Shown here in pieces: positions 1-64,000 of a stretch of DNA of 64,000 bases. Each line of letters opens with the position of its first letter. Position 1 is the first letter of the stretch. This stretch comes from the human T2T-CHM13v2.0 reference genome, Homo sapiens. The DNA is taken from contig CP068257.2 in the NCBI GenBank assembly GCA_009914755.4, positions 8,640,001 to 8,704,000 of the forward strand, written 5' to 3'. Under the pieces are notes generated by a model, which ran no database searches, was not told the DNA's origin, and worked only from the letters and a program-made list of their open reading frames with translations. Position numbers and translations under genes: made by a program.

Positions 1-1145
1 ACACCAAAGACATTGTATATACCTTTTCATATTTTCTAATTGTGAAGAAAATAAATTTTACTTAAAATGTTAATATTTGAATAAAGTATGCATTCATAAT
101 TATGTTCTTGTCTTTAAAGTTAATTTTCCAAGCAGAACTAAATCAGTTTTATCTTCAGTAGATCTTTTAGAAAGGAAGCAATCCTACTTTAGTCCTACTA
201 GGAAGATACACCACAAATGTTTATTGTGGTAATCTTTGAATAGTAAAATGAAAGGTGATTTTGGTTTCCTTTTCTATATGTTCTTGTATTATATTTTTCA
301 GGTTTTTCTCTAAGTTCTTTTCTGTGATTTTTAAAGCAGGGAGGAAAAATTAATTCAATCTAAACACTTAATGTTTCTTCCACAAGAAGTATCCTCATGG
401 CTATTTTGTTATTTTGTTTCACTTAGGGGAAAATGGCTTTGTTGGCCTCAAATAGCTGCTTTATTAGATGTAATGAAGCAGGGGACATAGAAGCAAAAAG
501 TAAAACAGCAGGAGAAGAAGAAATGATCAAGGTATTGATGACATTTTATACAGATGACTGCATTCACACATGCGATGTGACTGTATCTCTTTAAAATGTT
601 AAGTCATCATTTACTGTCACTTTAAAGATTTAGTTAATAGCTTTTTATAATGTGGTGTTTCAAATAGACTCATTTTTAATTATAAATTCCATAGTTGATG
701 GCTTGTTTATACAATGTGGTAGAGAAATCAGTGCATCTAGGAGCTACCTTGCCATTATCTCCATGGATTAGTATCTTTTTCTGGTAGTTCCACATGCTCT
801 TTTTAAGCTTTCATGTTCTTGTTTTCTTGCTTGTATTTTAAAATCTAATTTTTTAAATAGATAACATGTACACGTGGTCCAACATTTTTAAATAAAAGCA
901 TATGAAGATGAAGACATATGCCTACCATACATCTTACTCACCTGTGTCCCAGCTCCTGTTCCTCTTTCCCTTTGTTTTTTTATAGCCTCCTAAAATTTCT
1001 TTATAAACATATGAATATATTTATAATTTTCAACTGTTTTACACTAAAGGCAACCTCCTCTATAGTCTTCTAGACTTTGATTTTTTTTTCCTTAAAATTA
1101 TATCTTGGAGAGTTTTCTACTATTAGTTTGAATGTAGAAAGTTTT

Positions 1146-1192
1146 CTCTTTTTCTTGCTTTTCCTCTCTTTCTCTCTCTCTCTCTTTTTAAC
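1146..1192. repeat. (CT)n-type simple repeat
   Basis: Run ctctctttctctctctctctctttttaac read directly. Confidence 0.8.
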
Positions 1193-1194
1193 AG

Positions 1195-1425
1195 CCACAT
1201 AATATTCCATTTTAGGGATGTACCTTAATTTATTTAGTCTTTTGTAGATGGAAATTTAGGCTGTTTCCAGTCTTTTGCTCTTATAAACAGTGCTGCAGTA
1301 CATAATATTGAATATGCATCAATTTGTAGATGTGCGGGTGGACCTGAAGATAAATTTCCAGAAGCAGAATTACCAGGTGGGGGTATACGCATTTGTATTT
1401 ACATAATGCTTGAGCTTCTGTGATG
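1195..1425 (-). mobile_element. old L1 (L1M-like) fragment, antisense of ORF2 C-terminal region
   Basis: Motif tattccatttta...ggctgtttccagtcttttgctcttataaacagtgctgc matches the conserved antisense strand of the L1 ORF2 C-terminus. A paralogous motif occurs at 49560-49700. Confidence 0.4.
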
Positions 1426-1599
1426 ATAATCACTCTATGAAACATAAAAAATTATAGCAGAACTTCTGGGGCCTTAGCCCTTACATTTTAAAAATATTTT
1501 TATTAATAGTACCTGTCTTCTTTGCATTAGGAGAAACATGAATCACATAAAACATGATTTTTATTTTATTTTTAAAATTTGTGTGCATCACTAAGCTGG

Positions 1600-1674
1600 A
1601 AATAAAAGTTCCTTATTCCAGGCTAAATTCCCTCATCCGTAGTCAGACGCGTTATCCATTGCACCAGTGGCCTG
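1600..1674 (-). pseudogene. tRNA-Arg (anticodon ACG)-derived fragment, 3' half degenerate
   Basis: Minus strand reads ggccactggtgcaatggataacgcgtctgactacggat. About 35 of 38 nt match the 5' two-thirds of human tRNA-Arg-ACG (GGGCCAGTGGCGCAATGGATAACGCGTCTGACTACGGAT). The downstream T-arm is not conserved. Confidence 0.45.
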
Positions 1675-1844
1675 TGCACTCCCTAATCCTACTCTTTGTT
1701 TTACATCATTGTAAAAGTTACACAGACATCTTCATATCAAGGTGAAATTCTAAATAATACTGTTAATATAACATAGATAAATCAGGTAGTTAAGTGGAAT
1801 TTGATGAAAACATTTAAGGCTTAATTTTTTAGACTCACAAAAGC

Positions 1845-2064
1845 CACTGATCTTTAATGATAAACATATACCAGGATATGTCTAAAGAATAACTCCCTGC
1901 TTCTTGACACATGGCTTTTGTGTGTCTTGGCATTCCATCGCAGTACTGAGCAAATGCACCGATCTTTAATGATAAACATATACCAGGATATGTCTAAAGA
2001 ATAACTCCCCCCTTCTTGACACATGGTTTTTCTGTGTCTTAGCATTCCATCGCAGTACTGAGCA
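1845..2064. repeat. tandem duplication, 2 x 108 bp, period 112
   Basis: Copies at 1845-1952 and 1957-2064, beginning cac(t/c)gatctttaatgataaacatataccagg and ending gcagtactgagca, about 95 percent identical. Confidence 0.9.
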
Positions 2065-4009
2065 TCCTGAACCTTGCTTTGTTTGTCTCTGTTGGGAATC
2101 ACAGGTTGCATCCAGTCTGACCCAGATTTGCTCTGTAAGGCATGATGGGGGCCAGAGTGGAAGGCTCTAAGAGAGGGGGCAAATGCCTTTTCTAAAATGC
2201 CCTTCGTTCTTATAATTAGAGCATAAAAATTAATGTTACATTTTTCTCTACTTCCAGTGTAATTTAAAAGCATCTATCAATTCTCTGTACGTGCTTCATG
2301 TTAGATTTCCGGTCATGTGTTTGATTTTCTTTTTAGAATGGTCTTGATTTCAGATAATTTCAAATCTAAAGCCCAAACAATTTCAATCTAAAATGTAGGT
2401 TTTTCTTACAGTTAGAGAAGTGAAATGTTATATTTTTTCATTGCATGCATCCAGCACATGCGTTGTAGTCTTGAATTTCCATAATGCTCCTGTGAGGTGG
2501 ATGTGAGCTCAGCCTTACAGACAGGAAGACAGCCTCTGACCCTCCTTACATCCTTATGGTTTTTGTCAGTCAGTTCATGGTAATCACAGTGATTTCAAGG
2601 TGTGTTAAGACAGGATGTGTACCGAGGCCCATCTGACTCCAGAGGCCAATCTCAGTATTTCATAGCACATTGCTTCTCAGGAAACAGGTCATTGAGGAAA
2701 TGCAGATGGGTTTGTGACTTACATTTAATTTTATTTATTTATATTTTATTGTATCATGTTTAAATTATTTTTCATCTGGATATCATCACAAAAGTGTTAT
2801 TGAAGGCAACAATGGCAAATATATGTGCAGTGCTTTGCACTTATGCAAAGATACAAAGATACACAAAGATTGCGTTTTTCACTATTTAAAGCAATTTTCA
2901 GATGAAATACAAAGTTTTCTGGGTCTCTTAGGTTAGTCAAGTACTTGGAAGCTCTGAACAGTGGTTATTTAAGACTCTTTTTGTACCATTTAATTGCAGG
3001 CTTTCCTAATCTCTGTCAGCCCTTCACCTTTATGACCTTGCCTTATCTACCAGAACACAGATCCCTCTTACTAAAGGTAGCATTGTGTTACAGGCACTAA
3101 CAGGGAATGTTTTCAGGCCTGGGACCCCTCTAATCAAAACTGTCACAAAGATGTCATTGGCACAAAGACGTTATTTGTCATCACTTTCTAAGCAGCCCTG
3201 GAACTGGACTCTGGCCACAGAGATCCCTTAGGAGACATGAGTCCTTACCATTGCCAATTGCCTGTTCTGTGGGCGATCCTAATTGTTGAATGCAGATCAA
3301 TTAACTTATGACATGTGATAGTAAACACCTATCCAAACTTAGGAGAATATAAGAAGCCAGTAAAAGAGGTGGATTCCAATTAATTAAAAACAAGTTGTGT
3401 AATGTTAAAAGTTTTAATACTTTGATAATAGTCTGTGCAATGTAAAATAGCTATTAAGCTTTCAGTCTGATCAAATGAACACTTGTCTATAGGGATAATT
3501 TGATCCTGGTGTATTCACTTGGAGGACAAAATTAAATGAATGATTGCTTTATTGTCTAGCAGGATCTGATGTGTAAAATATTTCTGAAATAATTTTGTCT
3601 GTAGTGTTTCTGACAAAAGGACTGGGAAGAAGCATGTGATAGCCCTTACTCATATAGATTATATATATATGAAGTAAAAATGCATAGCAAGAACCTGTCT
3701 TTTTCTGAATATAGTTGCTCAGTTAATTTTTTTCTTCTGCATAAGAAATCATCTCGAATATTCTTATGTGATACGTAAAGTGGGGAAGGTGGAAGATAAA
3801 CATATAACCCATTGGATTCTCTTTTCCATTATCTAGATTAGATCCTGTGCTGAAAGAGAAGCCAAGAAAAAAGATGACATTCCAGAAGAAGACAAAGGAA
3901 ATGTAAAACAACATGAAATCAATTATGTGTATGTATGCTTTTCCTTTTAGACCTACAGATTTGACAGTGAAGTGCTTCTCAAAGTGCTTTCAAAATAAAT
4001 TATCTAATT

Positions 4010-4160
4010 AGCTGGGGATGGTGGTGCATGCACGTAGGCCCATCTGCTCGGGAGGCTGAGACAGGAGGATTGTTTGAGCCCAGGAGTTCAAGGCTGCAGT
4101 GAGCTCTGATCACCAGTGCATTCCAGCCTGGGTGACGGAGGAAGATTCTGTCTGAAAAAA
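4010..4160 (+). mobile_element. Alu right-monomer fragment (FRAM-like) with A-tail
   Basis: gctggggatggtggtgcatgcac...ccagcctgggtgacggagg...aaaaaa. Confidence 0.7.
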
Positions 4161-4494
4161 TGAAAACTGATGGACAAGAAGAGGCAACACAATGTAGCCT
4201 CTAGGAAAGAGCACTGAGCTAAATTCTTTTCTTGAGGGTTCTGTTTTCCTAATCATCCTACCAGCCCCCAAAGCTAGTCACTCGGGTTAGTCAATCTCTC
4301 TATTCATTCATAGAATGGGCGTGATGCCAGTCAAAGGCTGTGCTATGGTCAGGACACAGGGGACTCCAGCCAGCATGCCCTAATAGAAGTGGGGCCTTGT
4401 GCTACCCAGTCAATGAGTGGCCGTCCTCTTGAGAGGTCACAAAGGTCATCTTGTTGTTCAAAATCTCCAGCTTATTAAAAAAAAACACAATTAG

Positions 4495-4793
<299 letters not shown>

Positions 4794-7379
4794 TACAATT
4801 AGATTTTTTTAATAAGTGAAAAAGAAATTAACAGTATTTATAAATTTAATAGTAAATATATATAATCAGAGTTTGAGGTATTTTTCAATGAAGACATTTT
4901 CTTTGCAGAAAGAAATTTCAGAGCTTCCAGGACCACAAACTTAAAATAAGTAAAGAAGACAGTAAAATTCCTAAAAAGGCTCAGAAAGATGGATTTTTGC
5001 ATGAGATGCTTAGGGATAGGTAGCTATTTACTTATTTTCACTATTTTCAGTAACCAATAGAAATGGCATGTAGAAAACCTATATTCTCTTAAATTACTGT
5101 AGTTTTCACATTTTTGTCTTTATTTCTGAGTGTGGCAATATTACCTAGAGAGGACATCATGAGTTTGGGAAAAGACTGTCAACAAAGAATATCTAAAAAT
5201 TATAACCGATTCTAAGTATATACTTTAAGAAATTCAGGTTAGACTCTATCTACTTCATAAATTTATCATTTTCTTTTTATAACTATTAGAACCGAGTTAG
5301 AAAGAAGCAGTTTGACTAATATAAAAATTATGTGGATTCTGTTAGAGTAGTTCAGGTTCCTTAAAGTAAGCATAGATCAACTAAAAAACTAAGTATAAAA
5401 GCTAAATAAGTGAAATTGAAGCAGTTTTATTGTAAGATTTGGAAGAGTGCAGGATGTTTATCATAGCACATTATTAATATTTATTACTCTTCCTATGTAG
5501 ATAAGTGATGTCCTAGATTTACAACATAGAAAAACAGGTAGAGACGTTTAGCTGTGAGTGTACAAGTATAAATCAATTAAGTGCCAGATTTTGATAATCA
5601 CCAGCTGCTCATTCAAGTCCTATGTTGCAAAGTTACTTTTACCCTTTATTTACATTACTTGATAAAGGTAATGTTTAATTACATATTTCCTGTTAACTAG
5701 CTGGTAGAGTTCATACCTAAAGTCAGTAAATAATGTTAAGAATTTTTTCCAGCTGAGCAAATGAATATGTATCTAGTTGTAAGAAATCAAGAAGAGGATA
5801 TAAAATATAATCAGGATGTGGACTCTAAAACGGAATAAGCTCTGTGTCCTGTAACTTTTTTCACTTGTAATAATACAGCATTCTCACCCTGTTAAATGGA
5901 AACTTAGAGCACCCTTAAATTCTGGAATAGTTAAAATTGCTATTTAGATTGAAAAGCCCTTAGGCAACATTTATTGAATATTAGGAAATAACTTTTATAA
6001 GATTAGAATCCACTTTTTATAGAAACCAAATTTAAAAGTATACATATTTTAATATAAGTGTTGTGGTAATACAATAACCAAAATTGAACACACAGTTTTA
6101 AAGCTTTTTATATTTAATAGCAGTTGAATATATATGGCATGTTTTACATAGATTAATTTTACTATTTTTCTTTGTTTAAACAAGAGAACCAAATTGAAAG
6201 CCTACAGATACTGAAGATGACTGGAATTTTTGTTTCTGTCTTATCTTTTTGTGTTTTTTTCTGAATAAACAATTCAGAGGAAATGCTTTTACAGAGTTCT
6301 TGAGTTGTTGTGAAATTATTGTTTAGCTAGTAGCTAGTTTAACCAGGATTAAACAAGTTTAATCAGGATTCTTCATGGATGTACTTTTTAGCTAACTACA
6401 GTTTTTCACATGGAAATGAAACTTACAGTACACACTTAACGTACCACAGAATTTTTTTCTGGATTTCCTGTCCTGAAGCATGAAGTGTACTAGAAACCAA
6501 TTCTTCCTGCGCTACTTGTGGAATCTTTCTTACTGGATCATAATCTTACTTTACTTTATACAATAGATGCTTAATCAGTGCCTTTAATAGGAAGTTAGAA
6601 ACTCCCAATCCAATCAACAAGGCTTTGATTCTACCTCCTAAGTACTACCCAGATCACAGAAAATCCAAATATCAGAACTAGGGGCTGGGCAGAGAGGACA
6701 AATCATCTATTAGGGAGTGGGACAGAAAGTGGAAACATTACAAAGGAGCAAGTAGGCTCAGAACAGAAGGGAGAGTAGTACGGGGAAACTCTCTACTGAG
6801 GACAGTTTTGCCACAGTAGATATGTATGTGATGTTTTTGTCCTCGTGGGCTGGAATGGAAGCTGATAAAGAAGTTCAGATGCTACATGTTGCTTAGGTCT
6901 GCTTTGTTGAAGCCTGTCTCTTTCAGAGTTCCTAAACACAATATTCCTGTGGCATCTAATCCCAGTGAGTGCTCCAAATCCAGGCTGTGTATCAGATGCC
7001 ACGGGAAATTCTGCCTCAGGACTGAGGTTGGTTCAAGCATCTGGATGATGTCAAAAGTCCACGTTGTGTGCTGGCCTAACCTGAAATACCCTATCTAGTT
7101 CTAGCCTTTAAATTCCTTCTGTCACCAAATCTAGAGTTACATGGCGTCTGTACAAGCTAGGTAGCTGAGGCATGGGATCAGCCCTATAAAGGAGCTTTTG
7201 GAGCTTTTGTTGTAGGTCTAGCTTCAACTTGGCACTCCAGTTCCAATAGCTGGACTTTCTCCCATCGTGTGTTCTGATCCTTGGATTGGGAACAAAGTAA
7301 CCACTCTGATCCCACAAAGCAGTGGTTCCAGTTCCTAACCAGTGACTGTTTTGCCTCCCAGGGGACATTTTTGGTTTTC

Positions 7380-7720
7380 ACAACTGGAATATGGTGTTAG
7401 AGAGTAGAGGCTAGGGTTGCTGCGAAGCATGTGGCAGAATCCCGTTCCGCTCAGAATGCTAACAGTGCCAAGGTTATGGAGCCTTCCCACCCAAGGGCTT
7501 GGTCTTTTCCTTGATTTTGCCAGCTCCCTAACCCTTAAACAAAACAGTTCAAATCTATATGCATAAGCATCTCCTAGGGACCTGCACGTTTCCAATATCG
7601 ACTACTGAGACCCATCCGTAGAGATGCAGGCTTAGGAGGTCTAGGATTGGGCTCAAAATTTGCATTTTAACAAGTACTCCAGGTCATTCTGAAGCAAGTG
7701 ATACAAACCACAGAATGAGG
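7380..7720 (+). mobile_element. possible MaLR (MLT1-like) LTR fragment
   Basis: Motif atttgcattttaacaagtactccaggtcattctgaagcaagtg resembles the conserved MLT1 core ctgcattttaacaagatccccaggtgattc. Confidence 0.3.
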
Positions 7721-8831
7721 AACACCGCCTTCAAGAGACTGAATCTTGCTTCCCAACACTAGCTTGGTATCTGAGACCATCTGCCTGCTGACTGGCTTTC
7801 CTGTCACAAACATTCTGCATGTGGGCACAGTGTGTTCCTGGACTCCATGTCAACCCGTTCACCCTCATGTTCCCTTGGTTCCTCTCCCCAGTCCAGCGAG
7901 CAGAACTGATTACAGATCTTGACAACAGAAGATACAGATTTAAAATAACTTGCCTGTTCCCGGGGACTTTATCCACTAGTGAAGGAGGACAAGTGGACAA
8001 GGGGAGAGGGTAGGTGGGGGCTCCTTCCCTATTCCTCCCATTCCACTTTATACAAACCCCAGCTAGACCACTGGGAGAGCAACGGAGGTTAAGAATGACT
8101 GCATCTAAATATTGTCATCTGGTCCACTCTTCTTCCATCTTGTACACAAGGATATCATGAGTTTTGTTTAAAGCACTACTAAAACCAAGATAAACTTTGG
8201 CTTAGCATGCCTCTGATGGATCAGTCTAGTAATCTTATCAAAACCAAGATTACCTAAAAGCACTAACCAAAGGAAAAGCTCCCTCACCCCAACCTATGAC
8301 TGCTCACATTTTTCAGATTGACTCATTTCAATTGTATTTTAAGGTTCATTGACTCTTTACCACCTTCAAGCTGCTCCTGAACACAACTGATTATTATTTT
8401 TTAATTTTGAAAACTTTCTCACTTCTGGAATTTCCACTTGAGTCTTTGTTATTATTGTAGTTTCTTCTTCTCTGCTGTGATTTCCTATCCATTTATTTTA
8501 AGGGTTTTTGGGGTTTTGATTTTAGTAAGAATTACAATAACTACTTTAAAAATCCACACTAATTCCAACATCTGGGTCGTCTCGAGGTCAGTCTCTATTC
8601 ATTGCCTTTTTCTTTGAATATGTTTCTTTACATGTTTGATATAATGGGATTGAATTCTGAAGATTGTAAAACTAGATTTTGTTTTGTTCCTCTGAAAATT
8701 TTGATAATTTTTTGTTGTATTTGTTGTATTTTGTTTGATTTTTTTTCTATTATATACTTTACAATAATTTTTCTCCAATGGTTTTAACATTTCTATTTCT
8801 CAAAATATTTATGTCAAAAATTATACAAAGT

Positions 8832-8958
8832 AGCTTGGTGCAGTGGCTTCCATCTGTAATCCCAGAACTTTTAGAGGCCAAGGCAGGAGGGTCACTTGAG
8901 CCCAGGAGTTGGAAACCAGCCTACACAACAAGGCAAGACCCTTTCTCCACAAAAAAAT
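8832..8958 (+). mobile_element. Alu left-monomer (FLAM-like)
   Basis: agcttggtgcagtggcttccatctgtaatcccagaacttttagaggccaaggcaggagg...accagcc, then an A-run. Confidence 0.7.
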
Positions 8959-8960
8959 TA

Positions 8961-9041
8961 TTAGGGTGGGGTAAAAAGTAGTTGCGGGTTTTGCCATTAC
9001 TTTCAATGGCAAAACCCGGAATTACTCTTGCACTAACCTGA
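8961..9041. mobile_element. MADE1 (Hsmar1-derived mariner MITE), ~81 bp, flanked by TA
   Basis: ttagggtggggtaaaaagtagttgcgggttttgccattactttcaatggcaaaacccggaattactcttgcactaacctga versus MADE1 consensus ttaggttggtgcaaaagtaattgcggtttttgccatt...caccaacctaa. There is a perfect 14-bp inverted repeat at 8985-9018, and TA dinucleotides sit at both junctions. Confidence 0.7.
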
Positions 9042-9050
9042 TAAAAAATA

Positions 9051-9350
9051 AGCTGGGTATGGTGGTGACGTGTGCCTGTGGTCTCAGCTATTTGGGAAGT
9101 GAAGGCAGAGATGGGAGGATTGCTTGAGCCCAGGAGTTCCAGACCAGCCTGAGACCCTGTCTCTATGAGAAAAAAAAAAAAAAAATAGCTGGGCCCACGT
9201 ACCTGTGGTACTAGCCACTTGGGAGGCAAAGGCAGAGGTGCCAGAATCCCTTGAGCCCAGAAGCTCAAGGCTGCAGGGCACTGTGATTGTGTCACTGCAC
9301 TCCAGCCTGGGTGATGGAGCACGACCCTGACTCCAAATAATAATAATAAT
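9051..9350 (+). mobile_element. Alu (older, AluJ/S-like), dimeric
   Basis: agctgggtatggtggtgacgtgtgcctgtggtctcagctatttgggaag...gcactccagcctgggtgatggagcacgaccctgactc, followed by a (TAA)n/A tail. Confidence 0.85.
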
Positions 9351-10860
9351 TACAAAAAAGAAAGACCTAGAACACCAGGTTAGGGTTAAGTATTCTAAAA
9401 TTTAGCTGACTTACTCTGTTCTCTATAAAACAGGTTGCCACAGAAAATATAGCATGCCCAGTTAATTTGAAATTTCAGATAAACAAATACTTTTCTCAGT
9501 GTAAGTCTATCCCATGCAATATTTGGGACATGATTATACTAAAATATTATTCCTTGTTTATCTGAAATTGAAATTTAACTGGGTATTACACAATTATAGC
9601 AGCCTGACCATAAAAGATATGTAGGTTGAACAAAATTATACTTTAAACTTCAAGCTTTATAATAAATGCATTATTAATCAAGAACTATTATTTGCTGAGA
9701 CCTGTGTAGATCCCAATATTTATCTTTTTAAATGTGGAACTAGGAAAGCTACATAAAGAACATTTATAGAAATAAATTACTGCTCTATAGCTGAAAGGAA
9801 AACTCTAGCTTTTATTTTCCTCCCCGAACTTAAGGTTTATTCTACATTTGTATAAACAATAAAATTGCAGCTCAACTTTGGAAGCACAGATCATAATATA
9901 AAAATAAAGCAAAGGTCCCAGAAACATTTCACAGGCAACAAATCTTGCACATCATCTTACTATAGCAACTAAACATATAATAACTTAGAATGATCCACTA
10001 ATTATAAGTAAAGAATAAATTCTTTTACAAAGCATAACTATTAATATTATTGACCATCATAAGAGCAAATATTTTAAGTAAAACACCATGAATACTTTAC
10101 AGAAAGGAGCGAGTTGCAGACACAGTCATTCTTGGATTTCTTTCAACACCAGGCCTTCTTCCCTTTTGACCTGAACTGGGAGTTGAATATTTCCTCTCTT
10201 TGCCCACTGACCCTCTAGTCTCTGAAACATCTTTTGTACTAGAGGTATATGCAGAGACTTCCTGGAAATTTGGATTTGTAAATTGTGCTGTTGTATCTTC
10301 TAGGCATTGCAGTGATCCAGATATAGAGCTGTTGCTCTTGCTTGTATAAGTGTAACATTTTGATTCAAAAAAGGAAGTAAAAGGATGAGAGTTGATTACA
10401 TTTGGCTACTGACATTAATAATAATAATAATTGCACTTGTAATATAAACATCTGAAAGTTTTAGTTCTAAGAATGTCTGTCCACATAAGAAAATTATGTA
10501 AAAATAATTAATGTCTATTATAAGTATTTTCTTTAACCAAAGAAAAAGTATAATTTAAAGATGGCTGTTTACGGATCAAATTGCAGCAACTGGTAAAAGT
10601 AGATATTAGTCATATTTATTAAGTGACACACAGTGATACTGAAGGCACTTATTTTGCAAGAAACATCATTTTTTCCCAACAAGAACATACTACATGCAAG
10701 ACATGAAATGAAAATAAGCTTTAATTTTCACCACACTAGGGCGACAATCAGAGAACTGAGGTGATACAGATCCATTAGAGGACCATATCCGTGAGTCTGT
10801 CAGTCTCTACTGTAGGACAGAGCAAGAATTTTTAAAGAATTTCGGTTAAGGCTTCTTTTC

Positions 10861-10878
10861 AAAAAAATACAAAGATTA
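10861..10878. repeat. 5' target-site duplication of the L1 at 10879-12216
   Basis: aaaaaaatacaaagatta; an identical 18-mer occurs at 12217-12234. Confidence 0.65.
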
Positions 10879-12216
<1,338 letters not shown>

Positions 12217-12234
12217 AAAAAAATACAAAGATTA
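12217..12234. repeat. 3' target-site duplication of the L1 at 10879-12216
   Basis: aaaaaaatacaaagatta directly follows the poly-A and a short gatgct. Confidence 0.65.
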
Positions 12235-12930
12235 AAGCTTTTGAAACATAAATTATTTTTTCCAGTTATTACATTGAGGACAAAGTTATAGTTGCAAAAT
12301 TAAGATTTTTATAACTATCCCTAAAATTGATTCTCAGTGACTCCCTTGATCTAAATATGTTAAGGAAAAAGGCAAGATAAAGATGTGTTAAATATTTTCC
12401 AGTTTTTAATAATCAGCTTTAATATAAGGTACACCCAAATAATGGTTAATTAAATGACAATGAAAGTATGTTATAGCACATGCTCACTCATCAACATGCC
12501 TTGAAATTAAAGGTTTATAAGGTGCATAAGGGCAAAGTTTTTGATGTTGCCATTACATTCACAAAAGTATCTGAGGCACGTACAGCATGAAGTTCACTAA
12601 GTGCTTGCAACATAACCAGCACTAAATTTTGTTGAATAAATAAATGAATACATTTGTATAGCATCTGTTCAAAATCTCTGGTGTAAAAATAAAAATAATC
12701 TGAAAACCTGCAAAACTGAAATTTCCCACATACGGCTGTCAATTTGTACAAAACGATAAGACGAATTCCAAAATGAGAACATGACAATATAATCAAGTTT
12801 CAAAATGGCTGGTCGTTTTTAGCAAAACCCATGTTCAATAAAAGGAATAAGACATCAAATGTTTTGAGAACCAAAATTTTACTGCTGCTTTTCTAACACA
12901 CTGTTGTTAACCTGAGCTCCCATCCTCTTA

Positions 12931-13019
12931 CTGTCTATAACAGATTTTCATCATAAAATACAAGAAACAGGCTGGATGCCTGTCAGTAACAGATTTTCAT
13001 CATCAAATACAAGAAACAG

Positions 13020-13020
<1 letters not shown>
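12931..13020. repeat. tandem duplication of a ~41-bp unit, period 49
   Basis: ctgtctataacagattttcatcataaaatacaagaaacagg, then ctggatgc, then ctgtcagtaacagattttcatcatcaaatacaagaaacagg. It lies immediately upstream of the Alu. Confidence 0.85.
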
Positions 13021-16510
<3,490 letters not shown>

Positions 16511-17207
16511 GTCAAGAAACAACAGATGCTGGCAAGGCTGTGGATAAATAAACACTTTTACACTGTTGGTAGGAATGTTAATTAGTTCAATCATTGTGGA
16601 AGACAGTTTGGCGATTCTGCAAGGATCTAGAACCAGAAATACAATTTAACCCAGAAATCTGATTACTGGGTATATATGCAAAGGACTATAAATCATTCTA
16701 TTATAAAGATGCATGCACGCGTATGTTTATAGCAGCACTATTCCCATTAGCAAAAACATGGAATCAATCCAAATGTCCATCAATGATAGACTAGATAAAA
16801 AATGTGGTACATACACGCCATGGAATACTATGCAGCCATAAAAAGGAATGAGATCATGTCTTTTGCAGGGACATGAATGAATCTGGAAACCATCATCTTT
16901 AGCAAACTAATACAGGAACAGAAGACCAAACACCACATGTTCTCACTCATAAGTGGGAGCTGAATAATGAGAACACCTGGACACAGGGAGAGGAACAACA
17001 CACACTGGGGCCTGTCAGTGGGGATGGGGAGAGAGAGCATCAGGATAAATAGCTAACACATGTGGGGCTTAATACCTAGGCACCTAGGTTGTGGGTTGAT
17101 AGGTACAGCAAATCATCATAGTGCACGTTTACCTACGTAACAAACATGCATATCCTGCACATGTATCCTGGAACTTAAAATAAAATTTAAAAAAATAAAA
17201 TAAAAAG
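16511..17207 (+). mobile_element. older L1 (L1PB/L1PA-old-like) 3' fragment: ORF2 C-terminus plus 3'UTR
   Basis: gtcaagaaacaacagatgctggcaaggctgtggataaataaacacttttacactgttggtaggaatgttaattagttcaatcattgtggaagacagtttggcgattc...aaataaaataaaaag, which is divergent from young L1PA. Confidence 0.6.
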
Positions 17208-17211
17208 AAAA

Positions 17212-17700
17212 CAGAAGAGTACAGCAAATTGGCTCACAGTTCCACAGCCTGTACAGCAAACATGATGCTGACATCTTCTCAGCTTCTGGGGAGGCCTCAG
17301 GACACTTAACAATCATGGTGGAAGGGAAAGCAAGAGCAGGAGGAAGAGAGAGAGGGGAAAGGTCCTACACACTTTAAACAACAAGATCTCATGAGAACTC
17401 TATCACAAGAGCAGAGCTAAGGGGTTTGTGCTTAACCATTAGAAACTACTCCCATGGACCAGCCACCTCCCAGCAGGCCCCATCTCCGACAGTGGGAACC
17501 ACTGGAGGCTGCTCCCGTGGACCCGCTGCCTTCCAGTAGGCCCCGTCTCCAACACTGGGAACCACTGGAAACTGCTCCCATGGACCAGCCACCTCCCAGC
17601 AGGCCCCATCTCCGACACTGGGGATTACATTTCTACAGAAGTTTCCAATAATTCTGGAACACATACTAATAACATATTTATAAAAATACAGTCCAAAGTA
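17212..17700 (-). mobile_element. ERVL-MaLR LTR (THE1/MST-like), antisense
   Basis: ggctcacagttccacagcc...tggggaggcctcaggacacttaacaatcatggtggaagggaaagcaagagcaggaggaagagagagagggg...cacactttaaacaacaagatctcatgagaactctatcacaagagcag matches the reverse complement of the THE1/MST LTR consensus. Confidence 0.5.
17451..17625. repeat. 63-bp tandem repeat, about 2.8 copies, inside the MaLR LTR
   Basis: cccatggaccagccacctcccagcaggccccatctccgacagtgggaaccactggaggctgct repeated at 17451, 17514 and 17577. Confidence 0.85.
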
Positions 17701-18508
17701 GACCAAACACCATTCACTCTTCTACTTGAACGTTTTCCCTCTATTCTAATGTCACAATCTCTAGCGTTATTAATCAGAATCCTGCATTTAAGGGCATCTG
17801 TTAAATTTTATAGCTGATTATAAAACCATCATTTAAAGAGGACCAAAATGAGACAACAATTGTCTGTGGATGACAAAAACATTAAGGGCAGCCACAGTTA
17901 AAGACACGAACAACAGCCTTTAAGGTAGAATTTTCTGTAGAGCCTATTATGAGGGAGATATTTCTAGTTATTACCTCTTTTATTCTAAACCATAGAAAAA
18001 GGACCTATCAAATAAAGTCCTTCTAGAAGAGTGAAGGGCTCCTGGCAATGTTCTCTTTAATCCATGATGTGGGATAAAGGGAGTTTTGACTGATTATGAG
18101 GCAATATATATACCACTAAAGTTTCAACAACCTAAAAGAAAAAAAAAAAAAGCAGGGGAGGGATGTCCTGGAAGAACCAGATGGAGCCATAGCAGAAGAT
18201 GATTTCAATCCACTGACCCCTGAATTGTGGGCTGGTTGTGCTGCATTGCTCTGCGACTTATGGTTCTGCCGCAACAAAGATCTAATTCCCAGGGTTATAG
18301 CAAAAGACATTTGCGGTACCCCTGAGGCACAGAGAAGGGAGAAATCCAAACCTGACTTAAGTCTAGGGTTCTTAAACCACACAATCTCCTCACAAGGAGG
18401 ACCTTAACTCTGAAGATACTGATTTGGGGCTGTTTCAAAGAAAGAAATTATAAATATGAGTGGGAAAGAGAACAATCTTCCCCATATCCAGTGTCAAAAA
18501 AATGAGGC

Positions 18509-19125
18509 AGAGGGAAGGAAAGAAGGAAGGAAGGAGGAAAGGAAGGAAGGAAGAAAGGAAGGAGAGAGGGAAGGAAGGAGAGAGGAAAGAAAGGAGGGAA
18601 GGAAGGAGAGAGGAAAGAAAGGAGGGAAGGAAAGAGAGAGGGAAGGAAGGAAGGAAGTAGGGAGGGAGGGAGGGAGGGATGGAAGGAAGGAAGGAGAGAG
18701 GGAAGGAAGGAATGAAGGAAGGAGAGAGGGAAGGAGAGCAGGAAGGAAGGAAGGAAAGAAGGAAGGAGAGAGAGAAGGAAGGAAGGAGGGAGGGAGGGAA
18801 GGAAGGAAGGAGAGAGGGAAGGAAGGAAGGAGGGAAAGAAGAAAGGAAGAAAGGAAAGAGGGAAGGAAGGAAGGCAGAAAGGAAGGAGGGAAGGAAGAAA
18901 GGAAGGAAGGAAAGGGAAGGAAAGAGGGAAGGAAGGAGGGAAGGAAGGAGGGAAGGAAGAAAAGAAGGAAGGAAAGAGGGAAGGAAGGAGGGAAGGAAGG
19001 AGGGAAGGAAGAAAGGAAGGAAGGAAAGAGGGAAGGAAGGAAGGAAAGATGGAAGGAAGGAGGGAAGGAAGGAGGGAAGGAAGGAAGGAAACGAAGGAAA
19101 CAAGGAAGGAAAGAAGGGAAGGAAC
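18509..19125. repeat. GGAA/GGGA-rich microsatellite, ~620 bp
   Basis: Near-continuous ggaaggaaggaaag / ggaaggaggg units. The track ORFs of 233-241 aa on both strands are repeat translations. Confidence 0.95.
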
Positions 19126-19629
19126 TTGGATATGCACAAAAACAAAATTTAAATTAAAACGGAAGTCTATCATCTGACCTAATTGGAAATGTACTATTTT
19201 CTAAAACAATTTATACAGTCCAAATATAAAAGGGTGCTGATTGGTATTTGTAACTCTCCAGCATATATTCTGAATCAATTTGAACATCTGCTGAAATCTA
19301 CCAATTTGCATACCTTCACAAACTTAATCAATACTGGAGCTGAAAGTTTGTTATACCTGAGATTTCACTAAATTTAAACATTGCAACCCTAACTCTAGCA
19401 GAGTAACTGCATATAGAATAGAGGGCACATACTTATGCCTCACATTTGTTACCTTGACTAAATTTCCCGTTGTCATAGAAGCCTTTGTCCACAGGGGACC
19501 TGGATGCTCTGACCCAATGAGTAACAAATTGATATTAAATCATTTGCACTTACACATTGACTTCACCAAATGTAACCTTACAGAACTCCCCTCCTGTTTT
19601 TTTTAAATTTGATTTATTTTTAATTTTTC

Positions 19630-19918
19630 ATTTTTTTAGAGATGGGGTCTTCCTCCATTACCCAGGCTGAATGAAGTGCGGTGACGCAATCATAGCTCAC
19701 TGCTGCCTCGAACTCCTGGGCTCAAGCAATCCTCCCATTTTAGCCTTCCAAGTAGCTGGGATTACAGGCATGCACCAACACAGCCAATTAAAAAAATTTA
19801 TAGAAGTGGAGTCTTGCTATGTTGCCTAGACTGCTCTCAACCTTCTGGCCTCAAGCAATCCTCCTGCCTCGGCCTCCCAAAGTGCTGGGATTACAGGTGT
19901 GAGCCATCGTGCCTAGCC
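19630..19918 (-). mobile_element. Alu, full length, antisense
   Basis: Poly-T, then gagatggggtcttcctccattacccaggctg...cctcggcctcccaaagtgctgggattacaggtgtgagccatcgtgcctagcc. Confidence 0.9.
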
Positions 19919-20171
19919 TCCCCATCTTGATAAATTAGCAAATATGGTAAAATATAAATTACAACATGACTTCAAATAAATAAAACTTATTATATAAGAC
20001 CTAATTAATTAGTGAAGGGGTGATAATCCTCATTGCTTCAACGTTTAGCAGTAGAATTTGGCCTGTTCTTAAACCTGCATATAATATATGGTGTTTCACA
20101 GTGGATTGCTGTAATGTGACTGCAGTGCTCCCATCCATTAAGGCCCTCGTACCCATTGCCAAATATTGTGG

Positions 20172-22726
20172 CTAATTTTTTTTTATTGCAATAGGTTTTT
20201 GGGGAATATGATGGGGTTTTTTTAATTTCAATAGGATTTTGGGAAACAGGTGGTGTTTGGTTACACGAATAAGTTGTTTAGTGGCGATTTCTGAGATTTG
20301 CGGTGCACCCATCACCCAAGCAGTGTACACTGTACCCAATGTGTAGTGTTTTATCCCTCACCGCACCCACCCCACCACTCCCAGCGTTTCCCTGAGTCCT
20401 CGAAGACCATTGTATCATTCTTATGCCTTTGCATCCTCATAGCTTAGCTCTCACTTATGAATGAGAACATACAATGTTTGGTTTTCCATTCCTAAGTTGC
20501 TTCACTTAGAATAATGGTGTCCAGTTTCATCCAGGTTGCTGTGAATGCATTATTTCATTCTATCTTATGGCTGAGTAGTATTCCATGTGGTAAATATTTA
20601 TACCACATTTTCTTTATCCACTTATGGATTGGTGGGCATTTAGACTGGTTTCAAATTCTTCCAATTGCATATTGTGCTGCTATAAACATTCGTGTGCTAG
20701 TATCTTTTTCATATAATGACTTATTTTCCTCTGAGTAGATACCCAGGAGTGGAATTACTGGATCAAATGATAGATCTGCTTTTACTTCTTTGGAAATCTC
20801 CTCGCTGTTTTCCATAGCTGTTGTACTAGCTTACATTCCCTCCAAAAAGTGTAAAAGTGTTCCCTTTTTGCCACATCCATGCCAACATCTATTAGTTTTT
20901 GATTTTTTGATTATGACCGTTCTTGCAGGAGTGAAGGGGTATCATATTGTCTTATGGTTTTGATTTACCTTTCCCTGATAATTAGTTATGTTGAGCATTT
21001 TTTCATGTGTTTGTTGGCCAGTTGCTTCTTTTGAGAATTGTCTGTTCATGTCCTTAGCCCACTTTTTGATGGGATGTTTTCCTTGCTGCTTTGTTTGAGT
21101 TCCTTGCAGATTCTGGGTATTACTCCTTTAATCAGAAGTACAGATTGCGAAGATTTTCTGCCACTCTGTAGGTTATCTGTTTACTCTGCTGATTATTTCT
21201 CTTACTGTGCAGAAGCCTTTTAGTTTAATTAAGTTTCATCTATTTATCTTTGCTTTAGTTGCATTTGCTTTTTGGGTTATTGGTCATGAAGTCTTTGCCT
21301 AAGCCAATGTCTAGAAGAGTTTTTCCAATGTCGTCTTCTAGAACTTTTATGGTTTCAGGTATTAGATTTAAGTCCTTGATCCATCTTGAGTTGATTTTTG
21401 AATAGGGTGAGAAATGAGCATCCACTTTCATTCTTCTATGTGTGGCTTGCCATTTATCTCAGCACCATTTGTTGAATAGGGTATTTTTCTCTGCTTTATG
21501 TTTTTGTTTGTTTTGTTGAAGATTAGATGACTATAAGTATTTGGCTTTATTTCTGGGTTCTCTATTATGTTACATTGATCTATATGGCTATTTTTATACC
21601 AGTACCATGCTGTTTTGGTGACTATGGCCTTCTAGTATAGTTTGAAGTCAGCTTCTAGATTTGTTCTTTTTGCTTAGTCTTGCTTTGGCTATACAGACTC
21701 TTTTTTGGTTCTAGGCTTTTATTACCTTAAGGTATGTCCCTTCTATGTCTTTTTTAGTTCCATGTGAATTTTTGTAGTTCTGTGAAGACTGATGTTGGTA
21801 CTTTAATGGGGATTGCATTGAGTTTGTAGATTGCTTTTGGCAGTATGGTATTTCACAATATTGATTGTACCCATCCTTGAGCATGGGATACGTTTCCATT
21901 TGTTTGTGTCTATGATTTCTATCAGCAGTGTTTTGTAGTTTTCCTTGTAGAGGTCTTTTGTCTCTTTGGTTAAGTATTCCGGATATAATTAAGATTTTGT
22001 CTGCAAAGATTGCATGCAATTGACAATTATAGGAATATACTATTATAATTATAAGAATTATAATATTCCTAAGGTTTTTATTGCAGCTATTGTAAAAGGG
22101 GGTGAGTTTTTTATTTAATTCTCAGCTTGTTCACTATTACTGTATAGCAGAGCCACTGACTTGTGTACATTAATTTTGTATCCTGAAACTTTGCTGAATT
22201 CATTTACCAGTTCTAGTAGCTTTTGGGATGTGTCTTTAGGGCTTTCTAGGTATACGATCGTGTCATCAGCAAAGAGTGACAGTTCGACTTCCCCTTTACC
22301 GATTTGGATGCCCTTTATTTCTCTTATCTGATTGCTCTGGCTAGAACTTCTAGTTCTGTGTTGAATAGAAGTGGTGAAGGTTGGAATCATTGTCTTGTTC
22401 CAGTTCTCAGGGGGAATGCTTTCAAATTTTCCCCATTCTGTATAATGTTGGCTGTGTGTTTGTCATATATGGCTTTTATTACCTTAAGGTATGTCCCTTC
22501 GATATTGATTTTGCTGAGGGTTTTAATCATAAAGGGATTCTGGATTTTGTCAAATGCTTTTTCTATGTCGATTTTGCTGAGGATTTTAGGCATAAAGCGA
22601 TGCTGGATTTTGTCAAATCCTTTTTCTGCATGTATTGAGATGATCATGTGATTTTTGTTTTTAATTCTCTTTATATGGTGTATCACATTTATTGACTTGC
22701 ATATGTTTAACCGTCCTGCATCTCTG
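20172..22726 (-). mobile_element. old L1 (L1PB/L1MA-like), antisense; 3' end at low coordinates; 5'-truncated in the ORF2 RT region
   Basis: tttttttttattgcaataggtttttgggg...ggtggtgtttggttacacgaataagttgtttagtggcgatttctgagatttgcggtgcacccatcacccaagcagtgtacactgtacccaatg is the reverse complement of the L1 3' end. Minus-strand ORFs at 22115-22390 and 22387-22686 encode RT-domain peptides ([12 protein letters not shown].., ..[10 protein letters not shown]). Confidence 0.8.
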
Positions 22727-22799
22727 GTTTCTCCTCAGATCGTATGCATCTTTCACCTTTGATGGTTCATTTTATTTGCCAAGTTGGGTTGCCTAGAGA

Positions 22800-23210
22800 T
22801 TTGGTTAAACACTCTGGATATGTCTGTGAGGGTGTTCCTTGATGAGATGAATATTTGACTATGTAGACTTAGTAAAGTAGTTGCCCTCCCCAATGTGAGT
22901 GGACCTCATCCAATCCATTAAAAACTCAAATGAAACACAAAAGTAGAGGAAGAGAGAATTCACTCTCTTTGTCTGATGATTTCAGAGCTGAGACGTAGAT
23001 TGAAGTCAGACGTGGACTCTAACTGATGCCATCAGCTTTCCTTGTTCTCAGGACTTTAGGCTTCAACTGGAACTCCAACATTGGCAGTCCTGGGTCTCCA
23101 GCTTGCTGACTGCAGGTCCTGGGACTTCTTAGCCTCCATAACCACATGAGCCAATTCCTTATAATAAACCTATATATATTCATGCAACTGGTAAATATTT
23201 TGTTGTTATA
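22800..23210 (+). mobile_element. ERVL-MaLR LTR fragment (MLT1/MST-like)
   Basis: gtgagggtgttccttgatgagatgaatatttgactatgtagacttagtaaagtagttgccctccccaatgtgagtggacctcatccaatccattaaaaactcaaatgaaacacaaaagtagaggaagagagaattcactctctttgtctgatgatttcagagctg...ctgggtctccagcttgctgactgcaggtcctgggacttcttagcctccataaccacatgagccaattccttataataaacc matches the MaLR LTR consensus. Confidence 0.5.
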
Positions 23211-23632
23211 GATTTGGCTACCATTTTCTTTTTTGTGCCTATTTTAACAGAGTCTCAGTCATAGCCTGCCTTCATCTCTGAAGGGACCAGGCGACCCACA
23301 GAGTGCCTCAGCAGCCTTGTCATTGCATGCAATCTTCACAGACAAGATCTCACTGCAACCACCTTTCTACAGGAGCACAGATGTGACATTATACTGATGA
23401 CATCATTCTCAGAGAAAATTAATTTTACACACTAAGGACACACAGATACAAGGAGGCTTACACAAAGGGAATGGAGCTTTCCTCAACACAGTAGTGCAAG
23501 GCCCTGCCACTTTGCTTCAATTCCTGAAAATTCCTTGGTAAACATGGGGCTGCCCTATTCCTGACACTTTCAAAAAATAGTTATTGATCCTCTCAGCGTC
23601 CACAATATTAATACAAGCCCAACATTCTTTAA

Positions 23633-23937
<305 letters not shown>

Positions 23938-25345
23938 TAATTCTTTACTTGGGGTTCAGGTGACAACATATTTCTTATTTACAAATCTTACTTAATCTCA
24001 CTGATGCTGTCACTGGCAAACTGACCCACCTTGAATGAAGCCTCCTCCAACAAGTCTGGAATCTGTCCGAATTTAAATTAACAGGTGCTCCTATAAATTC
24101 CCTCAGAGAACACACTGTGGATGCTTCAGCAACCTCTTCCCATGCCTCCTGAATTATCTGGGTTGCATATGGTAGCCATAAGTTGTCCATGGGCCTCTGA
24201 TGTAAAAAACAAACCTGCCCCCTTTTGACCCTGTGCTGTACAGTATCAGGGCAGTGATTGCTGACCACATACTGGACCACTGGAAACAGAGGGCTCTGCG
24301 TCCATGTCCATGAGCCTTCATGCCCATCTGGCCATCAAGCCTTGGGAAGCAGCACCCCACAGGCTTGGCACAGCTGCAGATACCTTCTTGCCTCAGGATG
24401 GAGTCAAACCTGGACCCCTTGACATTCTCATCTGCAGGAAACCCTGGCCTCATTCATCCTCAGGCTGTGGTGCTGGTACTGGCCTCCTTCATCCTCAGGC
24501 TGGAAGTCACCCATCTCTGAGGTCCCTTGGGATCGACTGAGTGACCAGCAGTGAAGTTCGTCCACCTTCTGAATGGATGCCATCATCGGACGTGGTGGAG
24601 CTCAGTGGGATGCTGCTGCCTTCCCTCCCTTAGCTAGGATGTCCCTGATAAAGGATGACACATAAGCCCCAGCACGACTGGCCAAACTTGAGATGGTCAT
24701 CTCAACACTGATGCTGTGCCAGCAATTAGCCCCATTTGTACATTTTTAAAAACTTTTTGGCAATTGCCAAGAATTGTTCACCTTCCCTCCTCATTGAATT
24801 AAAGAAACTTCTTGTCTCATGGATACTCAGAATACCAATCAAGGTAACAGACGGCTTTTTTTAACCAAGGACACAGTGCGGATCTCACAGGGACACTCCT
24901 TATCCCCTGCAGAGTTCCAGACACTACTGATGGTGACCAAGGCAACATTTCATCAGAAAACACAGTGCTGGGCTTGTGAAAAAGGTGTCCAGTAGAGCTT
25001 CCACTGCCCCTATAGGCTGCAGGGAGTTGCTTTAGTTGAGAGATAGACTGAGCTCCTCAAAGAATTCCTATTTAAGTTACAAAGCAGTGAGTGGATGCCC
25101 TGCTGGGTTCCACTGTTGCCACAGGCTTTGATTACTCTAAGTTCATGCTTCTTAGGAAAGTGCACTTTTTACACCAATGCTACACAGTTCCCTCAGGTGC
25201 CTTTACTGGACATCAAGGAGTTCACATTTTTGACAACCATTTAGTCCTAGACTGTCCAAGGGGTGCAGGTAGCTCCGTACAGGAAGCTGCCTGCTGCTTG
25301 TGGATCAGTAATATCAGACTTGCCCAACAACTCACTAGAGACATG

Positions 25346-25500
25346 AAAACCAATGCATGGGGGATGCATGACGTCACCCAAATATTTATGAACACGCTTA
25401 TGCTGCCAGAGACTCTAGATCTCTAAACCAATGCATGGGGAATGTATGACATCACCCAAATATTTATCAACATGCTTGTGCTGCCAGAGACCCCAGATCA
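25346..25500. repeat. tandem duplication, 2 x ~79 bp
   Basis: aaaccaatgcatgggggatgcatgacgtcacccaaatatttatgaacacgcttatgctgccagagactctagatctct, then aaaccaatgcatggggaatgtatgacatcacccaaatatttatcaacatgcttgtgctgccagagaccccagatcag. Confidence 0.85.
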
Positions 25501-26912
25501 GTTTTCCTGCCTCCTGCTAAACAAATGGGGGCAGTAGCTTTGCATCAGCTTCCACATTTCATTACTCATAACTGTGGCCTTCTTAATTTCTCATGTCCCT
25601 AAGCACTTATTACAATGCCTCAACAGCCTTCTCTCAGCTTCTCAAAATATTAGTCATCATTAAAATAAATGTCTGATGTTAAAGCATCAGGGTCAATTGT
25701 ATTGTGACACCTAAAATTTCATGAAGCACCCCACCATGTCCTCAGCCTAATGGCTTTCATGCCCCCACCAGACTGCAAAACTCTGAATTAGTCAAGCACA
25801 TCCCTGAAGGGACCAGGGGTTACCCCACCCTCTGATTTCTATCAAGCCTGTCTCCCACACCCTCTGCTCCAGAGCGCAACCCCCGGGTAGACCTGCATAG
25901 ATGCAGTGTCATCCCCTGCTGGGCTGAGTATGTGTGACGAATGAATTACTTTGAATTTCATCTGCTCAGTGTTTGTTTTGCCTGCAGCCATTCCCAGAAT
26001 TCTAGGGCAAGACTAGCTTCTTCGCCAATAGGGTGAACAGGAAGGAACCCAACTAGGAATTGCCTTTTTAAAAAAATCCCTTCCCACCCTCTTAATTATG
26101 TAATGCATGCATTTTTATAGCTTTTTTGCTCATTCCATTATCTGAGGTCAGCCACTGATATTTAACCCATCCTTAGCCTCGGAGGAGGGCAGAGGAGCAC
26201 TGGTCATATTGATTTTGCTAGTGGTGACATGATTTCCTCCTGTGCCACTCAAGAGCTCTCCTTCTTTAACTTGATGCTCAGTAGGTTGCATTTCACTCAT
26301 CTTTGCAGATTGTTAGGAAGATGAGAATCAGCTTTCATTTTTGATGTTGCCATAGGGAAGACTCTATGGTAATGTTTATTTGCACAATCAACTTTTTCTT
26401 ATTTTCCCCCAGAAATTGCAAACTCTTATGTGAGAGACAGCTTTCTGGAGTCTGCAAACATAGATTATCTTCTCTCTTTTGGTGGCAAATTTCTTATATC
26501 CCCACCAACAATAAAATAGTTACATATAATTTTGGTATGTCATATTGATTGCCAACTACAAGTAAGAACATTCCTTGATTTTAAATCTAGATTAATTATG
26601 AAAATTTGGGAGCCACAAAAAATTATTGTGTACAAATTTATAGACCTCTTCTTAGGATTAAATGAGTTAATATTAACTAATATTTATTGTGCAGTTAAGG
26701 TATGGCAGAAGCTTCCTATGTAGTATTTCATTTTATACTTAAAACAATATTCCATGCAAAATGCTATAATTTCCCCATGCCTCCAATTTGGACATGATAA
26801 AACTGGGTCTCGTAAAGTTTTCACCCCAGAGTTCTCTGCTTAGTAAGAAGTAGAAGGAAGTCTAAACCTAAGTCATCTGATTTCAAAGCCCATATAGTTA
26901 AAGGCTCTAAAT

Positions 26913-27460
26913 GCAGCTTCCCATGGTGATGGTGACTATGAGGGCCTGTCACATATGATGTAGGACCCCAGTGCTTCCCTGTAATATGTGCAGGATTCCC
27001 GTGATGACGGTGACTATGAGAGCCTGTCACATACGATGTAGGACAGTGCTTCCCTGTAAACATGCGCAAGATTCCCATGGTGATGGTGACTATAATCCTG
27101 TCACCTATGATGTAGGCAGTGCTTCCTCTGTAACATGCACAAGATTCCCGTGATAATGGTGACTATGACAGCCTATCACATATGATGTAGAGCCCCAGTG
27201 CTTCCTCTGTAACATGCACTAGATTCCTGTGATGATGGTGACTATGAGATCCTGTCACATACGATGTAGGACAGTGCTTCCCTCTAACATGCACAAGATT
27301 CCCGTGATGATGGTGACTATGAGAGCCCATCACATATGATGTAGGACAGTGCTTCCCTGTAACATGTACAAGATCCCGTGATGATGGTGAGTATGAGAGC
27401 CTGTCACATATGATGTAGGACAGTGCTTCCTCTGTAACATTCACAAGATTCACCCGTGGA
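26913..27460. repeat. minisatellite, ~75-bp unit x about 7
   Basis: Unit approximately cacaagattcccgtgatgatggtgactatgagagcctgtcacatatgatgtaggacagtgcttccctgtaacatg. Minus-strand His-rich ORFs here are repeat artefacts. Confidence 0.9.
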
Positions 27461-28000
27461 TTTATTAAAATGCAAACTCATAGTCCACACTTTGACTAGC
27501 TAAGATAAGAGCATTTAAATGGATGTCCTGGTGACAGTGCTAAGATGCTACTGTTCATGTGGGCACTGGCTCACCATATTAACGAAGCTTAGGACCTCCA
27601 GTCCCTGCTGGAAAAGAAATACAGATACATAGGATGTGACTGTGCATATGGAATATCTGTTGTGTTCTGGACATTGTACTAGACACTAGAGATAAAAAGT
27701 CAAATATTCCTTGCCTCTATCTGAAAGGAGCTTCCTTCTCAGTGGCTTCTGACTGCAGTGTATATTTTCTCTTCTGTCCTGGGTGGGTGAGCTCTATCTC
27801 AATGTTGGTAACTGAACACTGCCCAGTGGGTTTGATGAGGGAGATCACAGCTAGCTGCGCTCCCACATAGCTATGACCATAGCATACCTCGTGATGCCAT
27901 TTCCCCCTTGTCAGAAGTGTCCCTCCAGTATCATACATGCTCCCCATGATTATAAATTCTTCCTCCTTCCACTAAATGTTCCTAAATCTTGCAAAGATAA

Positions 28001-28366
<366 letters not shown>

Positions 28367-28555
28367 AAATTCCTTACTTTTCATGTGTTTAATATTTTCT
28401 CCCAATTTATAGAATATATTGATTAAGAATAAATTTTAGCCACACATATATATTAAAAACTTCATGATATACTTTGCTATTTTTAAATTTCTTATGCTCT
28501 TATAAAATGTGTGTTCTGGACTCATGTTGGCTTCCATTTCTTCCCTCTGGCTTCT

Positions 28556-28680
28556 ATTAGTTTAGGCTATGAGCAGAGATGGACAAGGTGGCTACTGTAA
28601 TGGATCAAGGCTATGAGCAGAGATGGATGAGGCAGCGGCTGTAATCGATCAAGGCTATGAGCATCTTGTGAAGTAGGATG
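28556..28680. repeat. short tandem repeat, ~45-bp unit x 2.5
   Basis: aaggctatgagcagagatggacaaggtggctactgtaatggatc / aaggctatgagcagagatggatgaggcagcggctgtaatcgatc / aaggctatgagcatc. Confidence 0.7.
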
Positions 28681-28776
28681 TTAAATCTGTAAATATTAGA
28701 ATGAATCCAAATTTATCAATTCAAAACTGCATTGTAAAACAGCTCAAAACGGACTAAAAACACAGCTCTACAAGTT

Positions 28777-29054
<278 letters not shown>

Positions 29055-31169
29055 CTCTAAACGAAGGTGGCTAGAAAATTAGCTCAACTTGTTCCTGTCT
29101 GGTTAAATACAAACATAAATGAACTACTTATATGCCCCAGTGGCTTCATAATGTTGAAAGCAAAGTCAATTGTTCTAGCAGGTTCTGGAAAACTTTATCA
29201 TATCATGGGGTTCAATGAAAATATCAAATCATAAATATAACAATCAAATCTGAAAGTGAATCTAGTTTCAAAGATCTCAGAAACCACTGTGTAGGAAGCT
29301 CTTTTCAGATAGAGACAAGGGATTATTTGACTTCTTATCTCTGTTGTCTAGCACAATGTCCAGAACACAACAGACATTCCATATCCATAGTCACATCCTA
29401 TGTATGTGTATTTCTTTTCCAGCAAGGACTAGAGGTCCTAAGCTTTGTTTATATGGTGAGCCAGTGCCCAGATGAGCAGCAGAATCTTAGCACAGTCACC
29501 TACACACTCATTTCAATGCTCTGTCCCCTTATCCAAGCTAGTCAAAGTGTGGTCTATGGTTTTGCATTTTAAGGAGATCCCCGGGTGAATCTTGTGGCTG
29601 TCAAAGGAGGAGAAGCACTGCCGAAAAGGTGAACTAATTTATTGAGGCAGGCTGGCTATTTATTTATTTATCTTGTTGATGAGAAGATTCAAATTGACAT
29701 ACACAATTACCCCCATAAAGATTTCAGGTAAAAAACAAACAAAGGTTTAGATATCAGATGTGTTTTACAACTACCACACCACTCTTTACTACAGCATCTA
29801 GTAGCACAGAAATTAGGTGAAAATTTCTGTCTCATGAGCCTTCTGTCAGTACTTTTAAAATTGGATACTCAATAAATAGTGGCCAAATTGAATCTCTTAC
29901 AGGCATGTCACTCAAACTGCAGTCATACTTTCCAATAGGCCCCATAAAAATCCTTGTTCTGGAGCAATCTAATATATTTATCCACCTCTTTAGACACTTA
30001 GGTAAGTATAATAATACAAGTTTTTTTTTGTGTGTGTGTGTGTGTATTGTGTACCTTGTGGCCTCTTGCCCAGTTTCGCAACACCTGAAGCTGAGGCAAG
30101 TTTAATGTAAATAACCTCCAGCAATGTTAGAAATGTTGACTTTTATGTGTCCGTCAGGAAAAAAGGATGAATATTATTGTAGAGGAAATTTTCATTTTGG
30201 AAAAAATGAATACTGTTTGAATATTACTTTCATGCTTTCCACAGATATTATACACAGATATTATATTCCAAGGGTTATGTTTCAAAGTCATCAAAAATAG
30301 AAAATACATTGTATATTTCTAGCTGAAAATAATAACAGTAATTAGCCTACTTTTGGGGAAATGTGATAAAAATATTAATGAACATCAAAACTCATTAAAA
30401 GCACAAAATGTGCAATGATTTAAACTACATGTTCTTTATATGAATTATACATGTAGACATATAGACACGTTTGATAAATGTTATTTAAAATCTGAGTGCT
30501 TTGGTAAATGATTCAGTCATCTGTAGATTGAAGGGATTACTTTTATCTGTCTTCATAGTGAGAATTAGATTTCTATTCTTTATAAAGCAGGGAATATAGA
30601 TTGTGCATGGAGTAAAATCATTCAATCCTTATTAATAATGATGGTAGCTGCGCTGCAGAGGAGAAAGACTGTCAGAGTAACGTGTTCAGTTTTACATCAT
30701 AATCAGAGTGTGTCGATCTCTGCTTAAGGCAGAATTAAAAAGTGCTTCAGCATTTTTTAAATAATAGATGAAAAACATCTCAAAGTCACTTTTAAAATTT
30801 GAATGAACAATTCCACATAACAGGAAAAGGACCAAGAACATCTTAAAGAAATATTTCACGATGGAAGTGATGTTTTGAGTGCAATTTCATCAAGGAGAAG
30901 TTTTTCCAGAAAGTCTTTTGACCTCAGGAAGAATCTCATTAGTTTACTCTGGTAAATAGTTTCTAGTAAAATGAGAAAGAGTTGACTTTTTAAAAACAAT
31001 AAAAAAATTACACGGTTTAATCTAATGTTGTGATTTCGAAAGTGCTGCTTGTGCCCTCATAGTTACGCATGTGTATTTATATGCATTTTCATCGCTCACT
31101 CAAACGCCAATAAAATATGTTACTATCCAGGCTCCTTTAAAGCCAAATTAATTTCTAAAAGTGAGGATT

Positions 31170-32712
31170 GTATGTATTCTGTGAGGTGTGTGCAGGTGTA
31201 TGCATGATATGTGTGTGTGGTCTGTGTGTGTAGTAGGTACATGGTGTATGTATATGAGTGTGTGTGGTGTGTATTGTGGCTGTTATGTGTGCATACTGTG
31301 TGTAGCATGTGGGTGGTGCATGGCATGTATATGTGCTGTGTTTGTGGTGTATGTGTGTGTGGTGTGTATGTGTACTATGTGAGATGTGGTGTGCATGTGA
31401 TATGTGTGTGTGGTGTATGTGATGTGTGTGTTTTCTATGTGTATGGTGTTGTGTGTGTGCAGTGTGTGTAGTGATTGATGTGTGCTTGATGTGTTTGTAG
31501 AATGTGTGTGGTGTGGGGTGTGTATGTGAGGTATGTGTTTGCTCTATGTGTGTGGTGTTGTAGGTACGTGTGCAGTGTGTGGGGAGTATGTGTGGGTTGT
31601 GTGGTGTGTGTGGGGAGTATGTAGGGGTGTGTGATGTCTATGTGGCGTGTGGTGCTGTATGTGTGTGATGTATGTGTAGTAGATTCATGTGTGTGGTGTG
31701 GGGGTGTGTGCACATGTGCACATACTGTGTGGTGTATGTGGTGTCTGTGGGGGTGTGTGTGTGCACATGGTGTGTGTACAGTGTGTGGGGTGTGTGCATG
31801 TATACATGGTGTGGGTGCAGTGTGGTGTCTCTGTGTGTGTGGTGTCTGGGGTGTGTGTGCATGTGCACATGGTGTGAGTGTGTGCTGTGTGCATGTATAC
31901 ATGGTGAGCTGTGTGCAGTGTGTGTGGTGTCAGTGTGTGGGTGGTGTCTGGGGTGTGTGCATGTGTACACAGTGTGTGTGCAGTGTGTGGTGTGTGTGTA
32001 CTTGTGAACATGGTGTGGTGTGTGCAGTGTGTGTGAGGTGTGTGTGCAGTGTGTGTGGTGTCTTGGTTGTGTGTACAGTGTGGTGTCTGTGGGGTGTGTG
32101 TGCACGTGCATGGTGTGTGGTGTGTGTGCGTGTGTACATGGTGTGTATGCATTGTGTGTGGCTTCTGCATGTGAGGTGTTGTGCATGTGCACATGACGTG
32201 GTGTGTGCAGTGTGTGGTGTGTATGTGGGTGTGTGTGTGTGCACATGGCATGTGTGTAGTGTGGTGTCTGGTGTGTGGTGTGTGTGGGGTGCATGTGTGC
32301 ACATGGTGTTTGTGTGCAGTGTGTGTGGTGCCTGGGGTGCATGCGTTCACATGGCATGGTGTGTGCAGTGTGTGTGGTGTCTGTGGGGTGTGTGCATGTG
32401 CACATGGTGTGTGTGCAGTGTGTGGGGTCTGTATGGGGTGTATGCATGTGCAAATGGTGTGTGTGCAGTGGATGTGGTGTGTGTGGGGTGTGTGCAGTGT
32501 GTGTTGTGGGGTGTGTGTGCGTGTGCACATGGTGTGTGTGCTGTTTGGTATCTGTGGGGGGTGTGTGTGCACATGGTGTGTGTGCAGTGTATGGTGTCTG
32601 TGTGTGGGGTGTGTGTGCATGTGCACATGGTGTGTGCTGTTTGTGTGGTGTCTGTGTGTGAGGTGTGTGTGCGGGTGCACATGGTGTCGTGTGTGCAGTG
32701 TGTGTGTTATGA
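31170..32712. repeat. GT-rich degenerate minisatellite, ~1.5 kb; (TG)n-derived units of ~40-55 bp
   Basis: Recurring units such as ggggtgtgtgtgcatgtgcacatggtgtgtgtgcagtgtgtggtgtctgtgg. The 361-aa plus-strand and 469/331-aa minus-strand ORFs are Cys/Val- or His/Thr-rich repeat translations. Confidence 0.95.
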
Positions 32713-34019
32713 GTGACTGTTTCTCTTAGCATGTGGACATCAGTCTTCCAGACCAGCTTTCTCCATGTGTCTGGGAACATAAGAAACAAGTTTCTGCAAT
32801 AATTATTACACAACTTTTCCAGAGAGGGACCAAATTTCTGTCGTAAGTGGTTATCTGCGTCATTTCTCAGGAGGGAATGTGATGTCCTGGCTTGGCTCAC
32901 ACCCTCTGTGGGTTTAGGCAGGGTTCCTGCTGGATCCCTCACTGTGGCCAGAGAGGGAGGGCTCTGTTTCACCACAGGGCACCAGAAGAGGACTGGTGTG
33001 CGAAAAGACCAGGTAATCATAATGCTATTAATAATAGCAGTAATCATACTGTTTTATATATTATATATGTCATAAGGATTTTAACTTTCATGTAACATAA
33101 TTGCTATAAAAATTTCCCGTTTGTTTTGTGCTATTTACCTGGTGTTGAAATGTGTAACAATTTACATTTTAGGTACGTTAGGTTTATTCCTTTTTATATG
33201 GTTTCTGTTTGAAATTTTGATTTTAGAAGACATTCATTCTCAAGGTCATAAAACACACACACATCTGATTTTCTTTTCTTTTCTCTCTCTTTTTTTTTAC
33301 GTTTAATACTGGAATTAACTTTTATGGAAAGTGTGGGACAATGATTCAATTCTATCATTTTATATTCTCAAATCATTACCCAATATTTTAATACCATAAA
33401 TAGAACAATCGCTCTGTTTTGTGGGTTTAAAATGTTACCCTGTTACTAGATAAAATTACACTCAATTTATGTGTTTTTAATTCTCTTTCATTAATGTGTT
33501 TATTTTTGTGCCATTTCAAATTTGTTTAATTTTGAATAGTGATAATAATCTTAAACATCTTTTAGTAAATTTTATAATATTGGCTCTCATTGTGTGTGTG
33601 TTCAATATATGGATTTAAAATCACATGTTCTTGTTCGAAAATATTTTTATTGGAATTTTTAGTGGAATTTGAGCATATTTTTAAATGATTTACAGCAAAC
33701 TAAAAAGCTAATATTTTTGAGTCCTCTCATCCAGGATGTGACATGCAAATTCCTCAAACCTCCTTTAATGCCATTTATTCAGAATTAATATGTTAAATCA
33801 ATATAAATTAGTATAAATGAGTATAACTAATGATTAAAATAAATTAATGTGTTTGGCTCCACTTTTCTGTCTTCTGCCTCCTATCACTGATGTTTTATTC
33901 CTATCCTTGTTGTTTTCTATAGTTTCTTTTATTATGTCTTTTTCAGTCTTGTGATTTGAAAACTATATGACACATTGTAATGTTTTAATTTTTCTAATTT
34001 TTTGTTTTTAATTTTAACT

Positions 34020-34868
<849 letters not shown>

Positions 34869-34894
34869 AGTTTTTGTTTTAAGAACTGCAGACA

Positions 34895-35203
34895 AGCTGG
34901 GTGCAGTGGCTGAAGCCTGTAATGGCTGCACTTTTGGAGGCTGAAGTGCCTGGATTGCTTGAGCCCTGGAGTTCAAGACCAGCTGGGCAACATAGTGAGA
35001 TCCCGTCTCTACAAAAAAAAAGTATTAAAAAAAATAGCCAGGCATAGTGCTGCATGCCTGTAGTCCCAGCTACTCAGGAGGCTGTGGCAGAAAAATCACT
35101 TGACCCAGCAGTTTGAAGCTGCAGTGAGCTGTGATCATGCCACTGCACTCTGGCCTGGGCAACAGAGCGAAACCCCATCTCAAAACAAAGAACAACAAAA
35201 ACC
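34895..35203 (+). mobile_element. Alu, full length, sense
   Basis: agctgggtgcagtggctgaagcctgtaatggctgcacttttggaggctgaagtgcctggattgcttgagccctggagttcaagaccagctgggcaacatagtgagatcccgtctctac...gcactctggcctgggcaacagagcgaaaccccatctcaaaacaaagaacaacaaaa. Confidence 0.9.
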
Positions 35204-35423
35204 TACAAGCATACTCAGAGATATTGTGGGTTTGGTTCCATACAACTGCAACAAGGCAAATGTTACAACCAAAAACCTACAAGCACACCTCAGAGATAGT
35301 GTGGGTTTGGTTCCAGATCACTGCAATAAGGCAAATGTTACAACCAAAAACCTACAAGCACACCTCAGAGACAGTGTGGGTTTGGTTCCAGACCACTGCA
35401 ATAAGGCAATTGTTACAATCAAA
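35201..35423. repeat. three tandem copies (~74 bp each) of the Tigger1 terminal inverted-repeat end
   Basis: acctacaagca[tc]ac[tc]cagaga[tc]a[tg]tgtgggtttggttcca..cactgcaa[ct]aaggcaaatgttacaaccaaaa repeated at 35201, 35275 and 35350. Each copy begins with the TA then caagcatac terminus. Confidence 0.8.
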
Positions 35424-35659
35424 TTAGTTGCATAAACATTTTCTTTCCCAGTGCTTATTAAAGTTATGCTTAAACTATATTGTAGTCTAATGAGTATTTA
35501 ATTATTAATTAGTAATTAATAGCATGTCTAAAATCTGTGTGCATACCTTAAGTTAAAATACGTCAGTGTTAAAAAATGCTAATGAATATCTGAGCCTTAC
35601 CAAGTCATAATCTTTTTGCAGGTGAGGGTCTTGCCTCTATACTGATGACTGCTGGCTAA

Positions 35660-35956
35660 TCAGTGTGGGGGCTGCTGAAAGTTGAATGCCTGTGTCAACT
35701 TCTTCAAACAATGAAGTTTGTTCCTTTCACAAAAGATTTCCCTGTAGCATGTGATGCTGTTTGACAGCATTTTATCAACAGTAGAACTTCTTTCAAAATT
35801 GGAGTAAACCCTCTCAAACCCTGCTGCTGCTTTATCAACAAGGTTTGTGGAATATTCTAAATCCTTTGTAGTCATTTCAACAATGTTCATAACATCTCCA
35901 CCTGGATTATATTCTGTCTCAAGAAAATATTTTCTTTGCTCGTCCATAAGAAGCAA
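35660..35956 (-). pseudogene. Tigger1 (pogo-like) transposase ORF remnant
   Basis: Minus-strand 98-aa [83 protein letters not shown].. resembles the Tigger1 transposase C-terminal region. No intact full-length ORF. Confidence 0.5.
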
Positions 35957-36505
35957 CTCCCTATTTGTTCAAGTTTCATCATGAGTTTACAGCAATTTCA
36001 TCTCACCTTAAGGCCCTAATTCTAATTCTAGTTGTCTTGCGATTTCTACCACGTCTGCAGGGACTTCCTCCACTGACATCCTGAGCCCTCAAAGTCATCC
36101 AAGAGGGCTGGAATCAATTTCTTCCAAACTCCTGTTAATGTTAATATTTCAACCTCCTCCCATCAATCACAAATGTCCTTAATGGCCTTTAAGGATTGCT
36201 AGTAAGGACATTTGTGATTCACAGGAGGAGGTTCAAATATCATGAAAGGATTAATGGTGAATCCTTTCCAAAAGGTTTTCAATTCAGTTTATCCAGATTC
36301 ATCAAAGAAATCACTATCTATGACAGCAATACCTTTACAAAATACATTTATTAATTAATAAAAACACTTGAAAGTCAAAACCACTCCTTGATCCACAGGC
36401 TGAAGGTAAATATTGTATTAGCAGCCATGAAAATAACATTAATTTTCAAGTACATCTCCATCTAAGCTTCTGGGTAGCTAGGTGAATTGTCAATAAGCAG
36501 CAATC

Positions 36506-36889
<384 letters not shown>

Positions 36890-37259
36890 TGAGCAGTAGG
36901 TCTCAATAGTGGGATTAAAATATTCAGTAAACCATGCTCTTAACAGATGCACTGTCACCCAGACAGTGATGTTCCATTTCTAGAGCACAGAAAGAATAGA
37001 TTTTGCATAATTCTTAAGGGTCCTGAGGTTTTCAGAGTGGTTAATGAGCACTGGCTGTAACTTAAAGTCACCAGCTGCAGTGGTCCTCAAAGAGAGTCAG
37101 CCCATCCTTTGAAGTTTTGAAGCCAAGCGTTGACTTCTCTCTAGCTATGAAAATTCTACATCTTCACTAAGCTTAATCATTTCTATCTCTGGACTTAAAG
37201 TGAGAGACTTGCAAGTCTTCCTTTCTTTTGCGTTCTTTGAGGCCACTGTGGTTACTAAT

Positions 37260-38330
37260 TAGCACCCCCGGTGGGTGTCACCCTCCTCCCTCCTGTATTG
37301 AGTTCGCCCGGGAATTGCGCTTCCCACACCCCAAATGCCCTGCACGCCTGGGGCTCTCCCACAGGGGGCTTTCGTGGGCCAGGGAGCAAGGGCCATCCCC
37401 CTGCTCCAGCCCAGCCAGGCTGCGCAGGCAGAAGGACTCTCCCAACCTGCCCGGGCATGTGGGGCTTTGTGTTCGCTGCCCTGGCTTCTCCGGAACTGGG
37501 GCTCTCCCATCTTCAGACTCCCTGCTGGCCTCTGCACCCCAACAAATGACAGGAAGACCAGAACCCGCAACGCGACGGCCTGCTGGGCGCATGCTCAGTG
37601 GGACAGCTTTGGCCCCCTCAATCTGAGTCACAGGGGCAAGGTGTGCTTGCGCCACCCACATCCCACCGGAGTCCGTGATGGGGCTGGAGCCCCAGGGCGG
37701 CGTGGGAACCTGAAGATGGGGCACCTCCACCTCAGGAGCTCGCGACCCCGGAGACCTCAGCGTCAAGCACAGATGCCAGCCAACCGGGCACCTCCCAACC
37801 GCTCCAGGAGCCCGGGCGCTTGTCTGCACTCACCTCCAGCCTGTTAGATGAGCTCCTGTCAACCCCAGTTTCAGCAAAAGGCACAACCTTTCCTAGATCC
37901 GGCACCATTGGGGGAGCTGAAGGACGTGGAAGAGCACGCTTTGCTGGAACCACTCCTCAGCCAGGAAGAACACAGGGCTCTTCTGGAGGAGCAGGTTGGG
38001 GCGGGATGGGGGCAGGGTGGCGGCCTCTCTTTCGCGGCGAACCTCAGGCTTGGTATGGAGAGGCCTGTCTTCCCTTCCAGCTGACCTGCCTAGGATCCCT
38101 GTGTTCCAGGTCCACCGAGAGACTCCACACAGAGGAGGGCTGTCAAGAATGGCAAGAAAAATTCCTGAGCATCCTGGGGATCCCAGGGCCGGTACAGGTA
38201 CCGGGAGGTGGGCTGTCTACTGCGCATGCACGGGTTTCCAGGCAGCAGCCTGGGTTTTCTAACTAGCGGAGGCGGAGCTCTCATCCCTTTTGCCCCCGCG
38301 TTCTTCAGTCGGGTTGGCGGAGACCTAAGT
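37260..38330. promoter_or_regulatory. CpG-island-like segment (high GC, frequent CpG) beginning where Tigger1 ends
   Basis: Dense CG dinucleotides, for example cccgggaattgcgcttcc, gcaacgcgacggcctgctgggcgcatgctc, gggcggcgtggg, ctcgcgaccccggag. This contrasts sharply with the AT-rich flanks. No TATA box is evident. Confidence 0.5.
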
Positions 38331-38519
38331 CCGTGAAACACTGGGCCGGGGCAGAAGCCAGGCCACTTCTTTCTGCGGCTCGACTCCTCTGCCTCTTCGC
38401 TCTCCATCACTTGCCAACCCGTGTCCCGCCAGCCTCCTTGCCAGCACCATGGAGGGCCTTGCAACTAAATGTAGACCCGAGACCCCGTGCAAACAGGGGT
38501 GCTGCCCTTTCCAGGCGAG

Positions 38520-38760
38520 AGGGAAGGCAGGCAGAGATGAGGACAGGAACGAAGACAGAGTGAGATGGAAGGATGGAGCTAGGAAAGGATGGGTGGAAGG
38601 AGGGACCCCGGAAGGGAGAGAAAGAAGGAGGGAGAAATGGAGGGAAAAAACGGGGGAGGGAGGGAAGAACAGAGGGAAGGATGGACCTAGGGACAAAAGG
38701 AGCAAGAAACAGAGAACGGAAGGCAGAGAGAAAAATGGTCTTCTGCCTCCAGAACCAACA
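38520..38760. repeat. GA-rich low-complexity block (GGAA/GGGA-like)
   Basis: ggaaggatggagctaggaaaggatgggtggaaggagggaccccggaagggagagaaagaaggagggagaaatggagggaaaaaacgggggagggagggaagaacagagggaagg. Confidence 0.8.
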
Positions 38761-39440
38761 GGACCCAGCACTCCGGGAAAATGTTGGGTGCCCAGAGCGG
38801 GCTAAGTGCTGAGCCCACAGCCCCATTGGCCGGCGGGGCACTCCGCGGCCCTCTGGATCGCCAGCCTGGGTTACTTCATCCCGGAGCAATTCAGACCAAT
38901 TCCGTTTCCAAAGGAATGAGCGAATTTCCCAGAAAGAAATGAGCCGAGACTCAGGTGGCTGTCTGTTTTTCATCCACATGGTTCACAGATGACATATCTC
39001 CACGTTGAGCCCTGCAACAGAGCGCGAGGCGGATAGTAGCATCCACACAGGAGTCACACTCAGGCCAACTGAAGCGTGATTCTGGATTCCACTTTTCTTT
39101 GCCCTCTGCAAAGGTGCCTGTTGCTCAAGTTTCTGCCCCCCGAAAGCGTGCCCATGTTGAGTGTTTGTTTCCCAAGCTCTGTGGGGCCGCAGAAAGTTCC
39201 AGGAATGCGTGGAAGACCAGCATCATGTCGGTGCTCTCCTTTCCAGTTTTCAAACAGGCTATATTGGAGACTCCCCATTTTGCAGGAAACAGGAATCCAT
39301 CGTCAGGCCGTGATGCACGGGATGTTTCTTTTCTCTGTGGTTTCGCTCTCGTTGTCTACGTGAAAATGAACGAGATCCACACACCTGCGGGTGTGAGACT
39401 ATCACGGCAACTGTCACACCCACTCGCTGGCAATAGAGTT

Positions 39441-40463
39441 GGCAGCCTGATCCCGGGACAAAGGTACTGATGGACATCCAGACACACCCCACCACAATCA
39501 CTGGCAAACTCACTCCCAAACACAGACACACACGGGCATATGCGCGGGATCACAAGCACACACAGAGACACAACAAGACCCAGACAGCTTGAAGGAGAGC
39601 AAGGGACAGAGGGATGGCAAGATAAAAACGGAAGGAGAGAGAGAAACAGCCATCCAGAGACAGACAGAGAGGAACAGGGGAGATTGAGAGAGAGAGAGAG
39701 AGTGAGAGCAAGGTGGAGAGGGAAGTAGAGAAAGGGAAAGGGTGAGGGAGCTAGAGAGGGAGAGCAACAGAGCCTATCTGGTAGACAGGGGCCCCTTTGG
39801 CCAGGGTAAGGTGGAGGGTGCTTGGGCCGGGCTGGAACAGAGGGACAGAGCCGCCCACGCGGGACAATCAACGGAGCCCTGAGACGTGATTTTACTTAGA
39901 TTGGTTGGTTGTTTTGGGGGTGCTTTTCGTAGCGTCATTCCTTTGTTGGCTTCTCCCTGTCCTCTTGGTCTGTGGGCCCTGAAAGTTGTAGAGTGCGCCC
40001 CTCACTGTGGCAGGAGCAGTGGCGCTGAGCGTACCCACGGGTCGCGGCTTGGGTCTCTCTCGTTTTCCAGGTGGTGTGGCCGTAGACAATGGCAGTGGCG
40101 CCTGGCTGGCTCAAGAGCCCGGTCCAGCTACGCCCGCCTGATTCCAGGCGTCACCACCAACCGCGGGCCGCGAGGCTGGGATCAGGCACCCCGGAGCCGC
40201 TTGCCCGTGGCCGGGCTGCTCTCCCCCTCTAGGCCCAAACACCACCAGTCGCCGCGCTGCGCTTTCCGCCAACCTCCCAGAGCGTCCCGCTGTCGCCGGC
40301 GGCCAGACCACGCGCGAGACCGCCGAGGCGCCAGAGGCCTCCATCCCCTGCCAGGGCTCTGGACTCTCCAGGCAGCCACTCTCTCGCTGACACTCCAGGC
40401 CTTACCCCCGCTCTCGAGCCCCAGAGCTTCCAACACCTGGGGCCCGCTCAGAACGGGGTGTGC
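39441..40463 (+). repeat. GC-rich duplicon copy A (~1.0 kb) of a local tandem duplication
   Basis: Begins ggcagcctgatcccgggacaaagg..ctgatggacatccagacacaccccacca..cagcttgaaggagagc..GA-rich..ggtggagggtgcttgggccgggctggaacag..gggacaatcaacggagccctgagacgtg..ttggttggttgttttgggggtgc.. and ends ..gcccgctcagaacggggtgtgct. Collinear with copy B. Confidence 0.75.
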
Positions 40464-40746
40464 TCTGAGGCATCAGGGCCCAGGGCCCAGGGTCCTAGGG
40501 TCCCCTCCAGTCCTCCGCCTGGCTGCGGAAAAATTATTTTGGATCCCTCGCCGCCCCTCCTGCGAGGCCCCCTCTTGCCCCGCACACCCAGAGCCGCCAG
40601 GGCTGCCCAGGGGCGAACAGCCGGCCCAGCCCCACGGGCCCTTTTTCTCACAACGCTCACACCATCTTCGCTTGTTCCGACGAGGACCCGCCGTGGCCAA
40701 CGGGGCAGGAAGGCTCTGCTTTGCCCAGCGCCGGCACTAGAGCCCT

Positions 40747-42925
40747 GGCAGCCTCATCCCAGGAAAGAGGGGCTGACGGACACCCAGATACACCCCAGCA
40801 ACACCACGAGCAAACCCACCCTGACACACACACGGACACACACGGGTGCACGTGCGCAGACACACACACACACGGACACACACACACCGCACCCGGGCAC
40901 ACACACACGGACACACAAAGACACAGACACAGATAGCTTGAAGGGAGACCACACCTCATATTGTCTTATGCCCAATTAATGCCTCCAAAGAAAGAAGAAG
41001 TAAAATCTAAAAGGCAGAAATGAAATCCACAGGCAGACAGCCCTGCGCCACACCCTGGGCCTGGTAGTTAAAGATCGACCCCTGACCTACTCGGTTATGT
41101 TATCTATAGATTACAGACATTGTATAGAAAAGCACTGTGAAAATCCCTGTTCTGTTTTGCTCCGATCTAATTACCGGTGCATGCAGCCCCCAGTCACGTA
41201 CCCTCTGCTTCCTCAATCCATCAGGACCCTCTCACGCAGACCCCTTTAGACTTGTAAGCTCTTAAGAGGGACAGGAATTGCTCACTCTGAGAGCTAGGTT
41301 TTTGGAGACACGAGTCTGCCGATGCTCCCAGCTGAATAAAGTCCTTCCTTCTACAACTCGGTGTCAGGGTTTTTTCTGCAGCTCCTCCTGCTACAGAAGG
41401 AGAGAAAGGGAGAGAGTGATGGAGAAATAGAACCAGAGGGAGAGAGAGAGACAGTGATAGAGAGAGAGACAGAGAAGGGGGGAGGAGAGACAGAGAGGGG
41501 AGAAGAGAGAGCGCCACAGTAGAGCGCGAGGTGGAGGGGGAAGTAGAGAAAGGGAGAGGGTGAGGGAGTGGTAGAGTGACAGCAACAGAGCCTTAGAGAG
41601 GGAGGCTCTGCTCAGGTAGACAGGGCACCTTTCAGCAGGCCGGAGTGGGGTGGAGGGTGCTTGAGCCGGGCTAGAACAGGGTGTCAGGGCCCCACACCCG
41701 GGAAAACCAACGGAGCCCTGAGACGTGTTTTTTTTTTTTTTCTTGAATTGGTTGGTTGCTTTGCGGGTGCGTTTCATATGGTCCTTCCTTTGTTTGCTTC
41801 TTTCTGTCTCCTTGGTGCGGTGGGCCCCGAGATTTGTTGAGTGTGCCCGTTTGTCTGGAGAGAGCCGTGGTGCCAAGCGTGTCTACGGGGCAAGGCCTGT
41901 GTCTCTCTCCTGTCCTCAGGACTGGAGTTCACACGAAGTCGGTGGCATTGGAAAACCGGGTGCACAGGGACGGATTTCCTCGTGGCTGGCGAAGACTGTG
42001 TCCTTCCCCTGGGGAAAGCAGACCACGGGTTCTGGAGCGGAGGTCTTGGCTGCGGTCTGTGGGACCCGCTGCCCCTACCCGCCCCTTCACCCGGCTTGGA
42101 CGGTTGCGGCGTCGCTGGATGAATGAATAGAATTGTCTGGGAGTCCGGGGAGCGTGAAGACACCTGGGAACTCGGGGAACCCGCGCCTGCGCCCTCGGGG
42201 TCGTCCAGTCCCGCCCGGGTTGGAGCCGGGCTCCTGGTGGGGCTGCCGCGAGTCCGAAAAGGTGGGATGCTGCTGCCTGGCGGTGCTGCAGTGGCGGATC
42301 TTCAGGAGGAGGTCCTGGGCTTCGGCTGGGGCGCGGGGGCTGTCAAGGGGGAGCAGAGGAGGGGGGCGGTTGGGAAGCACAGAGACAAAAGGGGAAAGAG
42401 GGAGGGAGCAGGAAGCCAAAACCTTATGGTATCCGATATTACCAGGCAGAATCCCATCCAAGTACTAACCAGGACCGACCCTGCTTAGCTTCAACAGATC
42501 AGAGGCGAGCGGGCGCGTTCAGGGTGGTGTGGCCTAGACGCCAGGCAGCGGCGTCTGGCTGTCCCAAGAGCCTGGCCCAGCCACGCCCGCACGACTCCAG
42601 GCGTCACCGCCACCCCGGGGCCGCGGGTCTCGGATCCGGGACCCCCAGAGCCGCTCGCCCGTGCCCCCGGGCAGCTGTCTCCCTCTACACCCGAGCACCG
42701 TCGGCTTCCCAGAGAGTCCCGCCGTCACCGGCGGCCAGGCCTGGCTCAGGACCAATGTGGCACCGCCCTGATGTTGCTGGGGGGCGCCGGAGGCCTCTGT
42801 CCCCTGCCCAGGCTTCCCGCTCTCGGGGCGGCCTCCCTTCCGCCCACGCTCCAGTCCTTCCGCGAGCTCCCGAGCTCCGAAGCTTCCACCACAGCTGCCG
42901 GCTCAGGACGGGTCGTGCTTATCCC
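40747..42925 (+). repeat. GC-rich duplicon copy B (~2.2 kb), equal to copy A plus two copy-specific insertions; truncated by the L1 at 42935
   Basis: Begins ggcagcctcatcccaggaaagagg..ctgacggacacccagatacaccccagca..cagatagcttgaagggagacc, and contains ggtggagggtgcttgagccgggctagaacag..ccaacggagccctgagacgtg..ttggttggttgctttgcgggtgc.. Ends ..gctcaggacgggtcgtgct. The extra segments at about 40955-41397 and 41921-42523 are absent from copy A. Confidence 0.75.
40955..41397 (+). mobile_element. possible solo-LTR-like insertion specific to duplicon copy B
   Basis: Ends with gctcccagctgaataaagtccttccttctacaactcggtgtcagggttttttctgcagctcctcctgctacag, an R/U5-like AATAAA followed by ctcggtgtc. No family assignment. 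Confidence 0.25.
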
Positions 42926-42934
42926 TTAACTTTT

Positions 42935-45900
42935 TAACTTTTTGTTATTTCTATTTATATTTTATTGTGCTATGTCTTGAAATGTTGTTGTGGTTATTAC
43001 TTTTGATTGGATATTATTTAGTATTCCTACTTTGAATAAGAGTAGTTTGCACACCACACAGCTATAGTGTTATAATATTCCGTTTTGTTTTGTGTCCAAT
43101 TAGCAGTGAAGATTTTTTTTTTACCTTTAGGTGATCATTTGTTGCTCGTTAATGTCCTTTTCTTCCTGATCGAAGTACTCCCTTTAGCATTCCTTTAGGA
43201 CAGGTATGGTATTCATAAAATACTTCAGCTTCTGTTTGTCTGAAAAAGTCAGTATTTCTTCTCTTTATTTGAAGAAAATTTTCACTGTATATTTTATTCT
43301 AAGGTAAAAGTTTTTTTTTCCTTTGATACTTTAAATATTTATTGCTTCTCTCTCCTGGCCAGTAGAGTTTCCACTGTAAAGTCTGCTGCCAGACGTGTTG
43401 GAGCTCCCCAGTAAGATATTTGTTCCTTTTCTCTTTCTTCCTTTATAACTTTTCTTTATCAGACTTTTGGAAGATCTATTGAATGCTTTGAAGTAGTCTT
43501 TTTTGGGTTAAATCTGCTTAATGTTCTATGACTTTTTTGTAGTTGGATATGGATATCTTTCTCTAGGTTTGGAAAATACTCTGTTATTATCCCTTTGAAT
43601 AAATTGTTCTACCCCTACATCTTTCTCTACATCTTCTTTAAAACAAATAACTCTTAGATCTGTCTTTGTGAGGCTATTTTCTAGATCCTGTCCGCATGAT
43701 TTGTTGTTTTTATTCTTTTTCTTTTGTCTCTTCTATGTATTTTCAAAGAGCCTGTCTTCAAGCTCACTATTTCTTCTGCTTGATCCATTCTGCTGTTACA
43801 TGGCTCTAATGCATTCTTCAGCATGCCAATTACATTTTTCAGCTCAGAATTTCTGCTTAGTTTGCTGTGACTATTTCAATCTCTTTGTTGAGTTTAACTG
43901 ATAAAATTTGGAATTTTTTTACTTTGTTATCTTAAATTTCTTTCAGTTTTTTTTTAAATAGAGCTATTTTGAATTCTCTGTCTGAAACATCACATATCTC
44001 TTTTTCTCCAGGATTTGTCCCCAGTGCCTTATTTAGTTCACTTGGTGAGGTCATGTTTTCCTGGATGGTGTTGATGCTAGTAGATGTTCTTCAGTGTCTG
44101 GGCATTAAAATCTTGGGCATGCAGCACCATATGAGAGGTTTAAAAAATAAAATTTAAAGAGAGAAAAGGTGAGTACTTATTGTAGTCTTCATTGTCTGGG
44201 CTTATTTGTAGCTGTCTTTCTTGGGAAGGTTTTTCACATATTTGAAAAGAGTTGGGTGTTGTGATCTAAGCCATATCTGCTTTATGGGGCACCTTATACC
44301 CAATAATACTGTAATTCTTCCAGACTCAGAGAAGTACCACCTTGACAGCCTTCAACAAGATCCAGGAGAATTTTCTGGATTACTAGCCAGAGACTCTTTT
44401 TCCCTACCCTTATTTTCTCTTAAAGATACAGAGTCTTTCTCTCTGTTCTAAGCCACCTAAAGCTGGGAGAAGAAAGACACAAGCACCCCTGGCCACCATC
44501 ACTATGACTGCCCTGGATCAGACCTGAAGCTAGCACAGCACGGGTCTTGCTCAAGTCCTGCTGCACGCACTTTCGGACGACTGCCTATGTTCATTCAAGG
44601 CCTTTGGTCTCTACAATTAGCAGGTGGCAAAGCCAGACAGTCCTGTGTTCTTTCCTTTAGGGCAGTGAGATCCCTCAGTCACTGGCTGGGTCCAGAAGTG
44701 CCATTCAGAAGTCAGGGCTTTGGCCACTTTTTAATAGGGTTTTTTGTTTTTCTCTTGTAAATTTAAGTCCCTTATATTGAATATTAGATCTTTGTCAGAT
44801 ACATAGTTTGTAAATATTTTTTTCTCATTCTGTAGGTTGTCTGTTCACCCTATTGATAATTTCTTTTGCTGAGCAGAAGCTTTTAAGTTTAATTAGATCC
44901 CACTTGCCAGTAGTTGCATTTGTTGTTTTTGGTGTCTTTATCATGAAATCCTTGCCTGTTTCTATGTCCAGGATGGTATTGCCTAGGCTGTCTTCCAGGG
45001 CTTTTATAGTTTTGGGTTTTACATTTAAGTATTTGGTCCATCTTGGGTTGATTTTTGCTTATGGTATAAGGAAGAAGTCCAACTTCAATCTTCTGCATAT
45101 GGCTAGCCAGTTATCCCAGCACCATTTATTGAATAGGGAATCTTTCCCCATTGCTTGTTTTTGCCAGCTTTGTCAAAGATTAGATAGTTGTAGGTATGTG
45201 GTCTTACTTCTAACCTCTCTATTCTATTCCACTGGTGTATGTGTCTGTTTTTGTACTAGTACCATGCTGTTTTGGTTACTATAGTGCTGTAGTATAGTTT
45301 GAAGTCGGGTAATGTGATGCCTCAAGCTTTGTTCTTTTTGCTTAGCTACTTAAGTTCTTTCTTGGTTCTATATGAATTTTTAAATAGCTTTTTTCTACTT
45401 CTGTGAAGCATGTCATTGGTAGTTTAATAGGAATAGCCTTGGGCAGTACAACCATTTAAGTGATACTAATTCTTTCTCTCCATTAACATGGAATGATTTT
45501 TCATTTATTTGTGTCTTCTCTGACTTCTTTGAACAGTGTTTTGTAATTTTCATTGTAGAGATTTTTCACCTCCCTGGTTAGCTGTATTCGTATGTACTTT
45601 ATTCTTTTCGTGGAAATTGTGAATAAAATTGCCTCTGTGATTTGGCTCTTAGTTTGGCTCTTCTTGGTGTATAGGAATGCTAGCAAATTTTGTACATTGA
45701 TTTTGTGTCCTGAAACTTTGTGGAAGTTGATTATCAGCTTAAGGAGTTTTTGGGTCACAACTATAGGGTTTAGATAGAGAATTATGTTGTCTGCAAACAG
45801 AGGTAGTTGGACTTCTCTTTCTATTTAAATACGCTTTATTTCTTTCTCTTGTCTGATTGCTCCAGAAAGGACTTCTAATACTAGGTTGAATAGGAGTGGT

Positions 45901-46985
45901 GAGAGAGGGCATACTTGTCTTGTGCGGGTTTCAAGGAGGATGCTTCCAGATTTTGCCCATTTAGTATAATGTTGTCTGTGAGTTTGTCATAGGTGGCCTT
46001 TATTATTTTGAGGTATGTTCCTTTGATACCTCATTTACTGAGAAGTTTTAAAATGAAGCTTTGTTGAATTTTACTGAAAGCCTTTTCTGCATCTGTTGAG
46101 ACAATCACGTGGTTCTTATCTTTAGTTTTATTTATGTTACGAATCACATTTTATTAATTTGCCCATGATGGAGCAACCTTCCATTCCAGGGAAGAAGCTT
46201 ACTTCACTATGGTGAATTAGCCTTTTGATGTGTTGCTAGATTCAGTTTGCAAGTATTTTGTTGTGGATTATTGAATGGATGTTCATCAAGGATACTGGCC
46301 TGAAGTTTTCTTTTTTTGTTGTGTCACTGTCAGTATTTGGTATCAGGATGATTCTGGCCTCATAGAACAAGTTGAGGAAGAGTCCCTCCTCCTCTATTTC
46401 TTGAAATAGTTTCAGTAGGACTGGTACTGACTCTTCTTTGTACATCTGTTAAAATTTGTTAATGTATCAGGTCCTGGGATTTTGGGGGGTTGGTAGGCTA
46501 TTATGGATTCAATTTTTGGAGCTCATAATTGGTCTGCTCAGAGACTAAATTTCTTCCTGGTTCAGTCTTGAGAGAGTATATGTGTCCAGGAATTTATTAA
46601 TCTCTTCTAGGGTTTCTAGTTTGTGTGTATAGAGGTGCTCATAGTAGTTGCTGATTGTTATTTTTATTTATCTGGAGTCAGTGGTAACATTCCCTTCATC
46701 ATTTCTAATTTTGTTTATTTGAATCTTCTCTCTTTTCTTCTTTATTAATCTAGCTAGTGCACTATCTTATTAATTTTTTCAAAAAACCTTGATTAAGTGA
46801 TTGTTTGAACAGTTTTTCATGTCTCAATTTCTTTCAATTCAGCTCTGATTTTAGTTATTTCTTGTCTTCTATAAGCTTTGTGGTTGAGTTCTTCTTGCTT
46901 CTCTAATTCTTTCAGTTATGATGTTAGGTTGTTAATTTGAGATATTTCTAATTTTTTGATATGAGCATTACTTCTTATGCCCTAC
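42935..46985 (-). mobile_element. old L1 (L1PB/L1MA-like), antisense, ~4 kb, 5'-truncated in the ORF2 N-terminal region
   Basis: Poly-T-like ttaactttttaactttttgttatttc at the low-coordinate end, then a long 3'UTR. Minus-strand ORF2 remnants lie at 44889-45098, 45501-45758 and 46242-46445 (..[44 protein letters not shown]..). Confidence 0.8.
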
Positions 46986-49204
46986 TCTAACTTTTGTCCC
47001 TCTAGAAAACTCAGAACTATGCTTTCTAAACCAATTCAAACTTTTTCAGTGAATCAACCTGGTCTCCCTGAGACAAAGTTAGCAATTTTCCATTACACAT
47101 GGTTCTCTTTCTCTGTAAGAATATCTAATGCAACAATGCAAGTGTTTCTTTCCCTCCTGGTAATGCAGGGAACTCCTTTTGGCTGAGACCAAGACTTAAA
47201 ACCTTGTTCTCTCAACATTAATGATCTATTTAGAGAGCCTCCATTTTTACAGAAAAGATATACAAACACCAATGAAAATAAATATGAAATTATATGACAT
47301 ACAATTATATTGTTGAAAGACTGAATAAATAAATGAACTAAGCTGTAAGAAAAAAAGATGATGATATTAAATGATATAGAAGTAAAAACCTGGGCTGGTA
47401 TAGCATAATTAATGTATCAGTAAAGTATGTACCTTTTAGAAGTGGCAGGAAGACAGCATAGAGAGTGAGACCTGACCAAAAGCTTTAAGGAAAATTCTAT
47501 ACCCTTAAATGAGATTAAAGTGGACTCAGGAAAACATGCGCCACAAGAATGGAAGGACAAATGTTCCAGACGGGCCAAATCTCAGAGCATCTCTACCTTC
47601 TCCAGGAGGAAAGGGGAGGCAAAGCAGCAGGCAGAAGACAGCACGGCCAGGTCAGCACAGGGCACCCAGGCCAAGCCAGGTGGTCTCCATCGTACAGGTA
47701 GTGATGAGCCACTGCCAGGTGGGCTTTATTCATTAGTTTGTTTTGTTTCCTTTACTAACGAAGACACATGATCAAAGTTGACCTTAGTAAGTGTTGCTGC
47801 AGCTGAACAAAAAGATAGATAAAACCAGCGTTTTAAAAATTATGTTGTATACAGCACTAGCCTCAGTAAGATATTAGTAGAACACACAGGCACATACAGG
47901 CACACACACTCACACTGAGGCCAAATTATTCTGGCAAATGCTGGGTTAAGCAAACTAAAAGAAACATCTTTAGTGCTGGACTTCTCAGAACCTGGAATAT
48001 GGCTATATGACTCATGAAACAGCAAGGTTAAGAGAGAGCATGTCATTTTTTCCCAGAAATGTTGAAACACTTTCCTTCCCTTGGCTTCAGTGTCACTTTC
48101 TTTCTCCTGGTTCTCCATCAACCTCTTTGGCTGCTCCTCCTTGATTTCCTTTTTGACAATCTGCTGCTGCTCAGCCATTCTCTTTTAATTCCCCAAGGAT
48201 TTCTCAAGTGTGTTACTATTCCTGCATTTTAAACTTTCCTTGTTTTTCCTGACCTCTCCTTGTCTGACCCTCCCCTGTTCTAAGGCAGGTGATCCATCTG
48301 TGTGTGCTTTTGGCATCCTGGGATGCTCCCAGCATGTTCCCTGCCACACTCCATCAAGTTTTCCCTGCAGACTCCGCAAAGGCAGCAGCCTTGTCTCCAC
48401 CATTCCTTCAATGCTCAGTACGTAACACAGAAGCTGACTCCATAACATTTAGTTGGCCAACTGAGACTAAATGTATGTTCCTCTAGATCTTAAAAAGTTA
48501 CAGAAACATAGCACAATAGTCAAAAAAATTGTCTTTAGTCAGGAGTTCTCCATATATGTACAACAGTTTGAAGTCATTATTAAGCAAAATGAAACAGAAA
48601 CTGTCACAGAATTCCCTAAGATAAATTATTTTGCTTTAATCTTCAATTCATCATGTGAAATAATCAAGACCATGTGTTATTGTAAATATTTCTAGCTTAC
48701 AACACAACAACCTGATTTTTACTGTTTGAAATAACCATAATATAAATCAGTTAATTAAAAATTGCATAAATAATCCTTTCAAATAAAATTCTGCCTAAAT
48801 TTTACATTACTCATATGTTCAAATGATAATGAGCTCATAGGATTTTCCAATACCTCAGTCAAAACATTGTACTGATTGCAGCTGTGGGAATAGTACCTTA
48901 AAGTTATCTTACAGATGGGGAAAAGGTACCTATGTGACATTGGCCTTTGCACTACTGTACCCTTTTGGGTCAGGAAAAAGCTGTTCCCTTAAAGTCCTAA
49001 AATCTCTTCTGTCAGGTCTAAAGGGTGGGTGGGAAACATAGTTTTTAAATTTTAGCCACAGATGTTTTATTCCTTGCTTAAAGCAGTGACTAGATAAAGG
49101 CCACTAGAAGAGTCTCCAACGTTCCTTTAGAAGCATGTGTCTGAGAACATCTTCCTGAAACACTCCCTTGTCTCTGCCCAAAATCACCTTAGGTAGGAAA
49201 ATCA

Positions 49205-49810
49205 CAACTCAGCAGGCTGAGGGGATCCAAGGGGATCATTGAGCTCTGAGGCTTATGAGAGAAGAGAGAGAGGTCTAAGACTTTTTGTGTATAAATTTAT
49301 GGGTTCCAAGTGCAATTTTGCTGTAAGCACGGATGGCATAGTGGTGAAGTCAGGGCTTTTAGGGTATCCATCACTGGAATAATGCACATTGTACCCATTA
49401 AGTAATTTCTCACTGTTCACCTCTTCCATCCCCTCACCCTGCTGAGTCTCCATTATCATTCCACTCTCTACATCAATACCTACACATCTTTTAGCACCCG
49501 CTTATGAGTGATAAAATACGATGTTTACTCTGTGTCTGGTTTGTTTCACTTACAACAATGGCCTCCAGTTCCATCCATGTGTCTGCAAAAATTATGATTC
49601 TATTGTTTTTTACGCCTGAATAGTATTTCATTGTGTATATTTTCTACATTTTCTTTCTCCAATCATTTGTTGATGGACATTAGGTTGATTTTATATCTGT
49701 GCTACTGTGAATAGTGTTGCAACAAATATAAAAGTACAGTTATATTTCTGATACATTGATTTTTTTTTCCTTTGCAAAAATACTCAGCGGTGGGATTGCT
49801 GAATCAGACA
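49205..49810 (-). mobile_element. old L1 (L1M-like) 3' fragment, antisense
   Basis: Minus ORF ..NGYNVHYSSDGYPKSPDFTTMPSVLTAKLHLEPINLY.. is typical of an L1M 3'UTR, followed by the antisense ORF2 C-terminal motif ..gaatagtatttcattgtgtatattttctac..ttgttgatggacattaggttgattttat.. Confidence 0.5.
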
Positions 49811-50379
49811 GAGCCAATTGATGATCAGTAATGGTGGCCAATAATCAGCTGGAAACAAAGTACTTAGCAGGGCTTGAAAACACCAAAACTCTGAGACCAC
49901 TGACCTTCAAAAACTTCAACAGCCCTGAGTGAAAAGTCCAAACACATTTATCTACCATTCAAAGACCCTTTATTGTCTGTCCTCTGCGCATCTCAGTAGT
50001 CTCTTTTTACCACACTGTCTATATACTGCATGAGCCATTTATATGAAACTATCTGACACTCCAAGGCATCTTATACTATATATTCAATCATGTATCCCTA
50101 GTAATTAGCACAGTCCTGGCATATAGTTTGCTACTAAACTTTTGCAGAATGAAGGAATTATCTTGTATCCAGGTTCCAAGTTTTAAGGTGATTCTTCACA
50201 AAAAAAAAGTATTACAGCTCACAAATAATCTACTTCCTTTTTTAGAAATGGGATTGATTTTAATCTTATACCCTAATAACATTACTTTCATTTACTCCTA
50301 TCTAAATATACTGTCCTAAGAGAGCAATAAGAAAGAGAGTTGAAGCTGGAGCTTGAAGAATTGTACATGGTCCTGTGAT

Positions 50380-50960
50380 ACCCTACCTTGTTTTAACCTG
50401 AGTGACTCTCTCCTAGTGGAGGGAGAGCCGGACAGACCCCATTTTAGTTTCTTCACATGCAGCCCCCTTTATCTCCCTTCCTTAAGGGCATAACTAGTGT
50501 AAACTGACTCAAAGCACATCCAGGAATGTGGTTACTATTAAGATATTGAGGCAAGCTGCACCAGCAGCTCCTGGGGACGCACTCGGTGAATGGCACCCAA
50601 AACCCCTGTATTTCTCTCTTTGTGATAGTTTAAGCCCCTGCACCTGGAATGTTTTTTTTTTTGTAACTGCTTTTGTAACCGATTAATTTTTTTAACTTTT
50701 TGCCAGCTCTGCTTCTGTAAAAATTGCTTCAGCTAAACTCCCCCCTCCCCTATTTAGACCACGGTATAAAAACAAAACCAGCCCCTTCCTCGGGGCCCAG
50801 AGAATTTTGAGCGTTAGCTGCCTCTCGGTCGCTGGCTAATAAGGGACTCCTTAATTTGTCTCAAAAGGTGGCGTTCCTCTATAACTCGCTTGGTTACAAC
50901 AGTCCACACTGTGGCCTGAGGTGCATCACCCACCTGAGCTTCATCTGTTAGGTATGTCAG
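50380..50960 (+). mobile_element. possible solo LTR (family unknown)
   Basis: U3-like tataaaaacaaaaccagcc (TATA), then an R-like gccccttcctcggggcccagagaattttgagcgttagctgcctctcggtcgctggctaataagggactccttaatttgtctcaaaaggtggcgttcc with an AATAAG signal. Confidence 0.25.
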
Positions 50961-53891
50961 GGAAGGTAAGCAGGGTGAGAGAGGCCTCATCAGAGGACCC
51001 CAGATCTCTGGCTTCCCCATCTGACAAGTGCACCTCTGTGAACAAAGACTTCAGAGCCAGATGACAAGAACGGCCCAAGCAGTCCACCAGGGAAACCTGG
51101 GCCCAGTGTACATCAATGCAGAGCATCAAGCACGGTGTAACAGGTGCACAGTTGCCTATTCCTGTTCAGAGATGACTGCGTCCCACACACTGTAAAATGA
51201 GGAAATGCAGAGAAGCAGATGTAACTGAAGAAGACAGCAGGAACAACAAGGAGGGACAACCATGACCTAGGAGGGCACCATGCCAGAGACGCCTGGACCC
51301 TACGCTAGGGTCAGTGCTTGTTATACTCTTGGGACCCAGAGCTTTCCTTCTCCATCATGTGGCATACTTGGCATTATTTGTTGTTTAAAATATTGTCCTT
51401 AGTTTTTACCTTTCCTAGGAGACACAGGCAGACCCTGTGACACTACAGGGTCTGGCACACAGTAGGTGCATCACAAACATCTGCCGACTTCACACTCTGT
51501 TGCCTTCTCAAGCCTTCTTGTCAAGTCTTCAGTGAAAAGGAATTGCTGTTTGAGCAAGAATTAAACTTCTAGAGACTCCTGGATCCACTGAAGTTTGAGA
51601 CAAGGTGAGATTTGTTTACTGCCATATTCCTAGCTCATAGCATACTGTAGTCAATTAAAAAAGTTTGTTGAATCAGTGAGTGAATTGATTCATGTCATAC
51701 TTAGCTATATATTTTCCGAGTAAAATTTATAAATTTAATGGTTTACTTCTAGTATAATTTTACTTTACTTATTCAACGAACCTGACAATTCAACTAGGTG
51801 CCAGGCACACCGCTGCTGAAGAAAAAGAGGTATAAGATACAATTTCTGTCTACAAGAAAGCCACGGTCTAAAAAGTAGAAACATATGAACAAATCATAAC
51901 AATAAACAGGCTAAATTCAAAATCAGAGGGGTTTGTTTCTATTTTAAACAGCTCTTGTCAGGAAGTGCGAGAAAGTTCTAAACAAGAAATGATCAAACAC
52001 ACCATCCAAGCATGAAGCAGAAGACACCCATAATTGAGTTTGCTTCCACCAACCCCAACAGCAAGAATTCCAGTCCTGCTGCTGCAAAGTAAGTGTCACT
52101 CTGATTTTATTACTGCTGTGTAACGCAGTTTTAGACTCTTGGGTTTTCACTTAATGTTCTAAAAAAGTATTAAAGAGAAAATATTTTTATGGTGATGAGC
52201 CCATCCACTGCAGCCATCTCAACATCATACCAATTATAAGCCCTATCATTTAAAAAGAAAACTGTTAGTTTAACTTATTTATCCAAATATCAGTATTAGA
52301 TAAACATGTTTGTCATCAGACTTTGGATTTATGGGTTAAATAGCATATAAATATGATTAGAGCCTTAAAGTTTACACTTTTCTGGTTTGCTCAAATTTTA
52401 TTCAAAATAACATATGTCTTTCAAAAAAATTGTTAGTATATATTTTTAAATGAACATTAAAATATATATTTTCCAAAAACAAAATACAGCTCCCACTGGT
52501 AAATGATGATGTTGAGATACAACAGACAACTTCTCTTGGGAACCATTTAATCAGTGCTCACTTTTGCACTCTTTCCAGAAATGTCAATGGCTTTAAAATG
52601 CAAAAGTATATTATACAACTAAACTTACACTTATCAGTATTGTGCAATATTTAGTACTTGTTCTAGCTATCTCTTGCTGAATAGTAAGCCATTCCAAAAC
52701 TTAAGGAATTATTTATTGTTTAATATTGTTTATTGTTATTATTTATTTAGTGATTTTAAATAATGTTATTTCTCATGGTTTTGTGGGTTGACGGGCACTA
52801 CAAAAGTTCTCTTTTGGAGTCTTTCTTGCAGTTGTGGTTGGTTGGCTGCTGCTGAAGTCACCTGAAAACTCAACTAGGCTAAAGAGCCTAGATGGGTCAC
52901 TCACATGGCTGGCAGTGCATGTTGGCTGCTGAGTGTGATGCGTATCTGGCCTCTCCATGTTATCTGGAGTGCTCACAACGTGGTAGTTGGTCCCAAGAGA
53001 CACAGGCAAATACTACAAAGCTTCTTAGGACCTAGCCTTGGAGGTCCTAGAATACAACTTCTGCTCCATCCTGTTGGTAAAGCAAGTCATTGTGATCAGC
53101 ACAGATTCAAGAAATGGGAGATTCGACTCTAACTCTCCATGTAAAGAGCAGCATGTTCATGCAGGGAGGAAAGAAATTGAGGGCATCATCTTGAAGACTA
53201 TCATATTACACCATTATTCCAACTAATGAACATTATGTTTTAGATGGGTAGTACTAGCTACTCATCTCTCCCCCAGAAACCCAAGCTAAGCATGGACATA
53301 TTGAAGAGAATGTCAACACCATTAAAAAAACTCTAGAAAAATCACATGTGATGACTGAGGTTAATTCAGTCTGTCAATTACATCAATATAATTCCCTCTT
53401 GTAACCCTAAATATGGTGAAGCAGAATTGAATTCTACAAAAGTCTTTCATCTGTTTTCCTATGGAATAATTAACAAACCCAATAAATGTATAAATAGTAT
53501 GAAGTCCAATTTATTTTAGATTTTTACCTCTTAATTTCAAAGCTTATAGAAATCCATAGAACTAATCATCATAATCCATAATGCCTGGACCAGAAGTCCT
53601 TGTTCTAAGAGTGTCTTGTGGCATGCTAAAAACGTATTACTAACTGGGAAATTTAAAACTTTTTGGTTAGTGATTTTAAGAGAGATGACTAGCTCATCAC
53701 CACAATTCACGCAGATCAAGAAAGGAGATTATTCTGCTGAGTGGATTAATAGTGATCAGAAAAAAAAAATCACAAAAGAGGAAAGGAGATAGAGAAGGGG
53801 AAACATACAGTCAATCACTACAATTAAGGTGATTTTTCAAATGGTTTATTTTGTATTTGCAAAGGAAAGGCAGCTTATTGCGATAGAATAA

Positions 53892-54206
<315 letters not shown>

Positions 54207-54211
54207 TCCTC

Positions 54212-55068
54212 TTGTTTTGAGAAGTGTCTGTTTATGTTCCTTGTCAATGTTTTAATGAGGTTGTTTTCTTAATGTTCAACATCACTAATCATCAGATAAA
54301 TGTAAATCAATGTGAGATACCATCTCATATTAGTCAGAATGGCTACTATTAAAAAGTAAAAAAATAACAAATTCTGGTTAGACTTCAGAGAAAATGAAAT
54401 GCTTATACACTGTTGGTGAGAATGTAAATTAGTTCAGCCACTGTGAAAAGCAGTTGGGAGATTTTTCAAAGAATTTAAAACAGAAGTACCATTCAACCAG
54501 CAATTCCATTACTGAGTATACATCCGAAAGAAAATTAAAAATTCTACAAAGAGAAACCCCACATGCACTTGTATATGCGTCATATTGCTATTCACAATAG
54601 GGAAGGCATGGAATTAACTTATGTGTGAATCAATAAATTGGATACAAATACGTGCCACATATACACCATAAAATACTATGCACACATTAAAAAGAATACA
54701 ATCATGTCCTGTGCAGCAACATGCATACTTCTGGAGGCCATTATCCTAGGGCAATTAATACAGGAACAGAAAACAAAATACCACATGTTCTTGCCTATAA
54801 GTAGGATCTAAACATGGGGTACTCATGAATATAAAGATGACAGCAATAGACACTGAGAACTACTAGATGAAGGAGGGCAGGAGGAGGGGAGGGGGTGAGA
54901 AACTATGAGTTCTATGCTTACTGCCTAGCTGATGGGATCAATTATATCCCACAATATATGCTCACTACCTTGGTGATGGGATCAATAATATCCCACATTG
55001 CTTAGCATCACACAATATATCCAGGTAATAAACCTGCAAATATACTCCCTGAATCTAAAAATTTTAAG
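54212..55068 (+). mobile_element. old L1 3' end (ORF2 C-terminus plus 3'UTR) with a short inverted 5' piece at 54212-54290
   Basis: 54212-54290 is the antisense of the ORF2 region ..[17 protein letters not shown].. (reverse complement cattgacaaggaacataaacagacacttctcaaaa). From about 54291 the sense strand begins ..[11 protein letters not shown].. (gtgagataccatctcatattagtcagaatggctactattaaaaag) and runs to the 3' end ..aaacctgcaaatatactccctgaatctaaaaattttaag. Confidence 0.55.
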
Positions 55069-55079
55069 GCAGAGACAGA

Positions 55080-57790
55080 ATAAGAGGGCAGAAGAGAAGC
55101 CTACATTCTCATCCACCACACAAAAACACCAAATTTTCACAATTCACTACATTCAAGAAGCACTGTCAAAGGGACTAAAAATTGGGTGAGCTATCACAGT
55201 GCCTGGTATTAACTTCATATCATTGAAACAGACATTGGAGAAGATAAACAAATAAAAGACGGTCTAGAAGCAAGGATGCCACCTCTTTTTCAACCACCAG
55301 TAGTGGCTACATCGTGCAGAGATAGTATGTTTGTGAGAGGGAGAGCATAGTTTGTGAGGCTTTGCAATAAACTCAGTACTACCCTGTCACAGTGAAAAGC
55401 AGAACCAGACTGTACTCAGCTGACATCTCCCAATGGGGGGAGCACTTGTATTGGCCTTACAAAGAGGAATACCTCCCATCCCAGTATTGGGAGCTTCAGT
55501 TTTTACAAGTCTTGCCGTGATGTGTTGACGTGCTATTGGACTCTAAGAGAACTTAAGGGGCAGTCTAGGCCACAAGGACTTCAATTATTAGGCAAGTCAT
55601 ATTCCGAGCTGGGCTCAGAGCCAGTTGAATGTGGAGGGTGGGGAGAATGAGGTCTACTGAGACAGCAACCAGAGAAGCTAAGGGAGTGCTCACAACACCA
55701 CTAACCCACTCCCACCTAGCAGCAGCCACACAACACAGAGAAACCTGTGAATTTGGGAGAGGGAGCGCACAGTGATTAGAGGAACCAGAATAAAAAACAG
55801 TGACAACCAGGTAATACACCATGGGCATTGGGCTCTGAGAAGCGCTAACTTCAGGGGTGACCCAGTACATTTCCAGCTGTGGTAGCTGTGGTGAAAGACT
55901 TCTGTTTGAGAAAAGCAGGGGGGAAAGTAAAGGGACCTCTGCGTTGCACATGATATGCCAGCTCAACCGCAGTGGGGTAGAGCACCAAGCGGATTCTTAG
56001 AGTCCCTGAGTCCAGGCCTAGGGTCTTCTTGGTCAGCATTTCTGCACTTGCCCTGGGCCAAAGGTCGAGTCCCAGGCATTGCAGAATTTATCTCAAGATA
56101 ATTAAAGAGTCCTTGGGCTTTAAGTGAGAAAGTGATGATGATTTGGTGGAAACCCCCCATGGGCCAGTAGTGTTGGCAGTCATAGAAGAGGCTCTTCTGC
56201 CTGAAGACAGGGGAAGGAAGAGTAGAAAATACTTTGTCTTATTCCCTAAGTGCAAGGTTAGCTACAATAAAATAGAAGAGCAGGTAAATTTTGAAGATCC
56301 TATGCTTTAATCTGTGGCTCCCAGGTAGCATCTGTGGACCCACTCATGGCTAGGGGAACTTGCCACCCTATAGGCAGAGACACAATCCTGGCTGACTTTG
56401 CCATCTATTAATCACAGAGTCCTAGGGCTTTGAATAAACTTATATGGTAGCCAAGTAGTGGTTGCAGTGGGCCTTGCGTGAGACCAAGTTCTGTGCCTAC
56501 TTCAGGTGTGAACCAGCACAGTCTCAGTGGTGGTGGCCACAGGAGTGCTTATGTTACCCAAACCCCAGCTCCACATGTCTCAGCACAGAAAGAGAGACTG
56601 CTGATTTGAGATAAAGTAAGGAAAGAGAACATGAGTCTCTACTTGATAAATCAAGAGAATTTTTCTTGATATTAATCCAAGGCCACCAAGGCAGTACCTC
56701 TACGTGTTTGCATAAACTACAGTGCTATTGGGTTTGGGACCCAAGTTTCTTTGAATACCTGGAAAGTGTTCCCAAAATTAATGGGCACTAACAAGCCCAG
56801 ACTGTGAAGACTACAATAAAGACTGAACTCTTCAATGCCCAGATACAGATGAACATCTACATGTATCAAGGCCATCCAGGAAAACATGACCTCACCAAAC
56901 AAGCTAAATAAACTGCCAGGGAAAAATCCTGGAAAAACAGAGATATGTGACTTTTCATACAGGAAATCCAAAATAGCAGGTTGAGGTAATTCAAAGAAAT
57001 GTACAATATAACACAGAGAAGGAATTCAAAATTATATCAGATAAATTTTAACAATGAGATTGAAATAAAAAGAATAAAGCAGAAATTCTGAAGTTAAAAT
57101 GCTATTGTCATACTGAAGAATAGATCAGAATTACTTAAAAGAATTGACCAAGGAGAAGACAGATTTAGTGAACTTGAATTCAGACTATTTAAAAATACAA
57201 AGTCAGAGGAGACAAAAAAGAATAAAAAATAAAGAATGCCTATAGAATTTAAAAAATAGCCTCAACATAGCAAATCTAAGAGTTATTGGCCTTAAATAGG
57301 AGGTAGAAAAAGAGATGAGTTGAATATTTATTTAAATAAATAATATTAAATAATATTGAACAATTCCTCAAATTTGATATCAACATTCGAGTAACAAAAA
57401 GTTACAGAACAGAAAGCAGATTTAACCCAAAGAAGACCACCTCAAGGCACCTAACTGAACTCCCAAATGTTAAGGATAAAGAAATGATTCTAAAAGCATC
57501 GAGAGAAGAGAAACAAATAACATTCAGTGGAACTCCAATACATCTGACAGCAGAATTTTCAGGGAAAAATTTACAGGCTGGGAGACTGGCATGACATATT
57601 TAAAAAGCTGAAGAAAAAAAAAAGACTTTTACTTTAGAATAATGTATCTGGCAAAAAAGTCTCTTAAACTTGACAGAAAAATAAGAACTTTTTCCGACAA
57701 AGAAAAACTGAGGGATTTCATTAACACCAGACCTGTCCTACAAGAAATGCTAAAGGGATATCTTAACCTAAAAGAAAAAAAGTGAGCAAG
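55080..57790 (+). mobile_element. old L1 (L1PB/L1MA-like) 5' part: presumed 5'UTR, then ORF1 (about 56900-57785)
   Basis: Frameshifted ORF1 peptides: ..ISDKF..KNKAEILKLK.., ..NPKKTTSRHL.., ..MILKASREEKQITFSGTPIHLTAEFS.., ..KNFFRQRKTEGFH..TRPVLQEMLKGYLNLKEKK, then a stop. The 5'UTR assignment for 55080-56800 is less certain. Confidence 0.5.
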
Positions 57791-57904
57791 AAGAAATCAT
57801 CTGAAGGTACAGGACTCACTAGCAATAGCACAAGGAAAAACACAGAATATTATAATATGGCAATTATGGGGTGCAAAAATCTCAAATACAAAGAGTAAAC
57901 ATAT

Positions 57905-62527
<4,623 letters not shown>

Positions 62528-64000
62528 TCTCTGTTTTGCTTGTTTCTTTGTTTATGCAATCAGTGTTAAATTGTCCAGTCTAAAATCATGTATTATATTA
62601 TTTTCAAGCCTCATGGTAATTTCAAATCAAAAAGTGTACCACAGATATACAAAAAGTAAAAAGCAAGAAATTAGATTATAATTCAAGAGAAATCACCTTC
62701 ACTAAAAGGAAGACAGAAAGAAAGGAAAGAAGGAAGAGAGGAAAAAAATCAATCAGAAACAAAAAATAGCAGAAGTAAGTGCTTATGACTGATAACATTG
62801 AATTTAAATGAACTAAATACTCCAGTCAAAAGAAAAATAGTGGATGAGTGGATAGAGAAGCAGAACAATAATCTGTGACCTACAAAAAAACACACTTTAC
62901 CTATAAAGATACATTTAGACTGAAAATAAAAGGATGGAAAAAGTTATTCCATGCCAATAGAGAATAAAAAAAGTAGAAATAGCCATACTTATACCAGACA
63001 AAAATAGATTTCAACAAAAGACTATAGGAAGAAATTAAAAGGTCATTATATGATAATAAAGAGATCAATTCATCAAGAGGATATAATAATTGAAAATATA
63101 TATGCACCCAACACTAAAACACCTAGATAAATGAAGCAAATATTATAAGAGCTAAAGAAAGAGACCTCAATACAATAATGGCTGGACACTTCAACACCCC
63201 ACTTTAGTCATTGGATAGATCTTCCAGACAGAAAATAAATAAAGAAACATCAGACCTAATCTGTACTATAGAACAAATGAAACTAATAGATATTTACAGA
63301 AAATTTCATCCAACAGCTGCAGAATACACATTCTTCTCCTCAGCACATGGGTTATTTTCAAGGATAGACCATACGTTAAGTAACAAGTCTAAAAACATTC
63401 CAAAAAATTGAAGTAATATCAAGCATTTTCTCTGACTACAGGGGATAAAACTAGAAATCAATTAAAAAGGAATTTAAGAAACTATACAAACACATGGACA
63501 TTAAACAATATGCTCCTGAATGATTAGTAGGTCGATAAAAAAGTTAAGAAGTAAATAGAAAAATTTCTTGAAACAAATGATAAAGGAAACATAGCATAGA
63601 AAAACCTATGGAATATAGTAAAGGAGGTACTATTATACAAGGAAAATTTATGTCTGTAAGTGCCTACATAAAAAACAGAAAAGTTTCAAATAAATAACCT
63701 AACAATACATCTTTTTTTTCATAATAAAATCAGTGCTTTATGTCACAAAGTTTTGAGACAGTTTGTTACATGGAAATAGCCAGAAAACAGCCCTACACTA
63801 TGATTGGCACGGGGCCCACCCACTGTTCTCCAGTCCCCATGGCTTCTCCACTGCCCTGAAATGCCATAAGAAATTCATTCGGAGCCTGAATAAAATGGAA
63901 TCAAACATTTTCCTACAGGCTATTTTTTTTCAATAACTTCCTCCCAAGATAACCCAAGGATTCAAAATGGTTTGCAGAGCCTCACCATTGTCCTCACTTG
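62528..64000 (+). mobile_element. continuation of the old L1 interrupted by the L1PA: inter-ORF region and ORF2 N-terminal part; runs to window end
   Basis: ..ITLNLNELNTPVKRKIVDEWIEKQN.., ..IENIYAPN.., and the 63211-63411 ORF MDRSSRQKINKETSDLICTIEQMKLIDIYRKFHPTAAEYTFFSSAHGLFSRIDHTLSNK (ORF2 endonuclease domain, older-family wording). Confidence 0.7.

What the first reader, a model, noticed from the sequence alone, without database searches (positions are those of the whole stretch)
39441..42925. Tandem duplication of a ~1 kb CpG-dense unit with two copy-specific insertions
Copy A (39441-40463) and copy B (40747-42925) are collinear and clearly homologous. The shared structure is a ggcagcct..atccc..gga start, a CA/CpG-rich stretch, cagcttgaagg, a GA-rich block, ggtggagggtgcttg.gccgggct.gaacag, ccaacggagccctgagacgtg and ttggttggttg. 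Copy B has an extra ~440 bp (40955-41397, LTR-like) and an extra ~600 bp CpG-rich segment (41921-42523). The array ends where an old L1 poly-A begins at 42935. This local segmental duplication of non-repeat GC-rich DNA is not explained by any transposon family I recognise. It could be a duplicated promoter/CpG island, a lncRNA unit, or part of a macrosatellite-like array.
Basis: seen in the sequence. Interest (0 to 1): 0.6.

Follow-up and report, generated by a model that had tools for sequence, protein, structure and literature searches.

The report
Decayed two-unit 5S rDNA relic
The "duplicated CpG-rich unit" is a fossil fragment (about 1.7 repeat units) of the human 5S ribosomal RNA gene array, lying away from the working array with its gene copies dead, so it is an ordinary pseudogene relic and not a new kind of element.

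Summary
The tandem duplication is real: three collinear blocks, E = 5e-85, 1e-42 and 1e-19. It is not anonymous DNA. On the minus strand the region 39425-42925 matches the canonical human 2.24-kb 5S rDNA repeat unit over gene, upstream region and nearly the whole spacer (E down to 1e-180).

- Unit B holds a full-length but decayed 5S copy at 42419-42539 (Rfam 48 bits; canonical gene 115 bits).
- Unit A keeps only the first 21 nt of the gene.
- The "extra 600 bp" in B is therefore a roughly 600-bp deletion in A, flanked by CAGG microhomology.
- The "extra 440 bp" is a genuine solo-LTR insertion with a 6-bp target duplication.
- Both units lack the Alu found beside every 5S gene of the modern array.

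The window is human: its ORFs recur exactly in host DNA of human metagenomes. The locus exists in several diverged human copies. One contig joins near-canonical 5S units to a flank paralogous to the window's left flank. An exact miR-4477b hairpin 3 kb away suggests chromosome 9.

Best reading: an inert 5S rDNA "orphon" carried on an old segmental duplication. Low interest, apart from preserving a pre-Alu state of the unit and a CpG-island-like composition.

The parts
42540..42925 (-). Upstream (5') region of unit B, -1 to about -386. It includes a copy of the 5S upstream promoter-proximal motif, GGCTCTTGGGAC, at 42561-42572 (canonical GGCTCTTGGGGC). It is cut off at its distal end by the L1.
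   Evidence: Aligns to canonical unit positions 2047-2230 (66-80%) and to unit A 40070-40464 (69%, E 1e-42). Motif seen in the alignment. CpG o/e 0.79.
42419..42539 (-). 5S rRNA pseudogene of unit B: full length, about 20 differences from the canonical 121-nt gene. It has a 1-nt deletion in helix I, and in box C GGGAGACCGCC has become GGGATTCTGCC. The A-box and intermediate-element region is nearly intact, and a TTTT terminator is kept.
   Evidence: Rfam RF00001 scores 48.2 bits (gathering 38) against 114.6 bits for canonical copies. Alignment. MFE -32.6 kcal/mol (z +0.85) with no helix I, against -50.5 (z -2.15) for the canonical gene.
41396..42418 (-). Proximal 3' spacer of unit B, including a GA-rich block (CT-rich on the gene strand). 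It begins at the empty Alu site: a single copy of the sequence that flanks the Alu as a 14-nt target duplication in the modern array.
   Evidence: 42421-41407 aligns to canonical 454-1476, which is the part directly after the canonical Alu (73%, E 7e-180). Empty-site comparison. (AG)n detected.
40946..41395 (+). Solo LTR inserted into the spacer of unit B (450 bp). It ends in CA, has AATAAA about 60 bp from its 3' end, and is flanked by the 6-bp target duplication GAAGGG (40940-40945) / GAAGGA (41396-41401). The family looks MER11/ERVK-like from memory only.
   Evidence: Unit A and the canonical unit both show the uninterrupted target GCTTGAAGGAGAGCAAGG. The LTR has lower GC (0.47) and CpG o/e (0.41) than its host. 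It is present in every paralog contig that reaches this position.
40088..40945 (-). Distal 3' spacer of unit B, with a (CA)n/(TG)n microsatellite at about 40800-40935. It runs on into the upstream region of unit A (-1 to -659), which carries the upstream motif copy GGCTCTTGAGCC at 40108-40119.
   Evidence: 40951-40385 aligns to canonical 1531-2124 (73%, E 6e-106) and 40212-40097 to canonical 2110-2230 (78%). (AC)n. CpG o/e 0.69 for 40088-40746.
40067..40087 (-). Remnant of the 5S gene of unit A: only +1 to +21 (GTCTACGGCCACACCACCTGG). The rest of the gene and about 480 bp of spacer are lost in a deletion of about 600 bp, equivalent to B 41921-42523. The deletion is bounded by the 4-nt repeat CAGG (B 41917-41920 and 42520-42523).
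   Evidence: Alignment to canonical -80..+40. Breakpoint sequences printed. The canonical unit contains the segment that A lacks, which shows the event was a deletion.
39425..40066 (-). 3' spacer of unit A (GA-rich block, CA-rich stretch). This is the last recognisable 5S rDNA sequence before the left flank.
   Evidence: 40088-39426 aligns to canonical 958-1754 (62%, E 6e-63). It is homologous to unit B (E 5e-85 and 9e-19).
39317..39424 (.). Unassigned 108 bp between the last unit sequence and the shared flank.
   Evidence: No significant similarity to the unit (score within the shuffle range). In contig L016 the same flank nucleotide (window 39316) is followed directly by unit sequence.
36800..39316 (.). 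GC-rich left flank (GC 0.56, CpG o/e 0.47). It is not derived from 5S rDNA but is paralogous to the sequence abutting near-canonical 5S units in contig L016.
   Evidence: L016 2539-5043 matches window 39316-36800 (85%, 2572 bp). No 5S rDNA homology by sensitive BLAST or nhmmer apart from an Alu.
42930..46949 (-). Old L1 element on the minus strand. Its 3' (A-rich, here T-rich) end abuts unit B and marks the right edge of the relic.
   Evidence: 44718-46949 matches, in inverted orientation, 13398-15689, which encodes RVT_1 on the plus strand. AT skew is -0.2 to -0.33. No unit sequence resumes beyond it.

Best explanation
The region is a relic of a 5S ribosomal DNA tandem array, an 'orphon'. It consists of about 1.7 head-to-tail 5S rDNA repeat units on the minus strand (39425-42925), sitting outside the working array.

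Shown:
- Each unit has the order of the canonical human unit: GC-rich upstream region with the promoter-proximal motif, 5S gene, then a spacer with a CT-rich block and a (TG)n microsatellite.
- The start-to-start period is 2452 bp, or 2002 bp without the LTR. The canonical unit without its Alu is 1908 bp.
- The units lack the Alu that sits beside every 5S gene of the modern array.
- Decay events: unit A lost most of its gene and the proximal spacer in a deletion of about 600 bp between CAGG repeats. Unit B took a solo-LTR insertion. The surviving 5S copy accumulated about 20 changes that abolish the 5S fold and alter box C.
- The whole flank-A-B-L1 block exists in several diverged human copies. 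All of the copies reaching those positions carry the LTR and the decayed 5S copy, and those spanning the site align straight through unit A's deletion junction.

Inferred:
- Lacking the Alu, the units left the homogenising array before that Alu spread through it.
- The block arose by segmental duplication of an edge of the chromosome 1q42 5S array and was then re-duplicated, probably in the chromosome 9 duplicon that carries MIR4477A/B.
- It now does nothing as a 5S gene. It persists as neutral DNA with an unusually slow loss of CpG.
For: - Rfam finds 5S rRNA at 42421-42538 on the minus strand, 48.2 bits against a gathering score of 38.
- Contigs carrying the exact canonical 5S gene give a 2239-bp unit. 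This unit matches the published human unit: a 2.2-kb repeat with an antisense Alu next to each gene (PMC5203791).
- The window's minus strand is collinear with that unit over gene, upstream region and spacer: 42421-41407 with canonical 454-1476, E 7e-180; 40951-40385 with 1531-2124, E 6e-106; 40088-39426 with 958-1754, E 6e-63.
- The Alu site is empty, unit A has a 21-nt gene stub, and the upstream motif is conserved in both units.
- Using the canonical unit as outgroup shows a deletion in A and an insertion in B.
- The 5S copy is dead: 48 against 115 bits, and its fold is lost.
- The window is human: ORFs 38407-38979 and 42123-42488 recur exactly in contigs from human gut, bile and lung metagenomes.
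- These and further family contigs are 94-99.7% identical to the window. They show block-wise divergence of 4-12% and many distinct versions.
- L016 joins units 97.5% identical to canonical to a flank 83-93% identical to window 36800-39316. The flank homology ends at the same nucleotide, 39316.
- The mature miR-4477b sequence occurs exactly at 36162 on the minus strand (sequence from PMC9137836). MIR4477A/B lie on chromosome 9 and carry 17 'SNPs' in the precursor, as expected for collapsed paralogs (PMC3818353).
Against: - The chromosomal position was not determined directly. The chromosome 9 assignment rests on one hairpin, which derives from a Tigger transposon and may itself have paralogs elsewhere.
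- Three of the four contigs linking canonical genes to window-like sequence (L007, L021, L022) could be assembly chimeras. Only L016 is firm, and its unit/flank junction differs from the window's on the unit side.
- On the right side, L022 is closer to the window (about 2%) than other family members are (6-7%). So a simple history of one duplication from chromosome 1 followed by spread is not established.
- A and B differ from each other by K2P 0.23-0.31, far more than the window differs from its paralogs. The two units were therefore already old and unhomogenised when the block was duplicated. Why an array edge would carry such old units is not explained.
- CpG o/e of 0.57-0.79 is high for DNA presumed neutral and methylated.
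Confidence: 0.85

Rival explanations
1. This is a de novo local tandem duplication of unique GC-rich DNA (a promoter, CpG island or lncRNA unit) that later took two insertions. On this view any 5S similarity is incidental, for example a retroposed 5S pseudogene that landed in copy B.
For: Only two copies exist in the window. The 5S match lies inside a segment present only in copy B. The sequence meets CpG-island composition criteria.
Against: Homology to canonical 5S rDNA units covers about 1.9 kb of non-genic spacer and the upstream region in both copies, not only the 121-nt gene. Copy A retains the first 21 nt of the gene at the homologous position, with the upstream motif. The 5S copy has no poly-A tail or target duplication. 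The canonical unit contains the 600-bp segment, so A lost it.
Confidence: 0.02
2. The locus is an ancestral or alternative 5S rDNA site, not a copy. On this view the two old units mark where a 5S array once stood, or from which the modern 1q42 array expanded, and the array-bearing locus is the derived paralog.
For: The block has sequence paralogous to an array-abutting flank on the left (L016) and possibly on the right (L022), with only two units in between. The units represent the pre-Alu state. A and B are much older than the duplications of the block.
Against: From memory and not tested here: the mouse 5S cluster lies next to Rhou, as in human 1q42, which makes 1q42 the ancestral site. The window family is multi-copy and mosaic, which is typical of secondary duplications. 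Array edges commonly hold unhomogenised old units, so old units do not imply an ancestral site.
Confidence: 0.08
3. The relic is functional. It could be an unmethylated CpG island acting as a promoter or boundary, or a weak Pol III unit: the upstream motif, A box, intermediate element and T4 terminator survive in unit B, so it might make a 5S-like RNA or recruit TFIIIC.
For: CpG o/e is 0.69-0.79 in the two upstream regions against 0.13 in the neighbouring L1. After correcting for the ascertainment bias seen in transversions, the CpG-specific transition excess between paralogs is about 1.0-1.4x in the units and about 3x in the L1. The upstream motif differs from the canonical one by only 1-2 nt, and the A-box region is nearly intact.
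Against: Box C, the core TFIIIA site, has three substitutions, and helix I cannot form. Unit A has no gene. The paralogs differ by up to 12% in these parts, with no sign of constraint. The CpG test uses non-independent, partly chimeric contigs.
Confidence: 0.05

Closest known systems
Human 5S rDNA repeat unit of the 1q42 array (about 2.2 kb; RNA5S1-17)
   Same: The order of parts and the sequence are homologous over the whole unit: GC-rich upstream region with the GGCTCTTGGGGC-type motif at about -22 to -34, the 5S gene, a pyrimidine-rich block and a (TG)n microsatellite. The arrangement is head-to-tail and the unit length is comparable.
   Different: Only 62-84% identical. There is no Alu beside the gene (empty site). 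One gene copy is decayed and the other is deleted. An LTR has been inserted. Only about 1.7 units remain, they are not homogenised with each other (K2P 0.23-0.31), and they lie away from any canonical 5S gene within at least 20-39 kb.
Orphons: isolated fragments of tandem multigene families (histone, rRNA genes) dispersed away from the parent array (concept recalled from Childs et al. 1981)
   Same: It is a piece of a tandem gene array, spacer included. It was copied at the DNA level to another place and left to decay.
   Different: Here the fragment is embedded in a larger segmental duplication that itself became multi-copy. It appears to include sequence paralogous to an array-abutting flank.
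Dispersed processed 5S rRNA pseudogenes (the several hundred RNA5SP loci of the human genome)
   Same: Contains a mutated 5S sequence that scores above the Rfam threshold.
   Different: Processed copies share only the transcribed 121 nt. Here about 1.9 kb of untranscribed spacer and the promoter-proximal upstream region are also homologous, in two tandem units.
Truncated 5S pseudogene within the Xenopus laevis oocyte 5S DNA repeat (the first described pseudogene; from memory)
   Same: A truncated 5S copy lies in tandem with a full-length one inside 5S rDNA.
   Different: In Xenopus the pseudogene is part of every unit of a functional array. Here truncation is a one-off microhomology deletion in a dead relic.

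Membership tests
5S rDNA tandem repeat unit (human 2.2-kb type) | Contains a 5S rRNA gene homolog | tested here: met
   Rfam RF00001 at 42421-42538 (minus strand), 48.2 bits against a gathering score of 38. Unit A keeps +1..+21.
5S rDNA tandem repeat unit (human 2.2-kb type) | Non-transcribed spacer and upstream region homologous and collinear with the canonical unit | tested here: met
   Collinear alignments cover canonical positions 454-2230 with E from 1e-22 to 7e-180. The canonical unit was validated against PMC5203791.
5S rDNA tandem repeat unit (human 2.2-kb type) | Head-to-tail tandem arrangement with a period of about 2 kb | tested here: met
   The 5S starts lie at 42539 and 40087, same strand. 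The period is 2452 bp, or 2002 bp without the LTR.
5S rDNA tandem repeat unit (human 2.2-kb type) | Antisense Alu directly 3' of the gene, as in every unit of the modern human array | tested here: not met
   Unit B has the empty site. The canonical unit has the Alu flanked by the 14-nt duplication TGCTGTAGGCTTTT. The window therefore holds an older form of the unit, not a member of the present array.
Functional 5S rRNA gene | Intact internal control region (A box, intermediate element, C box) and the 5S three-way-junction fold | tested here: not met
   Three substitutions in box C, a 1-nt deletion in helix I, no 5S fold (MFE -32.6, z +0.85), and an Rfam score of 48 against 115 bits. Actual transcription cannot be tested here.
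Processed (retroposed) 5S pseudogene | Homology confined to the transcribed region, usually with an A-rich tail and target duplications | tested here: not met
   Homology extends about 390-660 bp upstream and about 1.6 kb downstream of the gene.
Macrosatellite / large tandem array | Many copies of a kb-sized unit at high mutual identity | tested here: not met
   Two copies only in 64 kb, 69-77% identical. TRF finds no larger array.
   Only the 450-bp insertion has LTR features (target duplication, terminal CA, AATAAA). The rest is 5S rDNA. There is no repeat-library tool here, so the LTR family name (MER11-like) is untested.
Segmental duplication (paralogous copies of at least 1 kb at 90% identity or more) | Other copies of the same multi-kb block in the same genome | tested here: met
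   Human-derived contigs cover 36.6-52.5 kb of the window at 94-99.7% identity. They have block-wise divergence and several mutually distinct versions. Copy number and locations could not be determined.
CpG island | Sequence criteria (over 200 bp, GC above 0.5, CpG o/e above 0.6) and lack of germline methylation | tested here: inconclusive
   The sequence criteria are met for 40088-40746 (o/e 0.69), 41921-42519 (0.72) and 42539-42934 (0.79). Methylation cannot be tested. The weak CpG-transition excess is only suggestive.

The most novel reading that the evidence does not exclude
The relic is not inert. Its two upstream regions would be germline-unmethylated CpG islands that keep the 5S promoter-proximal motif. 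Unit B would keep enough of the internal promoter (A box, intermediate element, T4 terminator) to recruit TFIIIC or Pol III. Each copy of this multi-copy duplicon would then carry a Pol III-type boundary element or produce a 5S-like non-coding RNA.
Probability: 0.06. Interest if true: 0.5.

Novelty: new member of a known kind. Interest (0 to 1): 0.2.

Why it matters
The main value is as a correction. A feature that looked like an unexplained duplicated CpG-rich unit is a recognisable fossil of the 5S rRNA gene array. The fossil preserves the human 5S rDNA unit as it was before the Alu now found beside every 5S gene spread through the array, and it includes the empty target site. That gives a fixed reference point for dating that insertion and for measuring how fast the array's spacer has turned over. 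The relic also shows that an edge of the 5S array was swept into a segmental duplication that later became multi-copy. This matters in practice: reads from these copies can be mis-assigned in 5S rDNA copy-number and methylation studies.

Tried and rejected
1. A genome-contig scan with the canonical 5S gene gave no hits, so it was no use.
2. I first took the mir-4477 Rfam hit as a locator. I then discounted it because the family is Tigger-derived. I partly reinstated it after finding the exact mature miR-4477b and the literature on its chromosome 9 position and excess 'SNPs'.
3. I first read the 85-94% identity of the junction contigs as meaning the window was a non-human primate ortholog. I rejected this when window ORFs turned up exactly in human-derived contigs.
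4. I tested whether the GC-rich left flank (36000-39430) is older 5S rDNA. It has no homology beyond an Alu and a low-complexity patch.
5. I tested whether 39317-39424 is the distal upstream part of a third unit. The result was not significant.
6. I tested whether the divergent blocks in family contigs are chimeras with the array-edge type. They are not.
7. I looked for names or accessions for window ORFs. The only name found was 'hypothetical protein'.
8. Pfam on ORFs of the right flank itself gave nothing. The L1 identity comes from homology to other L1 copies in the window.
9. I suspected the ORF next to the array in L026 was DUSP5P1. It is retroviral integrase.
10. The 1991 paper characterising the human 5S genes is not held in the library. 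Five literature searches found no description of this relic.
11. The LTR family could not be tested, because there is no repeat library.
Full report
**Observation.** The duplication is real. The repeat finder reports a series of collinear direct repeats between the two intervals. Gapped BLAST of 39000-43000 against the whole window gives exactly three collinear blocks:
- 39591-40061 with 41396-41909 (73%, E 5e-85)
- 40070-40464 with 42523-42919 (69%, E 1e-42)
- 39425-39572 with 40729-40882 (74%, E 9e-19)

There is no third copy anywhere in the 64 kb.

**Identity.** While reading the sequence I noticed that the reverse complement of about 42520-42540 looks like the 5' end of 5S rRNA. Rfam confirms a full-length 5S match on the minus strand at 42421-42538, scoring 48.2 bits against a gathering score of 38.

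To test whether more than the gene is 5S-related, I scanned public metagenome contigs with the exact canonical mammalian 5S sequence and obtained 30 contigs. Sixteen of them share a unit at 97.5-100% identity. One of these is labelled human gut metagenome. From them I built a 2239-bp canonical unit. Its structure matches the published human 1q42 array: a 2.2-kb unit with an antisense Alu beside each 5S gene (PMC5203791).

The window's minus strand is collinear with this unit over essentially its whole length:

| Window (minus strand) | Canonical unit | Identity / E | Part |
|---|---|---|---|
| 42919-42550 | 2047-2230 | 66-80% | upstream region |
| 42539-42418 | 1-122 | 84% | 5S gene |
| 42421-41407 | 454-1476 | 73%, E 7e-180 | 3' spacer |
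| 40951-40385 | 1531-2124 | 73%, E 6e-106 | 3' spacer |
| 40212-40097 | 2110-2230 | 78% | upstream region of unit A |
| 40088-39426 | 958-1754 | 62%, E 6e-63 | spacer of unit A |

So the "unit" is a 5S rDNA repeat unit, and the region holds about 1.7 of them head-to-tail. The 5S starts are at 42539 and 40087, giving a period of 2452 bp, or 2002 bp without the LTR.

**Anatomy and polarity of the differences.**
- *Empty Alu site.* In the canonical unit an Alu sits between two copies of TGCTGTAGGCTTTT, the 3' end of the gene plus its terminator. Unit B has one copy and no Alu, so it is an empty site.
- *Unit B gene.* The 5S copy has about 20 changes, including a 1-nt deletion in helix I and three substitutions in box C. 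It scores 48 bits against 115 for canonical copies, and it no longer folds as 5S: -32.6 kcal/mol (z +0.85) against -50.5 (z -2.15).
- *Unit A gene.* Only +1..+21 remains. Comparison with B and the canonical unit shows that A lost about 600 bp, equivalent to B 41921-42523, between two CAGG tetranucleotides.
- *LTR.* The first "insertion" is genuine. The element at 40946-41395 is flanked by GAAGGG/GAAGGA, and both A and the canonical unit show the intact target.
- *Upstream motif.* Both units keep a copy of the promoter-proximal motif: GGCTCTTGGGAC in B and GGCTCTTGAGCC in A, against GGCTCTTGGGGC in the canonical unit.
- *Right boundary.* The relic ends at the 3' end of a minus-strand L1.

**Where it comes from.** Two window ORFs recur exactly in contigs from human gut, bile and lung metagenomes, so the window is human. 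Those contigs, and others reached through their protein clusters, are 94-99.7% identical to the window.

Their mismatches fall in blocks. Stretches identical to the window alternate with stretches 4-12% diverged. The diverged blocks differ from one another and from the array-linked contigs. The 90%-identity protein clusters hold 16-72 distinct variants. Several diverged copies of the flank-A-B-L1 block therefore exist in human DNA. All of the copies reaching those positions carry the LTR and a decayed 5S copy, and the contigs that span unit A's deletion site align straight through its junction.

Contig L016 joins units 97.5% identical to canonical to a sequence 83-93% identical to window 36800-39316, and the flank homology ends at window 39316. 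This is the firmest sign that the window is paralogous to an edge of the real array. L007, L021 and L022 also join canonical genes to window-like spacer, LTR or L1 sequence, but they may be assembly chimeras. Another contig, L026, shows canonical units abutting an endogenous retrovirus. That fits the ERVK sequence reported at 1q42.13 (PMC3949351).

A palindromic hairpin at 36152-36232 matches mir-4477 on both strands and contains the exact mature miR-4477b (sequence from PMC9137836). MIR4477A/B lie on complementary strands at one chromosome 9 site and carry the most "SNPs" (17) of any human pre-miRNA (PMC3818353). That is what collapsed paralogs would produce. The window is therefore probably part of a chromosome 9 duplicon, but this is inference.

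**Age and state.** A and B differ by K2P 0.23-0.31, and each differs from the canonical unit by 0.35-0.67. The two units were already old and unhomogenised when the block was duplicated.

The relic remains CpG-rich: o/e is 0.57-0.63 overall and 0.69-0.79 in the two upstream regions, against 0.13 in the adjacent L1. Between paralogs, CpG transitions run 4-6x the non-CpG rate in the units and 13x in the L1. After allowing for the roughly 4x ascertainment inflation seen in transversions, the CpG-specific excess is about 1.0-1.4x in the units and about 3x in the L1. This hints at weak germline methylation. The data are noisy and not independent.

**Conclusion.** The finding is a dead, dispersed fragment of the 5S rDNA array, an orphon, carried on an old multi-copy segmental duplication. 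Its interpretation is only partly right: it is a tandem duplication and not a transposon, but it belongs to a well-known tandem gene family, and one of the two "insertions" is a deletion.

I found no paper describing this relic. The kind is well known, though, so interest is low. The residual points of interest are the preserved pre-Alu state of the unit and the slow CpG decay.

Noticed in passing
window 36152-36232: A perfect-palindrome hairpin matches Rfam mir-4477 on both strands (89 and 87 bits, gathering score 74). It contains the exact mature miR-4477b on the minus strand. On the plus strand the site I recall as miR-4477a has one mismatch, but I could not verify the miR-4477a sequence. 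The family is Tigger-derived according to PMC10136691.
   Followed up: partly
window 18513-19124: A 612-bp (GGAA)n microsatellite (152 copies, 77% matches). It causes an extreme purine skew and spurious ORFs on both strands.
   Followed up: partly
window 31732-32693: A G+T-rich minisatellite region with periods of about 50-102 bp (GC skew +0.5 to +0.63, AT skew -0.43 to -0.46). It produces long artefactual ORFs in several frames, up to 469 aa.
   Followed up: partly
window 26918-27451: A minisatellite of a 75-bp unit x 7 (also reads as 228 bp x 2.4), 86% matches.
   Followed up: no
window 36800-39316: A GC-rich left flank (GC 0.56, CpG o/e 0.47) of unknown nature, with short GGAAGG-type repeats at 38566-38701. 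It is not 5S rDNA-derived, has no Pfam hits on its ORFs, and is paralogous to the flank of near-canonical 5S units in L016.
   Followed up: partly
window 39317-39424: 108 bp between the shared flank and the first unit sequence could not be assigned to either.
   Followed up: yes
L026 2612-14001: Canonical 5S units (the last 5S gene plus its Alu) abut a truncated endogenous retrovirus on the minus strand (integrase, RNase H, RT, Gag p24). This is a different array junction from the one in L016. It fits the ERVK sequence reported at 1q42.13 near DUSP5P1.
   Followed up: partly
canonical unit (from L026), positions about 110-455: The Alu beside every human 5S gene is flanked by a 14-nt target duplication (TGCTGTAGGCTTTT) made of the 3' end of the gene and its T-run terminator. 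The Alu therefore integrated into the Pol III terminator, and each unit has a second, orphan copy of the gene's last 10 nt plus terminator after the Alu.
   Followed up: partly
L001, L023, L028 and about 10 other contigs: A second class of contigs carries the exact same 105-nt 5S sequence but has a period of about 1.7 kb and no spacer homology to the human unit. It is presumably the 5S rDNA of another mammalian host.
   Followed up: no
window 13398-15689 (+), 44718-46949 (-), 57800-60450 (-): Several old L1 copies with recognisable RVT_1 and endonuclease domains make up much of the AT-rich surroundings of the GC-rich island.
   Followed up: partly
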